A stretch of DNA of 64,000 bases from positions 121-64,120 of the forward strand of contig CAXGWU010000011.1 of assembly GCA_964013565.1 (NCBI GenBank). The letters run 5' to 3'. The number at the start of each line of letters is the position of its first letter. The first letter of the stretch is position 1. Below the pieces are notes generated by a model, which made no database searches, was not told the origin of the DNA, and worked only from the letters and a program-made list of their open reading frames with translations. The DNA is from an uncultured Oligoflexia bacterium (GTDB lineage: Bacteria > Bdellovibrionota > UBA1018 > UBA6935). Made by a program: the position numbers and the translations under genes. Of this stretch, positions 1 through 64,000 are shown one piece after another.

Positions 1-135
1 TCAATGGTTTATCAATATTTTTGATTTTTCAGATTCTTTGAAAGATACGAGCGTTTCTGAGTCTGTCTCTAAAGAAACACCTTCACTTAAAGATCAAAAA
101 AGTGAAAGAAAAGTTAGAGCAGGAGCTGCACAATA
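1..135 (+). CDS. 3' end of an ORF that begins upstream of the window (unknown product)
   Basis: Open frame from position 2 to the TAG at 133-135 (…SVSESVSKETPSLKDQKSERKVRAGAAQ*). No recognisable motif. Confidence 0.2.
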
Positions 136-235
136 GCTTTTTTTGAAAGAGTGATTTAGTTTTTCTTATTTGTATAGGGCAGAAATTACTACCTAAAAAC
201 TGAGGTAAAAGAGACTTCAACTCATCTCAATCAAT

Positions 236-484
236 ATGCGACTTTTACAACGGAAGCTTGTCAGTGCTGCCATCATTGAGGCTCTGTTTGAGGCGGATTA
301 CGATACTTTCAAGGGGGGGCATTGCCATCTTACTAGTATGCTGAGATCACGGCTCGAACGGGTCTTTCTAAGAGTACCCTCTACCGGATGTGTGAACCCG
401 ATTCTAATCCTACTCTTGAAAATATCGGTAAGGTACTCAGCTATATCAATGATCTGTATTTGGCTGAGGCGGCGTAGTGCATAA
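236..484 (+). pseudogene. Frameshifted paralogue of the HI1420/TIGR02684-type addiction-module antidote gene at 4159-4485
   Basis: Nucleotides 270-480 align to 4262-4495 at roughly 90% identity. This copy has a G7 run where the intact copy has GGGGT, plus an ~11-nt deletion near 335. The conserved ARTGLSKSTLYRMCEPDSNPTLENIGKVLSYINDL segment is therefore read out of frame; restoring the frame recovers it. Confidence 0.6.
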
Positions 485-707
485 ACGAGATAAACTTCGA
501 CAACGGGAATTCAAAATTAAACCGAGGTCTTTTCGCAAGATGAAGTGATTTCCACATCTTCCGTGCGTTTAATACTGTGAATTGGGGGTCGGGGTTGAGC
601 ATTATGCGCTAAAAATGCTTCTTTAGACGACTTTCTCCATGATTTACTGTTGGAGGCTTGCCAGTCGTGACGGATTGGGGTATCAGCGGGCCAAGGAGAA
701 AATACTT

Positions 708-1118
708 ATGATTCGTTACTTGGTTCCGCTACTAGTGATTATTTCGAATTCAGCGATTGCTGAAGACGCTTGCCGCGACCTCAAAATGGAACTCAAGAGC
801 CCCGATTGCCAGCGGTCCACTTGTACTGATGTACAAAGACTTCCTGAGCTAATTCAGGTCTACCGAATCGATCGTAAAAGTGACCAGGAAGTAAAGATCG
901 GTTATTTGAACTCTGGGAAGTTAACAAACAAGTATAAATTTTGTGACGACCAGGATGCAGGTTTAGTGTTCTATTTTTACAATGTTTGGGGCGAGTCCCT
1001 TGCAATCGAAGACGTGAACGCTGATTTTGTGGTGTCTGGGCCATCGTCTGGTGAGTTCGATATATATCTGCCTCTTCGCTACAGCGATGCCGTTTATCGA
1101 ATGACAGTTCGGCGATAG
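708..1118 (+). CDS. Hypothetical secreted protein
   Basis: ATG at 708 with AAGGAG 9 nt upstream. N-terminal signal-peptide-like MIRYLVPLLVIISNSAIA. No family recognised. Confidence 0.45.
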   Translation: MIRYLVPLLVIISNSAIAEDACRDLKMELKSPDCQRSTCTDVQRLPELIQVYRIDRKSDQEVKIGYLNSGKLTNKYKFCDDQDAGLVFYFYNVWGESLAIEDVNADFVVSGPSSGEFDIYLPLRYSDAVYRMTVRR

Positions 1119-1175
1119 TCAGCGCATTTCTGAAAATTCTCTTCAAGCAGTATTCTTTCGCTGTGGCTCAGCGAC

Positions 1176-1250
1176 GACCATCAGTTTTCTTGGCTACATA
1201 ACATCGGATTATTAGACGCGTCATCGTGTTGCAAGAGTTCCCAATCTTGA
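1176..1250 (+). repeat. HigB-like toxin gene fragment, imperfect copy of 3500-3570
   Basis: Shared blocks tttctt(g/c)gct..ataacatcgga-N18-tgttgcaagaRttccca with identical 18-nt spacing. The frame that gives ITSDRFPHHNVARIPIA in the other copy gives ITSDY*TRHRVARVP here, with an in-frame stop. Confidence 0.45.
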
Positions 1251-1254
1251 AAAA

Positions 1255-1743
1255 CTATGCTGCTCTTGCGGTCCAGCCACCAGACGTTGGACTCAGCACC
1301 ATCTTACGCAGCAATTGCCTAGACTCTAAAGCTTTACTCAGCGTTTCAACCGAGTAATCATGATTTTTTCGATTCAGAAGAGCCATGTGTCGCAATAGAC
1401 TGTCGACCGAAAGTGGTATATCAACCTTTTTGTTTTCCCATCTTGAGACGGTTTCGGGAGTCACTCCCAGTCGCATTGCAAAGTCTTTTCCGGATAGACC
1501 AAGATATGTTCTCAAAAATCTAAATTCAGTATCATTTAGCCTAGATTTTTTAGTTACAAGTAGTCGTGCGATTTCTCTATGAAGGATCTCAATACTGGGA
1601 ATCTCTGCTTCTATAGCGCCACATTCGCCACAGCTCCACACATTAATCTTAGAGAGATAAACATTACTCAGCCCACATTCGATATAATGGTAACTTTGGG
1701 ATTTAGAGTTTTTTATTTTTGCGCCACATTCCGAACAGTTCAT
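1255..1743 (-). CDS. MqsA/YgiT-like antitoxin: N-terminal zinc ribbon plus C-terminal XRE helix-turn-helix
   Basis: CSECG…CGECG pair of CxxC motifs. C-terminal segment LNDTEFRFLRTYLGLSGKDFAMRLGVTPETVSRWENKKVDIPLSVDSLL matches the YgiT HTH layout. GGAGG 9 nt upstream of the internal ATG at 1743, which is the preferred start; the ORF track extends to 1770. Confidence 0.6.
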   Translation of the reverse strand: MNCSECGAKIKNSKSQSYHYIECGLSNVYLSKINVWSCGECGAIEAEIPSIEILHREIARLLVTKKSRLNDTEFRFLRTYLGLSGKDFAMRLGVTPETVSRWENKKVDIPLSVDSLLRHMALLNRKNHDYSVETLSKALESRQLLRKMVLSPTSGGWTARAA

Positions 1744-1817
1744 TTTCTCTTCCTCCAACCAGTGATACATCTAATCCAATCACGCTCCAGAAATTCAATT
1801 TTCAATTTAAACTTCTT

Positions 1818-2129
1818 CTAAGCCACTTCGACTTTGACGTCGATTTGTGGGTAGATGACATTGAGATACTTGATGAGGCGATCCGTCGTGAACTCGTCGA
1901 ATTGATAGCGAAGAATCTTGCTCATCAGGGCTTCGTCAATCCCGATTTTTGAAGCGAGTTCTTTTTGGCTGATCTTGTGCTCATTTTTGTAAATGACGAA
2001 CTTTTCACAAAGGCGGTACTTTGTTCGATCGACGGGAGAAGCATCCTTGGGGAGAGGGCGCGAAGCTAGACCTTGGTCGAGTTCTTTTCTTACGATTTCA
2101 AGTTCTTCATCAGTGGGAAACTTTGTCAT
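1818..2129 (-). CDS. XRE-family HTH protein (putative antitoxin/regulator)
   Basis: HTH segment ISQKELASKIGIDEALMSKI. ATG at 2129 preceded by GGAAAG. The gene lies immediately downstream of a 100-aa ORF, a toxin-antitoxin-like layout. Confidence 0.45.
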   Translation of the reverse strand: MTKFPTDEELEIVRKELDQGLASRPLPKDASPVDRTKYRLCEKFVIYKNEHKISQKELASKIGIDEALMSKILRYQFDEFTTDRLIKYLNVIYPQIDVKVEVA

Positions 2130-2131
2130 CT

Positions 2132-2434
2132 TTACTTTCCTTTCGTCACTCGGAAGGCGTTTACAACCCCAAGGTAATCGTCGTGGATACACATGACGAT
2201 TACCAGACGGTACGGCTTCGACTCTAGGAGTACGGGCTCCACTCGAAAGTATTCGAAGCCATCGTGCTCGCGCTCAATGAGATACGTCCCACCGTCGATT
2301 TCTTTCACCAAATCGAGAATGAGGTTGTCATTGATGTCCGGGTGATTTTCTCGATAATGCTGGTCGATGATTATCCGATTCAGCGGACGTCCGTTGATGT
2401 GAAGCGATGCTGGGTATTCGTTCCGCTGAGACAC
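2132..2434 (-). CDS. Small protein of unknown function, first gene of a TA-like pair (putative toxin)
   Basis: 100-aa ORF ending 2 nt before the HTH gene start. No family recognised. A near-palindrome lies just upstream. Confidence 0.35.
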   Translation of the reverse strand: MSQRNEYPASLHINGRPLNRIIIDQHYRENHPDINDNLILDLVKEIDGGTYLIEREHDGFEYFRVEPVLLESKPYRLVIVMCIHDDYLGVVNAFRVTKGK

Positions 2435-2441
2435 AAAATCA

Positions 2442-2457
2442 GAATAGATAAAGTTGA
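2442..2457. promoter_or_regulatory. Near-perfect 16-bp palindrome (candidate operator) upstream of the 2434 minus-strand operon
   Basis: ttgataaatttgtcaa: the half-sites ttgataaa and tttgtcaa are reverse complements with one mismatch. Located in the divergent intergenic region 2435-2713. Confidence 0.3.
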
Positions 2458-2713
2458 TAAATTTGTCAATTTTTAATAAATTGAATTAATATCAATATGT
2501 TATATCGGTCTAAAACTGCTTTTTTCGATATTTCCACTTCTTGCGCTTTTGATTACATTGAATTTGGAGTCAGGTTTGAGCGTTATTTACAAAGCAAAAC
2601 GGATTTTTGACGAACCACATCCTTGCGAAATAAGAGCGGATATATTTGTAAAAGATCAGGATCCTCAACGCTTGACTATAAAGCTTGGTAAGTCAAATAC
2701 CGATGATTGATTG

Positions 2714-3415
2714 ATGAGGAATGCTCTCATATCTGTAGCTTTAGCCTTTGTACTGACCGTGCCCGGAGCTTGTGCGGGGCTCATCGATTGCATTCTCGGT
2801 ACTAGGAAATCCGTAGATGCAGACAGAAAAAAACTAGTTTCGACCCTAAGCAGTAGGAATTTAAAGAAAGAAGTTCTGCAACTATTTCGTGCTGACGAAA
2901 AGCAGCTAATCGATTCGATCGGATCGTTTCCCACCAGAGCCCAATTCAACAACATGGCAGACGGATCGATTGTTTATTTTAACGGTCACTACTACGTAAG
3001 AAACGGGCAGAGAATCAAAATGGTTACAGAAGGAGATGTCCTAAAAGAGAGCTTTACCGGAAAAATTCGGGTAACGATGCTGACTCATGATAGAGCAGGA
3101 GGAGCAAGAATTGGATTCGAGCTCTTTAGGGAGAATGAAACTAAAGGTTTGGGTACCTACCGATCTATTCACGACCTTTTCCCGGACGACTTGATACCTC
3201 CATTTGAGAAATTGGGAACAAATTATGAAGATGCATCGGCCCTTCGAATTAAACAATTAGAATCCTTACTTCAAAGGGCGAGTGATTTCAAAAAAGAGCT
3301 TAACGCGACTGGCGTGTATCGCTTGCAAGGAGAAGCTGCGCGTTCGAATGTACTTCCTGCCGATATCGACCCACTGATTGATAGCATTTATTCTGAGCTG
3401 TCCCGTACCCCGTGA
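2714..3415 (+). CDS. Hypothetical secreted protein
   Basis: Signal peptide MRNALISVALAFVLTVPGACA. No family recognised. Confidence 0.45.
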   Translation: MRNALISVALAFVLTVPGACAGLIDCILGTRKSVDADRKKLVSTLSSRNLKKEVLQLFRADEKQLIDSIGSFPTRAQFNNMADGSIVYFNGHYYVRNGQRIKMVTEGDVLKESFTGKIRVTMLTHDRAGGARIGFELFRENETKGLGTYRSIHDLFPDDLIPPFEKLGTNYEDASALRIKQLESLLQRASDFKKELNATGVYRLQGEAARSNVLPADIDPLIDSIYSELSRTP

Positions 3416-3499
3416 GAGTTGATTTTTTAGAGTAATGTAGAGACCTCTTTCTTTACGAAAAGAAGTTCAGCCTACGTTTTGAATCGTTGAGGATCATCA

Positions 3500-3686
3500 A
3501 ATTTCTTCGCTCTATAACATCGGACCGGTTTCCACATCATAATGTTGCAAGAATTCCCATCGCCTAGAAGCACTACGAGGTGATTTAAAGGGGCTCCATA
3601 ACATTCGAATCAATGATCAGTGGAGAGTTATTTTTAAGTGGACCGACAAAGGTCCCGTAGAAGTTTATATTGATGACTGCCATTAG
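3500..3686 (+). pseudogene. higB: HigB (plasmid-maintenance killer, RelE/ParE superfamily) remnant: frameshifted N-terminal part and in-frame C-terminal part, no start codon
   Basis: Frame 0 from 3543 to the stop at 3684-3686 encodes LEALRGDLKGLHNIRINDQWRVIFKWTDKGPVEVYIDDCH. This matches the HigB C-terminus (LHPLKGDxxGxWSxxVxxNWRIxFxFxxGDAYxxDYxDYH). The +1 frame upstream reads …ITSDRFPHHNVARIPIA*. There is no ATG, and about 15 codons are missing between the two segments. Confidence 0.6.
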
Positions 3687-3698
3687 GAAAATACGGTT

Positions 3699-3989
3699 AT
3701 GGAAATGAAAAGAATGCCAACCACTCCTGGAGGGATATTAAAAGAAGAATTTTTAATTTCTCTTGAAATGTCACAAAAAGAACTCCCTGACCATGTGGGG
3801 TGTGACGTCAAAGTTATCAATCGAATCGTTAATGATCGTACCTCTATCACTGCAGAAATGGCTTTGAGGTTAGGGGCTGCTTTTAGTATGTCTCCCCAGT
3901 TTTGGTTGAATGCACAGCAAGCAGTTGATATTTATCGGGCCTCGAAAGTGCTCAAAGCACTCCCTAAACCTCTTAGTAAAGTTGGTTGA
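3699..3989 (+). CDS. higA: HigA antitoxin (XRE HTH; addiction-module antidote)
   Basis: MEMKRMPTTPGGILKEEFLISLEMSQKELPDHVG…ITAEMALRLGAAFSMSPQFWLNAQ matches the HigA family pattern (PxHPGEILxEEFLxPLGxSQxxLAxxxGV…ITxxxALRLxxxFGxSxxFWLNLQ). The gene immediately follows the HigB remnant. Confidence 0.7.
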   Translation: MEMKRMPTTPGGILKEEFLISLEMSQKELPDHVGCDVKVINRIVNDRTSITAEMALRLGAAFSMSPQFWLNAQQAVDIYRASKVLKALPKPLSKVG

Positions 3990-4220
3990 AACAACTCGAT
4001 GCTCGGCTAAAGAACGTGGAGCTTCACAACTATTTTGGCGATCACAAGCCCCTGGGCGATGGATTGCTTGAGTTATAAGTGGAAGAATGGAAGGCGTGTT
4101 TACTACACGCTGATCGTAAAGAAGGAAGTGACCTTGGTTTTACTGGGAGGACTAAAAAATGCCCAAGAAAAAGATATCAAAAAAGCGCGCAAAATCCTCA
4201 AAAGAGAAACCTCAAGCTAA
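3990..4220 (+). pseudogene. HI1419/TIGR02683-type addiction-module killer protein, N-terminally truncated and frameshifted
   Basis: Frame A 3990-4046 reads LKQLDARLKNVELHNYFGDHKPLGDGLLEL*. The frame of 4035-4220 continues …SYKWKNGRRVYYTLIVKKEVTLVLLGGLKNAQEKDIKKARKILKR. Joined, they match the killer consensus ([36 protein letters not shown]…VLLLxGGDKxxQxxDIKxAxxL). The first ~30 aa are absent because the gene begins directly at the higA stop, and there is a frame break near 4046. Confidence 0.6.
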
Positions 4221-4485
4221 GGGGTACAAAGCAGGAACGGATGTCTCGATCGATGGCCTAAAGGACGCTATTATTGAGGCTCTATTTGAGGCAGATTACG
4301 ATACCTTCAAGGGGTGCATTGCCATCTTACTAGATAAGCGCGACTACGCTGAGATCACGGCTCGAACGGGTCTTTCTAAGAGCACCCTCTATCGGATGTG
4401 TGAACCCGATTCCAATCCCACTCTTGAGAATATCGGTAAGGTACTCAGCTATATCAATGATCTGGATTCTGCTGACGCTGCGTAG
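4159..4485 (+). CDS. HI1420/TIGR02684-type addiction-module antidote protein (HTH)
   Basis: DAIIEALFEADYDTFKGCIAILLDKRDYAEITARTGLSKSTLYRMCEPDSNPTLENIGKVLSYI matches the family pattern (AAYLxAALEDGDPxLxxxALGDIARARGMSxLAxxTGLSRESLYKALSxxGNPTxxTxLKVLxALG). The ORF is intact. The true start may lie downstream of the K-rich N-terminal extension. Confidence 0.65.
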   Translation: MPKKKISKKRAKSSKEKPQAKGYKAGTDVSIDGLKDAIIEALFEADYDTFKGCIAILLDKRDYAEITARTGLSKSTLYRMCEPDSNPTLENIGKVLSYINDLDSADAA

Positions 4486-4545
4486 CGTATAGTTCCACTT
4501 CTCGATAGTTATTTTGTAAGGTAAAAAGTGCCTGATTTCGCCATT

Positions 4546-4569
4546 TTTGATATATATTGACATATATCA
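4546..4569. promoter_or_regulatory. Inverted repeat (9 bp arms, 6 bp spacer): candidate operator or promoter element of the RelE-like/antitoxin operon
   Basis: ttgatatat-attgac-atatatcaa lies 23 bp upstream of the GTG of the RelE-like pseudogene. AT-rich TATA-like context. Confidence 0.4.
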
Positions 4570-4591
4570 AAATATATCATATTCTAATCTG

Positions 4592-4872
4592 GTGAAATGG
4601 ACGGTCAAGGTTTCCAAGAAGGCTGCAAAGCAGCTTAGGAAACTCCCTGAGAATATTCAACGGAAGATGTACGGCCTTGGCCAAAGAAATTGAAGCCAGT
4701 GGACCCGTCCAAGGTTCATGGCCCAACTACTCCAAGCTCACGGGTGGATAGACACCACTGTCATCTCAGTTACGCTTATGTGGCGGTCTGGGAGGTGGCG
4801 AGCAAGGAGATAAGACTTATTGAGGTGACATATGTCGGTAGCAGTAAAGACGCGCCGTGCTGAAAAAAAAAT
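4592..4872 (+). pseudogene. RelE/ParE-family toxin gene disrupted by at least three frameshifts
   Basis: Three different frames give successive segments: (V)KWTVKVSKKAAKQLRKLPENIQRKM…, then …LAKEIEASGPVQGSWPNYSKLTGG*, then …DRHHCHLSYAYVAVWEVASKEIRLIEVTYVGSSKD. Together they match RelE (MKWTVxFSKKAxKxLxKLPxxIQxKIxxAIEELAxxPxPxGxKKLTGxxxLYRIRVGDYRIIYEIDDExKxIYILxIGHR). Confidence 0.65.
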
Positions 4873-4879
4873 GGTTGAA

Positions 4880-5221
4880 GTTCGCATTGGGAATAAGCGT
4901 CCTCGACTTTATTTGGTTCCTCAAAGTAAGACACGAGGAATTGAATCTTTGCTTTCTGAATACTTAGCGGAAGAAAACGAATCCGTTTCGCTTGATGATG
5001 CCTTTCAACATCTCAACGATAAGTATTCTAAGCAGGGCAATGTCTTGTGCGGACTTCGCCTAAAGAAAGGGCTCACTCAGGCGGCCCTCGCCAAGAAGGT
5101 CGGTACCTCGCAAGCGAATATTGCCGCGATGGAGAATGGAAAGCGGGCTATAGGAAAAGCCATGGCACAAAAGCTAGCAAATGCGCTGGGAACGAAATAC
5201 AGCGTATTCTTGAATCGATGA
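4880..5221 (+). CDS. XRE-family HTH antitoxin (HigA-like), partner of the decayed RelE-like gene
   Basis: HTH segment LRLKKGLTQAALAKKVGTSQANIAAMENGKRAIGKAMAQKLANALG. ATG at 4880 lies directly after the toxin stop; the ORF track starts at 4832 and overlaps the toxin remnant. Confidence 0.55.
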   Translation, partial: VRIGNKRPRLYLVPQSKTRGIESLLSEYLAEENESVSLDDAFQHLNDKYSKQGNVLCGLRLKKGLTQAALAKKVGTSQANIAAMENGKRAIGKAMAQKLANALGTKYSVFLNR

Positions 5222-5769
5222 AATTCGTATTTCGTATGCCTCACATGAACCCTAAAGTTGCATTTTGGTTCTGGCTTTTTGTGTCTGGATTTGTGGGCGG
5301 ACTTCTCCATGAGGTTGGTCATTACATAGCAGGCCTGTTATTTGGACTTGAACCTACTCTAGCGTTTCAAAGCGGAGGTACCGTCGATTACAAGGTACCT
5401 CCTCAAGGTTTGATTGAAGTGGGCGCGCTGATGGCTGGACCTGTTTTTACATGGATCACAGCACTTTTCAGCTTTTTCCTTCATAAATCATTTAAGTGGA
5501 TTGGCTTTTTGTCCTTTGCACTTTGGAATGGATTATTTCGGCTCAGTGTTTTGATTGACGGACAGCGATCTGACGAAGGGAAGACATCTACCTTACTTGG
5601 CACACCATTTCTCTTTGAGGGAATCGCTGTTGGTATTTCGCTTGGATTGTGTGTCTGGTTTTTACGGCATCAGAAAATCGTTTCTAGCAATCTTCGCTGG
5701 TTGCCAGTGTATTTCATTGTGGCTGGTCTAGGTTTTCGTCTTTCATTTGACCTGTTCGCACTTTTTTGA
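5218..5769 (+). CDS. Polytopic membrane protein with HExxH motif (putative membrane metalloprotease-like)
   Basis: The ATG at 5218 overlaps the antitoxin TGA as ATGA, suggesting translational coupling. LLHEVGHYIAGLLFG contains HExxH. Several hydrophobic helices follow. The longer ORF track start at 5047 overlaps the antitoxin and was rejected. Confidence 0.45.
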   Translation: MKFVFRMPHMNPKVAFWFWLFVSGFVGGLLHEVGHYIAGLLFGLEPTLAFQSGGTVDYKVPPQGLIEVGALMAGPVFTWITALFSFFLHKSFKWIGFLSFALWNGLFRLSVLIDGQRSDEGKTSTLLGTPFLFEGIAVGISLGLCVWFLRHQKIVSSNLRWLPVYFIVAGLGFRLSFDLFALF

Positions 5770-5853
5770 CGAAGTTAGCGTTAAATTCCCATTCCCTACA
5801 GAAACGAGAGATATGAGAAGGTACCTAGATGCTATCGGAGTTCGAAGAGAGAT

Positions 5854-6651
5854 TTAGTCCTTCTCAGCTACTCTCGCAGCGGTTTCAAGCAAACTTAAAA
5901 AACTGTGAGCAGAAAGACTGGCTCCACCGACAAGACCTCCATCGATGTTGGGGCACTCTAAAAGTTCTTCGAAATTTTCTGGTTTTACACTTCCTCCATA
6001 AAGGATGGATGTTCGACCAGAAGCTTCTATTCCGAATCGGTCCCAGAGGTTTTTTCTTAAAAGTTGGTGAGCTTCTTCAGCTTGCCTAGGAGAGGCGGTG
6101 AGTCCTGTTCCAATCGCCCAAACGGGTTCATATGCAATGACAAGGGTTCCATTTAAATAGGGGATCATTGATTCTGAAATACATTCGTTCATTTGGTTTT
6201 CAAGAACTGTTTTTGTTTGTCCTGATTCTCTCTCTTTTTGTGTTTCTCCAACACAAAGGATGACCCGAAACCCATTTTTAAGTAGATGAAGAGTTCGATT
6301 CTGCACACTTTGATTTGTTTCTCCAAAGTACTGACGTCTTTCAGAATGACCTGTCAGTGACCAATGGATTCCAATTTCTTTTAAGGCAGTCGTTGAAACT
6401 TCTCCTGTAAATGCACCGTGATCTTCCCAGTGCGTGTTTTGAGATCCAATTTCTAGAGATGAGCCTTTTTCGTTTTGGGCAGTCATTAAACTTAAAAAAG
6501 ACGGAAAAATTAAACTCGTTACTGGAGATGATTGCAAGGTTGGGATGAGTGGATGTTCATTGACCGTTCTTAGAAAAGAAGAAGTATCTGCATTGGTCTG
6601 ATTCATCTTCCAGTTTCCAGCGACAATAATTCCTCGCGAATGTTGATTCAT
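5854..6651 (-). CDS. tpiA: Triosephosphate isomerase
   Basis: IVAGNWKMNQT motif and catalytic-loop region. Last gene of a gap-pgk-tpi operon. Confidence 0.9.
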   Translation of the reverse strand: MNQHSRGIIVAGNWKMNQTNADTSSFLRTVNEHPLIPTLQSSPVTSLIFPSFLSLMTAQNEKGSSLEIGSQNTHWEDHGAFTGEVSTTALKEIGIHWSLTGHSERRQYFGETNQSVQNRTLHLLKNGFRVILCVGETQKERESGQTKTVLENQMNECISESMIPYLNGTLVIAYEPVWAIGTGLTASPRQAEEAHQLLRKNLWDRFGIEASGRTSILYGGSVKPENFEELLECPNIDGGLVGGASLSAHSFLSLLETAARVAEKD

Positions 6652-6654
6652 GAT

Positions 6655-7845
6655 CTACTCCTCGTAAGTTAATATGTCTCTTCTTGCAACCGTCGAATAG
6701 TTTCTTAAAATTTCAATTCCAGGAAGTTTTCCAGACTCCAAAAACTCTAAAACAGCCCCGCCTCCGGTAGAAAGGTGAGTAAATTTTTGCGAAAGTCCAG
6801 CAGACCGAATGGCAGAAACCGTGTCTCCTCCGCCTACAATTTTAATTCCGTCATGTTCAGATAAGAATTTTGCAACTTCAAATGTTCCTTTTGCGTATTC
6901 TTCTTTTTCAAACCAACCAAGAGGTCCGTTCCAAAAAACAGTTTTTGCATTTTTAAGTTCGTCACAGAATTCTCTGATGGTCTTTTCTCCAATGTCGAAA
7001 CCATCAATGGTGTCTCGAGGAATAATGAGCGGGATTCCCTTTTTCTTCGCCTGAAAAATGACTTGATGAGCAGCTTCGATATCTTCAGAAGTTGGTTGTT
7101 TCGCTTTTTCAGGAAGGTCTTTATCCTTTGCCTTCCAAAAGGCATGAGCCATTGCTCCTCCGATGAGGAGTCCATCTAGATGAACCATCAATGATTCGAT
7201 CATTTTAATTTTATCACTGACCTTTGATCCTCCTAAAATAGCGTAAAAAGGTTTTTTAGGCTGATGAAGAAGAGGTTGAAGGTACTGGAGTTCTTTTTCG
7301 ATCAGAAAGCCATAACCTTTGTGAGCCATCGCTTCAGGAAGTCCATAAGTACTTGCATGCTTTCGGTGACAGGTACCAAAGGCATCGGTGACATAGACTT
7401 CTCCAAGTCGAGCAAGCTTATGTACAAAACGAGTTTCGTTTTCAGTTTCTTCTTTGTAAAAGCGAAGATTTTCAAGCATGAGGATTTGTCTTGGTGCGAG
7501 TTGGGTCACCATCAGTTCAATTCCTTCTCCAATGCAGTCATCTGCTAACAGAACTTCTTTTTCTAAGAGTTGTGCAAGATGGGTAGCTACAGGCTCTAAT
7601 GAAAAAGCACTGTTTTTTTCTCCTTTTGGACGTCCTAAATGAGATCCAATAATGATTTTTGCTCCCTGCTCAATTAAATATTCGAGAGTTGGAATTGCTT
7701 CTCTTATTCGGTTGTCGTCAGAAACAATCCACTGCTCTTCCCCTTCTTTTTCTAGAGGGACGTTAAGGTCTAAACGAACAAAAACTTTTTTATTTTTTAA
7801 ATCTAAGTCTTTTAATGAAAACAAAGAAGTATGATCTTTGGTCAT
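6655..7845 (-). CDS. pgk: Phosphoglycerate kinase
   Basis: 396 aa. N-terminal KKVFVRLDLNVP and conserved C-terminal STGGGA(V)LE. Confidence 0.92.
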   Translation of the reverse strand: MTKDHTSLFSLKDLDLKNKKVFVRLDLNVPLEKEGEEQWIVSDDNRIREAIPTLEYLIEQGAKIIIGSHLGRPKGEKNSAFSLEPVATHLAQLLEKEVLLADDCIGEGIELMVTQLAPRQILMLENLRFYKEETENETRFVHKLARLGEVYVTDAFGTCHRKHASTYGLPEAMAHKGYGFLIEKELQYLQPLLHQPKKPFYAILGGSKVSDKIKMIESLMVHLDGLLIGGAMAHAFWKAKDKDLPEKAKQPTSEDIEAAHQVIFQAKKKGIPLIIPRDTIDGFDIGEKTIREFCDELKNAKTVFWNGPLGWFEKEEYAKGTFEVAKFLSEHDGIKIVGGGDTVSAIRSAGLSQKFTHLSTGGGAVLEFLESGKLPGIEILRNYSTVARRDILTYEE

Positions 7846-7847
7846 GA

Positions 7848-8861
7848 CTAAATTCCTTGTTGAACGATATGACGAGTTAAATCAAGCATTCGTTGAGAAA
7901 ACCCAGATTCATTGTCGTACCAAGAAAGAACTTTTACCCAATTTCCAGTAACTACAGTGGTAAAGAGGCTGTCAATCGTTGAGCTATGAGTGTTCCCATT
8001 ATAATCGATCGAAACCAAAGGATCAGTGCTATAGCCTAAAATACCCTTCATTGAACCTTCGCTTGCAGCTTTAAATGCATCATTGACTTGTTCAATGTTA
8101 ACCTCTTTATTGAGTTCACCAACAAAGTCCACCATAGAGACATTAGGAGTAGGGACTCGAACCGCCATACCATCTATTTTTCCAGAAAGATGAGGAAGGA
8201 CAAGCCCAACAGCTTTTGCAGCTCCCGTGGTTGTTGGAATCTGAGAAAGAGCTGCTGCTCTTGCTCTTCTTAGATCTGAGTGTGGAAGGTCTAAAATTCT
8301 TTGGTCATTGGTATAACTGTGAATGGTGGTCATCGTTCCACGGTTGACTCCGAAGGCATCATCTAAGACTTTGACCAGTGGAGCAAGGCAATTGGTCGTA
8401 CACGACGCATTTGAAATTACAAAGTGTTTTTCAGGAGAATAATCCGTATGGTTCACTCCCATACATAGAGTTGCATCAGGTTCTTTCGCCGGTGCAGAAA
8501 TAATGATTCGTTGGGCTCCTGCCGACAAGTGTGCAGAAGCATCTTTTTTGTGAGTAAAACGACCGGTACATTCGTGAACGATCTGAACACTTTGATCTTT
8601 CCAACCCAGTTTTGAAGGATCTGTTTCACGACTTACAGAAATCGTTTCACCATTAACAATGAGGGCATTTCCATCAGTACGAACGTCGGCATCTAAGGTC
8701 CCATGAGCTGAATCATACTTAAGGAGATGAGCAAGGGTTTGAATGTCTCCTAAATCATTGATTCGAGAAATCTTTAATTGAGGATCTTTGAGAGCTAAAC
8801 GCAGGACTTTTCGTCCAATTCGGCCAAAACCATTTATTCCAATATTTGTTTGATGAGTCAT
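7848..8861 (-). CDS. gap: Glyceraldehyde-3-phosphate dehydrogenase
   Basis: INGFGRIGR NAD-binding motif and SNASCTTNCLAP active site. The ATG at 8861 is preferred; the tracked ORF begins at a TTG at 8867. Confidence 0.92.
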   Translation of the reverse strand: MTHQTNIGINGFGRIGRKVLRLALKDPQLKISRINDLGDIQTLAHLLKYDSAHGTLDADVRTDGNALIVNGETISVSRETDPSKLGWKDQSVQIVHECTGRFTHKKDASAHLSAGAQRIIISAPAKEPDATLCMGVNHTDYSPEKHFVISNASCTTNCLAPLVKVLDDAFGVNRGTMTTIHSYTNDQRILDLPHSDLRRARAAALSQIPTTTGAAKAVGLVLPHLSGKIDGMAVRVPTPNVSMVDFVGELNKEVNIEQVNDAFKAASEGSMKGILGYSTDPLVSIDYNGNTHSSTIDSLFTTVVTGNWVKVLSWYDNESGFSQRMLDLTRHIVQQGI

Positions 8862-8897
8862 ACCCAAGGGTATACTTCCGCTGAAGTCTCAAGGAAA

Positions 8898-8925
8898 GAA
8901 AAACTCGCTCGTTTTCTTTTTTTTT
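8898..8925. terminator. Hairpin plus T9 tract between the saccharopine-gene pair and the gap promoter region
   Basis: gaaaaac-tcgctc-gtttttc followed by ttttttttt, read on the plus strand. It sits downstream of the minus-strand gene ending at 8943, so it may act bidirectionally or mainly for that gene. Confidence 0.3.
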
Positions 8926-8942
8926 AAAGTCGACTACTCAAC

Positions 8943-10049
8943 TCATTTAAGGCCAAGTGCGCTAAACCAGCGTTCGATTTCTATAGGATCTTCTGGAGCT
9001 CCTTGAACACCTGGTTTTGCTCTTCCTTCGATGATCATCTCGACGCCGAGTGTAGCGGGGAGAGAAACCAGTTTAGCCATTGCAGAGTGGCTCGGAGGGC
9101 CTGATTCGTCTAAAAAATGACTACTTTTCCACAGCGTGGTTTCTTTCTTTTTAGCTTCAATTTCGACAAAAAGAACGACGCGATCGAGTTCGTTTTCTTG
9201 ATATCGGTATTTCTCCCAAAGTTTATCACTTAGTATTTCAAGTTCTTCGATGGGAGAATGTTCGACGGTGTCAAAGACCGAAGCGGAAGTCCATGCATCA
9301 GACCAGCCTTTTAGCCTTAAGGTTCCTCTGCAAAAGTGTTGAATATTCCACTGAGGATCAAAATGATATTCTTGCTGGTAGGGAAGAGAGTTTCTGTTGG
9401 GGTAAACTTCGAATGTTTCACCCTCAATTTCAAAGTTCCACAGGTTTTTCCATGGGGTTGAGGTAGAGATTGCTTTTCCTGAGTCAACATACGAAGCAGG
9501 AGTTTTTAATGCTCTGAGAACACCTACAGGAGACCAGCTAAATTTGTATTTAAACTCATTTGGGACTTTTGGAAATCCTCCGCAGTAGGACCGGAAGTAA
9601 AGTTCTGCAGAAGGATCAAAGGCAGAACTATTTTTCCATTGAGCAACTAAATGGTGCGCCATGAGATGATCAATTCCTGGGTCGAGTCCAACTTCATTAA
9701 GGAAAGTCAGTCCAAGTGTTTTTGCGTCAGAGTCCATCGACTTCATTGCGTCTGAAAGATAGCTTGTTGAAACGAAATGAGCTTGTTTTTTTAAGCAGAT
9801 TTTTGCGATTTCAGGGTGCATGGGAGCAGGAAGCATAGAAACGACAATATCTTCAGCGCCCAATGATTTTTCAAAAGAAGCGAGATTAAAGCTTTTAGTT
9901 TTTAGCCCTTCCCGTTCAAAACCGGAAATGACCTGATCTGCTTTTTCAATCGTTCGATTCCACAGAGTGAGCGGGTAAGTTGTTTGAGCGAGTCGTTGAA
10001 TTCCAGGTCCTGCAGAAAGTCCGGCTCCGATCCAGTGAATAGTGTTCAT
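8943..10049 (-). CDS. Saccharopine dehydrogenase family protein (LYS9-like, NADP-type Rossmann N-terminus)
   Basis: N-terminal IHWIGAGLSAGPG dinucleotide-binding motif. Length (368 aa) and overall layout fit the Sacchrp_dh family. Confidence 0.55.
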   Translation of the reverse strand: MNTIHWIGAGLSAGPGIQRLAQTTYPLTLWNRTIEKADQVISGFEREGLKTKSFNLASFEKSLGAEDIVVSMLPAPMHPEIAKICLKKQAHFVSTSYLSDAMKSMDSDAKTLGLTFLNEVGLDPGIDHLMAHHLVAQWKNSSAFDPSAELYFRSYCGGFPKVPNEFKYKFSWSPVGVLRALKTPASYVDSGKAISTSTPWKNLWNFEIEGETFEVYPNRNSLPYQQEYHFDPQWNIQHFCRGTLRLKGWSDAWTSASVFDTVEHSPIEELEILSDKLWEKYRYQENELDRVVLFVEIEAKKKETTLWKSSHFLDESGPPSHSAMAKLVSLPATLGVEMIIEGRAKPGVQGAPEDPIEIERWFSALGLK

Positions 10050-11188
10050 GAGTGCTCCAGGGGTTGTGTTTCTTCTGATGAAGAACCTTTTTTTGAAAGT
10101 CCTATTGTTTTTATTTTTTCGATAAATAAGTCTTCAGCTCTTTTCCAAACGGAAGATCCTGTCTTTAAATCAAGAAGGTGAGGGAGAAGCTGTTCTGCAA
10201 AATCTTCACTGCTTTCTCTTGGAAGAAGTGAGGGAAGGTGATCAATTGCAATTAAATCCAGAGGATTGTTTCCATTTACAATTCGAAGCGTGGGTTCATC
10301 AAAAGTAGTAATTCGATTATAAATAGGAAGTGGGTTATGAGGACTATTGGGGTCACAGCTCACATCACAAATGACTTGAAGGTTTCGGACAATGGATGCG
10401 GTTAGGTCATGAGTTAAAAAAGGAGGTGTTCCATCTTTGAGATAAACGCAATTGACAAAAATATCGAAATCTAAAATTTCTTCAAAAGGCCCACCTTTTT
10501 CTGTTTCCGCAAGATCCCACCCTGTTGCTTGCAGTCCAACTTTTTCGATGACTTCCATTGCTCCTTTTCCGCATCTTCCTTTAGAGCCAATGATAAGAAC
10601 TCGAGGTTTGCGACCAAATTTTTTTTCTGCACTTTCAAGTCGATCTTTCAGATGAAAAATAAGTTGTTCTTGTTTAGAAAAAGGAGTCATTTTAGGGAAT
10701 TGTTCTTCGCTTCCATGAATTTGTCGGTATGCCCACACATCAAGCGCGGTTGCGCATCCAGCAAAACCGGCCCAATGACCAAATGCAGCGACTCGTCTTC
10801 CTGTTTCATCGGTGAGAAATTCGAGATCGTAAAGTGTTCCGTCTCCTTTGACAAAACGGGCAAGAACCTCTTGCCATCCACTTTGTTCTTTATAAGCATG
10901 AGCAAAATAGATGTGGCGATGAGTCAGTGGGGTTTCTTCTTCGGGAAGTTCTTTTAGTCCTAGAATAAAAGCTTCTTTGGGGGCTTGACGCCAACTTCCG
11001 AACGAGGCATTTTTACATCCGACCTTTTGATATTCGGCATCGTCAAAAGCGCGGTTTTTTGAAGACTCAACAGTGACTTCAAATCCTGCGTTGATGAGCG
11101 TTTGAGCAGTTTGAGGAGGCAAAGCCGTCCTTTGCTCATTGAGTTTTGTTTCTGCGCGTAGCCAAATATGAATTTTATTTTGGGTCAT
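10046..11188 (-). CDS. Saccharopine dehydrogenase (L-lysine-forming, LYS1-like) / AlaDH-PNT family protein
   Basis: IWLRAETKLNEQRTALPPQTAQTLINAGFEVTVE matches the LYS1 N-terminal signature. Central GSKGRCGKGA nucleotide-binding loop. The gene overlaps the downstream LYS9-like gene by 4 nt. Confidence 0.55.
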   Translation of the reverse strand: MTQNKIHIWLRAETKLNEQRTALPPQTAQTLINAGFEVTVESSKNRAFDDAEYQKVGCKNASFGSWRQAPKEAFILGLKELPEEETPLTHRHIYFAHAYKEQSGWQEVLARFVKGDGTLYDLEFLTDETGRRVAAFGHWAGFAGCATALDVWAYRQIHGSEEQFPKMTPFSKQEQLIFHLKDRLESAEKKFGRKPRVLIIGSKGRCGKGAMEVIEKVGLQATGWDLAETEKGGPFEEILDFDIFVNCVYLKDGTPPFLTHDLTASIVRNLQVICDVSCDPNSPHNPLPIYNRITTFDEPTLRIVNGNNPLDLIAIDHLPSLLPRESSEDFAEQLLPHLLDLKTGSSVWKRAEDLFIEKIKTIGLSKKGSSSEETQPLEHS

Positions 11189-11222
11189 TATTTGCGTTTA
11201 ACGTTCTTGGGGGGAAAAAGCA

Positions 11223-12428
11223 ATGACTGAAGCAACACATTCATTTTGGTTAGATGTACCACTAAAGACTGGATTAAAGGAAGGACTTCCTCAGTCGACC
11301 AGTATTGTGGTTATTGGTTCAGGACTTGCTGGGGCGAGTGCTGCTTATTTTTTAGAAAAACATGGTTTTGAGGGAATTACGCTCGTAGATTATCTTCCCG
11401 AAGAGGCTGCTTCTTATCGAAACTGTGGTCATATTCTTTATGGAACTGTTGAATCAATGAAGGCACTTTGTGAGATTCATGGGGCAGAAAAAGCTAAGGA
11501 ATTGTGGCAGTTTTCAATCGATATTTGTAATCAAGTTGAACAGACTCAGAAAGACTTATCTTTGGAGATGGACTATCGAAGAAAAGGCTATCTGGTGATT
11601 GCAGACTCTGAAGTTGAAGATCGGGAATGCCGAGAATCTGTGGACTTGTTGAATAAAATGGGATTTCAATCTGAATATGTGGATTCAAAAACAATTCAAG
11701 ATTTGGGATTTAAAAATTGTTTTGGAGCTCGGTATGAAGAAGGATCTGCTGACGCTCATCCTGTAAAATTTAGAAATGGTTTAGTAGATGCTTTTTTAGA
11801 AAAGGGAGGTCAGTACTACTCTGGCGTTGAGGTTTTGGATTTAGAAGAAACTTCTGATGGTGTGCGAGTAAAGACCGCTCAAGGAGAGATTCAAGCAGAT
11901 GCGGTAGTGATTGCGGCAAATGCTTATTCTCCTTTATTCTCTGGTTTTTTTAAATCCAGAGGATTGATTGATCCTTTTCGAGGTCAAATTATTACTTCAA
12001 AACCCTTAAAGCACTCTTTTCCAGTTCAATATCCTCATTCTTTTGATCATGGATACGAATATGCCGTAGTGACGCCTGATAATCGTTTAATGATTGGGGG
12101 ATGGAGAAATCATACAGATGGAGAGATGGGAACTTATTCTTTAAAAACAAATAGTTTTGTAGAAGAGGGACTGAAGAAATTTGCTCGGGATCATTATCAG
12201 ATTGAAGAAGAGATTGAATGGGAGTATAGCTGGTCTGGCATCATGGCAGCGAGTCGAACAGGGCTTCCGTTTATAGGAAACACGAGTTCTCCTCGGATTT
12301 ATTCCGTTTGTGGATTTACTGGGCATGGGTTCTCTTGGGCTCATGGGTCTGCCAAGCTTTTATCAGATATTATGGCTGGAGCACCGGTTCCAGAAGTAGC
12401 GAAGCATTTTAATCCTCGGGTGTTATGA
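11223..12428 (+). CDS. FAD-dependent oxidoreductase (DAO family; sarcosine/pipecolate-oxidase-like)
   Basis: VVIGSGLAGASAAYFL Rossmann motif near the N-terminus. 401 aa. Divergent from the saccharopine genes. Confidence 0.65.
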   Translation: MTEATHSFWLDVPLKTGLKEGLPQSTSIVVIGSGLAGASAAYFLEKHGFEGITLVDYLPEEAASYRNCGHILYGTVESMKALCEIHGAEKAKELWQFSIDICNQVEQTQKDLSLEMDYRRKGYLVIADSEVEDRECRESVDLLNKMGFQSEYVDSKTIQDLGFKNCFGARYEEGSADAHPVKFRNGLVDAFLEKGGQYYSGVEVLDLEETSDGVRVKTAQGEIQADAVVIAANAYSPLFSGFFKSRGLIDPFRGQIITSKPLKHSFPVQYPHSFDHGYEYAVVTPDNRLMIGGWRNHTDGEMGTYSLKTNSFVEEGLKKFARDHYQIEEEIEWEYSWSGIMAASRTGLPFIGNTSSPRIYSVCGFTGHGFSWAHGSAKLLSDIMAGAPVPEVAKHFNPRVL

Positions 12429-12446
12429 GAGGAAGGGTTTGAGTAA

Positions 12447-14663
12447 GTGACGACAAAAAAGAAAACTGTTGCCAAAAAGAAGAAAACGACGACAAAAAAA
12501 ACGTCTGTTTCAAAGAAAAAAACAACCACAAAAAAGAAGGCAGTAAAGAAGAAAGCCGTTTCTAAAAAAACAGCGGTTGGATCAACTAAAGACACCGTTT
12601 CAAAAAAGACAGTTGCAAAGAAAACCGTCGCAAAAAAAACACTTCCAAAAGAAGAGTTAAAGAAAAGAGAGCCTGTAAAAAACAGCGCATCTGAAAAAAA
12701 AGATTCTTCCAAAGTGAGTATGAAGCCAATGGAGAGAACTGAAACTTCTCAATATGTAGCATCAGAAACAGAATCTTACCCTAAAAAGAGACCCATTCAT
12801 TCTGAAGGTTTTTCAAAGAAACCCTGGAACCCTCGACGACAAGATAGAGATTTTCAACCGAGATCTTTTCAACAAAAAGAGGGTTACTCTAAAAAGACAT
12901 TTCATCATAAAAAGAAAAATGGGAATCAAAAGTTTAAATCAAAGCACCCAAACCAAAAGAATAAAAACTTTAATAGAAAAGGCGATGTGAATGGAAATGT
13001 TCTTCCAGGAGTTAAAACAGCTTCTGCAGTAGTTTTTCAGCAGCCGTCACGTTATCGAAAAATGTTAGAGCTCCTAGAGCAAATTTCTGAATATATGAAA
13101 TTGGCAGGAGAGAATCCATTTAAAATCAAGGCATTTGATAAGGCTTATTCTATTCTTTCTGAAAGAAAAGATGCAATGGACCGAATCAATGCAGGGACAT
13201 TGATGGAGTTAGATGGAATTGGAAAAGGAATTAATGAAGTCGTAACCGAATTTGTGAAAACCGGAAAAAGCACCACTTTAACTGAACTTCAAAAAGGGCT
13301 TCCCGAGGGGCTCGTTGAATTAGTTAAAATTCCAGGTTTAGGCCCAAAAAAAGCAATGACGATTATCGAAGAGCTTTCAATAAAAACCATTGGTGAACTT
13401 GAGTATGCTTGTAGAGAGAATCGTTTACTTAAGATTAATGGGTTTGGTGAAAAGGTTCAGGAAAAAGTTCTTCAAGGAATTACTTTTTTGAAATCAAGTG
13501 AAGGCAAAATAAAGTGGATCGACGCAAAACCTATTACGGGGGAGTTGCTTGGAGCGATTGATCGAGCCACTGGAACTCGTGTTGAGGTTGCAGGTCAATT
13601 TAGAAGAAAGCTCGAGGTGATTTCTGAATTTGATTTTGTACTCGAAGGAGATGAAGAAGATTTAGAAAAGGCAAAAGAAGCAGTTGATCAATGGAAGTAT
13701 CAAACGCGTAGGAAAACTCCTGTAAATATTCATTTGGCGACTGCAGATAATTTTGGAAGTGAATGGGTGAAGCGAACTTCTTCAGAGGATCATTGGAAGG
13801 CCTATGATGGAGACAAAATTCAAGCAGCTAGTGAACCTGAGTTTTATAGAGAGCTTGGGCTTGAGTGGGTTTCTCCTGAAATGAGAGAAACGTCTGAAAC
13901 AGTTCAATTAGCAAAATCGGGAGAGCTTAATGAAGTGCTTCCTACCAATGGGATTAGAGGTGTTTTTCATACCCATACCACTGCTTCGGATGGGGCAAAT
14001 ACTCTTGAGGAGATTGTCGAAAAAGCCTACGAGCTTGGATATGAATTTATTGGAATCTCAGATCATTCACAAAGTGCTTTTTATGCACAAGGCTTGTCCG
14101 AAGAAAAGTTAAAAGAGCAGAAAAAGGAAGTGGATCGTGTTCAAAGACTGTACCCAGACATTCGTATTTTTTGGGGAATTGAAAGTGACATTCTGAAAGA
14201 TGGTTCTTTAGATTATCCAGATTCAATTCTCAAAGAGTTTGATTTTGTAATTGCCTCGGTTCATTCAAGATTTGGAATGGATGAAGAAACAATGACTCAA
14301 AGAATGGTTCAGGCAATTCGAAATCCTTATACCCGAATGATTGGTCATATTTCTGGTCGTCTTATTTTAGGGAGAGATGAGTATCCAGTAAATATGGAAA
14401 CTCTTATCGAGGAAGCTGCAAAGCATGATGTCGCCATTGAAATTAACGCAAATCCATCCCGCCTTGATATTGATTGGAGATGGGGCCCAACGCTAAGAAA
14501 ATATGGAACCTTAGTTTCAGTCAATCCAGATGCACATGACTTAAAAGGATTAGAGGATACTCATTATGGTGTCGTTGTTGCTCGAAAGGCATTGATTCCT
14601 CAAAGTAAAGTCATCAATGCACGTTCGATTGATGAAGTAGAAAAATGGCTCAAAAGAAAATAG
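12447..14663 (+). CDS. polX: DNA polymerase X family protein with C-terminal PHP domain and an N-terminal ~200-aa lysine-rich histone-H1/AlgP-like tail
   Basis: GTG start. Residues 1-200 are K/T/A/V-rich repeats (KKKTTTKK, KKTVAKKT…). Pol beta-like HhH motifs then follow (GIGKGINEVV, IPGLGPKKAMTIIEEL). PHP signature GVFHTHTTASDG…ISDHS is present. Confidence 0.75.
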   Translation: MTTKKKTVAKKKKTTTKKTSVSKKKTTTKKKAVKKKAVSKKTAVGSTKDTVSKKTVAKKTVAKKTLPKEELKKREPVKNSASEKKDSSKVSMKPMERTETSQYVASETESYPKKRPIHSEGFSKKPWNPRRQDRDFQPRSFQQKEGYSKKTFHHKKKNGNQKFKSKHPNQKNKNFNRKGDVNGNVLPGVKTASAVVFQQPSRYRKMLELLEQISEYMKLAGENPFKIKAFDKAYSILSERKDAMDRINAGTLMELDGIGKGINEVVTEFVKTGKSTTLTELQKGLPEGLVELVKIPGLGPKKAMTIIEELSIKTIGELEYACRENRLLKINGFGEKVQEKVLQGITFLKSSEGKIKWIDAKPITGELLGAIDRATGTRVEVAGQFRRKLEVISEFDFVLEGDEEDLEKAKEAVDQWKYQTRRKTPVNIHLATADNFGSEWVKRTSSEDHWKAYDGDKIQAASEPEFYRELGLEWVSPEMRETSETVQLAKSGELNEVLPTNGIRGVFHTHTTASDGANTLEEIVEKAYELGYEFIGISDHSQSAFYAQGLSEEKLKEQKKEVDRVQRLYPDIRIFWGIESDILKDGSLDYPDSILKEFDFVIASVHSRFGMDEETMTQRMVQAIRNPYTRMIGHISGRLILGRDEYPVNMETLIEEAAKHDVAIEINANPSRLDIDWRWGPTLRKYGTLVSVNPDAHDLKGLEDTHYGVVVARKALIPQSKVINARSIDEVEKWLKRK

Positions 14664-15295
14664 ATCCAGATCTTCTTCGAATGAAGCGGATTTTAAAAGC
14701 ATTAAAAAAAGAGTATCCAGAATCAAAGTGTTCCCTTTATTATGAAACACCCTTTCAGTTGCTTGTTGCGACTATTTTATCCGCCCAATGTACGGATGCT
14801 AGAGTCAATCAAGTCACTCCAGTTCTTTTTGCTCAATACCCCGATGCATACTCGATGAGTCAAACAACACAAAAAAAAATAGAAAAAATCATTCGATCGA
14901 CGGGATTTTATCAATCCAAGGCGAAGTCTTTACTTTCGACATCAAAAGATCTTGTTGAGTTTCATGGTGGAGAGGTTCCTAAAGATCTTGATGCGCTGAT
15001 TGAGCTTCGCGGTGTTGGCAGAAAAACTGCAAATGTCGTTTTAGGGGAGGCTTATGGTATCCCTGGATTAGTTGTTGATACTCATGTTGGAAGAATTTCT
15101 CGAAGAATGGGGTTTACTGATGCAACCAATCCCGTGATTGTTGAAAGGGAAATGATGGAGATTGTTCCCAAAAAAGACTGGGTGATCTATTCTCATCTTT
15201 TAATTGATCATGGTAGGGCGGTTTGTACTTCAAGAAAAGCAAAGTGTGATGACTGTGTTTTTTGGCAGGATTGTCCTAAAATAGGAGTTTCTTAG
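14645..15295 (+). CDS. nth: Endonuclease III
   Basis: HhH-GPD region LVATILSAQCTDARVN. C-terminal CTSRKAKCDDCVFWQDC 4Fe-4S cysteine cluster. Confidence 0.9.
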   Translation: MAQKKIDPDLLRMKRILKALKKEYPESKCSLYYETPFQLLVATILSAQCTDARVNQVTPVLFAQYPDAYSMSQTTQKKIEKIIRSTGFYQSKAKSLLSTSKDLVEFHGGEVPKDLDALIELRGVGRKTANVVLGEAYGIPGLVVDTHVGRISRRMGFTDATNPVIVEREMMEIVPKKDWVIYSHLLIDHGRAVCTSRKAKCDDCVFWQDCPKIGVS

Positions 15296-15349
15296 TCTAG
15301 TTTTTGATGGAGGGTTTCTATTCCATGAAAATTAGGGTAAAGGTGGGGC

Positions 15350-15586
15350 ATGACACCTGATGAACTTAAAATACGATTAGAAGCGCTTGGGCCAGATACT
15401 CAAGTAGAAGTGGATGACTTGACTGGCACCCAGAATCACTATCAAGCGACGATTGAGTCTTCTGTTTTTGAAGGAAAGAGTATGATTCAACAACATCAGA
15501 TGGTTTATGCTCTCGTAAAAGAAGAGATGGCTTCAAATGAAGTTCATGCTTTGAGTTTAAAAACTTCAGTTCCAAAAAAAGGATAA
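15350..15586 (+). CDS. bolA: BolA-family protein
   Basis: 78 aa with the BolA-like layout: LEALGPDTQVEVDDLTGTQNHYQATIESSVFEGKSMIQQHQMVYALV. Confidence 0.65.
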   Translation: MTPDELKIRLEALGPDTQVEVDDLTGTQNHYQATIESSVFEGKSMIQQHQMVYALVKEEMASNEVHALSLKTSVPKKG

Positions 15587-15590
15587 TTTT

Positions 15591-15920
15591 ATGATGAATG
15601 ATCAAACAAAAACTAAAATTGAGTCTTTTATTTCTTCTAAACCAGTGGTCCTTTTTATGAAAGGATCCCCTGAGTTTCCGATGTGTGGATTTTCAGCTAA
15701 AGTTGTTGAACTTTTAGCTTCTACAGGAATGGATAGGAATCAATTAGCATCTTTAGATGTTCTTGAGGATCCAGAGGTAAGAGAAGGAATTAAAGAGTTT
15801 TCTTCTTGGCCGACTCTTCCTCAGCTTTATGTAAAAGGACAATTTATCGGTGGATGTGACATCGTAATGGACCTTGCAGAAAAAGGTGAACTTTCAGATC
15901 TTGTCAGTGAGTTTAAATAA
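15591..15920 (+). CDS. grxD: Monothiol glutaredoxin (Grx4/GrxD type)
   Basis: PVVLFMKGSPEFPMCGFS active-site motif (CGFS). Canonical BolA partner. Confidence 0.85.
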   Translation: MMNDQTKTKIESFISSKPVVLFMKGSPEFPMCGFSAKVVELLASTGMDRNQLASLDVLEDPEVREGIKEFSSWPTLPQLYVKGQFIGGCDIVMDLAEKGELSDLVSEFK

Positions 15921-15922
15921 TT

Positions 15923-17971
15923 TTATTTATTTGCATAATTAAAAAAATCATTCGCAAATCGAGATCCTTGTTTACGATGTTCGTGCATCATCAGATCGAC
16001 AAACCGAATGCAACTCAGCACATATGAGTCTTCATTGAAGAGGAAGTGCTCGGTAGGGAGGAATGTATCTTCTTTTTCTTTGAGGTCGTCTTGTTTATGA
16101 GAGGATTCTCTTACTTGTTTTTTTATTTCTTTTAAAAGCACGATTGTTTCAGGGGGCATCTTTTTTTTATTTTTATGGCCGATCCGTTTGTATTCAAAAA
16201 AGATCTTTTCTTCTATTTCAATCCTTTTGTCGAGCATGTCTTGTAGGATGAGAAAAAGGTAGCTAGGGGGTTCTAGGGTGCCGTATTCATAGAGTGTTCC
16301 CTTAAGGAAGGACGTTTCGTCTAATTCGAGTTCCCCCAGTAATCCGCTTGAACAGGTTTCTTTAAATTTTTCTGTAAGAGATTCAAAGTCTTTTATAGAT
16401 TCAATGACAGCGCTATGAGGAGAAGGAGGGCGTATATGAAATTCTGTATTCTCAAAAAAAGATTTAATTTGAATACACTTAGCTAATCGACTTTGATCTG
16501 TGTTTTTTACGCAGTCCTCGTATGCGACTTCAGAAGCATTCATAATTGTCTTTTGTTGTTCTAGAGATTGATTTCTTGGTTTTTCGTCGAGTTTGATATT
16601 GAGTCCTGAGAGCTCTTCGATGTTAGGAAACTCGCCAGAATTGTTAATAATTTTTTGATATTCAAAATAAATAACTTGATCATCGGGACTTAAAAGCGAG
16701 AGAACATAAAGGTAAATCAAAGGTTTTGTGTCAAAATCTTTTAGCTCCATTCCGAGTTGGGTTGATTGAGGAAAGGTATGGTACTCCTCGAGTTCTTTGA
16801 GGAGGATATCTCTTATGATGTCGACGAAGTCTTTGTTTCTGAAATTTTTTAAAAATCCCGTTAGTTCCGCTGCTTGAAAAAGAGAAAGGGATGAGTGAGA
16901 GTTTCGAAGTTGCTCATTGAGTTTTGGAATGTTTTCTATAAAATAATCCCCATCAAAATTAAGATTGTAAAAAAGATGAACGAAGAACTCTGATTGAGGC
17001 TTTGTATAAAACTCAATGAGAGTTTTATAGTATTGACGAGTGTAGAGACAAAAATTTTGCTTCAAACGCTTCAAACGATCGTATGGAAAATGACATTCAA
17101 AACTATCTTCAAAATCTTTCCACTCTTTAATGAAGTAGGGGTAGATCTTACTAAAAGTATCGATATGAGAAATTCCTTTGGATTGAAAGGAATTTATTTT
17201 TGGACTAATTGGCGCCATTTGATTAAATTTTTCGGTTTTACGATTTAAAGAAAAACTTTCTTTGGTAAGGTAGTGAAAAACATGATCTACAGAAGAAAGT
17301 TCATCCATATAATTTTCTTGAAACTTGAGGACTTCTTCTGAAGAAGTATTGAGATCGTAGAGTCGAAGTGCAAGAATTCTGAGATAAGGTTCTTTTAACT
17401 CAATCTCTTCAGGAAGAGATTCCATGGTGAATTTATAGAGTTCATATCCGGTCAAATCTCTTGATTCTTTGAGATAGGTATCTATTTTTTTTTCGAGATC
17501 TAAAAATTCAATTTTTTCAGGGGGGTAGAAACTTCCAAATAAATGGGCTTGAGTGACTGCAAATGAGATTCTGGGAAAGAACTCTGGTGTTTTATGAGTG
17601 AGTTTTTTTTCAATTTGATCAAGATAAGCTTGGTATGGAGTCAGTGCTTGGTATTGAATCAGCGCTTTTGATAGAGAGTCGTGAGTTTTAAAGTCACTAT
17701 CAAGCCAATGAGAATAGAGTTGATCGTCGTATGAAGTCTGATTGACCTCTTCTATAGAGGATTGAAACTGAGTCTTATAAGATGAAAAATATAGATTTCT
17801 TTTATTTCGAAAAAGGATCCATTGAAATTCCCGATAATCGCTTGCTGATTTTTTTCTAATCTTTACCATCAGTTCGGATTCTTTAGGGCTTTCGGTAGGG
17901 TTTTCGCCTTCGCCATCGCATGCAGCAAAACTAAGAGCGATGATTAGACCAAATACAGTTTTAATTTTCAT
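15923..17971 (-). CDS. Hypothetical lipoprotein (682 aa)
   Basis: Lipobox-like MKIKTVFGLIIALSFAACDGEG. No enzymatic motif recognised. Confidence 0.45.
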   Translation of the reverse strand: MKIKTVFGLIIALSFAACDGEGENPTESPKESELMVKIRKKSASDYREFQWILFRNKRNLYFSSYKTQFQSSIEEVNQTSYDDQLYSHWLDSDFKTHDSLSKALIQYQALTPYQAYLDQIEKKLTHKTPEFFPRISFAVTQAHLFGSFYPPEKIEFLDLEKKIDTYLKESRDLTGYELYKFTMESLPEEIELKEPYLRILALRLYDLNTSSEEVLKFQENYMDELSSVDHVFHYLTKESFSLNRKTEKFNQMAPISPKINSFQSKGISHIDTFSKIYPYFIKEWKDFEDSFECHFPYDRLKRLKQNFCLYTRQYYKTLIEFYTKPQSEFFVHLFYNLNFDGDYFIENIPKLNEQLRNSHSSLSLFQAAELTGFLKNFRNKDFVDIIRDILLKELEEYHTFPQSTQLGMELKDFDTKPLIYLYVLSLLSPDDQVIYFEYQKIINNSGEFPNIEELSGLNIKLDEKPRNQSLEQQKTIMNASEVAYEDCVKNTDQSRLAKCIQIKSFFENTEFHIRPPSPHSAVIESIKDFESLTEKFKETCSSGLLGELELDETSFLKGTLYEYGTLEPPSYLFLILQDMLDKRIEIEEKIFFEYKRIGHKNKKKMPPETIVLLKEIKKQVRESSHKQDDLKEKEDTFLPTEHFLFNEDSYVLSCIRFVDLMMHEHRKQGSRFANDFFNYANK

Positions 17972-18127
17972 TGCTGCGATGTATCATTTGAGAGCTTCGG
18001 GTTCAACTAAAAATTGATTTTTTAAGTCATGTAAATTTCAGGCAGTATTGCTCTTAACTAATTGTTTATAAAGATAAAATTTTTTAGAAAAGAATTGTTG
18101 ATCGTTATTGGTGGTTAATGTACTTAA

Positions 18128-19186
18128 ATGCTCATGACGCGTCTTCTTTGTTTTATCTTAGCTCTTCTTACTTCTGAGGTTAGTTTTGCGACAGAAAAAA
18201 CGAAAAACCATCAGGCTTGCCAAGCGTTGTTTAGAGCGTTTGAAAGAAGTCATTCTGTTTTTCGAGGAAAGACTTACGGAGTGATTCAAGAGCTTTCTGC
18301 TATCAGAAAACACAATCTTAGAGTACGAGACGTAAAGCCAGATGTTTATTTTTTGAATGTAAACTCAGAACATACTTCTCAAAGGAAAAAAGTGGCTTCT
18401 CAAATTTTAGGGATTGAACGTCATTATGAAATTGCAGGCTCTGAAGAGGCTCCAGAGTTTAAGGTCAGAGGGTTTCGTTTAGAAGGAGAGCAGCAAATTG
18501 AAAATTTCCTCTCTGAAATTGAAAGTTTTCAAGAAGATTTTGGAAAAATGATTAAAGATCAAAAAAAGTTTCTAGGTAATCCGAATTCTTTTTTTTACAA
18601 GTTTGTTACGTCTTCGATGCTTTCGGTTGGAGTCTTTTTTTTAATTTACCCTTTTATCAATCAATCTTCAGAGGGTTGGTTGGTTTCAATTCCAGTCCTC
18701 TTGATGAATTATCCTGCACTTTTAAAGAAAGGGACTTTTTTGTTTTTAAAGGACCTTGAAAGTAATCAAATGACTTTAAATTTACGAAAATCTTTTGAAT
18801 CTCTCAAACAACACGAAGGATGGAGCTATCAGTCTGAATCATTTGTGTTTTCTCGAGGATCACAAAAGCAAATCAACCAGCTGAGCTCTTCCCCTGAAGA
18901 AAGATATTCGCAGTTGTATGCCATCGATGAGAATGAATCATTTAATGATTTTCAAATGCGGCTTCCTCTTTTTAAGAGGTTTAATCGAAACTGGAAAGAT
19001 CTCAAAAAAGAGTGGGTGGGGGTGGATTTCATGATGATGAGGAACGCAGGGAGACCTGTGGAATTATTCGTTGTTCTTCGAAGCAGCGGTGAAAAGCCGA
19101 AGTTCCCCAGAAAGAAAGCCGCTAGAAAAGAAAAAACCCTTATTGAACAAGCACAAGGCTCATGGGTTCCGGTTCGAGTCCGTTAG
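18128..19186 (+). CDS. Hypothetical protein with signal peptide and internal hydrophobic segments
   Basis: MLMTRLLCFILALLTSEVSFA signal. Mid-protein hydrophobic stretch VGVFFLIYPFI. Confidence 0.4.
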   Translation: MLMTRLLCFILALLTSEVSFATEKTKNHQACQALFRAFERSHSVFRGKTYGVIQELSAIRKHNLRVRDVKPDVYFLNVNSEHTSQRKKVASQILGIERHYEIAGSEEAPEFKVRGFRLEGEQQIENFLSEIESFQEDFGKMIKDQKKFLGNPNSFFYKFVTSSMLSVGVFFLIYPFINQSSEGWLVSIPVLLMNYPALLKKGTFLFLKDLESNQMTLNLRKSFESLKQHEGWSYQSESFVFSRGSQKQINQLSSSPEERYSQLYAIDENESFNDFQMRLPLFKRFNRNWKDLKKEWVGVDFMMMRNAGRPVELFVVLRSSGEKPKFPRKKAARKEKTLIEQAQGSWVPVRVR

Positions 19187-19255
19187 TTGAGATTAAATTC
19201 TAAAGAAGACTAAAATAGTATTGAATAAGTGGATGAGATTCGATATACCGCTAGA

Positions 19256-20662
19256 ATGACTAACCGAGTTATGTTTTCTTTAGCAATTGTCTCCCTTTTT
19301 TATGGAACCTTGGGATTTTCTCAAGAGAATGAATCAACGACCGCGTTGGCCGTTGTGGAATCCAAAGAGATTCAACAGGGAGATGAGATTAAAGAGGAAA
19401 ATAAGCCCTCAAAAAATATTTACCGAGTGTTTCCAAATGGTTCAGCAAGAGCTGCTTTTATGGGAGTCTTGAAAGAGGTTTGGGAGGAACTTTACCCTCA
19501 GTCGAGTTTGATTGACGAGATTGACGACATTAACATTAATGGAGAAGAAGTTATTGATGTGAGTGAGGCGAGTTCTGGTTTGGATCGAACTCGTCTATTA
19601 ATGGAAAAAAGGGCACAGAAATTTGCTCGTCAGAAAAGTCAAAAAGAAAGAGCGAGTGAAGAGTCAGAACGCATTGCTAATAAACTAAAATTTTTAGCTC
19701 ATTATTCTACATTGTTGTCCGGAGATAAGAAATCTTCGGATGATGGGAAGCAGGCTTTTGTGGGTTCTGATGACAAGGCTGTGGAAAGCTTTAAGTTTTT
19801 TAAAAAAAATTATTGGTATCCGGTGGTGCTTGAGGGAGAGTTCCCGAATGTGAGAGACACTCATAAGGCAGATGTGGATATTGCTCTTCACATGGTTTTT
19901 ACATCTCTTCGATTTCTTTATGAAGGTCCTGATTCCGCTTCTTTAAAGCAGTTAGAGAATTCTATTAACACTCATTATGAAGAGCGTAGCATTCAACATG
20001 CTTTTTTAAAATCAATTCCAAAAAGTGAAAATGAGGCTTTAGCTTTACTTGAAGTTGGAATTTTAAGTTTAGTTAAACTTTCAGATGAAATTCCGAAATT
20101 AAATGAAGAAAGAGCGAGCTCCTTTTTGATGAGAAACCCCATGGAGATTGCTGGTGCTGTCATGGGATATGGTTTTTATGCTGCAGGTGCCGGAACGGTT
20201 GGAGTTGCACTCGGTCTATTAGCAATGAAAGCGGCTTTTGCATCTTTCGTGATTTCCAATACGCCTCGATTTCTTGTAAAGGTCAATGAGGTTCGACGCG
20301 CACGTGGAGAAGAACCTATTTTTAAAAATTTAGACCGTTATTTTGCTTATCGGATGAAAGCAAAGGGGAGAAGAGGTCTTTTTAGTAGACTATTAAACCC
20401 TTTTGGATCGATTCAAAAAGAACTTCCTCAGTCTTCTAAAACACAGCTTCTTGCCCTTCCTCAAGGACAAACGATTGATTACCTAAATGAGTCTTATCAG
20501 CTTTTAACGCTAGCTTTAAGAGCAATTGCAGCGGAACATAATGCTTTAAGACGGGATGAGAAGGAAATTGAAGTGATCGACTTGAGAAGTGGACTCCTTG
20601 AAGTCATGGGATGTGACACACTCTTTAGAGCCGCTTTTAAAATTCCCTCATTAACGCAATAG
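19256..20662 (+). CDS. Hypothetical secreted protein
   Basis: ATG at 19256 gives MTNRVMFSLAIVSLFYGTLGFSQE as signal peptide; the ORF track starts at 19229. The C-terminal half carries a hydrophobic stretch. Confidence 0.4.
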   Translation: MTNRVMFSLAIVSLFYGTLGFSQENESTTALAVVESKEIQQGDEIKEENKPSKNIYRVFPNGSARAAFMGVLKEVWEELYPQSSLIDEIDDININGEEVIDVSEASSGLDRTRLLMEKRAQKFARQKSQKERASEESERIANKLKFLAHYSTLLSGDKKSSDDGKQAFVGSDDKAVESFKFFKKNYWYPVVLEGEFPNVRDTHKADVDIALHMVFTSLRFLYEGPDSASLKQLENSINTHYEERSIQHAFLKSIPKSENEALALLEVGILSLVKLSDEIPKLNEERASSFLMRNPMEIAGAVMGYGFYAAGAGTVGVALGLLAMKAAFASFVISNTPRFLVKVNEVRRARGEEPIFKNLDRYFAYRMKAKGRRGLFSRLLNPFGSIQKELPQSSKTQLLALPQGQTIDYLNESYQLLTLALRAIAAEHNALRRDEKEIEVIDLRSGLLEVMGCDTLFRAAFKIPSLTQ

Positions 20663-20668
20663 CAAATT

Positions 20669-21745
20669 GTGATAAGGATGAGAAAAGGGGGAACTGTGCT
20701 TTATAAAGTTATTGGTGTTCTCAGTCTTATTGTCTTTACGTTGATTATTGTGATTTATAAACTAAATTTTTTTCCTCGTTCGAGGCAAAAAGCAAAGCTT
20801 GTTTGTAATACCGACCGTACTTGGGAAGGAACTCCTTTAAAAATTCTTTCATGGAATGTTCAGTATTTTGCTGGAAAAAACTATGTCTTTTTTTATGATA
20901 AGTTAGATGGGAGTGGACCAGACCTAAGGCCTTCGTCAAAAGATATCGAGCAAACGTTAGATGAAATTGCAAATGTGATTGTATCGGAAGATCCTGATAT
21001 CGTTTTGTTACAAGAAGTTGATGAAGGAGCTAAGAGAACAGATCATCAAAACCAAACAGAGTTACTACTTCAAAGACTTCATGACCGTTACCCTTGTTTT
21101 GCGGAAGCTTTTTATTGGAAGTCTAAGTTTGTTCCTCATCCTAAAGTGATGGGGTCCGCAGGGATGAAGCTTGTCACCCTTTCTAAATATCAAATCCACT
21201 CAGCTATGCGAGAACGGCTCACCCAAATCCCAAAAGATTTTATTTCACAAGCTTTTGATCTAAAACGAGCGATTTTGGAAGTTATGCTTCCTCAAAAAAA
21301 TGGAACAGCTGTTCGTATTTTGAATACTCATTTAGATGCATTTGCTCAAGGAACCGATACTATGGAAAAGCAAGTTCATCACGTTAAGCAAGTTCTTGAT
21401 CGTGAAGAAGTCTCTGCAGTCATTGGAGGAGATTTTAATCTTCTTTCTTCAAAAAAAGCATTTCATTCTTTATCTCAAGAAGAACAAAGCTACTATAATC
21501 CAGATTCTGAAATTAAGGAGCTCGTTGAAGCTTACCCTAGTATTCCAAGCTTAAAAGACATGGAAAGTGATCCAGAAAAGTGGTTTACGCATTTTCCAAA
21601 TGGAAGTCGTTCTTCAAAGCCTGATCGAACGATTGATTACCTTTTTTATAAAAAAATGAAAGTCTCTGAATCCTACGTATTACAAAAAGAAGCGATTCAG
21701 TGGTCTGATCATTTTCCGGTAGTTGGAATATTTGACGTTGAATGA
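20669..21745 (+). CDS. Endonuclease/exonuclease/phosphatase (EEP) family protein with N-terminal membrane anchor
   Basis: LKILSWNVQYF, LLQEVDE and GGDFN are EEP catalytic-core motifs. N-terminal hydrophobic helix. Confidence 0.6.
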   Translation: MIRMRKGGTVLYKVIGVLSLIVFTLIIVIYKLNFFPRSRQKAKLVCNTDRTWEGTPLKILSWNVQYFAGKNYVFFYDKLDGSGPDLRPSSKDIEQTLDEIANVIVSEDPDIVLLQEVDEGAKRTDHQNQTELLLQRLHDRYPCFAEAFYWKSKFVPHPKVMGSAGMKLVTLSKYQIHSAMRERLTQIPKDFISQAFDLKRAILEVMLPQKNGTAVRILNTHLDAFAQGTDTMEKQVHHVKQVLDREEVSAVIGGDFNLLSSKKAFHSLSQEEQSYYNPDSEIKELVEAYPSIPSLKDMESDPEKWFTHFPNGSRSSKPDRTIDYLFYKKMKVSESYVLQKEAIQWSDHFPVVGIFDVE

Positions 21746-21747
21746 TT

Positions 21748-22068
21748 TTAATGCCCTGTGCATTCATAGGTCGTGTTTTTATAGAATACGGACTCTCCTG
21801 GTGCGAGGTATTTTATTTTACTCACAATAAAGTAACCTTGGGTTGCACTTTGAATTTGTTGAGGTTGAGGACAGAATTTACATAAACCTTCATCTGCTTG
21901 TAGTTTTGTGCAGAGGTTGGTGCAGTAAACTCCTTCCATTAAAGATCCGTTCGTCCCTTCGGGGCTAGTAATGAAGGAGTAATCAATTTTTGATTCACAT
22001 TCTTCAAGTGCAGTACTTGCGAGACATTGAAAAGAAATAAAAAAGACCAGAAGTATTGTTTTCATTGC
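21748..22068 (-). CDS. Small cysteine-rich secreted protein
   Basis: Start at internal ATG 22068 gives signal MKTILLVFFISFQCLASTA. Mature part contains 8 Cys. Confidence 0.35.
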   Translation of the reverse strand, partial: AMKTILLVFFISFQCLASTALEECESKIDYSFITSPEGTNGSLMEGVYCTNLCTKLQADEGLCKFCPQPQQIQSATQGYFIVSKIKYLAPGESVFYKNTTYECTGH

Positions 22069-22236
22069 GGCGTTTCTATTGTTAATGAGTTGTTGTGTCA
22101 AGTTACGAAGAAAACGGTAAGTTAAATATTGATCCTGAGATTGATGTTCAAGTGGCTTGGCTTCATTGTCTTCTTGAATCAAAACTTGCTCCTTTTTTTT
22201 AAAAAAGGTATGACGCAGGTGTATGGAGGACTATTG

Positions 22237-22704
22237 ATGAAAACCTTACTTTTGCTATCTGTTTTATGGAATGCTTCTGCTCAAGCAATGGTTTTAACTG
22301 CTACCCAAGATTCCGAGTCTCAGGCACTGACTTTGTTCATCGCAGGGGGGATTCTAACGAATCTCGGGGCTCATGCGGATGCAACGCAAGTAGGGTCTTT
22401 TGTGTTTCTGGGTGGAAAAAAGATGAAAATCGTTGGAGTTTCAGTAGATGAAAGTGAAGCTGAGTATCTACAGGTGAGTCCAAAAAATACGTTTCTATCT
22501 AAAGCAAAAAGTATTTTTCGGTCTTCCATCGATGTAGAAAAAATCGAAAAAGAGATCCAGTATTTGCATTCGATCGAGCCTTTTCAGTTTTCAATAAAAT
22601 TTAAAAAAGGTTCAAACCGAGTATTAGAACTTCAAAAGAAATTTAAAAGAGAGCTGAATATCCAAATGAGTCATCAGCTTGCTTCTGTGTTTCTTAAGAT
22701 TTAG
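22237..22704 (+). CDS. Hypothetical secreted protein
   Basis: ATG at 22237 gives signal MKTLLLLSVLWNASAQA; the ORF track starts at 22129. Confidence 0.35.
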   Translation: MKTLLLLSVLWNASAQAMVLTATQDSESQALTLFIAGGILTNLGAHADATQVGSFVFLGGKKMKIVGVSVDESEAEYLQVSPKNTFLSKAKSIFRSSIDVEKIEKEIQYLHSIEPFQFSIKFKKGSNRVLELQKKFKRELNIQMSHQLASVFLKI

Positions 22705-22711
22705 TTCGATC

Positions 22712-22735
22712 GAGCTGTTTTTTTCTGAACAGCTC
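22712..22735 (+). terminator. Hairpin downstream of the 22237-22704 gene
   Basis: gagctgtt-tttttctg-aacagctc, an 8-bp stem. There is no strong T-tract after it, so the call is weak. Confidence 0.25.
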
Positions 22736-22881
22736 TCTTAGACATTGCATAGCTGAAAGAGTTTCGTGGTTTGCTCTTTCCTGCTTTATTTGTCTTTTCA
22801 ATCGTTCTTGCCAACTTCTTTTTTAACATTCCAATTCTTTTAGCCATGGCCGGGACCATAGCACAAGAATAACGGTTTCGG

Positions 22882-24086
22882 CTAGCTTTTAACTTGTTTT
22901 GATCTCCATGCTAGAAGTCCAGGAGCAATTAAGGTCGTTACTGCAACCATGGCTACTACTGCGGCATAATCGGTTTCATTGAGGACTTTTAGTTTAGAGC
23001 CCATTGCTGCAAAGATTAACCCGACTTCGCCCCTAGGGATCATTCCAAAACCAATCAGAAGACGATCAGCACCTTGGGCTACTGATTTTTTACTAATGAC
23101 ATATCCGCAGACCATTTTACCAATGATTGCCACAATGATGAGAATTCCAGCGATACTCAGGGATTCTCCACTTGCAAATGCACTGAGTTTTACACTCATT
23201 CCCATAACAACAAAAAATATTGGAACTAAAAAGTCTGTTATTGGTTTCATCAGATGCTCTAAAGAGTATTCCCCTTTTTCTTTGTATCCTTTGAAATGAA
23301 TATCTTCGAGAGCCATTCCGAGGGCAAATGCTCCAATAATTCCTTCTAATCCTGAAAGCTCAGCAGTCCATGCAACAATCATAGTGAGTGAGAATAAAAG
23401 AATCGTGATTGTTCCAGAGACCTCAAGAGGTCGAATCCGCGAAAGAACGTTGGGTAAAAAGAATCTTCGAAGAAGAATCACTCCTCCTCCAAAAAGAAAA
23501 ATCTTTCCGAGTAAAGTGGCAAGTTGGATCATAGAAACAGATCCTTGGGTAACGAGGGCGGAGACGACGGTGAGGACAATGATGCCTAGGACATCATCAA
23601 TGACCGCTGCACCGATGATAATTCGTCCTGAAATACTGCTCAGTTTTCCTGTATCTTTAAGAACGGCTGCTGTGATTCCTACGCTGGTTGCACAGAGTGT
23701 CGCCCCCATAAAAAGGGTGTGATTAAAAGTACTTGTAGGAATGATCCATGGGATGACTAAGAAAGCCAATGCAAAAGGTGCAATGACTCCTGCAATTGCG
23801 GCGAGTCCTGCATCTTTTCCTACTTTGGTGATTTCAGTGATGTCTGTTTCTAGTCCAACAATGAAGAGGAGAAACAAGACTCCCATTTCAGATAATGAGT
23901 GAGCAATGTCTGAGTGTTCAAGGATATTGAACTGTGTTCCAATGAATCCGCCTAGATTACCAAATAAAACCCCGGTGAGGAGTTCAGCCAGAACCGAAGG
24001 AACGCCAAAGCGGCTAACGATTCCCCCCAAAAGTTTTGCAAAAATTAAAGCACATCCCAACAGCGCGAGTAAGTCGATTAAATGCA
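22882..24086 (-). CDS. Cation:proton antiporter (Na+/H+ exchanger family, CPA)
   Basis: Polytopic, about 12 TM. Pattern typical of NhaP/KefB-type exchangers. Preferred start is the ATG at 24086 (MHLIDLLALLG…). Confidence 0.7.
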
Positions 24087-24246
24087 TATCTTCTGTATGC
24101 CATGGACAAAAAAGACTGTCAGGCCTTTTATTTCTCAATGAGTCAGCTTAGGGTCAATTATTTGACTTATTTAATTTTTATTAAAAATCCGATATCATAG
24201 GCTAGTCACGATGGACATGTGACGTCAATGTGAAGGGCTTTCAAGG

Positions 24247-25974
24247 ATGAAAAACAAGTGGGGAATACTTGGAATCTGTATTTTGATTCTGGGGTTTCAT
24301 TTAAAAGCAGAACAGTCAGATAAGCTTCAGGTTTCTTTGCTTTCAGATAATGAGCCTACTATTAAAAAAGAAACTTTTGATCAGGCTTTGAAAAAAAAGA
24401 AACTAGGAATTGATCTTGAGTCTCCAAAGTATCGGGGGTTGAAGTCCTACGCCCAATCCTATCTATTGTTTAAGCAAAATAAACTTTCTTCTTCAGCAAA
24501 GAGTGAACTTATTGTTTCTTGTCTTGTTTCCCATGAAAAAAATCCATTCTGTGCAGTCATTGCCGACGAATCAGAAATGGGAATGGGATCTTCTTTTACT
24601 TCTGATGGACTAATGAAAAGAGAGACAAGGCCTCCTCTTGATTTAGATACGATTGGTGAGTTGATTGTTGCAGAAGAATTTAAAAAACTTTATCAATATT
24701 CTCGATCCTCAATTCTTAGGTCATTGCGGAAGTTTGATACCTGGGAGTCATTAACAATGGTTGCTAATGCAGCGATTTCAGGCTCTCAATGTGCTCCTGC
24801 TGTTTTTTTAACCGCACTTGGACAAAAAGCAGAAGAGTTTTTTCCTGAAGAACGATTTGTTCAGCTTGCGATGAAGCTTTATAAAAAAGCTCATCAGTGC
24901 GGAGAACTGAAGGATGAATCAACGACCATTGCTCGTTATCGGTATGCACTTTTAAATATTTGGAAACAAGACTGTGATGAAGCGCTTCCTTTTTTAAAAG
25001 CCTTAGAAGAAGGAAATGATGATCGTTTTCATACTCGAGTTTTATATTGGAGTGGATACTGTCTTCAAAAAGAAGATTCAGTAGATGAGTCAGAAGTTTA
25101 TGTTGAAAAAATGATGGTTCATAATCCACTCAGTATGCATGCGATTTCAATGCATGCAAAAAAAGAATATCCAATCGAAGCGGTTCAACCGGATCAACCT
25201 CCTGAAGTATATTTTCGATCAGAAAATGATGAACGTTTAAATCAGTATCTGAGATCGATTGAAGTTCTTTACCGTATGAAGAAGAGTGGATATGCTCAAG
25301 AGCTCTTAAGAAGAATTGAACCTGAATTAAAAAAAGATCTTCCTGAAGTAAAGCTCTATGGTGCGCTTCTTGCCAAATGGGTTGGGTCTCAATTTGTCTC
25401 TTTTCGGATGCTGTCTCTTTATATGAAAGAAGTTCCTCAGTCGATTCATGAAAAGGTCTTTGTTCAGTTTTATCCGTATAAATATAAAAAATGGATCAAA
25501 AGATATGCGAAAGGAATCGATCCCTACCTCATTGCTGCTTTGATTCGCCAAGAAAGTGGGTTTCTTCCAGGAATTCGTTCTCCAGCTGGAGCAGTAGGGT
25601 TAATGCAACTTCTTCCATCGACTGCACGTATGATGAAGCGAAGAGTAAATCGTTGGAGTCTGAAACGTCCTGCTTTGAATATTCGTTTGGGGACAAAGTA
25701 TTTGAAACGACTGGTCAAACGCTATGATGGAGAAACAGAGCTTGCACTCGCTGCGTATAATGCGGGACCTCAGAATGTGGATCAGTGGTTAAGAAGGTAT
25801 CCTGTTCACAATCGAATGCTTTTTCTTGATCTCATCCCTTTTGCAGAAACCAGAAACTATGTCGTTCTGATTGGTAGAAATTATCATTGGTATCGTCGTC
25901 TTTACTCGACAAGAACTCCAGCGACTCAAAAAGTCTCAGCGAAATTTGAGGCGCTTGAATCTTTTTTACAGTAA
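24247..25974 (+). CDS. slt: Soluble lytic murein transglycosylase (Slt family)
   Basis: C-terminal SLT catalytic domain: AALIRQESGFLPGIRSPAGAVGLMQLLPSTA … AYNAGPQNV. N-terminal signal and superhelical repeats. Confidence 0.75.
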   Translation: MKNKWGILGICILILGFHLKAEQSDKLQVSLLSDNEPTIKKETFDQALKKKKLGIDLESPKYRGLKSYAQSYLLFKQNKLSSSAKSELIVSCLVSHEKNPFCAVIADESEMGMGSSFTSDGLMKRETRPPLDLDTIGELIVAEEFKKLYQYSRSSILRSLRKFDTWESLTMVANAAISGSQCAPAVFLTALGQKAEEFFPEERFVQLAMKLYKKAHQCGELKDESTTIARYRYALLNIWKQDCDEALPFLKALEEGNDDRFHTRVLYWSGYCLQKEDSVDESEVYVEKMMVHNPLSMHAISMHAKKEYPIEAVQPDQPPEVYFRSENDERLNQYLRSIEVLYRMKKSGYAQELLRRIEPELKKDLPEVKLYGALLAKWVGSQFVSFRMLSLYMKEVPQSIHEKVFVQFYPYKYKKWIKRYAKGIDPYLIAALIRQESGFLPGIRSPAGAVGLMQLLPSTARMMKRRVNRWSLKRPALNIRLGTKYLKRLVKRYDGETELALAAYNAGPQNVDQWLRRYPVHNRMLFLDLIPFAETRNYVVLIGRNYHWYRRLYSTRTPATQKVSAKFEALESFLQ

Positions 25975-26008
25975 GATCATTCTCAAATCTGTTTTAGGAG
26001 AGGCGAGA

Positions 26009-27781
26009 ATGATGAAGACAAGTTTGCACCGGCTATATCAATGGACTTTAGACGCACCCCATGAACCAGCGCAGGTTCAAAAGCTCAATGGGGAGTGGAA
26101 ATCTATTTCTTCTCAAGAAATGATGGATCGCATTTTTTACATCGCTTGTTACTTAGAGTCCATTGGACTTCAAAAAGGAGAAGTGATTAATATTCTCTCC
26201 TATAATCGTCCTGAGTGGGTTCAATTTGATTTAGCACCTCATTTAATTGGGGTAATGAGTGCAGGGCTTTATCCAAACTCAAATGCATCTGATATACAGT
26301 ATGTTCTCGAACATACTGAAGCACGAGTTCTTGTCGTTCAGAATAAAACTTATTTTGAAAAAATACAGGGGACCCTTCCTTCCTCAGTTGAAAAGGTAGT
26401 GGTCATTGAAGGAGATGCTTCTTTTTATAAAGGTGCTGTGACGTATGCTGAAGTCATCGAAGTTGGGCAAAAGTTAGCGCAAGAAAAGAAACTAGAGGAT
26501 TATCTTGAGCAAGTAGACCCCGATGCTCCTGCATTTATGATTTATACTTCAGGGACAACTGGAGATCCAAAGGGCGTTATGATTTCTCATGCAAATCTTT
26601 GTTTTGCAATTGATGGGGTGATTGAAGCGTGGTCGATTCCTGTTGGAGTGAATAAAAAATTATTTTCTTTTCTTCCCTTGTGTCACATCGCTGAAAAACT
26701 TCAAAATGTGGGATATGGAATTACTGGTCGTGGAACTATTTATTTTTGTACTCAATTTGATCAATTGACGACAGAACTGGGGGAAGTGGAACCAGATGTC
26801 TTACTGTGTGTTCCTCGGTTGTGGGAAAAGATGATGGAAGGGGTAAATCAAAAATTAAATAAAGCTCAAGGAGTAAAAAAACATCTTGCAAAATGGGCTT
26901 TCGAAGTAGGGTATAAAGTTTCTGCTGCAAAATATTCAGGAAAAAAATTATCCACTCTTGATCAAGTTCAATATCGACTCGCAGAAAAACTGATTTTCAG
27001 TAAGGTAAAAGAAGCATTGGGTTTAGGTAAATTAGAGAAAGCTGCATCTGGGGCAGCTCCTCTTCCTTCTCATGTGACACGTTGGTTTGGAGCCTTGGGG
27101 ATTGAAATATTGGAAGACTATGGTCAGTCAGAGACTTCTGCTGTTTTAAGTTTAACCGTTCCAGGAATTGATAATGCTGGGAATGTTGGAAGAGCGCAAC
27201 CGGGGACTGAAATGAAAATCGCTGATGACGGGGAAGTGTTGACTCGAGGACCTCACTTGTTTAAGGGGTACTTTAAGAATGAGCAAGCAACACGAGAAAC
27301 CATTGACTCAGAAGGATGGCTTCATACCGGAGATCTAGGGAAAATTAATGAAGATGGTTTTTTACAAATCATTGGAAGAAAGAAAGAAGTTCTGAAAACA
27401 TCGGGAGGGAAAATGATTGCTCCTCTTCCGATTGAGGAAAAAATCAAAGAAGACCCAATGATTAGTCAAGTTTGTATTGTAGGGGATAATCGTAAATTTT
27501 TTAGTGCAATTATTACCCTCAATGAAAGTACTTTAGCTGATCTACAAAAAGAAAATAAATTAACTCAACAAGTAATTGAAGATCCAGAAGTGGTAGGGCA
27601 TGTGAAATCTGTAGTTGATCGTGTAAATGCTTCATTAGCGAGCTATGAACAGATTAAGTATTTCAAATTGATCAATCGTGAGTTTTCGATTGAAGAAGGT
27701 GAAATGACTCCTACTATGAAAATGAAAAGAAGTGTCATTGAAAAGAATTTTAATCCTTTAATTGAAGGAATTTATTCTTAG
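26009..27781 (+). CDS. Long-chain acyl-CoA synthetase (AMP-binding family)
   Basis: AMP-binding motif YTSGTTGDPKGVMISH, plus the downstream adenylate-forming motifs GYGQSE and GWLHTGDLG. AGGAG 8 nt upstream of the ATG at 26009. Confidence 0.8.
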   Translation: MMKTSLHRLYQWTLDAPHEPAQVQKLNGEWKSISSQEMMDRIFYIACYLESIGLQKGEVINILSYNRPEWVQFDLAPHLIGVMSAGLYPNSNASDIQYVLEHTEARVLVVQNKTYFEKIQGTLPSSVEKVVVIEGDASFYKGAVTYAEVIEVGQKLAQEKKLEDYLEQVDPDAPAFMIYTSGTTGDPKGVMISHANLCFAIDGVIEAWSIPVGVNKKLFSFLPLCHIAEKLQNVGYGITGRGTIYFCTQFDQLTTELGEVEPDVLLCVPRLWEKMMEGVNQKLNKAQGVKKHLAKWAFEVGYKVSAAKYSGKKLSTLDQVQYRLAEKLIFSKVKEALGLGKLEKAASGAAPLPSHVTRWFGALGIEILEDYGQSETSAVLSLTVPGIDNAGNVGRAQPGTEMKIADDGEVLTRGPHLFKGYFKNEQATRETIDSEGWLHTGDLGKINEDGFLQIIGRKKEVLKTSGGKMIAPLPIEEKIKEDPMISQVCIVGDNRKFFSAIITLNESTLADLQKENKLTQQVIEDPEVVGHVKSVVDRVNASLASYEQIKYFKLINREFSIEEGEMTPTMKMKRSVIEKNFNPLIEGIYS

Positions 27782-29412
27782 CTACCCGAAGTTTTAAAAG
27801 TAAGACCTTTATGATTTTCGATCGCCCAGTTTAAGGCCCACTGGCTTTTAAATAATACGACAGGCTTTCCGTCACGGTCTTCAAGACAGCGACTATCTTC
27901 TCTTTCAAAAAGAGAGGGCGTGAAATTCTCTCCAGAAACCCATCTTGCGTGTGTGTAAGGAAGTGGGATGAGTTTGATATCGACTTTGTATTCTTCTTTA
28001 AGACGGCTTTGTAAGACTTCAAACTGAAGGGCTCCTACGGCTCCAAGAACAGGGTCTTTGTCTCCTAAGCCAATTTGACGGTACAGCTGAATGACACCTT
28101 CTTCTGAAAGTTGGTCGAGTCCTTTTTGAAGTTGCTTTCTTTTCAGAGGATCTAAAATTTGGACTCCACTAAAGTGTTCAGGAGAGAAGCTAGGAACACC
28201 AACATATTCGATAGGTTTTTTACCTGTATACAGTGTGTCCCCGATTCGTAGAGATCCATTGGTGTCTACAAGACCCACGATGTCTCCTGGCCAAGCTTCT
28301 TCTACAATCACTCTTTCTTGTGCAAAAAAATGGAGGGGGCGTGTAAGTTTGTAGTCTTTTTTTAATCGAGCATGTTTGCTGTTCATTCCTTTTTCAAATT
28401 TACCTGAACAGATTCGAATAAATGCAACCCGGTCTCGATGAGACGGATCCATATTTGCTTGAATTTTAAAAACAAAACCTGAGAATGCAGGGTCAGAGGG
28501 AGAAATTTCAGTTCCCTCTGCAGTGGTTCTTGGAACAGGGGCAGGGGCCATTTTTAAAAAGTGTTCTAAAAACCTTTCCACACCAAAATTGTTCATTGCA
28601 CTTCCAAAAAAAACAGGAGTGAGTTGACCGTTACGAATACGCTCTAGGTCGTATTCATCTCCAGCTACTTCTAAGAGTTCAATTTCTTCAATCAATTTTT
28701 CATGAAGCTCTTTTCCTTCAAAGTGATCTTTCTTTTCTCCAGCTAAAATTTCAGTGAAAAAAGGATCTTCAATTCCAGTAACATTGTGAGGTTTTAGTTT
28801 AGTTGTAGCATTCGCACGATCGGTTGAATAAAGAAGAACATCCCCCTTTTGTCGGTCAAAGACTCCCTTGAATCGGTCTCCCATTCCAATAGGCCAAGTA
28901 ACGGGGCAGGATCGAATCCCTAAAACTTTTTCAAGTTCATCTAACAAATCAATGGGTTCTTGAGACGGACGGTCCATCTTGTTAATGAAGGTAAAGATCG
29001 GAATACCTCGCATTCGACACACTTCAAAGAGTTTGATGGTTTGAGGCTCAACTCCTTTTGCTCCATCAATGAGCATGACCGCTGCGTCTGCAGCCATTAG
29101 CGTTCGATAAGTATCTTCCGAGAAATCTTTGTGTCCCGGGGTATCCAGAAGATTGACGTGACAACCTTCATAAAAAAATTGAAGGACACTTGCAGAAATG
29201 GAAATTCCTCGTTGTTGTTCAATGTCCATCCAGTCAGATGTCGTATGTCTTTGATTTTTTTTAGCTTTGACAGCACCAGCCAGATGAATGGCTCCACCAT
29301 AGAGGAGGAGTTTTTCAGTTAATGTGGTTTTACCCGCATCTGGATGCGAAATAATAGCAAACGTCCGTCTTTTTTTTACCTCGGCGTTCAGGTCTGCAGC
29401 AGTAGGATTCAT
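27778..29412 (-). CDS. prfC: Peptide chain release factor 3
   Basis: RRTFAIISHPDAGKTTLTEKLL G1 motif and DTPGHKDF G3 motif; 544 aa. RF3 architecture. Confidence 0.9.
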   Translation of the reverse strand: MNPTAADLNAEVKKRRTFAIISHPDAGKTTLTEKLLLYGGAIHLAGAVKAKKNQRHTTSDWMDIEQQRGISISASVLQFFYEGCHVNLLDTPGHKDFSEDTYRTLMAADAAVMLIDGAKGVEPQTIKLFEVCRMRGIPIFTFINKMDRPSQEPIDLLDELEKVLGIRSCPVTWPIGMGDRFKGVFDRQKGDVLLYSTDRANATTKLKPHNVTGIEDPFFTEILAGEKKDHFEGKELHEKLIEEIELLEVAGDEYDLERIRNGQLTPVFFGSAMNNFGVERFLEHFLKMAPAPVPRTTAEGTEISPSDPAFSGFVFKIQANMDPSHRDRVAFIRICSGKFEKGMNSKHARLKKDYKLTRPLHFFAQERVIVEEAWPGDIVGLVDTNGSLRIGDTLYTGKKPIEYVGVPSFSPEHFSGVQILDPLKRKQLQKGLDQLSEEGVIQLYRQIGLGDKDPVLGAVGALQFEVLQSRLKEEYKVDIKLIPLPYTHARWVSGENFTPSLFEREDSRCLEDRDGKPVVLFKSQWALNWAIENHKGLTFKTSGS

Positions 29413-29578
29413 GATTCTCTTCTTTTGCCTGAAAATACTCTTAAATGCGAGTTCAAAGTCTTTAGTTGATTGAATTTGTTTTATAATGGGAGATTTTTTG
29501 GTCTTTATCGTTAAAAAATATAAGGAAGGAGTTAGGGTGGTATTTGAAAAAAGTCTAGTTGCGTTATAGCTTCATCTC

Positions 29579-30781
29579 ATGAAGTTTTCTCCAGTAGTTG
29601 TTTTTTTATTTTCAGTTTCTTCTTATGCATTACCTTGTTCAAGCCTTTTTGATCGACAGCTTGAAAATCGAGCCATGACTTTAGTCTCTCGAATGCGAGC
29701 ACTTCCACTGAGTCGACCTGCGAATGTCAATATTTTTGAAAGGATGATGAAGGTTGTTATTCAAAAAAAACCAATTTTAGCTCTTGGGGACGTTTTAGTG
29801 CCCGAATGGGGATACAAAGCTCATCTTTTGTTGAGAAACCTAAAGGAATCTGAATCTGAAATTTTAAAAAAAATTGATAAAATCACAGATTTAAATTTGA
29901 AGAAAAAATTTAAAAATCGCTGGTTTCGTTTATTAGAAAACATAAAGAACATGATCAGAACTCAATCTCTGACCTATGGTGATTTTCATGAAGTGACAAG
30001 AGAAGCGGCACTTTGGTGGGAGATGAATGAGCATGCTAAAAATTCTTCTGTAGAAAGCCTTTATACAGAAGATTGGTTTAATGCCATAGATTATAATCGA
30101 GATAATCATTTCATCTTTTATCTTTTTCCAGTAATTGTTGAACCCCGTATTGTTGATGAATCGACCACATGGCTGAGTTTTTATCGAGGCAACTCGGATT
30201 TGACTGTAGACTTAGGGATAGCAAGGGGTCTTGTTTTAGCTGATGGCAAACAGGTTGGTTCAAGGTTATTTAGAATTCACGATCTTCTACATGCCAGAAG
30301 ACATCATACGAGTTTTGGTTTATGGGAGCTTCGATTGATCCGTCAGCTTTCTCCTAGTGGAGCGGGTGGAGATATTTCTTCTTTTCCAGAAAATGCACCT
30401 CAAGAATTTTCAAATGAAAATTTAGTAAAAATGCTTGATGCATTAGAAACCCACTTCGATTGGGTAGAGGCTTTGGATGCTCATATCGGTAAATTATCAA
30501 TAGAAGATCAATTGAAGTTGAAGCTCATCATTGCAATTAGAAAGCATGAATATAATCGCTCTCTTGTGGGTTACCAAGGAGATCCGGATTTAGGAGATCG
30601 GTTCTTTAATGCAGAGGATGTTCTTCGTTTTGAGTTGAGTTCTTATCTCCCTCATTATTTGAAAAAACAAGCGGATGAACCTCTTGAAAACCAAATGCTG
30701 CATTGGTTGACTACAGAGTCTCCTCAAATCAAAGAAGTCATGAAAAGCGTTGCTGATCAGGTCAAAAATAAAAAGCGTTGA
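29579..30781 (+). CDS. Hypothetical secreted protein
   Basis: Signal MKFSPVVVFLFSVSSYALPCSS. No family recognised. Confidence 0.4.
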   Translation: MKFSPVVVFLFSVSSYALPCSSLFDRQLENRAMTLVSRMRALPLSRPANVNIFERMMKVVIQKKPILALGDVLVPEWGYKAHLLLRNLKESESEILKKIDKITDLNLKKKFKNRWFRLLENIKNMIRTQSLTYGDFHEVTREAALWWEMNEHAKNSSVESLYTEDWFNAIDYNRDNHFIFYLFPVIVEPRIVDESTTWLSFYRGNSDLTVDLGIARGLVLADGKQVGSRLFRIHDLLHARRHHTSFGLWELRLIRQLSPSGAGGDISSFPENAPQEFSNENLVKMLDALETHFDWVEALDAHIGKLSIEDQLKLKLIIAIRKHEYNRSLVGYQGDPDLGDRFFNAEDVLRFELSSYLPHYLKKQADEPLENQMLHWLTTESPQIKEVMKSVADQVKNKKR

Positions 30782-30973
30782 TTCTTTTCATTTTTAAAGT
30801 AGACAAAAAAAAGAATGTTTTTGCCGTATTCATTTAATTTTGGCAATTTACGGTTACCACGGGTAAAACGCCAAATATTTGGATTAAAAGAGAGATATGT
30901 GATGAAATTCAAAAAAACCATGACTTTTCACCGTTACAGTATTGAAAGAACATCAACCACTTTAGTTCTTTAT

Positions 30974-31714
30974 TCACTCGATACAACCACCTTCTCCTGA
31001 TGTAGACATTGTTCTGCACAAACATCCAGGGTGGTGCATTGCTCCTTGAGGGTAAATGTTCTGATCATTTTTGCAGCTTGCTGATTCCCATAGACTCATA
31101 AATTGAGTGACTGAATTTTTGTAGTAATCTTTAATGGAAGGTGCAAAGTAATCAAATGGACAGTAGGCGGTGGAACCATTGTAAAGCATGAGTTCGACTC
31201 GTCCTTGATTCAGTAGAGAACTCCATGTCCCAGGTTTTCCGATGATATCACCTGCACGTACGCTATCGTTTTTACTGACTAGAGGAGACAGAACATGGTC
31301 CATTTCAACTCCCCAAGTACTATCTTCATTTGGCTTAATTCGAATGGCATAGTCACTTGTTGAACCCTGAAAATCAACCGCATCAATGATTCCATCAATA
31401 GGAGTGAGGACATTTGTGTTTTCTAAAACTCGGTATTCAAAAGTAGGAAGATACTTTGAGCCTTCTAAGTATCCAAATTCGAAAAAAATTCTTTCATTAC
31501 TTGCGCAATCACAATTACTGAGAGTACCCGCGCAAGCACCTGTCGTGTTGGTAAAATCAAAATCCCCTAAAACTCCACCCGAGAAGGTATCTCCAAAAGA
31601 TACACCCAGATTTTTTAACTCTGGGGGGGTAGTGTCTTTATTTGAACATCCAACAAAAAGCGTAAGATGCAAAAAAATAATCATTGAAAATAAGGATTCT
31701 AGGTGGAACCTCAT
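30974..31714 (-). CDS. Hypothetical lipoprotein
   Basis: MRFHLESLFSMIIFLHLTLFVGCSNK lipobox. Cys-rich. Confidence 0.4.
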   Translation of the reverse strand: MRFHLESLFSMIIFLHLTLFVGCSNKDTTPPELKNLGVSFGDTFSGGVLGDFDFTNTTGACAGTLSNCDCASNERIFFEFGYLEGSKYLPTFEYRVLENTNVLTPIDGIIDAVDFQGSTSDYAIRIKPNEDSTWGVEMDHVLSPLVSKNDSVRAGDIIGKPGTWSSLLNQGRVELMLYNGSTAYCPFDYFAPSIKDYYKNSVTQFMSLWESASCKNDQNIYPQGAMHHPGCLCRTMSTSGEGGCIE

Positions 31715-31772
31715 AGTTTCTTCTCGGAAGAAAAAAGTAAACTCTTGAGTTTTATTGTTTGTTCCTTATAAA

Positions 31773-34580
31773 TTAATGAAATAAACTTCTTGAGGATTCA
31801 ATTTTTTGAATCACTTCGGTTGGAGAAGCACTTGAGACAGGCATAGGGTCGAGTGAGTCGTTCACTAATTGTCGAGATTTCTGCCCCCACCGATGATATC
31901 GAGAATCAAAAATAACGACATTTCCGTAATCTTCTGGCGACCGTATAAGTCGGCCAACTCTTTGTTTTAACCACATCATTCGAAGTGGAAAATCATAATC
32001 AAAAAGAGCAAAGGAGGTTCTGGATTTCCTTGCTTCTGCTAGAGGTCCTCTTGTCATTGCTTCATTTATTTTTTCTATGATGACACAAGTGAGTGTTTCT
32101 CCCGGAATATCAAGTCCTTCACCATAACGTTCACTCCCAATGAGAAGAGCGTGTGGGGAGGCTTTGAAGTGATCTACTGCTTTCGAATCTGATACCGAAT
32201 CAAAAACTTCTATACCTTCTTTTTCTAAACGAGTTCTCAGTTGTTCCGCGGCTTTTTGAAGACGACTGTTAGCGGTCATCAGAAGAAGTGTTTTTCCTCT
32301 CAGCCCTTTGACTGTTTTTTCTGTAAAATCAATAATTGCTTCGAGGTGTTCTGGGGTTCCGGGTTGAGGAATGTCTTGTGGAATCCATATTTTTGCTTGG
32401 TTTTGAAGATCATATGGAGACGGAAGTTGAATCATGGGTTCAGTTGCTGGAAGTCCAATTCTTTTTAAAATAAAGTCGCCTTCATTTCCCGATGATAGGG
32501 TTGCTGAGGTAAGAATAATGCTTCTTTTGTCTTGATAAAAATCAGGAGTGAGTTCATTGACTTCAATAGGAGACACTCTGATTTTCCAGGAATCATCTTT
32601 TGGATTCCACGTAAGCGTCCGTAACCAATTGATTTCTTCGCTCAGGTAGAGTAACAGCATTTCTTGCATGGATTCAATTCGGTCAGTCATCATAAAGAGG
32701 AGGTCTTTTCCAGGGTCTTTTCCTCTTCGTTTATCTTCAATTGCTTCGGATGCATCTGAAAACAGGTCGAATATTTTTTGAAGTTCAGATTTAAGTTTTT
32801 TTAAAGCATTTTTGAGAGGGTCCATTTGTTTTAAGCCAGGAGCAAGTACTCCACTTGTCTCAAACAATGAAGTTCTTTGTCGTTCGTTAAAAGAACCTTC
32901 GATAATTGTTCTTAATTCAGTAAGTGTTTCAGAAATAGGTTCAATTAGAAGATCCAATTGAGGTCCCATGAGATCATGTTGATATCGAGCAGGAAGAGTC
33001 AATGAGTCTAAAAGAGTAACTAAAAGTGCTCTTTCAGAATTTTTCCTATTTTTTCTTTTTTTGGAAAAACGATCAACAAAGTGATTGAGTTCTTTTTCAG
33101 AAACTCCTTGAGAGTATGCTTCTGTAATTTGATCTTCGAGGTGATGAGCTTCATCGAAAACAATATTTCTAATCTGAGGGAGATGGTGAGGCCAATGAAA
33201 AACAAGTGAATGGTTAGAAATAATAATGTCTGATTCATAGGCTTTTCTTGCGCTATTAAAAAAATTACATTGACTATAAAAAGGGCAGGCCGATCCAATG
33301 GTTGTATGATGATGCGATCGGACGTGTTCAATCAGTGGTTCTAAAGATTCAAATTTCATTTTTAAAAATCGTGATACTCGGTCTAATTCTACAGAATGAG
33401 TGAGTGTTGAGAAACTCATCAGGTAGGCAATGGACCATGCTTCATCAATGGAGTCCATTTCTTCACTTGAGAATGACAAAATTGCAGATGCGTTTTCATG
33501 GAGTTTTCGAAGGCAAAGATAGTTTTCTTGACCTTTGACCGTGGTGGCCTGAATCGAAGTGTCTCCAGTCAATTCTTTTAACAGTGGAATATCTTTTTCA
33601 AGGAGTTGGTCTTGGAGTCCCTTACTGTGAGTTGATACTACTACTGGGGCACCTGATTTTTTTGCAGAAAAGTAGCTTGGAAGAAGATAAGCGAGCGACT
33701 TTCCTGTTCCAGTGGGAGCTTCAATTGCAATTTTTCCTTTTTCATTAAACGCATGGGTGACTTTTAAAGCCATTTGTTCTTGTGAGTGTCTGTACTCTAC
33801 GTTTTCAGAAGGTTTTCTGAGGATTTCAATGATTTCATTGTCATCAATTTTTTTAGACCAATCTGCTTCTTCCACTGAGTCTTCTTTTTTTAACTTTTGT
33901 AGGTCCCCTAGTTCTTCTGTGTATTGAGTTCCTTCAATTCCATTAAACATCCAATTCCAAAACCAAGATTGAGGAAGATAGCTTTGAATTAAAGGAGCGA
34001 GATGAGATCGATTTTCTTTGAGTTCTTCCTGTGATTTTTTCAGAATAACTGCTAAATCCTCACAGTCTTGATCTGCTCGGTGAGCATTTTTATCAGAGAG
34101 TTGAAAACGTTCCCGAAAGCTTTGCATTGAAAATGAGGCCTGTTCTGGAAAAATTAATGCGAGAACATCAATAGAGTCTTGTACTTCAAAATGAAGTCCT
34201 CCTAAAGCAGGAGTGAGATGTGCATCTAGAAATTTTTGTTCCATTTGGGAGTGGTGAGAAACAATGGGATAAATCTCATTTGTTTCATTTGTACAAAAAT
34301 CGTAAAACGCAGTTGCTGCTTCTTTTATTGAAGGTGCTTCTTCCACCATCTCTTGAGTAATCCCAGTGAGTTGAGTGATATTTTTTGGAATCTTCTCAAG
34401 CGGGTGAACAAAGGTTTGAAAACGCTCAAGTGGGGTGGTGCCTTCCATGAGCAGAGCTCCAATTTCAATAATCTCTGTAGTGAGAGGGTCTAAACCTGTC
34501 GTTTCAAAATCAAGAAGTACGTACTTTGTCATGGAGGAGGAGATATCAGGTGTTCGCTGTTTATTCATCTTGTTTTCCAA
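31773..34580 (-). CDS. dinG: DinG-family ATP-dependent helicase with N-terminal DnaQ-like 3'-5' exonuclease domain
   Basis: N-terminal DEDDh exo I motif VLLDFETTGLDP. Central Walker A APTGTGKS. DEAH box VFDEAHHLED. 935 aa. Architecture resembles Firmicutes-type DinG. Confidence 0.75.
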   Translation of the reverse strand: MENKMNKQRTPDISSSMTKYVLLDFETTGLDPLTTEIIEIGALLMEGTTPLERFQTFVHPLEKIPKNITQLTGITQEMVEEAPSIKEAATAFYDFCTNETNEIYPIVSHHSQMEQKFLDAHLTPALGGLHFEVQDSIDVLALIFPEQASFSMQSFRERFQLSDKNAHRADQDCEDLAVILKKSQEELKENRSHLAPLIQSYLPQSWFWNWMFNGIEGTQYTEELGDLQKLKKEDSVEEADWSKKIDDNEIIEILRKPSENVEYRHSQEQMALKVTHAFNEKGKIAIEAPTGTGKSLAYLLPSYFSAKKSGAPVVVSTHSKGLQDQLLEKDIPLLKELTGDTSIQATTVKGQENYLCLRKLHENASAILSFSSEEMDSIDEAWSIAYLMSFSTLTHSVELDRVSRFLKMKFESLEPLIEHVRSHHHTTIGSACPFYSQCNFFNSARKAYESDIIISNHSLVFHWPHHLPQIRNIVFDEAHHLEDQITEAYSQGVSEKELNHFVDRFSKKRKNRKNSERALLVTLLDSLTLPARYQHDLMGPQLDLLIEPISETLTELRTIIEGSFNERQRTSLFETSGVLAPGLKQMDPLKNALKKLKSELQKIFDLFSDASEAIEDKRRGKDPGKDLLFMMTDRIESMQEMLLLYLSEEINWLRTLTWNPKDDSWKIRVSPIEVNELTPDFYQDKRSIILTSATLSSGNEGDFILKRIGLPATEPMIQLPSPYDLQNQAKIWIPQDIPQPGTPEHLEAIIDFTEKTVKGLRGKTLLLMTANSRLQKAAEQLRTRLEKEGIEVFDSVSDSKAVDHFKASPHALLIGSERYGEGLDIPGETLTCVIIEKINEAMTRGPLAEARKSRTSFALFDYDFPLRMMWLKQRVGRLIRSPEDYGNVVIFDSRYHRWGQKSRQLVNDSLDPMPVSSASPTEVIQKIESSRSLFH

Positions 34581-34694
34581 AGAAAAATCATTGCTCTGTG
34601 TCTAAAGGGACTTCAAATTGTTAATTTGATTTAGTGCGTTATTTTTTTGGTCGATGAGGGTTTAAGATTAAATTATTTCGGCAAGGAGCCCACC

Positions 34695-35171
34695 ATGAAC
34701 TCAACCGAGAAGAAACAAAAGACCGGAACGGTCGCTCTTGTAGTGCATCAAAAAGAAACTGGGGTTTTTCTCCAGGAAATCCTTTCTGATGAGTTAGAAA
34801 TACGGACCTTTGAAAAGGCAATTGAGGACGGAATTTCTGATCCTCTAGATATCGTTTATATTCGAAGGGCTAGAGTGTTTCAGGAACAAGAAGATTTTGC
34901 GAACTATGTTGAAGAACTACTTTCTCAACCTTTTATTCAAGAAGATATTCGTGAACACGGTGTTCAATGGATGAAATCAAAAATTAAAATCGATCGATAT
35001 GAGCAAGAAGAAAAGAATGCTGTGAAAACGATTGCCGACTATGCCTATCAGGTGTATTTGGAGAATCAGGCAGTTAAAGAGTTTATGCTCGCCGGACCAC
35101 ATGCTTCGGTTCATATTAAAGTATTTGATGTGACTGATTCGTGTGAGGACCAGACTCCAATGGCAGCATAG
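34695..35171 (+). CDS. Hypothetical protein
   Basis: AGGAG 7 nt upstream of the ATG at 34695; the ORF track starts at 34647. No family recognised. Confidence 0.35.
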   Translation: MNSTEKKQKTGTVALVVHQKETGVFLQEILSDELEIRTFEKAIEDGISDPLDIVYIRRARVFQEQEDFANYVEELLSQPFIQEDIREHGVQWMKSKIKIDRYEQEEKNAVKTIADYAYQVYLENQAVKEFMLAGPHASVHIKVFDVTDSCEDQTPMAA

Positions 35172-35188
35172 TAGTTGAGATATACATC

Positions 35189-36424
35189 ATGAAAAAACAT
35201 ACTACACCGATCACGCAAGCGGAGGAGCTTCTTCAACTTGTAGATCAACTAAAAGCACACAAGCGAATTGCTTTTGATACAGAGTTTATTCGAGAGTCTA
35301 CTTTTTTTCCAACGCTGGAACTCATTCAAGTAGCGACTCGAGATGAATCTTGGATTGTTGACGTTCAGGCTTTTAAAGTATCGGGAAAAAAAAGGACACC
35401 TGAATACGATGAAGAGGCTCTTCGGCCTCTTTTATCAATTTTTCAAGATCCGTCTATTGAAAAAGTCGCACATGCGGTTCAGGCTGATCAAGAGTGTCTT
35501 TACAGTGCTTTTGGAATTGTTGCGAGTCCGATTTTTGATACGGCTGCAGCTGCTTCGCTTTGTGGATATGGAGATACCATTGGGCTTGCCCCTTTGATGA
35601 AATCTGTTTTAGATGTTCGATTAAAAAAGGGGCATGCTCGAACAAATTGGTCTAAAAGGCCAATTGTAGAAGATCTGATTGAATATGCTCTTTCTGATGT
35701 GACTGATTTAATTTCTCTTGCGGATCGTTTGACTGAGAAATTAGAAAAACTCAATCGAGTACAGTGGGCCCAAGAAATTTCTGAAATTTATTCTCGTATC
35801 TCAATGTATGAAGATAAAACTGATGAAATGGCTTATAAGCTTTTACGAAGTGGGAGAGTGGATTCTAAAGGGCATGGTGTCTTGTATGAGCTTGTTCATT
35901 GGCGAGAGAAAGAAATTCGAAGATTGAATATTCCTAGGCGATGGTTAGCTGATGATAGTGTATTGATGGATTTAGCCTCCGTTCGTCCGAAAGAAGCAGA
36001 AAAGCTGAAGCGTTTTAGAGGATTAAAGAGAATTGACTTTAAAAAACACGCTCCTGAAATTTTAGACGCTATTCAAAGAGGAATGACTGAAAAGAATTTT
36101 GAAATTCCAGAAATAAAAAAACAAAAACCCCCATCAGGCGAAGAATCCGCTGTCATCGATTTATTAAAATGTTTTTTAAATCATATGGGAGAAAAACATG
36201 CGTTGACTCCGCGTCATTTAGTGAAAGCTTCTGATTCGATTCATTTGATCAGAAACCCAGAGCTCACAGTAGAAGACTGGGTTTCTAAAGGGTGGATGAG
36301 TCAAGGCGCAGCAGACCTTGTGGGACGCGACCTTCTTAATCTTCTTCATGGACACTCCGCATTGGTCGTTGACCTGGAGCAAAGAAAAATTTCTTTAATT
36401 GATCGAACCAGAGACGACGCTTGA
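35189..36424 (+). CDS. rnd: Ribonuclease D
   Basis: DEDDy exonuclease motifs: IAFDTEFIRESTFFPTLELIQVAT; AHAVQADQECL; YALSDV. Followed by an HRDC-like C-terminal region. Confidence 0.8.
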   Translation: MKKHTTPITQAEELLQLVDQLKAHKRIAFDTEFIRESTFFPTLELIQVATRDESWIVDVQAFKVSGKKRTPEYDEEALRPLLSIFQDPSIEKVAHAVQADQECLYSAFGIVASPIFDTAAAASLCGYGDTIGLAPLMKSVLDVRLKKGHARTNWSKRPIVEDLIEYALSDVTDLISLADRLTEKLEKLNRVQWAQEISEIYSRISMYEDKTDEMAYKLLRSGRVDSKGHGVLYELVHWREKEIRRLNIPRRWLADDSVLMDLASVRPKEAEKLKRFRGLKRIDFKKHAPEILDAIQRGMTEKNFEIPEIKKQKPPSGEESAVIDLLKCFLNHMGEKHALTPRHLVKASDSIHLIRNPELTVEDWVSKGWMSQGAADLVGRDLLNLLHGHSALVVDLEQRKISLIDRTRDDA

Positions 36425-36487
36425 TCTTTTCTTTTTAAGTCGCTAGTTTCTTTCCTCGGGACGGTAAACCATAGGACTTTTAGAGGA

Positions 36488-38287
36488 GTGGGCATGCATA
36501 GTATCGCGTTTCGTCGGCGTCGTTTTTTGAACTGGTTTCCGTTAGGTCTAAGTTACGCTTTTCTTTATATGGGAAGGTATAATTTGACTGTCGCTAAAAC
36601 ATCTTTGGGACAGCTCATGACCAAAGAAGATTTTGGTATCATCTTTGGGGTTGGAACTTTTATTTATGCGCTTTCGTTCTTATTTAATGGTCCTTTGGTA
36701 GATCGAATTGGAGGACGTAAAGGAATGCTTCTTGCTCTTTTTGGGAGTACGATCGCAAATGCTTTAATGGGCTACTATCTTTACCATATTCTTTCTCTTT
36801 CAGATCCCGGCTCAGGGGCTTTGAGATGGGTTTTCTCAGGGTTATATGGAATGAATATGTATTTCCAGTCTTTTGGTGCAGTCAGTATTGTAAAAGTCAA
36901 TGCTCACTGGTTTCATGTTAAAGAAAGAGGCGGTTTTTCCGGTATTTTTGGAACGATGATTTCCTCAGGGATTTTTTTAGCTTTCACGGTAAATGGTTGG
37001 CTTTTGTCTTGGGCTGAATCTTGGGGAGAGGGATCTTATCAGTGGGTTGTCTTTGTTGCTCCTTCTATTCTTTTGGCTCTGATGTGGGCAATTGAGTGGA
37101 TGATATTAAAAGACGAACCTTCTCATGCAGGCCTAGCTCATTTGGATACGGGTGATGGAGTTGGAGTTGATTCAGGTGAACCTGTTCCAACTCGAGTGTT
37201 ATTAAAAAATATTTTAACTCATCCAATTATTATTACAGTAGCACTTGTGGAATTTTGCACAGGAGTTTTGCGAAATGGAGTTATGCATTGGTTTCCGATT
37301 TACGCAAAAGAGGTTTGGGTTTTACCTGGAAATCATTTTTTGAGATATGGAAGGTGGGATGAGCCTGTTTTAACTGGGGCTCTCTTTTTAATTGCGATTA
37401 TTTCATTAGTTTTTGGATTTAAAGCATCAGGAAAACAAAAAGCTTGGTTTTTTATTGGTGCAGCAGGAAGTTTTCTTGCTCCGTTCCTTCAAGCCGGTTG
37501 GGGAGGAATTTTATTTGTAGCAGGTGTGGTCGGTGGAAATCTTGCTGGTTGGGTTTCGGATTTATTTTTTCAAAGTAGAAGAGCTCCGTCAGCTGCAGGG
37601 TTGTATGCTGTCCTCGTTGTTTGTAGTGGGCTTATGATTTTTGCATTGGCTTCTCCAACAAATAAGGTAGCCAGTGTGAAATCAGGAGTTGGACTTCTGA
37701 CAGGAGACCGAATTCTTTCAGTCGCTGGAGTGGACACATCTGCAGGATGGGAAAAAATAGGACCAGCGATTGCCTGTATTCCTGCGACGTGTATTGATTC
37801 CATTTGGGATCAGAAAAAATGTAGATGTACTTCTTCTTCCGGAAAACGAGGAGCTCGTGTTGAATCCACCGGAAAAATCCCGATGATCATTTTAAGAAAT
37901 GGAAACAAAACGCAGATCCAGTTGAAAGATCCTCTTCCTGTTCAAAGAGCTGGAGACAAGAGAGTTTTAAAAGCAAGTCCAACCTTATCTCTGTCTCCAT
38001 TTGTATTGGGAACTTTAGTTTTTTTGATGAGTCTTTGTGTGATCGGTTCACATGGACTTCTTTCTGGAACCGCTACAATGGATTTTGGGGGAAGAAGAGG
38101 AGCTGCTACGGCTGTTGGAGTCATTGATGGATTTGTTTATGCGGGAACAGCAGTTCAGTCGGTTGCACTTGGATATTTGACTTCAGAAAATTGGAATTAT
38201 TGGCCTTTGTTTTTATTGCCTTTTGGAATCATAGGACTACTCTTGCTCTTAAAAATTTGGAATGCTTCTCCTGAGACAGCAAAATAA
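36488..38287 (+). CDS. MFS-type transporter with an inserted PDZ-like domain
   Basis: N-terminal FLNWFPLGLSYAFLYMGRYN and multiple TM helices. Residues ~395-480 read GVGLLTGDRILSVAGVDTSAGWEKIG…KIPMIILRNGNKTQIQLKD, a PDZ-like pattern. Flanking segment is Cys-rich: CIPATCIDSIWDQKKCRC. Confidence 0.55.
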   Translation: MGMHSIAFRRRRFLNWFPLGLSYAFLYMGRYNLTVAKTSLGQLMTKEDFGIIFGVGTFIYALSFLFNGPLVDRIGGRKGMLLALFGSTIANALMGYYLYHILSLSDPGSGALRWVFSGLYGMNMYFQSFGAVSIVKVNAHWFHVKERGGFSGIFGTMISSGIFLAFTVNGWLLSWAESWGEGSYQWVVFVAPSILLALMWAIEWMILKDEPSHAGLAHLDTGDGVGVDSGEPVPTRVLLKNILTHPIIITVALVEFCTGVLRNGVMHWFPIYAKEVWVLPGNHFLRYGRWDEPVLTGALFLIAIISLVFGFKASGKQKAWFFIGAAGSFLAPFLQAGWGGILFVAGVVGGNLAGWVSDLFFQSRRAPSAAGLYAVLVVCSGLMIFALASPTNKVASVKSGVGLLTGDRILSVAGVDTSAGWEKIGPAIACIPATCIDSIWDQKKCRCTSSSGKRGARVESTGKIPMIILRNGNKTQIQLKDPLPVQRAGDKRVLKASPTLSLSPFVLGTLVFLMSLCVIGSHGLLSGTATMDFGGRRGAATAVGVIDGFVYAGTAVQSVALGYLTSENWNYWPLFLLPFGIIGLLLLLKIWNASPETAK

Positions 38288-38331
38288 AATTAAGGTTGAT
38301 ATGTTTTTATGAATTTACATAAAAGGAGAAA

Positions 38332-38586
38332 ATGATGTCAACGAGGGTTAAAATTTATACAAAAGTAACTTGTCCCTACTGTATTATGGCTAAAAATTTA
38401 TTAAAAAAACGGGGAATCGAGTTTGAAGAAACTGTGGTGACACAAAATAACTTTGATTATTCAGCTTTATGTAAAAAAAGTGGAATGAATACGGTGCCAC
38501 AAATCTTTTTAGAAGATCAACTCATTGGTGGATTTGATCAACTCAATCATATGGATCAAACTCAAGGTTTGGATTCATTGAAATGA
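38332..38586 (+). CDS. grxC: Glutaredoxin (dithiol, CPYC)
   Basis: KIYTKVTCPYCIMAKNLL active site. Also TVPQIF and GGFDQL motifs. Confidence 0.8.
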   Translation: MMSTRVKIYTKVTCPYCIMAKNLLKKRGIEFEETVVTQNNFDYSALCKKSGMNTVPQIFLEDQLIGGFDQLNHMDQTQGLDSLK

Positions 38587-39350
38587 CTGAAACGTTGAGT
38601 AAAGCATAGAGAGAAGAGCGACTCCCATGACCGTTGTGTATACGCCGACTCTGATTTTATTCATTTGTTCGTGTGGAAGTGCTTTAATCAGTCTTTTTGT
38701 GAGAGCAACCGATAGCCATACTCCCAGTGTGAGGCCAAGCATTTTTTGAGTTGTGAATATTTTTTCAAATTGATCAGACTGACTATATGCACCGACCATT
38801 GCTGTTGAAGAGATGGTGAGAAGACTGGTAGGGATTGCATAAGGAAGAGGGACTTTGATGGGGCCTAAAAGAAGAGGCATGATTAAAACTCCTCCTCCGA
38901 GGCCAGTAAAAATAGTAATCATAGCTACACCTAATCCAGATAAGAATATTTTCTGTAAGTCTTTCCATTTAAATTTAGGTTTTTCCGTGTCGAAGTTTTT
39001 ACTTCCGGTTAAATTTTTCCAATAGGTAATTAAGCTGTAAAGTGTAACAAGTAGAAACGCAATTTGAGTGCTCCCAGAAGGTAACATCGCTTTTACGGGT
39101 TTTAGAATTTGAATAAAAATAAAAGCGACTAAAAAAATTCCAAAACTAAAGGGATAAAGAGTGTTTTGTCGCTGTCCCCACCAATTTGAGAGTGCGGCAA
39201 CAGAAACGGCAATAAGGGAAGCAACAGTCGCTGTCACTGGATCATACCCCAATCCATAGATAAAAAGAGGAACTGCAATTGTACCTCCACCTGCTCCAGA
39301 AACACCCATGATGATACCTACTAGTACTCCAAAAAGACTCCATTCAATCA
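38575..39350 (-). CDS. TauE/SafE-family sulfite/anion exporter membrane protein
   Basis: Two-repeat polytopic membrane protein with the G-rich helix GVSGAGGGTIAVPLF and a second GGGVLIMPLLLG. Preferred start is the ATG at 39350. Confidence 0.6.
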
Positions 39351-39433
39351 TCGTATTTGTTCCTCTGTTTAGACATTTCATTTGATAGAGTGAAATGTTG
39401 ATTTTGTGAATATTCTATGAGTCAATCTCATTT

Positions 39434-39850
39434 ATGAAAATTCATTGGATTGTGCTTCCTCTATTTTTACAAGTTGTTTTAACGTGGTTTGTCGCTATTG
39501 TAAATGTTCGAATGCGTATTGCATCAGTTCGAGAAAAAAAGGTATCTATAAAATATTATAAGACTTATGAAGGTTCGTCTTTGCCTTCTGAAATGATTCA
39601 AGCTTCGAGAAATTATGCAAATTTATTTGAGTTGCCGACCTTATTTTTTGCGGGAGTAATTCTAACAATCGTTTTAGAGAAGGTTGATGTGTTTTCAGTG
39701 GGAGTCTGTTGGTTGTTTTTCTTCTCTCGAGTGATTCATTCAGTTGTTCACTTGACCTATAACAATGTTCTTCATCGGTTATTCGTATTTGTAATTGGCT
39801 GGGTAAGTGTCATGGTCTTATGGACTTATTTGATGATTCAAATTTGGTAA
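39434..39850 (+). CDS. Small 4-TM membrane protein (MAPEG-like)
   Basis: 138 aa with four hydrophobic helices. RVIHSVVHLTYNNVLHRLFVF resembles the MAPEG family; weak. Confidence 0.35.
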   Translation: MKIHWIVLPLFLQVVLTWFVAIVNVRMRIASVREKKVSIKYYKTYEGSSLPSEMIQASRNYANLFELPTLFFAGVILTIVLEKVDVFSVGVCWLFFFSRVIHSVVHLTYNNVLHRLFVFVIGWVSVMVLWTYLMIQIW

Positions 39851-40001
39851 TATTCATTACTTTAAGTCTGAAACTCCTTTTGCAGCATGGTATGAACCTC
39901 GAACTGACCAAGGAGGTGCAGACAATGATGAGACCATTTTATACGGTTTTGATTGACTCATTTCACTTGCCCCGGTTCTTTCTTTTGTTTATTCAAAGAG
40001 A

Positions 40002-40697
40002 ATGTCGAATTTTCCAGAATCACTTCCGGTAGGTTGGAAGAAACAGTTATCAGCAGAGAAACAAAAACCTTATTTTAAAAAACTTTGTCAGTTTTTAAAG
40101 CATGAGTATGGATCTTCTGTTTCTATTTTTCCTGAACGAAAAAATATTTTAAGAGCATTTAAAGAAGTTGATTTTTCAGAAGTTAAGGTGGTGATTTTAG
40201 GACAAGATCCTTATCATGGTCCATCTCAAGCGATTGGTTTGAGTTTTGGTGTGCCCGCTTCTGTTTTTCCGAAACCACCGAGTTTAAAGAATATTTTTAA
40301 AGAAATCAAAAGTGACTTAGGTATTGAGTTTGATGAGAGTCAAAGTGAGTTATCTGGATGGGCTGAACAAGGGGTTCTTTTGCTCAATACTGTTTTGACC
40401 GTAAGGCGTTCTCAAGCGTTTTCTCATCGTGATCAAGGCTGGGAAAACTTTACGGATCAAGCGATTCGTTGCTTAAATGAACGAAAGGATCCAGTTGTTT
40501 TTATTTTATGGGGTTCTGCAGCGCAAAAGAAAAAGAGCTTAATTACTAATAAACATCATTACTTTTTAGAGTCTCCTCATCCTTCTCCTTTATCTGCACA
40601 TCGAGGTTTTTTAGGATGTCGACATTTTTCTCGAGCAAATCAAATTCTTGAAAGTATCGGAAAAAAACCAATTGATTGGTCGCAAACAGTAGCTTAG
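40002..40697 (+). CDS. ung: Uracil-DNA glycosylase (family 1)
   Basis: VVILGQDPYHGPSQAIGLSF water-activating loop. C-terminal HPSPLSAHRGF motif. Confidence 0.88.
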   Translation: MSNFPESLPVGWKKQLSAEKQKPYFKKLCQFLKHEYGSSVSIFPERKNILRAFKEVDFSEVKVVILGQDPYHGPSQAIGLSFGVPASVFPKPPSLKNIFKEIKSDLGIEFDESQSELSGWAEQGVLLLNTVLTVRRSQAFSHRDQGWENFTDQAIRCLNERKDPVVFILWGSAAQKKKSLITNKHHYFLESPHPSPLSAHRGFLGCRHFSRANQILESIGKKPIDWSQTVA

Positions 40698-40846
40698 TTA
40701 AATTGTTTATCATGTTTCATTTTTTTATTTAGAAGGAAATGAAGTATTCATCATAGAATTTTTATGGCAAGATCTGGCGTTATTGATAATATTAGAAAGA
40801 TGTCTTTTTAAAGCTTCAGATCATGAAGAGTAAAAATGGGGGTGAA

Positions 40847-41212
40847 ATGGCTACAGTGTTGATTGTAGAAGATGAGAAAGATCTTTGCGAGTTAATTGCT
40901 TCTCAGATTGAACTCATTGGTTTGAATGCAGAGACTTCTTTTAGTGCTGAAGATGCATTTGAAAAAATAACTTCGGGTAAAAAATTTGATCTAGTCATTA
41001 CTGATATTCGTCTTCCGGGGATGGATGGAATGGAGTTTATCCGAAAAGTAAAAGAAGAAAGAAATGAAATTCCTGATTTTTTCGTGATGACTGGATTTTC
41101 AGACTATCAACCCGAAGAAATAAATTGTGAAGTCGGTAATCATCTCTATCTGAAACCTGGTGGTTTAAGTGATTTAATTGGTGATATCAAAGCTTATTTT
41201 TCAGTCTTATAG
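40847..41212 (+). CDS. Single-domain response regulator (CheY-like receiver)
   Basis: VLIVEDEKD…FDLVITDIRLPGMDGMEF receiver motifs; 122 aa from the ATG at 40847. Confidence 0.65.
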   Translation: MATVLIVEDEKDLCELIASQIELIGLNAETSFSAEDAFEKITSGKKFDLVITDIRLPGMDGMEFIRKVKEERNEIPDFFVMTGFSDYQPEEINCEVGNHLYLKPGGLSDLIGDIKAYFSVL

Positions 41213-41329
41213 CGAGGGTGTGTCTTTTTTAACCCTATTTTTTTAAGGAAATTTCAAATTTATTTGAATTGACTCTTTTAGTCAGGTAAAATAAGAGTAT
41301 CTCTTTTTGATTAAGATAAAGGAGGACTC

Positions 41330-42325
41330 ATGAAATTTGAGTTCCTAAAAACAAAAGTCTTCTTGCTGTGCGTATGTTCTATTCTTACTCGTTGTGGGAA
41401 TATTCAAATCACAAATGGAAATGGATCGTCTTCATCAGCATCAAGTACTACAAATGCTTTGAATGATGAATTTAGTACTACGTTTGATCTTCTTGCGTCC
41501 GCTCATTCCACATGGAGTGTTTTAGGGTTTCCGGTTGATGCAACTCATACGTCGACTCGTGCTCTTACCATGGATATTGATACGACCAAAGCCGGTTGGG
41601 CAGTTATTATTCCTCAAGAAACAAATTATTATTCCTGGTTTCAAGATTACTGGGGACCATTAATGTATAAAAATGTAACTGGTAACTTTGTTGTGGTGAC
41701 TCATCTGAGAGTTGTCGACAAAACAAATACTTCAGCCGCACCTGCGCTGGGTTACAATGCAGGTGGAATTGTCATTAGAGATCCAGCAGGAACTCACTCC
41801 AGTGATGAGAACTGGGTGATGTACAATTTAGGAGGACAGTCGGCTTCAGGGATTTCTCCTGATCCAGGTTTTGCAAGAGAAATCAAAAAAACGCTCAACA
41901 GTGCTTCTGAGTTATTCTTAAATCCACATCCTCCTGCAGATGGCTTAGAAGAGCATATGCTTATTTGTCGTGTGGGTAATATCTTTCGTTTTTATTACTG
42001 GGATAATACTGATGGTAATTGGAGACAAGAAGCTTATTACAACGCGTATAATTTAAACGGAACCTCTACGAGTACTGGGTCTGCAACAGGCCCTACTTTT
42101 ACAGGAAGTGAATTTGCTGCTATTCCACCGGCAAGTGGTTCTTCAACGCCAATCTACTTTGATCATTCAAGTATGCCAAGTACGGTTCAAGTTGGAATTA
42201 TGGGACATACTTATAATGGAACTCACAATACAAGAGCTGAATTTGATTATGTTCGATTCGCTAGTACAGCTCCTACTTCAGAATCTGATTGTTTAACTGA
42301 GTTCTCAAATTTAGGAAATGAATAA
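41330..42325 (+). CDS. Hypothetical lipoprotein/secreted protein
   Basis: MKFEFLKTKVFLLCVCSILTRCGN signal. S/T-rich linker. Confidence 0.4.
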   Translation: MKFEFLKTKVFLLCVCSILTRCGNIQITNGNGSSSSASSTTNALNDEFSTTFDLLASAHSTWSVLGFPVDATHTSTRALTMDIDTTKAGWAVIIPQETNYYSWFQDYWGPLMYKNVTGNFVVVTHLRVVDKTNTSAAPALGYNAGGIVIRDPAGTHSSDENWVMYNLGGQSASGISPDPGFAREIKKTLNSASELFLNPHPPADGLEEHMLICRVGNIFRFYYWDNTDGNWRQEAYYNAYNLNGTSTSTGSATGPTFTGSEFAAIPPASGSSTPIYFDHSSMPSTVQVGIMGHTYNGTHNTRAEFDYVRFASTAPTSESDCLTEFSNLGNE

Positions 42326-42360
42326 ACCTTTTTAAGGTTCTAACGATTCCGAGGTAGTAC

Positions 42361-44142
42361 GTGAAGTTGTTAAATTTTAGTATAAAAAATAAAAATAGAA
42401 TTTGGGTAGTTTTACTTCTCGTTCTTACTTCTGGTTGTGAACAAGTAACACAGTTTTTGTCGAGTGAAGAAGTTGAAGCGAAGAGAAAGCAAATTTTGTC
42501 TGCAGGAAAATACAGTCCATCGCTTTATACCTGTACCCAAGAAGATGCTCCTCAAGACCGTAAGACTCTTCGAAGGCTTTCTAAAGTAGAGTACCGCAAC
42601 ACCTTGTATGCGCTGACTAGTTTTTTAAATGCATCAGATCGAACATCTCTTTGGAATGATCTTCAGGCATTGATTACTTTAGTTCCAGAAGATGCTTCAG
42701 AACAATTTAAAGATGCAGATGTAAATCTCACTCAAGGTCACTCAGATCGATATTATGATATTGCAAAAGAGTTTGCTGATTTTGTGGTTGCAAGTAACTC
42801 TAGAATGACTGCTCTTGTAGGGCATTCATGTATTACAGCAGCCAGCCCTGCAACAGCTTGTATTGACTATTTTATTGATCAATTCGGATTAAAAACTCAT
42901 CGACGTCCGATTACAAGTTCTGAACGAACTATTTATAGAAACTTTTTTAATGCAGAAACAAACCCTGTTCGAGCTTTGATTATTCGATTTTTAATGTCAC
43001 CTGAGTTTTTATATCATGTCGAGCTTTCTGGTGCTGATATTGGAAATGATACTTTGGAGTTGACCTCCTACGAATTTGCCAGTCGGTTAAGCTATGCATA
43101 CTTAAAAACGATGCCTGATTCGACTCTTTTTTCTATGGCAGCTGACAACTCAATTTTAACTGATACAGGACTAGAGAGTGCCTTAGATCACCTTTTGGAT
43201 AATCAAAGAACTTTAGCAAGACAAGTATCAGCTGATTTTTATAATCAATGGCTTCATCTCAATGAGGTACCGGGAATTAATACTTCAAATACAAATGCGT
43301 TTTCAAGTTTTGCTCCTACTTTTATTGGGCAAGAAGACGCGCTTAGAGATGCTATGATCGAAGAGATTGAGGACTTTACTGATCTTCAGACGTGGGACTG
43401 GCAAGGAAGTGTTGACGATCTTTATCAAAGTCGATCTTCAGTCACTCAGTCATCACTTCTTGCTTCTCTTTATGGCGTTTCTACTTGGAATGGTGCAGGA
43501 AATCCACCTCAGTTTGATGAATCAAGTGATCGAAGTGGACTTCTGAGTCGAGCAGGAATGCTGGTTTCAGGAATTCATGAGACAGGTCCTATTCATCGAG
43601 GAGTTCATATTAGAAGAGATATTTTGTGTGACGATCTTCCAGATCCTCCTACAGATCTACCTCCCAATTCAATCATTCCTCCTCCTTTTGATCCTTCTTT
43701 AACGACAAGAGAAAGAACTGCTCAAAAGACTTCACCTGCTCAATGTGCATTTTGCCATTCTCAAATTAATCCTTTGGGATTTATTTTAGAGCGCTTTGAT
43801 GGTTTAGGAAGAGAGCGGAGTCAAGAACAGATTATCTACTCTAATGGTTCATTGGGTCCGAATCATTCAATTAACACCGCTGTAGCTCCTAATATCTATT
43901 TTGGAGATACAGAGACAATCTCGTCTCAAAAGCAGATGGTGGAAAGAATGATATCGAGTAAAAAATTAAATCTTTGTTTTGTAAAAAAATACTACATGTT
44001 TTTAGAGAAAAAAGAGAATATAGATCAAAATCAATGTGTTTTAAAGGGAATGTATGATGCACTTGATGTACAAGGTGGCAGTATCTATCAAATGCTTCGA
44101 GCTTATGGACGACAACCCGCACTTCGGTTAAAAAAGATTTAA
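42361..44142 (+). CDS. DUF1592/DUF1588-like secreted protein (partner of a DUF1552 protein), CxxCH-containing
   Basis: GTG start. Lipobox VLLLVLTSGCEQ. C-terminal CAFCH motif. It is immediately followed by a Tat-signal DUF1552-like gene, a pairing typical of this family set. Confidence 0.4.
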   Translation: MKLLNFSIKNKNRIWVVLLLVLTSGCEQVTQFLSSEEVEAKRKQILSAGKYSPSLYTCTQEDAPQDRKTLRRLSKVEYRNTLYALTSFLNASDRTSLWNDLQALITLVPEDASEQFKDADVNLTQGHSDRYYDIAKEFADFVVASNSRMTALVGHSCITAASPATACIDYFIDQFGLKTHRRPITSSERTIYRNFFNAETNPVRALIIRFLMSPEFLYHVELSGADIGNDTLELTSYEFASRLSYAYLKTMPDSTLFSMAADNSILTDTGLESALDHLLDNQRTLARQVSADFYNQWLHLNEVPGINTSNTNAFSSFAPTFIGQEDALRDAMIEEIEDFTDLQTWDWQGSVDDLYQSRSSVTQSSLLASLYGVSTWNGAGNPPQFDESSDRSGLLSRAGMLVSGIHETGPIHRGVHIRRDILCDDLPDPPTDLPPNSIIPPPFDPSLTTRERTAQKTSPAQCAFCHSQINPLGFILERFDGLGRERSQEQIIYSNGSLGPNHSINTAVAPNIYFGDTETISSQKQMVERMISSKKLNLCFVKKYYMFLEKKENIDQNQCVLKGMYDALDVQGGSIYQMLRAYGRQPALRLKKI

Positions 44143-44149
44143 GTAGGAT

Positions 44150-45703
44150 TTGGAGATTTTCAATATGAAATGGAATAGAATTACCAGAAGACATTTTTTA
44201 CAGGGAGTGGGAGGAGCTGCTTTAACACTTCCATTTCTTCCATCTCTTTTAACCAAGGAACTTCTTGGAAGTGGAGGGACTCCTCCAAAACGTTTTATTG
44301 CTTTGATGTCACAAAATGGTGCAATTCAAGATTATAATTTGTATCCAGCAGCCCTTCCTATGAATAGTTTTTCTGTTCCTAATGGGCATAATGCTCATTC
44401 AGACACGTTAATCAATATCTTGGGTGCTCAATCAGAACTTTCTCCAGTTTTAGGTTCTTTTTTAAATCCTTATCTGAGTAAAATGAATATCATTCGTGGA
44501 CTTGATTGGAGATTCAGAATAGGTCATCACTATGGTGCTAATTTAGGGAACGTCGCAGGAAGTGTTCCTGTAGAGGGAGGAAATAATATCAATAGTTTTA
44601 CTCCCATGGCTACCATTGATCAATTGATGGCTTACTCTAACGCTGTTTATCCTACAATGTCAGGGATAGCAGAGCGTTCGATGATTATTAATCCTTTGGG
44701 ATCGCAAGGTTTATCTTACAGTTACCAAGATCCATTTAATAAAACGGGTGATGTTTCTTTGCTCCCGACTATCAGTAATCCGAGAGTTTTATTTAATACC
44801 TTGTTTTCTTCTATCATAGCGGCTCAGTCAGAGGGAAGTGGTCCAAGTGATGGTTCTATTTTTAATGCTGTATATGAAGATTTTCAAAGACTATGGAATA
44901 ATTCAAGACTTGGAAGTGAAGATCGACAGCGACTTGATAGTCATATGAACTTTTTATCAGAAACCGAGTCTAAAGTGAATCAAGTTAATGGAAGTTGTAG
45001 TGTTCCAGCGACTCCTCCCGATATTAATCATATTTATACGGCTGATTTGGCGACAGTGGAAGCTTCCTACCAGGCATTTAATGATGTGATTGCAGCGGCA
45101 ATTCGTTGTGATATTTCTAGACTTGCAACCATTCATATTTCAAAAGTTTTAGATATACCTGGTTCGAATTCTCCTGGAGGATGGCATTTTATTTCTCATA
45201 ATGCGAATGAAACAGATCAACAGGCGATGATTTCTACGATTAACCGTTGGATATTTGAAAAGATAGTTTCTGATTTAGTGAGTAAACTTGATGTTACTGA
45301 AAGTGGAGATTCTACTTATTTAGATAATTCATTAGTTTTCTACTCTAATGAACATTCTTCAGTCCATAGTAGTGTCACAGTTCCTTCGATTACTTTTGGA
45401 GGAGCAGGGGGAAGTTTAGAAACGGGGTTATATTTAGATTATCGAAATCGAAACGCAAATGGATTTAGTGTGGAAGATGATGGATTTCCTCTAGAAAAAC
45501 CAGGGGTGCTTTATAATCGTTGGTTAATTACCATGCTTCAAGCCATGGGAATGAGTCCTTCGGACTATGAAAGAGCAGGGCAATTGGGATATGGCGACCG
45601 AATGGAAGATGTCAGAAGTTACGTCGCAAATCAACGCTCTGGGTTTTATGACGGAGATTTAGCAAATATTGGTCTACCTTTGTCAGAGCTTCTCTCTTCT
45701 TAA
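44150..45703 (+). CDS. DUF1552-family protein with twin-arginine (Tat) signal
   Basis: MKWNRITRRHFLQGVGGAALTLPFLPSLL matches the DUF1552 N-terminal Tat consensus (RRxFLxGxGxxALxLPxL). Confidence 0.5.
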   Translation: MEIFNMKWNRITRRHFLQGVGGAALTLPFLPSLLTKELLGSGGTPPKRFIALMSQNGAIQDYNLYPAALPMNSFSVPNGHNAHSDTLINILGAQSELSPVLGSFLNPYLSKMNIIRGLDWRFRIGHHYGANLGNVAGSVPVEGGNNINSFTPMATIDQLMAYSNAVYPTMSGIAERSMIINPLGSQGLSYSYQDPFNKTGDVSLLPTISNPRVLFNTLFSSIIAAQSEGSGPSDGSIFNAVYEDFQRLWNNSRLGSEDRQRLDSHMNFLSETESKVNQVNGSCSVPATPPDINHIYTADLATVEASYQAFNDVIAAAIRCDISRLATIHISKVLDIPGSNSPGGWHFISHNANETDQQAMISTINRWIFEKIVSDLVSKLDVTESGDSTYLDNSLVFYSNEHSSVHSSVTVPSITFGGAGGSLETGLYLDYRNRNANGFSVEDDGFPLEKPGVLYNRWLITMLQAMGMSPSDYERAGQLGYGDRMEDVRSYVANQRSGFYDGDLANIGLPLSELLSS

Positions 45704-45938
45704 TGTGAAACCATCCATGGATATCGTTTGTTTTTGTTCATAAAATTCGATAGTTTCGAACGCCTGTTCGTTTGCGTTGATTAATGCAGCTTTAATTTTT
45801 TGTCTTGTTTTAATAGAACCTCATTTTATGCAATCTATTGAGTATAAAAAATAGACTTTTTTTATCTAGTAAAAATCAAACCATTCCTCATGAGCTTTAT
45901 AAATATGGTAAGGATGAATTCAAAATAAAGAGAAGGAT

Positions 45939-54655: not shown

Positions 54656-55150
54656 TTAGTGTAAGGTCGGTTTTTCAATTCCGTTTACAAGTGTCTGATC
54701 AATTTCTCTTGAGAGATCTGAGTTTTTTATGAGGTTTTCAATAAGGAAAAGGGATTCTTCTCCAAAAAATCCTCGTTTAAAGTGATTGGAGTTCTTTGAG
54801 GAATATTCAACCAGGGCTTGTGCTGCTATTTTTTGAATCTGTTGACTTTGGGAGAATTCAATAAAAAATATCAAACGATCACAAATGCCTAGCATATAGG
54901 CGTCAGTTACTTCGGGTTTTACAGAATCAAGGATCAGAGAGTTGTGTTCAAACATCCCGATTTTTTGAAGAGCTTCTATTTTTTCATCATGAGTTCCAGA
55001 GTGCGCTTTTTTGAATAGAGATTCGATTTTAAAGTCAGAAAAAGCATTATTTCGATTGGACCCAAAAAGTTCCCCGCAGGGAATTCCGTAAGATACTGAT
55101 GGTAAATTGCTAAAAAAGACTATGAAAATAAGTCCTTTGATACTTTTCAT
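54656..55150 (-). CDS. Hypothetical secreted protein
   Basis: Signal MKSIKGLIFIVFFSNLPSVSYG. Helical-repeat-like. Upstream of the candidate RiPP operon. Confidence 0.4.
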   Translation of the reverse strand: MKSIKGLIFIVFFSNLPSVSYGIPCGELFGSNRNNAFSDFKIESLFKKAHSGTHDEKIEALQKIGMFEHNSLILDSVKPEVTDAYMLGICDRLIFFIEFSQSQQIQKIAAQALVEYSSKNSNHFKRGFFGEESLFLIENLIKNSDLSREIDQTLVNGIEKPTLH

Positions 55151-55288
55151 GGATTTCCCCTTTGTTCCCTATAAGGGAGGGGTATGTTTACTTTTGCTAT
55201 GTGTCAAGTTTCTCTATATTACCTGTTCCTTTTAGTCTTTTATGGTTGTTTTGCTTGACTCTGGTCTCCATTTTTTTAAAACAACCCT

Positions 55289-56632
55289 ATGAATTCATCA
55301 CATTCTTCCCCTATTTCTTCTGCTCGATCCCTTAAGGCATTGAGTTCTTATCTTCACTCTATGATTCAAGGTCGACTTTGGGTGAAGGTTCTTCTTGGGC
55401 TTTTTTTTGGGACTTTTGTAGGAGTTCTTTTAGGACCGACCGTAGGTTTTGTTTCTGGTTCTGTCGCTCACTCAATTACCTCATGGCTTGCTTTTCCTGG
55501 ACAGTTATTTTTGGCCCTCATCAAAATGATTGTCATTCCCTTGGTTTTTGCTTCCATTGTAAAAGGTCTGACAGGAGGTGGATCTTTAGATCAGGTCAAG
55601 CGACTTGGCTTTTGGGCTCTTTTATATTTTATTGGAAGTACTTCAGTAGCCATTCTTATTGGAATGACATTAGCCGAATGGATACAACCCGGGCAGTACA
55701 TTGATCCTGCTTTATTAAAGTCTGTTGTGGGTGGGGTCGATGTATCTTCACAGGCAGCGAACACGGAATTTAATATCGCTGCAATTCCTCAGCAAATCAT
55801 AGGTTTACTTCCCAGTAATCCGTTGAACTCAATGGTTCAAAGTGAAATGATCCAAGTTGTTATTTTTGCAATGGTCATGGGCGTTGCTTTGATGATGATT
55901 CCTGTTCAACAGGCAAAACCTATGCAGGACTTGTTGGGATCACTTCAGGAAGTCTCAATGACTGTGGTAAAATGGGCGATGAAACTCGCTCCTTGGGCAG
56001 TTTTTGGACTCAGTACTCAAATTACCTCTAAGGTTGGTTTTCAGGCAATTGTAGGTCTTGGTGTTTATGTGGGAACGGTAGTGGGCGGTTTGTTTCTACT
56101 CCTTCTTTTTTATTTGATGATTGTATGGATATTCACCCGGCGATCTCCCTTGAGTTTTTTGTCTGAAAGTAAAGACCTCGCACTTTTAGCTTTTTCGACT
56201 TCTAGTTCCGCCGCAGTGATGCCTATGACTATTAAAGTTGCAGAAGAAAGGTTTAAGGTAAAAAGTTCAACCTCACAGTTTATTATTCCTTTAGGAGCAA
56301 CGGTTAACATGGATGGTACTGCTCTTTATCAAGGAGTTGCAGCTCTTTTTCTAGCTCAAGTTTTTGGTCTTTCTATTGGATTTGAGTCTAAAGTGATCAT
56401 CGTTTTAACTTCTGTAGGAGCATCGATAGGATCTCCAGCGACTCCTGGAGTAGGTATTGCTATTCTTTCTATGGTTCTGTCTTCAGCAGGAATTCCTCCA
56501 ATAGGAGTTGCTTTAATTATGGGTGTTGATCGAATTTTAGATATGTGTCGAACAGCTGTGAATGTTTTGGGAGATTTGACAGCAACTTTGGTTTTAGATC
56601 GGTTATCGAATAAAGAGTCTAAAGAAAATTAA
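55289..56632 (+). CDS. Dicarboxylate/amino-acid:cation symporter (DAACS, GltP/SstT-like)
   Basis: Polytopic, 447 aa. Conserved DAACS re-entrant loop regions (SSSAAVMPMT, GATVNMDGTALYQG). Confidence 0.8.
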   Translation: MNSSHSSPISSARSLKALSSYLHSMIQGRLWVKVLLGLFFGTFVGVLLGPTVGFVSGSVAHSITSWLAFPGQLFLALIKMIVIPLVFASIVKGLTGGGSLDQVKRLGFWALLYFIGSTSVAILIGMTLAEWIQPGQYIDPALLKSVVGGVDVSSQAANTEFNIAAIPQQIIGLLPSNPLNSMVQSEMIQVVIFAMVMGVALMMIPVQQAKPMQDLLGSLQEVSMTVVKWAMKLAPWAVFGLSTQITSKVGFQAIVGLGVYVGTVVGGLFLLLLFYLMIVWIFTRRSPLSFLSESKDLALLAFSTSSSAAVMPMTIKVAEERFKVKSSTSQFIIPLGATVNMDGTALYQGVAALFLAQVFGLSIGFESKVIIVLTSVGASIGSPATPGVGIAILSMVLSSAGIPPIGVALIMGVDRILDMCRTAVNVLGDLTATLVLDRLSNKESKEN

Positions 56633-56637
56633 ATCTG

Positions 56638-57783
56638 CTATTGAGAATCCAAAAGAAAAGCTTCGATTTTTTCTTTGTGGTTCATAGCGTCTCTTACTCC
56701 AAGTTCAATGACTGATTTTGTGTATTCTTTTTCAAATGCAAGACAGCTAATGAGATCTAAACTTCCTTCGTGATTAGAGCCAATGCCAGATAAGAGATAC
56801 CTTAATGTTCGAGGAAAGCGTTGAAGTGAACCTTCAGCATGGGCAGCAAGATCTTCGGATGGAGAAATATAAAGACAGTCTATTTTTTGTAACCCATCAG
56901 AAGAAACCTCTGTGGTTTCTAAGGTTCGGTTGATTCGAGAGAGTCTTTCTACATCAGCTTCAAGTGAATCAAGAAATAATCCATTTAATAAAACACCAGC
57001 AATGTTTGATAGGTGGACTTCATTCATTTTTCCCTCATTCATGGTGAGTAGTTCACTTCGAGTTTTTCTTTGTCTTACTCCGATTGCTAAGATTTTTTTT
57101 GCTCCTAAATGAATAGCAGGACTTAAAGGGTTTCTCATTCGAATCGCACCATCTCCATAAAAACTATCTTCTAGTTTGATGGGAGGAAAAAATACAGGAA
57201 TAGCAGAAGAAGCCATAATGTGCTCGATTCCAATTGAAACTTTACGTGAAATTCTATTGGAACGTATCCAGTCTTGGATTTTGTCATCTCCATTATAAAA
57301 AACAATTTCGGTTCCCGTTAAGTAATTTGTAGTTGATATTGCAATTCCAGATAAATTTTTATTTTGAATTGAGTTCTCAATATTTTTAAAGTTAATTTTT
57401 TTTTCCAAAAATTGCCCAAGAGGAGATGTGTCGAGAAGGTAGTTTGCAGGGGAGTGAGTTTCGGAGTTCATCGAAGTTTGGTAAATCCACTTAAATCCTG
57501 TTCGAGCTAAAGTTCCAAAACGAGTTGAAAAAATATCATCAAAGGCAATGGATTCCCAAAGCTCTGCAAGTTCATTTGCACCTTGATGAAAATCAGTGGA
57601 TTGAGCAGCAAGGAATGCACTGCTAATCGCTCCAGCAGAAGTCCCTGCAAGTACAGAAAATGGATTTCTTTTATTTTTACAAATGGCTGCAATGCCTTTA
57701 AGAACACCTGCTTGATATGCGCCTCTGGCTCCACCACCAGTTAGTACCAGTCCTGCTTTCATCAAAATCAAAAGTAAGCCCAA
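56638..57783 (-). CDS. Patatin-like phospholipase
   Basis: LVLTGGGARGAYQAGVLKG oxyanion-hole motif and GTSAGAISS catalytic serine (GxSxG). Confidence 0.75.
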   Translation of the reverse strand: MGLLLILMKAGLVLTGGGARGAYQAGVLKGIAAICKNKRNPFSVLAGTSAGAISSAFLAAQSTDFHQGANELAELWESIAFDDIFSTRFGTLARTGFKWIYQTSMNSETHSPANYLLDTSPLGQFLEKKINFKNIENSIQNKNLSGIAISTTNYLTGTEIVFYNGDDKIQDWIRSNRISRKVSIGIEHIMASSAIPVFFPPIKLEDSFYGDGAIRMRNPLSPAIHLGAKKILAIGVRQRKTRSELLTMNEGKMNEVHLSNIAGVLLNGLFLDSLEADVERLSRINRTLETTEVSSDGLQKIDCLYISPSEDLAAHAEGSLQRFPRTLRYLLSGIGSNHEGSLDLISCLAFEKEYTKSVIELGVRDAMNHKEKIEAFLLDSQ

Positions 57784-57861
57784 ATGAATAAAACAACAAC
57801 CCTATTTTTAAGAGAGGTTCAATCCATCAATTGTATGGAAATACAAATTAAATGCATTGCT

Positions 57862-58863
57862 TCAGAGTGTGCCAATAACAGTGTCAAAGAGTGGTGATTT
57901 TTCAATTTTGAGAGCTTCTGAAGTTGCGATGTGGAACATTGCATCTCCTTTATTCACAAGTGGAAGTTCTGTTTTTCCAATGATGATTCCATTGCGAGGA
58001 GCAATGACTTTTATTTTTTCTGAACCAAGAGGGTCAGAGATGGTAGCAATGGTTTGTCCTTTTCTAACGGTAGTCCCCAGGCGTTTCATACTGTTGACAG
58101 TTCCACTGTGAGGAGCTCTAATCCAAGAGCTTCCTTTGGCAATGTGAGTTTTATTTCGAGTTTTTTTGCCTTTAATCATTCCAATGGAGCGCATTACTGA
58201 GAGACAGCCTTGAACACCCATTTTTACCGTTTTTTCATCAATTCGAAGAGCTTCTCCACCCTCAAAAAGAAGCATTGGGATTTTCTTTTTTCTAGCAGCC
58301 TCTCTTAGAGAACCGTCTCTGACCTTTGAGTGAATGACGACGGGGGTTCCGAAGGCAAGGGCGAGTCTTTTTGTTTCTGGGTCATCAATGAAAGCTCTAA
58401 TTTGAGGCAGATTTTTTCGGTCTCGTCCTCCTGAGTGTAGATCAATCCCATGAGTACATTTTGCGACAATTTCTTTCATAAATAAGTTCGCAAGTTGAGC
58501 TGCAAGAGGGCCATTTTTTTTTCCGGGAAAACTTCGATTTAAATCTCTCCGATCTGGGAGGTATCTTGATTTATTGTTAAATCCAAAGATGTTTACGATG
58601 GGTGCAGCGATGAGCATTCCTTTTATTTCTTTTAATTCAGGACGTACTAACAATCTTCGTATAATCTCTGTTCCTACAATTTCATCTCCGTGAATTGCGG
58701 CAGAAATAAAGAGTCGAGGTCCTTTTGTTTTTCCTCTCATGACCCGAATAGGTAAATCGAGATTCGTAAAATCATAGAGTTTTGCAAGACTGAGTTGAAA
58801 TGATGCAGATTCTCCTGGTGCAACTTCTTTTCCTTCAAATTTATAAAACTTAGTCTTTGACAC
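57862..58863 (-). CDS. Succinylglutamate desuccinylase/aspartoacylase (AstE/AspA) family zinc hydrolase
   Basis: LFISAAIHGDEIVGTEI zinc-binding motif. 333 aa. The gene is adjacent to rimK and a DUF785 protease, a recurrent trio. Confidence 0.65.
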   Translation of the reverse strand: MSKTKFYKFEGKEVAPGESASFQLSLAKLYDFTNLDLPIRVMRGKTKGPRLFISAAIHGDEIVGTEIIRRLLVRPELKEIKGMLIAAPIVNIFGFNNKSRYLPDRRDLNRSFPGKKNGPLAAQLANLFMKEIVAKCTHGIDLHSGGRDRKNLPQIRAFIDDPETKRLALAFGTPVVIHSKVRDGSLREAARKKKIPMLLFEGGEALRIDEKTVKMGVQGCLSVMRSIGMIKGKKTRNKTHIAKGSSWIRAPHSGTVNSMKRLGTTVRKGQTIATISDPLGSEKIKVIAPRNGIIIGKTELPLVNKGDAMFHIATSEALKIEKSPLFDTVIGTL

Positions 58864-58880
58864 TTTGGTGTAGCCCTTTC

Positions 58881-59786
58881 TTATCCTTTAGAACGACTGG
58901 TTGGTTTTCCGGTTTTTGCTTGTTTTTCTATAAAAGCGATAATCATTGCTGCAACATCTTTTCCAGTATATTTTTCAATACCTTCAAGACCTGGCGAAGA
59001 ATTGACTTCCATGACAACCGGTCCACGGTTTGAACGAAGAATATCAACTCCTGATACATTAAGTCCCATTGCTTTTGCGGCTCTCACAGCTGTACTTCGT
59101 TCTTCTGGTGTGATTTTAACGGATGTAGCCGAACCTCCTCGATGAAGGTTTGATCTAAAGTCACCTTCGGTTCCTTGTCTTTTCATTGCTGCCACTACTT
59201 TATCTCCAATGACGAAGCATCGAATGTCAGTACCTCCAGCTTCTTTGATATATTCTTGAATCAAAAAATGGGCTTTAAGCTTTCTGAAAGCTTCAATCAC
59301 ACTTTCAGCAGCTTTTTTTGTTTCAGTAAGAACAACTCCTTTTCCTTGAGTTCCCTCAAGGAGCTTGATGACGAGAGGCGCTCCACCGACCACCTTAATA
59401 AGGTCATCTGTTGATTGAGTCGAGTGAGCAAACCCAGTTACTGGAAGTCCAACTCCTTTTTTGGCAAGTACTTGAAGTGATCGAAGTTTGTCTCTTGAGC
59501 GTGATATCGCAATAGAATCATTGATGGAATAAGTCCCTGACATTTCAAACTGTCGAACAATTGCTGTTCCATAAAAAGTAACGGAGGCTCCGATTCTTGG
59601 AATAACAGCATCAAAGTCATCGAGAACTCGTCCTCGATAGTGAACTTCAGGTTTGTGAGATGTGATATTCACGTAGCATTTTAGAAAATCTATCACTTCA
59701 ACTTGATGACCTTTTTTTTCTGCTGCTTCAACCAATCGATTGGTTGAATAAAGTTCTTTTTTACGTGATAGAATAGCAATTTTCAT
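58881..59786 (-). CDS. rimK: RimK-type alpha-L-glutamate ligase (ATP-grasp)
   Basis: [34 protein letters not shown]-terminus. [17 protein letters not shown] lysine loop. [26 protein letters not shown] Mg motif. Confidence 0.85.
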
Positions 59787-60250
59787 TTCTTTTTCACCTT
59801 TCGAGTTTTAGATTTTTTACGTTTCTTGAGAAGAAATGAACTTCCGGTATCAATTAAAAATCTTTTTCTAATAGCCTCTCTGCCGAGGAGCATACGAAAC
59901 CCCATCATATCTCGGTTTACAAGAGTAATTTCAATTGGAAACTCTTCGTCACCCATTTTTATTTTTGTTCGGACAACAGGACGTTTGTCTCTAGATCCAT
60001 TTGAACTTTTGACCCATCGATACTCAAGGACATGTGCTTTTACCTCAATGCTGGGGTTTGCGTCGTGCTGATTTGGGTGAATGGTGAAGATCACGTTTCT
60101 TCCTGATTTCTTTAAGTGGGAAACATGAAGTGCAGAGGTTCGTGCTCCTGAGTCAACTTTTACTTTAATTTCTGAAACGTCAAATAAAGGGAGTTCAACC
60201 CACTCTCGCCAGCCAATGGTTTTTAATTCTGATTTCTTTTTCTTAATCAT
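59783..60250 (-). CDS. RimK-associated retropepsin-like aspartic protease (DUF785 / 'ATP-dependent zinc protease' family)
   Basis: [12 protein letters not shown]…[13 protein letters not shown] matches the DUF785 layout (DSGA aspartyl motif). 4-nt overlap with rimK. Confidence 0.6.
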
Positions 60251-61476
60251 TGAGGTTCTCCAAACCGTTTTTCAAATGCGAGGTAAGGAATGCGAGCAAC
60301 ATAGAGACCAAATGTTATACTTGCAGCAATTGTGAGTACTTGAAAACCAATTTCAGTAATTTTGTGTTGCATACCACTACTAAAACTAAAAAAAGAGGAA
60401 AGGGCTAAGAAACCAGGCAGCAATGAGAAAATTCCTGGAACTGAGAAAATTTGACTCGGAGTTTTAAAAAGTCTCCCAAATCCAAGACTGATTAATCCAA
60501 CCAGCAGAGCGGGGAGAAAAGTCCCAAGAATGAGGAATTTCATTCCTGCAAGAGTGATCATTAAACCCCATCCTGAAACTCCAGTAATGACTGCAAAAGG
60601 TAGGAGTTTTAATGGGATTTTAAAAATTAAACCAAATGCTGAAATCAAAAATGGAATTCCAATAAATTGTTCAACGAGAGTCGTTGTGCTTCCGCTACTC
60701 GTGTAAGGAGATCCTAATCCAAGTAGTTTTGATAAGTCATGGGTAAGAAAAAAAGCACATCCCATCGCAACTAAAATAAGAACCCCTTTCATTGTTTTTG
60801 CGGTTCCAGATACAAAATTATGTTCTGCTAATTCACTCACTGCATTTGTGAGTGTAAGTCCAGGGACCAAAAAGACAAGAGGCCCAATCACAATGGCTTC
60901 AATGGGGATTTTCATCCACCATGCGATCAGTCCACCAATGGAAAGAGCTAAAAAAGAACTCAAGAAGTCTGATAGAATTCCTGAGAGTTGCCAAAAACGA
61001 GAGATAGGCCCAGAAAGAGATGCAATTCCTGCAGTAATGATTCCACTGAGCAAGCAGGTAATCCCCCATCCAAATTGTGAGTAACTTACAGAAGCTCCTG
61101 CTACAAAAGCAGCCGAGAAAAGACTCCAAGAAGAAAGTTCGGGGATTCGTTGATTAATTTCTATTTTTCCGGCCTTTAAACTTTCTTCGTCTCCAGAAAG
61201 TGAGTCAAGCAAGCCTTCAAGTCGAACGACTTCACCTAAGTGAGTTGTGCCTCCTTTAATTCTTTGAAGAACAGTAACGCCGGTGGATCCCTCTTTTGAA
61301 GAACTAATGAAAATCCCAGTGGGAGTTGCAAAAACTTCGACTTCTAGTCCTGCTCTGTTTCCAAGAGCGGTTAATCCATCTTCTAATCGAGAGGTGGGGC
61401 CCCCGTTTTCGATATAAGACGAGCCAAAGGGGGCTGCAAATTTTATAAAAGTTTCTTCAATTTTTTTTTCCATCAA
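60247..61476 (-). CDS. ThrE-family (DUF1212/DUF3815) putative threonine/serine exporter
   Basis: Cytoplasmic N-terminal domain followed by about 10 TM helices. 4-nt overlap with the upstream gene. Confidence 0.5.
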   Translation of the reverse strand: MMEKKIEETFIKFAAPFGSSYIENGGPTSRLEDGLTALGNRAGLEVEVFATPTGIFISSSKEGSTGVTVLQRIKGGTTHLGEVVRLEGLLDSLSGDEESLKAGKIEINQRIPELSSWSLFSAAFVAGASVSYSQFGWGITCLLSGIITAGIASLSGPISRFWQLSGILSDFLSSFLALSIGGLIAWWMKIPIEAIVIGPLVFLVPGLTLTNAVSELAEHNFVSGTAKTMKGVLILVAMGCAFFLTHDLSKLLGLGSPYTSSGSTTTLVEQFIGIPFLISAFGLIFKIPLKLLPFAVITGVSGWGLMITLAGMKFLILGTFLPALLVGLISLGFGRLFKTPSQIFSVPGIFSLLPGFLALSSFFSFSSGMQHKITEIGFQVLTIAASITFGLYVARIPYLAFEKRFGEPQ

Positions 61477-61513
61477 GTGAGTTATTTATAACAAAGTTAA
61501 CTCTTCAAGAGTA

Positions 61514-62221
61514 CTAGATATTTTCAGGCGTTTTAGATTCCATTTTCAGTAACCACAGCCTCACGCTTTCTTTAAGTTTTCCATCGGGCTGTTCAAATTC
61601 TCCATAGATTCCATAGGTCGTACAATCGGTGTGTAACCATGTTCGAATGACTTTGACGGTACGATCTTCTGGATCAAGGTCTTCAAAAAATACCCCATCA
61701 AGTTCAATTTTTGTTCCTTTTGCGATTAGGTGGTTTGAACGAAGAGTGACTCCAAGGAGGTCAACTTCTTCTATCTCTGCAGAAAAAGACACTGTTGCAG
61801 GAGATCCACCTCCTGGCACTTGTTTTAGGTCAATTTCTGACTGATTTATTTTTTCAGTTCTAAAATACCGAGATATTTTAGAGGCTGTTATTTTGGGATT
61901 GAAAGGTTTGATAAAACAATCGTTTGCTCCCTTTTCAATCGCATGAGCAAGAGCTTTTGTGTCACATGAATTTGCGGTAACAAAAATAGGAAAATCATTA
62001 CCAATTGAACGGCGAATTGCTTTAATGAGACTTAGCCCGAGTGAGCGCTCCATTGTATTGAGGTCGATCAAGCATGCATTGGGTTTTTTAGATCGAAGTT
62101 CTTTAATAAAAGACTCTGGGTCTTTTGTGAAAATTCCAGTAATACCGAGACTTTTAAAGAGATCTTTTGAAGATTCAGAAGAATTTGATTCGTTATCGAG
62201 GGCAACAATTAAAGGTTCCAT
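61514..62221 (-). CDS. Receiver-domain protein with uncharacterised C-terminal beta-domain (possibly PilZ-like)
   Basis: Receiver-like N-terminus: IVALDNES…ACLIDLNTMERSLGLSLIKAIR…FPIFVTANS. The C-terminal domain was not confidently assigned. Confidence 0.45.
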   Translation of the reverse strand: MEPLIVALDNESNSSESSKDLFKSLGITGIFTKDPESFIKELRSKKPNACLIDLNTMERSLGLSLIKAIRRSIGNDFPIFVTANSCDTKALAHAIEKGANDCFIKPFNPKITASKISRYFRTEKINQSEIDLKQVPGGGSPATVSFSAEIEEVDLLGVTLRSNHLIAKGTKIELDGVFFEDLDPEDRTVKVIRTWLHTDCTTYGIYGEFEQPDGKLKESVRLWLLKMESKTPENI

Positions 62222-62940
62222 TTGCGAGCCCCCCAGTGTCGGATCAGTCTTTTAATTTTAAGAGCATTTTCTTCATCCATCCCTACAAAAACAACTTCAT
62301 CAGAAAAAACCCCTGTAGAAACTTGATAAGGAGGTCGGTGCGTGGTTTTCATAAATACATCTGATATTTCTAGTTCTTTAAACACCGGGCAATCGACTGT
62401 GACTGGAGTTTCCATTTTGATTTTTACAGGACTTTCTAATACAAAGGCAGCTTCTGAAAGTAATTTTACCCACCCAGTTGTTTTTACCGTGACTTCTCTA
62501 TTTTGGCTTTCAGAGAATTTAAAGCATTTAAAAGAAGGTTCTTTGAGAAACTTTGAAACTTGAGCTGCTACCACCTGTTTTTCATAAGGTTTTTTTAAAA
62601 AAGATACAGCGCCTAATACGGTTCCTCTAAGCTGTCGGATTTCGTCTTTGTGGTCTACTGATACGATCACCGGAATTTTTGATAAGACTACGTCAGAAGC
62701 TCTTTTTTCTAAAAAGATAAAACCATTTCTAAGTGGAAGTTCAAGATCTAAAATAATCAGGTCGGGACTGATTGCTTTTGCCTGTTCAAAACCATCGTTG
62801 TAATCTGAGATAAAGTGACATGAATATTTACTTAAAGCTTTACGAAGCTGTTCTCTATTTCTTGCGTCATCTTCTATAATAAGAATTGTTGATTTTTGTG
62901 TCACATTACTAAGTGTACGGTACTTCTTTGTATTGAGCAA
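62209..62940 (-). CDS. Receiver-domain protein with uncharacterised C-terminal domain (paralogue-like neighbour of 61514-62221)
   Basis: ILIIEDDARNREQL…PDLIILDLELPLRNGFIF…IPVIVSVD receiver motifs. Similar size and layout to the adjacent gene. Confidence 0.5.
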   Translation of the reverse strand: MLNTKKYRTLSNVTQKSTILIIEDDARNREQLRKALSKYSCHFISDYNDGFEQAKAISPDLIILDLELPLRNGFIFLEKRASDVVLSKIPVIVSVDHKDEIRQLRGTVLGAVSFLKKPYEKQVVAAQVSKFLKEPSFKCFKFSESQNREVTVKTTGWVKLLSEAAFVLESPVKIKMETPVTVDCPVFKELEISDVFMKTTHRPPYQVSTGVFSDEVVFVGMDEENALKIKRLIRHWGARKWNL

Positions 62941-63000
62941 TTTTCAATAACAAAGAATAGATCTTTTGACAGATGGCTAAGAGAATCGTAGCTTGTATTC

Positions 63001-63351
63001 ATGTCAGAAGAAAATCAAACGTGTCCAAAATGTCAATCAAGTTACGCCTATCCAGATGGATCACTTTGGATTTGTCCAGAGTGTTTTCATGAATGGACAT
63101 TAGATAACAGTGACAATACAACCCAAGATTTAAATCCATTTATGGATGTAAATGGAACACCGTTAGTTGATGGTGATTCAGTCACTTTGGTAAAAGATTT
63201 AAAGCTTGGAAAAGATATATTAAAATCTGGAACCAAGGTCAAAAATATCAAATTGTTAGATCAGCCTGTTAACGATCATGATATCTCATGTAAAATTCCA
63301 GGATTCGGTTCAGCATATTTAAAATGTTCTGTCGTAAAAAAATCAAAGTAA
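63001..63351 (+). CDS. phnA: PhnA/YjdC-family zinc-ribbon protein
   Basis: CPKCQSSYAYPDGSLWICPEC zinc ribbon plus C-terminal …GDSVTLVKDLKLG…GTKVKNIKL…HDISCKIPGFG, matching the PhnA pattern. Confidence 0.7.
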   Translation: MSEENQTCPKCQSSYAYPDGSLWICPECFHEWTLDNSDNTTQDLNPFMDVNGTPLVDGDSVTLVKDLKLGKDILKSGTKVKNIKLLDQPVNDHDISCKIPGFGSAYLKCSVVKKSK

Positions 63352-63386
63352 ATTTTTAATATGAGATTTGAGTTTTTCTAGATTCA

Positions 63387-63737
63387 TCAAAATTTACAAC
63401 GGAGAGCTTCTACCTGAACAATTGCCTGGGATTGTGCAGTTAAAACATTTCCGGTTTTAAGTAGTCCTGAAATGATGCTGTCACTAGAAATGATTCTCAT
63501 TCCATTTCCACCGATTTTAGCAACCTTGTTTCGAGCCTCATTCATTGCATTTTCACGGTCTTCAGCAGTATCCCAACCCATATCATTGGAGGTGGTGATG
63601 ATATCGATCATTTCGCAGTATTTTTCTTTTTGACTCTCTGTCACCAGTGTGACCTCACGCCCTTCTTTTGTGAGGGTTGTAGTGCATGAAGATAATAATG
63701 GGCCGATTAACAGGAGTGAAAATTTACAAGCGTTCAT
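63387..63737 (-). CDS. Hypothetical lipoprotein
   Basis: MNACKFSLLLIGPLLSSCTT lipobox. 116 aa. Confidence 0.4.
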   Translation of the reverse strand: MNACKFSLLLIGPLLSSCTTTLTKEGREVTLVTESQKEKYCEMIDIITTSNDMGWDTAEDRENAMNEARNKVAKIGGNGMRIISSDSIISGLLKTGNVLTAQSQAIVQVEALRCKF

Positions 63738-64000
63738 AATTTTCCTTTATTTAAAATCCAACTCCTTCAGGTTGGGAGTATATTGCTAGGGCAAATCTCT
63801 AGCAATTCTACTCTCCTTATAGCTTGAAGGTACTGTAAAGTGTATCTTCCCTTGTGCCCCAAAACCCTCCATCATTCTTCGCTCCAGTGTGCTCTGTTTT
63901 GCTCTTAGGGCTGGAGACATGTTCAGGTCACTTGAACGTCGATTGAGGGATCAAGATTAAGCTGACGTGCAAGAATCGCTTGGCTGATTTTTTTCTCTAA

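What the first reader, a model, noticed from the sequence alone, without database searches (positions are those of the whole stretch)
1..5800. Toxin-antitoxin 'graveyard' island: five or more type II TA loci, three with decayed toxins but intact antitoxins
Within 5.8 kb, next to the core gap-pgk-tpi operon, the sequence holds the following.
- An orphan MqsA-like antitoxin.
- An unknown small-protein/XRE pair.
- A HigB C-terminal remnant next to intact HigA.
- A truncated and frameshifted HI1419-type killer next to an intact HI1420-type antidote.
- A RelE/ParE gene with three or more frameshifts next to an intact XRE antitoxin.
- A second pseudogenised antidote copy.
- A second HigB fragment.
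Repeated loss of the toxin with retention of an intact antitoxin ORF suggests either ongoing decay after island acquisition, or selection for orphan antitoxins as anti-addiction or regulatory factors.
Basis: partly seen in the sequence, partly recalled or inferred. Interest (0 to 1): 0.7.

Follow-up and report, generated by a model that had tools for sequence, protein, structure and literature searches.

The report
Eroding toxin-antitoxin islet between tpiA and secG
A 6.4-kb stretch inserted between two housekeeping genes of an uncultured marine bacterium holds six toxin-antitoxin modules, three of which have lost a working toxin gene but kept the antitoxin gene; this is a clear example of a decay pattern that has already been described.

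Summary
Window 1-5853 is an accessory islet inserted between tpiA and secG, which lie 12-65 nt apart in other genomes. It holds:
- an intact HigA next to a 42-codon C-terminal stump of HigB;
- a 5'-truncated HI1419-type toxin with one frameshift, next to an open HI1420-like antidote;
- a RelE-like toxin with exactly two +1 frameshifts (not three or more), next to an intact XRE antitoxin;
- a second antidote copy disabled by two indels;
- a lone MqsA-family gene;
- an apparently intact pair: a 100-aa protein with a predicted RelE/BrnT-like fold, plus an HTH_37 protein.

The RelE-like and HI1419 indels recur in a second deposited assembly of the same ocean survey. A "second HigB fragment" is not supported; only a 71-nt repeat of the sequence upstream of the HigB stump exists.

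The dead RelE-like gene keeps all 20 invariant family residues, so it died recently. The two antidote copies differ with dN/dS of 0.09, so they were constrained for most of their divergence.

The best reading is serial acquisition followed by toxin-first erosion, as already described in Photorhabdus and Klebsiella. Selection for orphan antitoxins is neither shown nor excluded. Interest is low to moderate.

The parts
1..136 (+). 3' end of a secreted protein gene with YPGHAS repeats. The gene continues left of the window, across a scaffold gap, towards secG. It is the leftmost gene of the islet.
   Evidence: ORFs in L001 16516-17008. Conversion: L001 position = 16652 minus window position.
266..487 (+). 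HI1420-like antidote, copy B. It is a pseudogene with a +1 G in the run 313-319 and an 11-nt deletion after 336. No toxin remnant lies upstream.
   Evidence: It is 86% identical in DNA to 4267-4491. dN/dS against copy A is 0.09. PF21716 scores 24.4 bits and TIGR02684 22.1 bits.
639..1118 (+). 159-aa hypothetical protein with a signal-like N-terminus. Function unknown.
   Evidence: ORF list and gene call. No hit in Pfam, NCBIfam, PHROGs or PADLOC.
1173..1243 (+). Copy 1 of a 71-nt direct repeat. A gapped alignment extends the similarity to about 1136-1243.
   Evidence: It is 73% identical to 3489-3559, with E of 1e-6 against the 64-kb window and only two copies. Mismatches show no codon-phase bias. 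It has no HigB similarity.
1255..1770 (-). MqsA-family antitoxin-like protein (two CxxC motifs plus HTH), 171 aa, with no cognate toxin next to it.
   Evidence: TIGR03830 scores 75.3 bits against a cutoff of 61.8. PF15731 scores 25.6 bits. The upstream neighbour, 48 nt away, is the HTH_37 gene.
1818..2129 (-). HTH_37 (XRE-type) protein of 103 aa, the candidate antitoxin of the 100-aa protein.
   Evidence: PF13744 scores 31 bits against a cutoff of 27. It is 51% identical to the gene that follows a homologue of the 100-aa protein in L089. A 2-nt spacer separates it from the upstream stop codon.
2132..2434 (-). 100-aa protein from a family with no database annotation. It is a candidate toxin with a predicted RelE/BrnT-like fold, and the ORF is intact.
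2711..3415 (+). 234-aa hypothetical protein with a signal-like N-terminus. Function unknown.
   Evidence: ORF list and gene call. No significant family hit.
3489..3559 (+). Copy 2 of the 71-nt direct repeat. It ends where HigB homology begins.
3555..3686 (+). HigB toxin remnant. Only the C-terminal 42-44 codons and the stop codon remain. The N-terminal half and the start codon are missing.
   Evidence: PF05015 scores 38.2 bits over profile positions 49-89 of 91. PDB 6f8s_B matches at E of 5e-10, residues 56-98 of 98. tblastn gives 66-74% identity over 3555/3558-3683 only.
3699..3989 (+). HigA antitoxin, intact, 96 aa.
   Evidence: TIGR02607 scores 87.6 bits against a cutoff of 47.7, covering profile positions 1-79 of 81. 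phrog_1381, 'plasmid antitoxin with HTH domain', matches at 1.6e-21.
3980..4220 (+). HI1419-type (RelE/ParE superfamily) toxin remnant. It is 5'-truncated, abutting the end of higA, and has one frameshift (extra T at 4076).
   Evidence: TIGR02683 scores 33.8 bits for the 3' ORF alone and 53.7 bits (E of 2e-14, profile positions 24-93 of 95) when the two frames are joined.
4159..4485 (+). HI1420-like antidote, copy A, an open ORF of 108 aa. Its only start codon lies inside the 3' end of the toxin remnant.
   Evidence: TIGR02684 scores 25.9 bits and PF21716 24.6 bits, both below their cutoffs. dN/dS against copy B is 0.09, p of 7e-6.
4547..4585 (+). Palindrome TTGATATAT-N6-ATATATCAA overlapping a promoter-like site. 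It is a putative operator and promoter for the RelE-like/XRE operon.
   Evidence: Sequence. Promoter scan finds TTGACA-17-TATTCT at 4557-4585. The function is inferred.
4592..4863 (+). RelE-like toxin pseudogene. It has two +1 frameshifts (extra G at 4673/4674 and at 4746), a conserved Arg changed to Ser, and the C-terminal Tyr changed to Cys.
   Evidence: tblastn with intact relatives P0001 and P0002 maps three collinear frames. 381 homologues, best 74% identical. All 20 invariant residues are kept. The same sequence appears in MAG contig L002.
4832..5221 (+). XRE/HTH_3 antitoxin, intact, 129 aa. It overlaps the 3' end of the toxin gene by 32 nt.
   Evidence: PF01381 scores 53.7 bits. It is 72% identical over its full length to the partner of intact toxin P0001, and that pair has the same 32-nt overlap.
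5218..5769 (+). 183-aa membrane protein with an HEVGH motif, weakly similar to M50 peptidases. Its start codon overlaps the XRE stop codon (ATGA).
   Evidence: Sequence. Its only non-self relative, P0282, is 38% identical and carries a weak PF02163 hit. The protein itself has no family hit.
5854..6651 (-). tpiA, the right flank of the islet. secG lies about 500 nt left of window position 1.
   Evidence: PF00121 in the gene table. secG is at L001 17156-17503.

Best explanation
The region is a 6.4-kb accessory islet that sits between tpiA and secG in an uncultured marine bacterium, probably a member of Bdellovibrionota. Several small type II toxin-antitoxin (TA) cassettes have accumulated there and are now eroding.

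The erosion follows the logic of addiction. While a toxin is active, losing its antitoxin is lethal. The first tolerated lesion therefore always hits the toxin, and the antitoxin gene is left behind as an open ORF for some time.

Three modules are at this stage:
- HigB has lost its 5' half.
- The HI1419-type toxin is 5'-truncated and has one frameshift.
- The RelE-like toxin has two +1 frameshifts and two substitutions at conserved positions.

One antidote copy has gone a step further and is itself disabled. One module, the 100-aa protein with a predicted RelE/BrnT-like fold plus an HTH_37 protein, still looks complete and is probably active. The MqsA-family gene is a lone antitoxin-type regulator.

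Shown: gene identities, lesions, the insertion site, reproducibility of part of the sequence in a second assembly, and past purifying selection on the antidote. Inferred: the order of events, recent timing, and the activity of the intact pair.
For: **Insertion site**
- In the nearest relative (L004) tpiA and secG are 30 nt apart and are followed by the same 254/256-aa gene.
- In all 14 loci where secG is detectable, it lies 12-65 nt after tpiA.
- Here the two genes are 6.36 kb apart.

**Module identities and lesions**

**Recent inactivation**
- The repaired RelE-like sequence keeps 20 of 20 invariant residues. It is 76% identical to an intact relative in the alignment, and 74% by BLASTP.
- Its antitoxin is 72% identical to that relative's partner.

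**Past constraint on the antidote**
- dN/dS is 0.09, from 12.5 synonymous and 4.5 nonsynonymous differences, with Fisher p of 7e-6.

**Lesions are not one assembler's error**
- A second deposited assembly has zero gaps relative to the window over 3751-12000.

**The intact pair is a mobile two-gene module**
- Homologues are followed by an HTH_37 gene on contigs from different samples, in at least two different neighbourhoods.
- The predicted fold matches TA toxins.

**Known pattern**
- Toxin-only pseudogenisation far outnumbers antitoxin-only pseudogenisation in Photorhabdus (185 against 8), and TA systems cluster in spots (PMC13617665).
- Orphan antitoxins are abundant in Klebsiella (PMC7192599).
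Against: - No integrase, transposase, tRNA gene, attC-like site or G+C deviation marks the islet as a classical mobile island. A scaffold gap to its left could hide such a gene.
- No sister genome was found. The order and timing of the events are therefore inferred from one sequence.
- Both assemblies derive from Tara Oceans data and may share reads.
- Region 1-3750 is covered by only one assembly lineage.
- No activity has been tested for any gene in the islet.
Confidence: 0.72

Rival explanations
1. The orphan antitoxins are kept by selection. They could act as anti-addiction factors that neutralise toxins on incoming plasmids or phages, as counter-defence, or as transcription regulators of neighbouring genes.
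For: - Three antitoxin ORFs carry no disabling lesion, while their partner toxins carry five or more.
- A rough estimate uses the toxin lesion density beyond the first hit. Under it, the chance that the XRE and antidote A both stay open under neutrality is about 0.06 (my arithmetic).
- The XRE operon keeps a promoter-like site and a palindrome.
- The XRE stop codon overlaps the start codon of the M50-like gene, so the ORF may be needed to express that gene.
- The anti-addiction idea is discussed for orphan antitoxins in PMC7192599.
Against: - Toxin death looks recent, so open antitoxin ORFs are expected without any selection.
- Antidote copy B is decaying.
- dN/dS of 0.09 reflects the whole divergence of the two copies, not the period after toxin loss.
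- No cognate toxin was identified elsewhere, and no population data are available.
Confidence: 0.2
2. The frameshifts are assembly or sequencing errors, and the toxins are intact in the organism.
For: The sequence is a metagenome assembly. The antidote B insertion lies in a run of seven G. Region 1-3750 is supported by one assembly lineage only.
Against: - A separately deposited MAG assembly has no gaps relative to the window over 3751-12000. That stretch includes the HI1419 and RelE-like indels.
- The HigB and HI1419 defects are losses of tens of codons, not single-base errors.
- Antidote B also has an 11-nt deletion.
- The RelE-like gene additionally has substitutions at two conserved positions.
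Confidence: 0.04
3. The islet is an integron-type cassette array or another site-specific capture platform, and the 71-nt direct repeats are its recombination sites.
For: - The islet holds small cassette-like modules, many in one orientation.
- Two significant direct repeats (1173-1243 and 3489-3559) bracket a 2.3-kb block that holds the MqsA-like gene, the HTH_37 gene, the 100-aa gene and the 234-aa ORF.
- Copy 2 ends at the HigB breakpoint.
Against: - No pair of attC core motifs (RYYYAAC ... GTTRRRY, 45-160 nt apart) occurs on either strand of 1-6000.
- No integrase is present in the 20.8-kb locus.
- There are only two repeat copies, they are only 73% identical, and they are absent from the other module boundaries.
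Confidence: 0.04

Closest known systems
Chromosomal toxin-antitoxin 'spots' with toxin-first erosion (Photorhabdus; Belot et al. 2026, PMC13617665)
   Same: - Several type II TA systems cluster in a small accessory interval.
- Loss occurs by pseudogenisation of the toxin alone or of both genes, rarely of the antitoxin alone.
- Flanking core genes are conserved.
   Different: - The host here is an uncultured marine, probably Bdellovibrionota, genome known from one population.
- No recombinase is visible next to the islet.
- There is no comparative or experimental validation.
Orphan antitoxins in Klebsiella pneumoniae (Horesh et al. 2020, PMC7192599)
   Same: Antitoxin ORFs sit next to disrupted or missing toxins. 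The same alternative readings apply: degrading pairs or anti-addiction.
   Different: That study was a survey across a population. Here three such cases sit side by side in 1.7 kb of one genome.
HigBA of the GraTA type (PDB 6f8s, Pseudomonas putida 'Putative Killer protein')
   Same: HigA is a full-length match to the family. The HigB stump aligns to residues 56-98 of the 98-residue toxin. The gene order is toxin first.
   Different: The N-terminal half and the start codon of HigB are missing, so no functional toxin can be made.
RelE, BrnT and MqsR ribonuclease toxins (PDB 1wmi, 3u97, 3hi2, 7vd7)

Membership tests
HigBA type II TA system | HigA antitoxin matching the family model over its full length | tested here: met
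   TIGR02607 scores 87.6 bits against a cutoff of 47.7, covering profile positions 1-79 of 81.
HigBA type II TA system | Complete HigB toxin ORF directly upstream of higA | tested here: not met
   Only profile positions 49-89 of 91 are present. No N-terminal homology appears in any frame. The region upstream of the stump has in-frame stop codons.
HI1419/HI1420 addiction module (TIGR02683/TIGR02684) | Toxin reaching the family score cutoff with full-length coverage | tested here: not met
   The frame-corrected remnant scores 53.7 bits against a cutoff of 62.85, covering profile positions 24-93 of 95. It has one frameshift and a 5' truncation.
HI1419/HI1420 addiction module (TIGR02683/TIGR02684) | Antidote reaching the family score cutoff | tested here: inconclusive
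   TIGR02684 scores 25.9 bits against 53.7. PF21716 scores 24.6 bits against 27, with E of about 1e-5. It is the best-matching family, but the match is below threshold.
RelE-like toxin with XRE antitoxin (COG2026-type 'cytotoxic translational repressor') | Homology to intact toxin-antitoxin pairs with the same gene order and overlap | tested here: met
   381 homologues, best 74% identical. The L084 pair has the same 32-nt overlap, and its antitoxin is 72% identical.
RelE-like toxin with XRE antitoxin (COG2026-type 'cytotoxic translational repressor') | Uninterrupted toxin reading frame | tested here: not met
   Two +1 frameshifts, at 4673/4674 and 4746.
RelE/ParE Pfam and NCBIfam models (PF05016, TIGR02385) | Significant match to the model | tested here: not met
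   TIGR02385 gives E of 0.1 and 13 bits. No PF05016 hit.
MqsRA type II TA system | MqsA-family antitoxin (two CxxC motifs plus HTH) | tested here: met
   TIGR03830 scores 75.3 bits against a cutoff of 61.8.
MqsRA type II TA system | MqsR-type toxin gene directly upstream | tested here: not met
   The upstream neighbour, 48 nt away, is the HTH_37 gene. No toxin model matches any ORF next to the MqsA-like gene.
Candidate TA pair: 100-aa protein plus HTH_37 protein | Two-gene module conserved in unrelated genomic contexts | tested here: met
   In L088 to L091 a 98-103-aa homologue is followed by a 104-106-aa HTH_37 gene with a 2-nt gap or an 8-nt overlap. The downstream proteins are 51% identical.
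Candidate TA pair: 100-aa protein plus HTH_37 protein | Toxin fold of the RelE/BrnT class | tested here: inconclusive
Candidate TA pair: 100-aa protein plus HTH_37 protein | Toxicity that the partner neutralises | not testable with these tools
   This needs a kill-and-rescue assay.
Integron cassette array | attC sites between cassettes and an IntI integrase | tested here: not met
   No pair of attC core motifs. No integrase in the gene table of L001.
Classical genomic island | Insertion into a gene junction that is otherwise conserved | tested here: met
   tpiA and secG are 12-65 nt apart in 14 of 14 loci where secG is detectable, and 6.36 kb apart here.
Classical genomic island | Integrase, flanking tRNA gene, direct repeats at the ends, or deviating G+C content | tested here: not met
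   No tRNA gene in the window. No recombinase. G+C is 0.39-0.47, much like the flanks. A scaffold gap is left unresolved.

The most novel reading that the evidence does not exclude
Two readings are not excluded.
1. The 100-aa/HTH_37 pair is a previously undescribed toxin-antitoxin family with a RelE/BrnT-like ribonuclease fold. It has about 190 cluster representatives at 50% identity and no database annotation.
2. The three intact antitoxins beside dead toxins are kept by selection as immunity against toxins carried by incoming mobile elements or phages in this marine lineage.
Probability: 0.25. Interest if true: 0.5.

Novelty: new member of a known kind. Interest (0 to 1): 0.3.

Why it matters
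The region is a compact natural snapshot of the life cycle of toxin-antitoxin (TA) modules. One 6.4-kb interval holds an apparently intact module, three toxin-dead modules and one module with a dead antitoxin.

It comes from a poorly sampled marine lineage, and it supports the published acquisition-and-erosion model outside the enterobacteria.

It also points to one small protein family with no database annotation that is a testable candidate toxin.

It does not change current understanding of TA biology.

Tried and rejected
- **Sister genomes.** I looked for orthologous islets with intact toxins. Scans of genome contigs and metagenome contigs with TPI found nothing closer than 50% identity, apart from the source contigs themselves. 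Strain comparison and lineage-specific dN/dS were therefore impossible.
- **Second HigB fragment.** I tested 441-602(-), 1119-1300 and 3416-3555 with tblastn, using four HigB sequences that include full N-termini, and with Pfam at E up to 10. Nothing matched.
- **Integron reading.** No pair of attC core motifs was found.
- **RNA elements.** The window has no tRNA gene and no Rfam hit.
- **PDB sequence searches.** The antidote, the HI1419 remnant and the profile of the 100-aa family gave nothing useful.
- **HigB search.** It returned only 10 hits, all short ORFs of 40-77 aa. Two that I checked are start-codon or stop-codon problems in unrelated contigs, not relatives of this islet.
- **Coding signal in the 71-nt repeat.** Mismatches fall 6, 5 and 8 across the three codon positions, so there is no sign of coding constraint.
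- **M50-like gene.** It has only one distant relative, and that one has no XRE neighbour. A conserved XRE-protease module is therefore not supported.

Full report
**Source and reliability**

The window is 100% identical over 12,000 nt to a Tara Oceans scaffold (ENA ERZ2782952, scaffold_305; L001). Over window 3751-12000 it differs by one substitution and no gaps from contig PBMP01000095.1 of the separately deposited MAG GCA_002722705.1. The indels in the HI1419-type and RelE-like genes therefore recur in a second assembly. Region 1-3750 is covered by one assembly lineage only.

Three observations suggest that the organism belongs to Bdellovibrionota. This is an inference.
- The closest TPI, at 50% identity, is in a Bdellovibrionota MAG.
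- The closest SecG, at 62% identity, is in the same MAG.
- The closest relatives of the RelE-like gene are from Bdellovibrionota and Oligoflexia.

No closer genome or metagenome contig was found.

**Where the region sits**

gap, pgk and tpiA lie at 7848-8867, 6655-7845 and 5854-6651 on the minus strand. L001 extends past the left edge of the window. It shows that secG lies about 500 nt beyond window position 1, in the same orientation as tpiA.

In the nearest relative (L004), tpiA is followed after 30 nt by secG and then by a homologue of the 254-aa gene that follows secG here. Among 55 diverse loci with enough downstream sequence, secG was detectable in 14, and in all 14 it lies 12-65 nt after tpiA. 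Here the two genes are 6.36 kb apart. The region is therefore an insertion into a junction that is otherwise tight.

The islet carries none of the usual marks of a mobile island:
- no tRNA gene;
- no Rfam element;
- no recombinase;
- no pair of attC core motifs;
- no G+C deviation.

A scaffold gap inside a YPGHAS-repeat gene, between the islet and secG, is unresolved.

**The modules, from right to left**

1. *RelE-like toxin with XRE antitoxin (4592-5221).* Intact relatives of 89-95 aa exist: 381 hits, the best 74% identical. With tblastn they map onto three collinear frames. This means exactly two +1 frameshifts, an extra G at 4673/4674 and another at 4746.
It has Ser in place of a conserved Arg (His in three relatives), and Cys in place of the C-terminal Tyr that all 24 share.
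   - The antitoxin (129 aa; HTH_3 at 53.7 bits) is 72% identical over its full length to the partner of the intact toxin in L084. That pair has the same 32-nt overlap between the two genes.
   - Standard RelE/ParE models do not reach significance, so the family assignment rests on the homologues.
   - A palindrome overlapping a promoter-like site lies just upstream.
2. *HI1419-type toxin with HI1420-like antidote (3980-4485).* The toxin remnant starts at the stop codon of higA and lacks about 23 N-terminal profile positions. It has one frameshift, an extra T at 4076. Joining the two frames raises the TIGR02683 score from 33.8 to 53.7 bits. The antidote ORF is open, but its matches to the family models are below threshold.
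3. *HigBA (3555-3989).* HigA is a full-length match well above threshold. HigB homology is confined to the last 42-44 codons.
4. *100-aa protein with HTH_37 protein (1818-2434, minus strand).* Both ORFs are intact, 2 nt apart, with a promoter-like site upstream.
   - The 100-aa protein has 190 relatives and no Pfam, NCBIfam, PHROGs, PADLOC or PDB sequence match.
   - Homologues on contigs from different samples, in at least two different neighbourhoods, are each followed by a 104-106-aa HTH_37 gene.
   - I read this pair as a probably active toxin-antitoxin module with a RelE/BrnT-like toxin. The fold support is moderate, and toxicity is untested.
5. *MqsA-family gene (1255-1770, minus strand).* It scores above the family cutoff and has no toxin next to it.
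6. *Antidote copy B (266-487).* It is 86% identical in DNA to copy A, and it is disabled by a +1 G and an 11-nt deletion. No toxin remnant lies upstream.

**Other content**

Two secreted-looking proteins of 159 and 234 aa have no family match. A 183-aa membrane protein carries an HEVGH motif. Its start codon overlaps the XRE stop codon, and its only relative has a weak M50 peptidase match.

**What does not hold**

No second HigB fragment exists by any test. What does exist is a 71-nt direct repeat, 1173-1243 and 3489-3559. It is 73% identical, has E of 1e-6 and occurs only twice in 64 kb. Copy 2 ends where HigB homology begins. The repeat shows no codon-phase bias. Its origin is unexplained.

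**Decay or selection**

Between the two antidote copies there are 12.5 synonymous and 4.5 nonsynonymous differences. This gives dN/dS of 0.09 with Fisher p of 7e-6. Both copies were therefore constrained for most of their divergence, and copy B died recently.

The RelE-like gene is as well conserved as its antitoxin relative to an intact pair, so it also died recently. Open antitoxin ORFs are then expected without any selection.

A rough estimate takes the lesion density in the toxins after the first hit. Under it, the chance that the XRE and antidote A both stay open by luck is about 0.06. That is suggestive at most.

The pattern matches published work. In Photorhabdus, TA systems cluster in spots, and toxin-only pseudogenisation (185 cases) far exceeds antitoxin-only pseudogenisation (8 cases) (PMC13617665). 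In Klebsiella, orphan antitoxins are abundant, and degradation and anti-addiction are discussed as explanations (PMC7192599).

**Verdict**

The finding is real and mostly described correctly. It is best explained as a toxin-antitoxin spot in several stages of toxin-first erosion, and it is a new example of a known phenomenon. The only mildly novel element is the 100-aa/HTH_37 module, which has no database annotation.

Noticed in passing
window 1173-1243 and 3489-3559: A 71-nt direct repeat, 73% identical, with E of 1e-6 and only two copies in 64 kb. The copies bracket the block that holds the MqsA-like gene, the HTH_37 gene, the 100-aa gene and the 234-aa ORF. Copy 2 ends at the HigB breakpoint. 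There is no coding signal, and the origin is unknown.
   Followed up: partly
window 5218-5769: A 183-aa membrane protein with an HEVGH motif. Its ATG overlaps the TGA of the XRE antitoxin gene (ATGA). Its only relative is 38% identical, comes from a Cyclobacteriaceae MAG and has a weak Peptidase_M50 hit. That relative sits next to an Rce1-like protease gene, not an XRE gene.
   Followed up: partly
L001 16516-17008 (window 1-136 and the sequence to its left): A secreted protein gene with tandem YPGHAS repeats. A run of N (a scaffold gap) interrupts it, between the islet and secG. The gap could hide further genes.
   Followed up: no
window 4547-4585: A perfect 9-nt palindrome, TTGATATAT-N6-ATATATCAA, overlaps a promoter-like site with a TTGACA -35 box just upstream of the dead RelE-like gene. 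It looks like a preserved operator for autoregulation.
   Followed up: no
L084 7233-13370: The Bdellovibrionota contig that carries the intact RelE-like/XRE pair also holds an HI1420-type antidote, a 74-aa/HTH_37 pair, a phage-type integrase, and IS1595 and IS110 transposases. It is another TA-rich region, this time with recombinases.
   Followed up: no
L086 7851-8207 and L087 7851-8222: The closest database relatives of the HigB stump are all annotated as short ORFs of 40-77 aa. In two that I checked, the upstream frame has an in-frame stop codon or lacks an ATG. HigB genes of this subfamily may therefore often be damaged or mis-called in metagenome assemblies.
   Followed up: partly
window 4159-4220: The only start codon of antidote copy A lies 62 nt inside the 3' end of the toxin remnant. 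This gives the antidote a Lys-rich N-terminal extension that is absent from the family profile. Its real start and its expression are uncertain.
   Followed up: no

Follow-up and report, generated by a model that had tools for sequence, protein, structure and literature searches.

A decaying toxin-antitoxin island in a marine Bdellovibrionaceae genome: a RelE-like toxin pseudogene, an intact XRE antitoxin gene and an adjoining gene for a site-2-protease-like membrane protein

In a marine Bdellovibrionaceae MAG, a chromosomal island located 5' of tpiA-pgk-gap holds several decaying type II toxin-antitoxin (TA) cassettes, one of which, a RelE/XRE cassette with a dead toxin gene and apparently live regulation, abuts an unrelated gene for a rare miniature protein of the site-2-protease-like type (mini-S2P). 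The latter would be a chance neighbour from outside the TA family that is probably co-transcribed with the cassette, a reading to which we assign a probability of about three in four. All features discussed here (Table 1) lie within the window, i.e., the whole 64,000-nucleotide stretch of DNA that was analysed. All three adjacent toxins of the island are dead, each beside an intact antitoxin (3/3).

Table 1. Features of the TA island and the adjoining protease-like gene
Feature	Position	Strand	Basis
Decayed HigB remnant, only C-terminal half recognisable	~3450-3690	+	PF05015, E 1.4e-9, profile positions 49-89 only
HigA, intact	3699-3989	+	TIGR02607, E 3.6e-25
HI1419-type RelE/ParE toxin, N-terminally truncated and frameshifted	3986-4220	+	TIGR02683 on stitched sequence, E 1.8e-14, profile positions 24-93 of 95
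HI1420-type antidote, intact	4159-4485	+	TIGR02684, E 8.5e-6
Predicted operator array, four TGAYATAT half-sites	4545-4579		conserved in L011, L012, L013, L017
Sigma-70-like promoter	4557-4585	+	-35 TTGACA 4557-4562, 17-nt spacer, -10 TATTCT 4580-4585
RelE/ParE-superfamily toxin pseudogene	4592-4863	+	frame comparison, HMM, DNA alignment to intact homologues
XRE/HTH antitoxin, intact, 129 aa	4832-5221	+	HTH_3 match; homologous loci
183-aa membrane protein, predicted to be a minimal intramembrane metalloprotease of the site-2-protease (M50)-like type	5218-5769	+	profile, profile-profile and fold comparison

The RelE/XRE cassette represents a small family of RelE-fold toxins and XRE antitoxins that occurs in Bdellovibrionota and Oligoflexia, and four loci of this family besides the window (L011, L012, L013 and L017) were compared. 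In the first three, an intact toxin gene is located directly 5' of the antitoxin gene and the two genes overlap by 32 nt, the same overlap as in the window; L017, from a related lineage, carries an independent deletion of the toxin, with the operator and the antitoxin kept and no protease. A genome scan with the antitoxin alignment detects mostly generic HTH proteins and only two true family members. The antitoxin of the window is intact, as originally described: it matches HTH_3 with its C-terminal part (residues 75-123, E 2.2e-14), there is no domain match for the N-terminal ~65 amino acids, and the family profile matches HipB and other XRE structures. The gene has its own SD sequence, GAGG, at 4822-4825.

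The predicted operator of the cassette comprises two forward (4548-4555 and 4558-4565) and two reverse (4562-4569 and 4572-4579) half-sites. The 9-6-9 inverted repeat previously reported upstream of these genes is present and is in fact longer, with perfect 11-nt arms (TTTTGATATAT-6-ATATATCAAAA, 4545-4572); for the 9-6-9 pattern with three or fewer mismatches, 0.07 matches are expected by chance per window vs. two overlapping matches observed. The half-sites extend over the -35 element of the promoter, which fits the consensus in 10 of 12 positions, and the homologous TA loci have a TAnnnT hexamer in the corresponding place; transcription would start at or beside the GTG codon of the toxin at 4592. 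Both operator and promoter are conserved 5' of the same TA family in five loci, namely, the window and the four loci listed above. Judging from the sequence, the palindrome very probably is the autoregulatory operator that it had been proposed to be. Because the promoter, the four half-sites and the antitoxin are all intact, autorepression by the antitoxin most likely persists.

The antitoxin stop codon indeed overlaps the start of the gene for the 183-aa membrane protein, as originally noted: the ATG of the latter (5218-5220) and the TGA of the former (5219-5221) form the ATGA tetranucleotide at 5218-5221. No promoter-like site is detectable on the + strand between 4600 and 5218 and no terminator-like site after the antitoxin gene, and the protease gene is not preceded by a recognisable SD sequence. 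The homology to the TA cassette stops about 6 nt short of the ATG of the protease gene; the antitoxin homologues end in VFL or VFF, and the antitoxin of the window ends in VFLNR. The cassette thus appears to abut the protease gene, with the antitoxin running two codons beyond its usual end into the stop codon that overlaps the ATG. If the direction of events is read correctly, the TA cassette would have been inserted beside a resident gene; no close relative of this genome with the ancestral, pre-insertion state was found. According to the composition profile, neither the island nor the protease gene contrasts in GC with the housekeeping genes or with each other, so that resident and imported DNA are indistinguishable by this measure, and scans for tRNA genes and Rfam families across the window detected nothing, so that no integration-site marker is evident. 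The protease gene probably shares the transcript that starts at the TA promoter, with its translation probably coupled to that of the antitoxin gene, and because of this it would fall under the autorepression by the antitoxin.

The original prediction regarded the membrane protein as a third component of a tripartite TA module. The linkage between the two, however, is not conserved in either direction, and this is the outcome that the original prediction itself had named as speaking against the proposal. There is no TA or HTH neighbour in any of the 8 contexts of the protease family (those in L001-L003, L006-L010, L014 and L015 are without such neighbours) and no protease in any of the 4 loci of the same TA family, both samples being small because the protease family has so few members and every second contig with a homologue is shorter than 2 kb. 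According to a search with the protease-family HMM, a protease is also absent from all TA-family loci and from 69 genome loci related to the antitoxin, and no relevant link between site-2 proteases and TA or HTH systems was found in the literature.

It could be argued that the XRE protein and the mini-S2P nevertheless form a functional pair, in which either the orphan antitoxin was exapted as a repressor of the protease gene or the HTH protein is processed or broken down by the protease, as a membrane-embedded analogue of ImmR/ImmA or of SpoIVFB/pro-sigma-K. We consider this unlikely. The exact ATGA overlap, the lack of a recognisable SD sequence or promoter for the protease gene, and the lack of terminator consensus between the two genes fit a functional operon as well, and the persistence of the antitoxin and its operator after the death of the toxin also is in line with such a pair. 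The context counts given above, however, argue against it, and L017 likewise retains its antitoxin after the loss of the toxin, so that the protease is not required to explain antitoxin retention. Furthermore, when the sequence is read by eye, the antitoxin contains no transmembrane or amphipathic segment, and nothing hints at a substrate of a site-2 protease. The likeness to ImmR/ImmA on which the original prediction drew also fails, given that no M78/ImmA signal is present in the window protein or in 18 family members, which are related to M50 instead. Slightly less probable still is the scenario in which, after the death of the toxin, the antitoxin and its operator were captured as a dedicated repressor of the coupled mini-S2P or, in a radical version, the HTH protein now is a target of the protease, the two forming an ImmR/ImmA-like switch embedded in the membrane; if true, such capture would represent exaptation of a TA regulator.

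Under the preferred reading, i.e., chance adjacency with probable co-transcription, the 183-aa protein is best considered as a member of its own family. An exhaustive search among 1.84e9 representatives identifies only 19 clusters of this family; a word-indexed homologue search found only two proteins, so the exhaustive one was needed. Besides a TARA fragment that is identical, a metagenome scan with the 183-aa protein alone retrieves only one canonical S2P. The conserved motifs of the family are HExGH, GG.V, GGP..T and DG..SDE; in the window protein, HEVGH occupies residues 31-35 (nt 5308-5322) and GP..T residues 74-78. The HExxH motif, on the conservation of which the original prediction of a metalloprotease-like protein had been made to depend, is kept in every homologue whose sequence spans this region, and D119 (nt 5572-5574) and E120 are nearly invariant. 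A candidate 240-aa ORF with a GTG start (5047-5769) was rejected given its out-of-frame overlap with the antitoxin gene and the fact that the homologues begin near M1-M10. The gene for one of the homologues adjoins a CPBP gene.

Several lines of comparison relate this family to the M50 peptidases. Among the 18 family members, 16 match Peptidase_M50, albeit weakly (best E 6.4e-7), and the window protein alone has no match in Pfam, NCBIfam or PADLOC (for Peptidase_M50, PF02163, none at E<=1). Of the other families named in the original prediction, M48, ImmA/IrrE (M78) and CPBP are matched by none of the 18 members, and these assignments were rejected. The family profile matches MjS2P (3b4r) with an E-value of 3.4e-5, as well as RseP and SpoIVFB, and hhalign against a canonical small S2P yields a probability of 90% (E 1.5e-6), with D119 aligned to the Asp of NPDG. 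The AF2 model of the 183-aa protein (pLDDT 93) consists of about five transmembrane helices, a short helix and a beta hairpin, and HEVGH lies inside the first helix of the model (residues 12-41). The top Foldseek matches of this model are 3b4r (probability 1.0), SpoIVFB (0.93) and RseP (0.75), with TM-scores of only 0.43-0.47 and a best E-value of 7e-3. In M50 site-2 proteases, the NxxPxxxxDG motif in the third core helix supplies the Asp zinc ligand (PMC5249076). D119 aligns to the Asp of this motif in both the hmmsearch and the hhalign output, with the N one position off register and D114 in place of the P; D119, the Asp of a degenerate NPDG motif, is a probable third zinc ligand. Taken together, the profile, profile-profile and fold comparisons place the 183-aa family among the site-2-protease (M50)-like proteins, as a predicted minimal, divergent intramembrane metalloprotease.

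The degenerate NxxPxxxxDG motif, the lack of a PDZ, CBS or other substrate-gating domain and the modest TM-scores to solved S2P structures are compatible with a protein that is no protease, i.e., a membrane protein that retains the S2P-like core but is catalytically inert or has another function, for instance in immunity or as a scaffold. This appears quite improbable, considering that HExxH is found in all homologues covering the region and that D119, aligned with the zinc-ligand Asp, and E120 are nearly invariant, whereas in an inert protein all these residues could drift freely.

The RelE-like toxin can be traced through three reading frames, as the original prediction held when it declared the gene dead. 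The first frame runs from GTG 4592 to TGA 4691-4693, the second (4674-4748) is closed by TAG 4749-4751, and the third (4747-4860) by TGA 4861-4863; an HMM built from the intact homologues matches 4520-4690 (E 2.7e-8), 4596-4748 (E 2.7e-10) and 4651-4860 (E 5.6e-19). DNA alignment against the intact genes of L011 and L012 locates a 1-nt insertion around 4673 (TAC-G-GCC) and a 2-nt deletion at 4746 (ACGGGT--GGAT). In addition, the C-terminal Tyr that is invariant in 14 intact homologues is replaced by Cys in the window (TGC 4858-4860). By these sequence comparisons, the RelE-like gene is a pseudogene, inactivated by two indels and deprived of an invariant C-terminal Tyr, and its remaining coding capacity would be limited to a 33-aa peptide. 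The stitched toxin is still 75% identical to the intact homologues, P0049 among them. A TARA scaffold that was reported from 3 samples, an NCBI MAG and another, separate TARA contig (L085) all have the same sequence here, which makes an assembly error unlikely. That the toxin is alive, with the frameshifts being assembly or sequencing artefacts or bypassed by programmed frameshifting, is hardly credible: both shifts are +1 in direction and the stitched protein keeps the identity just mentioned, so that decay would be recent, but the same sequence recurs in the three sources, the invariant Tyr is gone too, two neighbouring toxins are broken independently next to intact flanking housekeeping genes, and no slippery or stimulatory motif is seen by eye at either frameshift site.

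No curated RelE, HigB or ParE model scores above threshold against the stitched toxin (best, TIGR02385 with E 0.3; Gp49 with E 0.025), and the intact homologues P0049 and P0051 have no Pfam match at E<=0.1. The AF2 model of P0049 (pLDDT 81), however, resembles YafQ, RelE and YoeB with TM-scores of 0.68-0.73 and a Foldseek probability of 1.0; as predicted through this model, the toxin family has the compact alpha/beta RelE fold, in which a beta strand and two helices precede an antiparallel sheet.

The TA part of this locus is textbook chromosomal toxin decay with the antitoxin kept, and a clean, well-anchored example thereof, the value of which lies in the nucleotide-level lesions, the conservation of the operator over five loci and the second, independent toxin loss in a related lineage. 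The more useful by-product is the 183-aa protein, which represents a very rare, sporadically distributed, stripped-down family of predicted site-2-protease-like proteins that is missed by the curated models and could be useful for delimiting what an intramembrane metalloprotease minimally needs as a catalytic core. The locus does not open any long-standing question: it is a case of ordinary TA decay beside a mildly interesting orphan protease family.

The cassette is similar to HigB2/HigA2 and other type II TA systems of the RelE-fold/XRE type. In HigB2/HigA2, the toxin gene comes first and is followed by the gene of an antitoxin that neutralises through its N-terminal region and has its HTH at the C-terminus. 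The window shares with these systems the toxin-first order with an overlapping antitoxin gene, a toxin family with the RelE/YafQ/YoeB fold, an antitoxin with an N-terminal non-HTH region followed by a C-terminal HTH_3 domain, and a predicted palindromic operator that overlaps the promoter. It differs in that the toxin family is missed by the Pfam and NCBIfam RelE/HigB models and in that the toxin gene of the window is a pseudogene.

The predicted protease shares with M50 site-2 proteases (MjS2P, 3B4R; SpoIVFB; RseP) the position of HExxH within the first core transmembrane helix, followed by a beta hairpin, the GP motif in the next helix and the conserved Asp aligned with the NPDG zinc-ligand Asp. 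In contrast to these proteases, it is only 183 aa long and lacks a PDZ or CBS domain, its family has the motif N-V-L-x-D-G-x-x-S-D-E, in which the N and P of NxxPxxxxDG are out of register, and it belongs to a very rare family and falls under every Pfam threshold. The Peptidase_M50B-like (PF13398) and DUF3267 putative zincins are also small polytopic HExxH membrane proteins without the canonical NPDG (PMC5249076). The 183-aa family is of this general type, and 4 and 2 of its 18 members, respectively, match the two weakly; however, the matches to canonical M50 are both more common and stronger (16/18, best E 6.4e-7), and the window protein itself matches neither.

The arrangement of an XRE-type HTH gene next to an HExxH gene on the same strand recalls the ImmR/ImmA pairs and the pairs of XRE and COG2856 (M78) genes, but in the present case the predicted protease is of the M50-like instead of the M78 type and lies within the membrane, the HTH gene comes first and the adjacency is not conserved. 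The closest parallel is with orphan antitoxins and decayed chromosomal TA loci, in which the toxin is inactivated and the antitoxin and operator persist, a situation encountered three times in the present island and once more, independently, in L017. Nothing of substance sets the present case apart from these; here, the orphan antitoxin gene apparently has become part of one operon with the unrelated gene that follows it.

The toxin-antitoxin (TA) part of this region is an ordinary decayed TA locus, and the membrane protein of 183 aa encoded after it appears, from its sequence and modelled structure, to belong to a very rare family of minimal site-2 protease (S2P)-like proteins, which gives it modest interest. 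The sequence itself recurs in other assemblies: ENA ERZ2782952 scaffold_305 (TARA Oceans, reported from 3 samples) is identical to window 3401-5800; a contig of the NCBI MAG GCA_002722705.1, with proteins named “Bdellovibrionaceae bacterium”, begins at about position 3750 and is identical from that point; and a separate TARA contig (L085) is identical over 4469-5680.

Features of the TA island and its flanks (window coordinates)
Feature	Position	Strand
MqsA-like zinc-ribbon + HTH protein (171 aa)	1255-1770	-
HTH_37 protein (124 aa)	1818-2192	-
ORF of 100 aa	2132-2434	-
HigB remnant + intact HigA module	3450-3989	
HigA, intact	3699-3989	
HI1419-type RelE/ParE toxin + HI1420-type antidote module	3986-4485	
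Promoter/operator	4545-4585	+
RelE-like reading frame, in three frames	4592-4863	+
XRE gene, intact	4832-5221	+
Membrane ORF (183 aa), ATGA overlap with XRE gene	5218-5769	+
tpiA-pgk-gap	beyond membrane ORF	convergent

The RelE-like toxin gene is a pseudogene. Joining its three frames yields a 90-aa sequence with 14 intact homologues (76-96 aa), the closest being P0049 from Bdellovibrionota bacterium FG-2 and P0050, each with 75% identity over 99% of the length. DNA alignment with the intact genes locates two lesions, one extra base at about 4673 (TAC-G-GCC vs TAT-GCC) and two bases missing at 4746 (ACGGGT--GGAT vs ACGGGCCGCGAT); unrepaired translation from the GTG at 4592 covers 33 codons and stops at 4691-4693. 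An HMM of the intact homologues is significant in all three frames (E 2.7e-8, 2.7e-10 and 5.6e-19), and the C-terminal tyrosine kept in all 14 of them is a cysteine in the window, so that the original prediction of a dead toxin spread over three frames holds. Curated sequence models barely detect this family (TIGR02385 matches the stitched toxin with E 0.3), and a Pfam scan of the intact homologues matched no family. The AlphaFold model of P0049 (pLDDT 81) matches the YafQ, RelE and YoeB structures (TM-scores 0.68-0.73, probability 1.0), so the label “RelE-like” is correct at the level of the fold.

The antitoxin, by comparison with its family, is intact as predicted: its 129-aa frame is complete, and it retains each of the 40 alignment columns that do not vary among the seven family members. 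An HTH_3 domain occupies its C-terminal part (E 2.2e-14); the N-terminal approximately 65 residues gave no match in the domain scan. Three homologues (P0022, P0024 and P0025; 57-72% identity) are each encoded directly downstream of an intact toxin gene with an overlap of 32 nt, the same as that at window 4832-4863. The antitoxin gene has its own Shine-Dalgarno (SD) sequence, GAGG, at 4822-4825.

The same pattern extends over the adjacent modules of the island, with toxins dead in three of three and antitoxins intact in three of three. Only the C-terminal half of the HigB remnant is recognisable (PF05015, E 1.4e-9; ending in NSHRLEALRGDLKGLHNIRINDQWRVIFKWTDKGPVEVYIDDCH before the stop codon), with a stop codon and a shift in frame interrupting its N-terminal part; the HigA gene directly downstream is intact (TIGR02607, E 3.6e-25). 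The HI1419-type toxin is missing about 23 residues from its N-terminus and has a frameshift at about 4075 (TIGR02683, E 1.8e-14 for the stitched sequence), and an intact HI1420-type antidote follows. Decayed duplicates of segments of these two modules lie about 4 kb upstream (236-484 and 1173-1243), and the island has undergone internal duplication or rearrangement: 269-483, frameshifted, is about 90% identical to 4267-4491 in the antidote gene, and 1173-1243 matches 3489-3559 in the HigB-remnant region at 73%. The MqsA-like and HTH_37 proteins are also TA-like, and the 100-aa ORF, upstream of and overlapping the HTH_37 gene and without a family match, might encode the toxin partner of the HTH_37 protein.

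Toxin loss of this kind is also seen in another genome. At L017 2880-3375 (Oligoflexia MAG PL23a_bin.77), a toxin of the same family was lost independently through a large internal deletion that fused the first approximately 16 codons out of frame to the last approximately 16 (ending in LVEIIYVGSREKAPY before the stop codon), yet the operator is conserved there and the 124-aa antitoxin is intact. Thus, retention of antitoxin and operator after toxin loss recurs in this TA family, and the membrane protein is not needed to explain it.

The 9-6-9 inverted repeat originally proposed as an operator is real and proved to be part of a longer, perfect 11-6-11 repeat (4545-4572); the 9-6-9 pattern is expected by chance 0.07 times per window. 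Four TGAYATAT half-sites (4548, 4558, 4562 and 4572) form an array that contains the repeat and encloses a promoter, TTGACA-17-TATTCT, matching 10 of the 12 consensus positions. In four other loci (L011, L012, L013 and L017), this TA family is preceded by an identical or near-identical copy of the central block, TTGACATATATCAAAATATATCATA, although the proteins are only 51-75% identical to those of the window, which is good phylogenetic-footprint support for the promoter/operator; the antitoxin is predicted to bind the array. Only 6 nt separate the end of the -10 hexamer from the toxin GTG, which may leave the transcript with a very short leader or none; 4580-4594 contains no SD sequence, and the geometry in L011 and L012 is similar. 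Toxins of this family may be translated from leaderless or near-leaderless mRNA. The stretch 4826-4836, TGACATATGTC, which overlaps the antitoxin start codon, is one base off the operator core TGACATATATC (4558-4568) and invariant in L011 and L012; it could be an additional candidate binding site or be constrained by dual coding together with the SD and ATG.

The predicted ATGA overlap of the antitoxin stop with the membrane-protein start is present (5218-5221), but the proposal that the membrane protein is a third TA component, or forms an ImmR/ImmA-like module, finds no support from either side. In none of eight contexts of its homologues is there a neighbouring TA or HTH gene: P0002 (three contigs) follows an Rce1-like gene, P0006 is flanked by genes for a solute-binding protein and a GAF protein, P0008 is by itself, P0010 is behind a DUF3303 gene, and no HTH ORF was found upstream of P0003, P0004, P0005 or P0007, all on short contigs. 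Conversely, the protease-family HMM detects no member in L011, L012, L013, L017 or 69 antitoxin-related genome loci; the antitoxin is followed by a hemerythrin gene (L011) or a short gene (L012) on the opposite strand, by acetyl-CoA synthetase after 350 nt (L013), or by a gene for a 257-aa protein about 210 nt away (L017). Antitoxin homologues end in VFL or VFF and the window protein in VFLNR, so cassette homology stops about 6 nt ahead of the protease ATG. The most parsimonious interpretation is a TA cassette that came to abut an unrelated gene, the ATGA overlap being a by-product. Neither an SD nor a promoter consensus was found for the protease gene, nor a terminator downstream of the antitoxin; in this genome, the TA promoter would probably drive the protease gene as well, with its translation coupled to that of the antitoxin. 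The original reading therefore stands for the dead toxin, live antitoxin, operator and metalloprotease-like protein, but not for a module that unites them.

Alone, the 183-aa protein has no matches in Pfam, NCBIfam or PADLOC scans, and only 19 proteins, mostly of 180-190 aa, were retrieved when 1.84 billion cluster representatives were searched exhaustively with phmmer (E<=1e-3). Their alignment contains four conserved motifs, HExGH, GG.V, GGP..T and WN..FRL.VL.DG..SDE. Peptidase_M50 is matched weakly by 16 of 18 members (best E 6.4e-7), and the family profile matches Methanocaldococcus jannaschii S2P (3b4r; E 3.4e-5 over 144 positions), as well as RseP and SpoIVFB. An hhalign comparison with a canonical small S2P containing HEVGH...NLIPVSPLDGG gives a probability of 90% (E 1.5e-6), and in both alignments D119 is paired with the zinc-ligand Asp of NPDG. 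The conserved HExGH and these comparisons, which group the family with site-2 proteases, agree with the predicted metalloprotease-like nature of the protein. The AlphaFold model is confident (pLDDT 93, pTM 0.87), with a hairpin at 46-58 and helices at 12-41, 65-92, 95-117, 119-127, 132-150 and 159-182; among PDB structures, Foldseek ranks 3b4r, SpoIVFB and RseP highest, but with TM-scores of only 0.43-0.47. In Cyclobacteriaceae, P0002 is encoded about 185 nt downstream of the Rce1-like (CPBP) intramembrane protease gene in three of three contigs (L001 648-2142, L002 and L003), placing two different types of intramembrane metalloprotease side by side; the contigs are probably from one organism, which makes this linkage weak.

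M50 proteases are defined by a three-TM core whose first TM carries HExxH and whose third carries NxxPxxxxDG (PMC5249076). Of these elements, the 183-aa protein has the HExxH and the Asp, but in its second motif N and P are out of register, so that, by the published definition, it would represent a pared-down, divergent M50 relative.

What the first reader, a model, noticed from the sequence alone, without database searches (positions are those of the whole stretch)
12447..14663. PolX/PHP DNA polymerase fused to a ~200-aa lysine-rich histone-H1/AlgP-like N-terminal tail
The continuous ORF starts with KKKTTTKK / KKAVSKK / KKTVAKK repeats for about 200 residues. It then enters a canonical PolX (HhH motifs, palm) and a C-terminal PHP 3'-5' exonuclease domain. 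Bacterial PolX proteins normally lack such a tail. The tail would give strong non-specific DNA or nucleoid binding and could tether the repair polymerase to chromatin-like nucleoid structures. The poly-A-rich coding sequence also produces a spurious F-rich minus-strand ORF (12341-12712).
Basis: seen in the sequence. Interest (0 to 1): 0.6.

Follow-up and report, generated by a model that had tools for sequence, protein, structure and literature searches.

The report
Lysine-rich tail on polymerase-dead PolX nuclease
A marine Bdellovibrio-like bacterium encodes a DNA-repair enzyme of the PolX family that has probably lost its polymerase activity but kept its nuclease, and uniquely carries a 200-residue, highly positively charged, disordered N-terminal tail that probably tethers it to DNA; this is a lineage-specific twist on known themes, not a new kind of system.

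Summary
Window 12447-14663 (+) is one uninterrupted 738-codon ORF. Residues 1-199 are a polycationic, disordered tail (26% Lys, pI 10.6). Residues 200-738 are a confidently folded PolX plus PHP protein.

The tail is very probably translated:
- The frame is open where the other two forward frames carry 12 and 17 stops.
- Codon usage fits only this frame.
- The repeat periods are multiples of 3.
- A Shine-Dalgarno-like motif precedes the GTG start, and none precedes Met206.
- Two near-identical assemblies and two independent gene calls agree.

The tail is unique. It is absent from the 120 best homologues and the 150 nearest 50%-cluster representatives. None of 84 related loci could encode it at the DNA level.

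The catalytic triad is E394/D396/N427, the dNTP motif is lost, and palm and fingers are shortened. This makes it a "noncanonical PolX" in the sense of Prostova 2022, likely polymerase-dead. All nine PHP metal ligands and six DNA-path residues are intact.

The gene overlaps endonuclease III (nth) by 19 nt, and this pairing is conserved in relatives.

Best reading: a DNA-tethered nuclease that cleans 3' ends and AP sites for base excision repair. It is a new variant of known kinds, of modest interest.

The parts
12427..12437 (+). Shine-Dalgarno-like purine motif GAGAGGAAGGG, ending 9 nt before the GTG start
   Evidence: Read directly from the sequence. Several other window genes show GGAG/AGGA motifs at a similar distance. 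No such motif precedes Met206 or Met92.
12447..14663 (+). Complete 738-codon ORF: tailed noncanonical PolX-PHP protein (83.8 kDa)
   Evidence: Identical to NCBI MBN22859.1 and to a Tara gene-catalogue entry, both called at 738 aa. NCBIfam PolX equivalog NF006375 scores 444 bits against a cutoff of 426.
12447..12656 (+). Tail module 1 (residues 1-70): degenerate TTKKK / (T/A)V(A/S)KK repeats; 40% Lys, pI 10.8, no aromatic residues
   Evidence: Tandem and direct DNA repeats with periods of 36, 39 and 15 nt, all multiples of 3. Composition. AAG codons interrupt the A-runs: the longest A-run is 8, with P=0.044 and 0.004 under two null models. pLDDT is below 50.
12657..13043 (+). Tail module 2 (residues 71-199): basic and polar low-complexity linker (K/N/Q/S/R with F/Y/W/H), pI 10.4
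   Evidence: Codon-usage log-likelihood is +29.5 bits in this frame, and every other frame on both strands scores -31 or lower. No secondary structure and pLDDT 29-46. No homologue found.
13044..13571 (+). 8-kDa domain plus helix-hairpin-helix DNA-binding modules (residues 200-375), including GIGKG, GLGPKK and the bacterial-type GFGxK motif
   Evidence: Pfam HHH_8 and HHH_5. G297, G299, K302, G332 and F333 are invariant in 52 sequences. pLDDT is 85-97 for residues 201-380, and the first helix spans 200-219.
13572..13802 (+). Degenerate palm and fingers remnant (residues 376-452): triad E394/D396/N427; dNTP motif replaced by KRTSSEDHW (442-450)
   Evidence: Alignment with canonical controls that show DDD or DDE. 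Segments are 48 against 58-62 aa and 21 against 39-40 aa. No Pfam palm hit. This region is unaligned to Tth and Dr PolX by phmmer.
13959..14663 (+). PHP nuclease domain (residues 505-738) with an intact active site
   Evidence: Nine metal ligands (H508, H510, D515, H540, E579, H606, H634, D695, H697) are invariant in 52 sequences. The equivalents of B. subtilis PolX F440/R469/R474/N498/R503/K545 are F609/R638/R643/N667/R672/K714, all present (PMC6616362).
14645..15295 (+). nth (endonuclease III), overlapping the PolX stop by 19 nt; a co-operonic partner
   Evidence: TIGR01083 nth equivalog scores 252 bits against a cutoff of 211.7. Pfam HhH-GPD match. The C-terminal Cys-X6-Cys-X2-Cys-X5-Cys motif is read from the translation. 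The same overlapping pair occurs in L002-L005 and in 23 of 84 related loci.
12341..12712 (-). F-rich antisense shadow ORF (not a gene)
   Evidence: It is the reverse complement of the AAA/AAG-rich coding sequence. It overlaps the 3' end of the DAO gene (11223-12428), has no Pfam hit, and its extension into tail module 2 scores negative.

Best explanation
One gene encodes one 738-residue protein.

Shown from sequence:
- The C-terminal 539 residues are a bacterial PolX-PHP enzyme of the 'noncanonical' type.
- The DNA-gripping helix-hairpin-helix modules and the Mn-dependent PHP nuclease site are fully intact.
- The polymerase triad (EDN), the dNTP pocket and parts of palm and fingers are degenerate.

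Inferred: the protein acts as a nuclease rather than a polymerase. [quoted passage not shown]

Its gene is translationally coupled to endonuclease III. That enzyme's beta-elimination leaves blocked 3' ends, which the PHP activities are known to clean. The pair therefore most likely forms a base-excision-repair module.

The N-terminal 199 residues are a lineage-specific, intrinsically disordered polycation. It was built partly by in-frame expansion of short Lys-rich repeats.

Inferred by analogy with other lysine-rich tails on DNA enzymes: the tail gives strong, sequence-independent electrostatic affinity for DNA. This would keep the otherwise acidic enzyme (pI 5.4) on the nucleoid and aid lesion search or end bridging.
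For: Single translated ORF:
- The frame is open while the other two forward frames hold 12 and 17 stops. None of 50,000 shuffles stayed open.
- Codon-usage log-likelihood is +54 bits in this frame, against -34 or lower in all five others.
- Repeat periods are 36, 39 and 15 nt.
- AAG codons limit A-runs to 8 or fewer.
- An SD-like motif precedes the GTG start and none precedes Met206.
- The AF2 first helix begins at residue 200, upstream of Met206.
- The Tara catalogue and NCBI both aa.
- A second assembly differing by 3 SNPs in 20.9 kb has identical gene DNA.

Tail disorder: pLDDT is below 50 and no secondary structure is predicted for residues 1-199, while the core scores mostly 84-98.

Noncanonical core. 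Deinococcus noncanonical PolXs are polymerase-dead 3'-5' exonucleases (PMC9226535).

PHP intact. The four PHP activities are documented in PMC6616362.

nth coupling.

Analogies: the PAKKA tail of M. smegmatis Ku contacts DNA and promotes end joining (PMC3553676). The Pro/Ala/Lys-rich N-terminus of T. brucei Pol beta-PAK accompanies localisation to the kDNA disk (PMC8375306).
Against: - There is no expression, proteomic or biochemical evidence.
- The tail occurs in a single population (one MAG lineage). No relative closer than 57% identity was found, so purifying selection on the tail cannot be measured.
- For residues 1-90, codon usage alone does not separate the sense frame (+24.5 bits) from one antisense frame (+23.9 bits).
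- The SD-like motif lies slightly far from the GTG start.
- In M. smegmatis Ku, removing the Lys-rich tail increased DNA affinity, so 'more lysines means tighter binding' is not guaranteed (PMC3553676).
- The E394/D396 pair is partly retained, so residual nucleotidyl transfer cannot be formally excluded.
Confidence: 0.6

Rival explanations
1. The tail is translated but is a recent, essentially neutral low-complexity N-terminal extension. It would have arisen by capture of an upstream start and slippage expansion of A-rich repeats, and would have no dedicated role in repair.
For: It is unique to one lineage and absent from all relatives. It has no homologue anywhere. It has repeat structure typical of slippage. 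The function of the comparable PAK domain is itself unknown, and that domain is missing in T. cruzi and L. infantum orthologues (PMC8375306).
Against: Six hundred nucleotides held open against a per-codon stop probability of 0.07 points to selection on the frame. So do genome-typical codon usage and AAG placement that avoids long A-runs. A +45 polycation attached to a DNA enzyme will bind DNA whether or not it was selected for that.
Confidence: 0.22
2. The real protein starts at an internal codon (Met206, or Met92/Met95). All or part of the A-rich region would then be an untranslated leader between the DAO gene and polX.
For: All homologues start 3-28 residues before the conserved LLEEI helix. 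Met206 sits exactly there. GTG is a rarer start codon than ATG, and no experimental data exist.
Against: The open frame has P of about 3e-7. Tail module 2 has positive coding potential only in this frame. No SD-like motif precedes Met206, and no promoter-like site was found between 12447 and 13062. Helix 1 is predicted from residue 200. Two annotation pipelines aa.
Confidence: 0.12
3. An assembly or sequencing error in a homopolymer fused a separate small histone-like gene to polX.
For: The tail contains five A-runs of 7-8 nt. These are the kind of site where indels arise.
Against: The Tara gene-catalogue entry and the NCBI protein give the same 738-aa product, and that product is on record on four contigs. 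One of these contigs, the NCBI MAG contig L001, differs from the window at 3 SNPs elsewhere yet has identical gene DNA. No orthologous locus has a histone-like gene upstream of polX. No stop codon or restart signal lies at any plausible junction.
Confidence: 0.03
4. The tail has a role other than DNA tethering. Possibilities are autoinhibition by folding back onto the acidic core, binding of RNA or polyphosphate, or driving condensates.
For: The tail (pI 10.6) and core (pI 5.4) carry opposite charges. Module 2 has aromatic plus basic 'sticker' composition. In Ku, removing the tail raised DNA affinity (PMC3553676).
Against: There is no specific evidence for any of these roles. None of them excludes DNA binding.
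Confidence: 0.1

Closest known systems
Noncanonical (polymerase-inactive) prokaryotic PolX, e.g. Deinococcus radiodurans PolX (PDB 2W9M; Prostova et al. 2022, PMC9226535)
   Same: Same five-part architecture. Both have an altered catalytic triad, a shortened palm and fingers, a lost dNTP motif and a fully conserved PHP nuclease. 2W9M is the best PDB sequence hit (1.2e-74), and Foldseek gives probability 1.0.
   Different: D. radiodurans PolX and all surveyed PolXs (mean 573 +/- 24 aa) have no long N-terminal extension. This clade (Bdellovibrionota/Oligoflexia MAGs) is not mentioned in the main text of that survey. The triad here is EDN rather than AEE.
Canonical bacterial PolX (Thermus thermophilus 3AU2/3AU6; Bacillus subtilis YshC)
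   Same: 8-kDa and HhH modules, the GFGxK motif, and the PHP domain with nine ligands and the basic DNA path. TM-score to 3AU6 is 0.80. The NCBIfam PolX equivalog passes its cutoff.
   Different: The DDD triad and YFTGS..HN motif are absent here, the palm and fingers are truncated, and there is an extra 199-residue tail.
Trypanosoma brucei mitochondrial DNA polymerase beta-PAK
   Same: An X-family enzyme with a long N-terminal low-complexity lysine-rich domain, located on condensed DNA (the kDNA disk) (PMC8375306). It is the nearest functional analogue of 'PolX plus a basic tail'.
   Different: It is a eukaryotic, active polymerase without a PHP domain. Its tail is rich in Pro, Ala and Lys, whereas this one is rich in Lys, Thr, Ser and Val (only 11 Pro and 10 Ala in the first 205 residues). 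The tails have independent origins and no sequence homology.
Lysine-rich low-complexity tails of bacterial DNA proteins (M. smegmatis Ku and Hlp/HupB PAKKA repeats; Chlamydia Hc2)
   Same: Repetitive, polycationic, disordered appendages that contact DNA and modulate end joining or compaction. They are said to have 'evolved repeatedly' on unrelated DNA-binding proteins (PMC3553676). There is a weak compositional match to HC2.
   Different: Those tails are C-terminal, have different repeat units, and sit on Ku or HU rather than PolX. The HC2 matches are far below the family thresholds, so this is not membership.

Membership tests
Bacterial/archaeal PolX (PolX1: 8 kDa + polymerase core + PHP) | N-terminal 8-kDa domain and HhH DNA-binding motifs, including the bacterial GFGxK | tested here: met
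   Pfam HHH_8 at 1.4e-12 and HHH_5 at 4.8e-8. GLGPKK and GFG residues are invariant.
Bacterial/archaeal PolX (PolX1: 8 kDa + polymerase core + PHP) | C-terminal PHP domain with the nine-residue metal site | tested here: met
   H508, H510, D515, H540, E579, H606, H634, D695 and H697 are invariant in 52 sequences. Pfam PHP at 1.5e-11.
Bacterial/archaeal PolX (PolX1: 8 kDa + polymerase core + PHP) | Overall sequence and fold similarity above curated thresholds | tested here: met
   NF006375 scores 444 bits against a cutoff of 426. PDB PolX hits at 1e-73 to 1e-74. Foldseek TMt is 0.80 to 3AU6.
Canonical (polymerase-active) PolX | Three acidic residues in the palm catalytic triad | tested here: not met
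   The triad is E394/D396/N427. Canonical controls in the same alignment show DDD or DDE, and clade members show SDR, RQE, KPE, GDR and others.
Canonical (polymerase-active) PolX | dNTP-binding motif (YFTGS..HN) and a full-length palm (about 81 aa) and fingers | tested here: not met
   The motif reads KRTSSEDHW. Segments are 48 against 58-62 aa and 21 against 39-40 aa. No Pfam palm hit.
Noncanonical PolX (Prostova et al. 2022) | Altered triad and/or deletions in palm and fingers, with a conserved PHP domain and 8-kDa domain | tested here: met
   The definition is taken from PMC9226535.
Noncanonical PolX (Prostova et al. 2022) | No DNA polymerase activity; active 3'-5' exonuclease | not testable with these tools
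   This needs purified protein. It is inferred from the sequence only.
Histone H1-like Hc2 / AlgP-type lysine-repeat nucleoid proteins | Family-level sequence match above the curated threshold | tested here: not met
   Pfam HC2 scores 22.2 bits against a cutoff of 40. NCBIfam Hc2 scores 17.7 bits against 135. A tail-only homology search found nothing. No Pro/Ala-rich KPAA-type repeat is present.
Endonuclease III (downstream partner gene) | HhH-GPD fold, nth equivalog score, and Fe-S Cys-X6-C-X2-C-X5-C motif | tested here: met
   TIGR01083 scores 252 bits against a cutoff of 211.7. The Cys motif is read from the translation.

The most novel reading that the evidence does not exclude
A bacterium has independently built a 'chromatin-tethered' repair nuclease. 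It fused an H1-like polycationic disordered domain to a polymerase-dead PolX, converging on the trypanosome Pol beta-PAK design. The tail would then be an adaptive nucleoid-anchoring or end-bridging (possibly condensate-forming) device. It would reprogramme how a base-excision-repair 3'-end-cleaning enzyme finds lesions in a compacted predator nucleoid.
Probability: 0.3. Interest if true: 0.45.

Novelty: new variant of a known kind. Interest (0 to 1): 0.3.

Why it matters
If the tail is functional, it would be a clean natural experiment on how a disordered polycation changes target search and retention of a repair nuclease. It would also be a bacterial counterpart to the unexplained PAK domain of trypanosome Pol beta-PAK.

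Two further points came from this check:
- The whole Bdellovibrionota/Oligoflexia PolX clade sampled here has a degenerate polymerase site. This extends the 'noncanonical PolX' group beyond the phyla in which it was described.
- polX is translationally coupled to nth in many lineages. That points to base excision repair 3'-end cleaning as a core PolX-PHP role, alongside the non-homologous end joining (NHEJ) link proposed earlier.

Neither point changes a paradigm. The tail itself is so far seen in only one population.

Tried and rejected
- **Tail-only homology search.** No hit at E <= 1e-3, not even informative low-complexity matches. The tail therefore cannot be tied to any family.
- **Single-protein scans of genome contigs and metagenome contigs.** These used tail-specific peptides (KVSMKPME, NQKNKNFN) and found no close relative, so no dN/dS test of the tail was possible.
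- **Exact-sequence look-up of P0001.** Not on record. The identical P0121 gave the MAG contig instead.
- **Cluster member P0122.** This 45-aa 'cysteine protease' is unrelated and is clustering noise.
- **'Separate histone-like gene upstream in orthologues'.** Rejected. The upstream neighbours are gap-pgk-tpi, secreted or unknown proteins, or sensor kinases, and none is Lys-rich.
- **Antisense F-rich ORF as a real gene.** Rejected. It is a shadow of the Lys codons, overlaps the DAO gene and has no family hit.
- **Promoter and terminator scan.** It found fewer promoter-like sites than shuffles and only weak terminator-like hairpins inside the tail, so it is uninformative.
- **First shuffle script.** It timed out and was rerun in simpler form.
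Full report
**Observation**

The window carries an uninterrupted ORF at 12447-14663 (+) of 738 codons. It starts with GTG immediately after an in-frame TAA.

- The first 205 codons contain 53 lysines and have net charge +48. Residues 206-738 have net charge -19.
- Residues 1-70 are degenerate TTKKK/(T/A)V(A/S)KK repeats: 40% Lys, pI 10.8 and no aromatic residues.
- Residues 71-199 are a heterogeneous basic and polar low-complexity stretch: 19% Lys, pI 10.4 and 11 aromatic residues.
- The core, residues 200-738, has pI 5.4.
- Pfam places HHH_8 at 206-274, HHH_5 at 291-341, a sub-threshold thumb match at 451-481 and PHP at 507-668. No palm model matches.

The described object is therefore real and sits at the stated coordinates.

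**Is the tail coding and part of the same protein?**

Several independent lines say yes.

- The two other forward frames contain 12 and 17 stops between 12400 and 13100. The ORF frame has none.
- With the tail's own base composition, the per-codon stop probability is 0.07. This gives P of about 3e-7 for 205 open codons and 1.4e-3 for the first 90. None of 50,000 shuffles stayed open.
- A codon-usage log-likelihood trained on 38 other window genes gives +54 bits for the ORF frame. All five other frames score negative. For residues 91-205, only the ORF frame is positive.
- The internal DNA repeats have periods of 36, 39 and 15 nt, all multiples of three.
- AAG codons are placed so that no A-run exceeds 8 nt. 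P is 0.044 when the observed Lys codons are permuted and 0.004 with the genome's AAA preference. This is as expected for a sequence that must stay in frame.
- A purine-rich Shine-Dalgarno-like motif (GAGAGGAAGGG, 12427-12437) precedes the GTG. Nothing comparable precedes Met206 or Met92.
- The AlphaFold model built on 52 sequences starts the first helix at residue 200, six residues before Met206. It leaves residues 1-199 without secondary structure at pLDDT below 50. The core scores mostly 84-98.
- The Tara gene catalogue and NCBI (MBN22859.1, 'histidinol-phosphatase', Bdellovibrionaceae/Pseudobdellovibrionaceae MAG GCA_002722705.1) both call the same 738-aa product.
- That MAG contig differs from the window at 3 positions in 20,913 nt, none of them in this gene. 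Two near-identical but non-identical assemblies therefore agree.

One caveat applies. For residues 1-90, codon usage alone cannot separate the sense frame from one antisense frame (+24.5 against +23.9 bits). That antisense ORF (12341-12712) overlaps the upstream DAO gene and has no family match. It is the expected shadow of AAA/AAG codons.

**Is the tail unusual?**

Yes.

- Apart from the identical Tara entry, the 120 best homologues among 5.8 billion proteins are 522-587 aa long. They cover only about 70-75% of the query, and the closest is 57% identical.
- Thirteen of the longest homologues were inspected, and none has a basic N-terminus.
- In an exhaustive HMMER scan of 1.84 billion cluster representatives, the 150 best hits are 516-608 aa long. 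Their matches begin at query residues 198-217 and subject residues 1-28.
- In 84 related loci, the longest possible in-frame upstream extension is 73 residues. Most are under 20, and none is lysine-rich. This check works at the DNA level and so does not depend on gene calling.
- The tail alone finds no homologue.
- Published surveys give bacterial PolX a length of 573 +/- 24 aa (PMC9226535).
- Orthologous loci have no histone-like gene upstream. The tail is therefore not a conserved neighbour that became fused here.

**What is the core?**

It is not a canonical polymerase. I aligned the core with clade members and with canonical PolXs recovered in the same search.

- The catalytic triad columns read E394/D396/N427 in the query and DDD or DDE in the canonical controls.
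- Clade members show an unconstrained mixture (SDR, RQE, KPE, GDR, AEE, RDH and others).
- The dNTP-binding YFTGSKxHN motif reads KRTSSEDHW.
- The palm segment is 48 aa against 58-62 aa. The following fingers segment is 21 aa against 39-40 aa.
- phmmer leaves residues 404-452 unaligned to the Thermus and Deinococcus structures.

This is the definition of the 'noncanonical PolX' group. That group makes up 27.5% of prokaryotic PolXs, and its Deinococcus members are polymerase-dead but efficient 3'-5' exonucleases (PMC9226535; see also PMC12926913).

By contrast, the nine PHP metal ligands are invariant across 52 sequences: H508, H510, D515, H540, E579, H606, H634, D695 and H697. The equivalents of the six B. 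subtilis PolX residues that form the basic DNA path to the PHP site are all present: F609, R638, R643, N667, R672 and K714 (PMC6616362). The HhH motifs, including the bacterial GFGxK, are conserved. Foldseek confirms the PolX fold, with Thermus 3AU6 at TM 0.80 and Deinococcus 2W9M. The NCBIfam PolX equivalog passes its cutoff.

**Context**

The gene's last 19 nt overlap the start of a bona fide endonuclease III. That gene passes the TIGR01083 cutoff and has the HhH-GPD fold and the Fe-S cysteine motif. bolA and a monothiol glutaredoxin follow it.

The same overlapping polX-nth pair, with a 16-19 nt overlap, occurs in all four homologue loci inspected. It also occurs in 23 of 84 related loci from several phyla, including 8 of the 11 closest.

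Endonuclease III is a bifunctional glycosylase/AP lyase that leaves a blocked 3' end (established knowledge). PHP domains of PolX have AP-endonuclease, 3'-phosphodiesterase, 3'-phosphatase and 3'-5' exonuclease activities (PMC6616362). The simplest reading is a coupled base-excision-repair module. Nth excises and nicks, and PolX-PHP, held on the gap by its HhH modules, cleans the 3' end. Another polymerase then fills the gap.

**Mechanism of the tail (inferred)**

A 199-residue, +45 disordered polycation on an acidic DNA enzyme will bind DNA electrostatically and without sequence preference. Two precedents exist.

- The PAKKA repeats of M. smegmatis Ku and Hlp contact DNA and promote end joining. 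They led the authors to propose that such tails 'evolved repeatedly' on unrelated DNA proteins (PMC3553676).
- T. brucei Pol beta-PAK is an X-family enzyme with a Pro/Ala/Lys-rich N-terminal domain, and it sits on the kDNA disk (PMC8375306).

I therefore favour nucleoid tethering or facilitated search, at overall confidence about 0.6 for the combined statement.

The alternatives are:
- a translated but neutral slippage-born extension (0.22);
- an internal start (0.12);
- another role such as autoinhibition or RNA/polyP binding (0.10);
- an assembly artefact (0.03).

The histone-H1/Hc2/AlgP label is only compositional. Pfam HC2 scores 22 bits against 40, and NCBIfam Hc2 scores 17.7 bits against 135.

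**Verdict**

The tail and its uniqueness hold, but 'canonical PolX' does not.

The object combines two known themes, a noncanonical PolX and a lysine-rich DNA tail. The combination was not found in any other bacterial PolX examined here, and it is seen in one uncultured marine Bdellovibrio-like population only. I class it as a new variant of a known kind, with interest about 0.3.

Noticed in passing
window 14645-15295, plus L002-L007, L009, L010 and 15 further loci: polX and nth (endonuclease III) form a conserved pair with a 16-19 nt stop/start overlap in the loci inspected. They are adjacent in 23 of 84 related loci across Bdellovibrionota/Oligoflexia, Omnitrophota, Acidobacteria, Syntrophorhabdia and others. 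Endonuclease III is not mentioned in the main text of the 2022 PolX survey, which stressed NHEJ co-occurrence.
   Followed up: partly
A1/A2 alignments (P0002-P0139): Every member of the Bdellovibrionota/Oligoflexia PolX clade that was sampled has a non-acidic, highly variable polymerase triad and a shortened palm and fingers. The clade as a whole appears to be noncanonical PolX.
   Followed up: partly
window 49806-54191 (- strand): A low-GC island (GC 0.27-0.28 against about 0.38 elsewhere) holds a four-gene operon. It encodes a 693-aa ABC/SMC-like ATPase with weak PADLOC matches (mad3, ATPase-Toprim, AriA) plus three ORFs (332, 271 and 163 aa) with no family hit. It may be a horizontally acquired defence-type module.
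   Followed up: partly
L079 about 2815-3000 (Bacillota MAG JBFLYC010000025.1): Upstream of this PolX the frame is open for about 62 extra codons, with a different low-complexity repeat (ESENRPSNQNH...). This may be another, unrelated N-terminal low-complexity extension on a PolX.
   Followed up: no
window 15350-15920: bolA and a monothiol glutaredoxin (grxD-type) lie directly downstream of nth. bolA also follows nth in L002. This hints at a link between Fe-S and redox genes and the Fe-S glycosylase.
   Followed up: no
window 4156-4485 (+): A small 109-aa protein with a Lys-rich N-terminus (MPKKKISKKRAKSSKEKPQAK...) and a sub-threshold match to an addiction-module antidote HTH family. It is the only other Lys-rich N-terminus among predicted genes in the window.
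   Followed up: partly
window 15923-17971 (-), 18128-19186 (+): Large ORFs of 682 aa and 352 aa have no Pfam match. The 682-aa ORF starts with a lipoprotein-like signal (MKIKTVFGLIIALSFAAC).
   Followed up: no
window 6835, 15992, 18752 vs L001: The window differs from GCA_002722705.1 contig PBMP01000095.1 at only 3 of 20,913 aligned bases. The window therefore comes from a second, near-identical assembly of the same population.
   Followed up: yes
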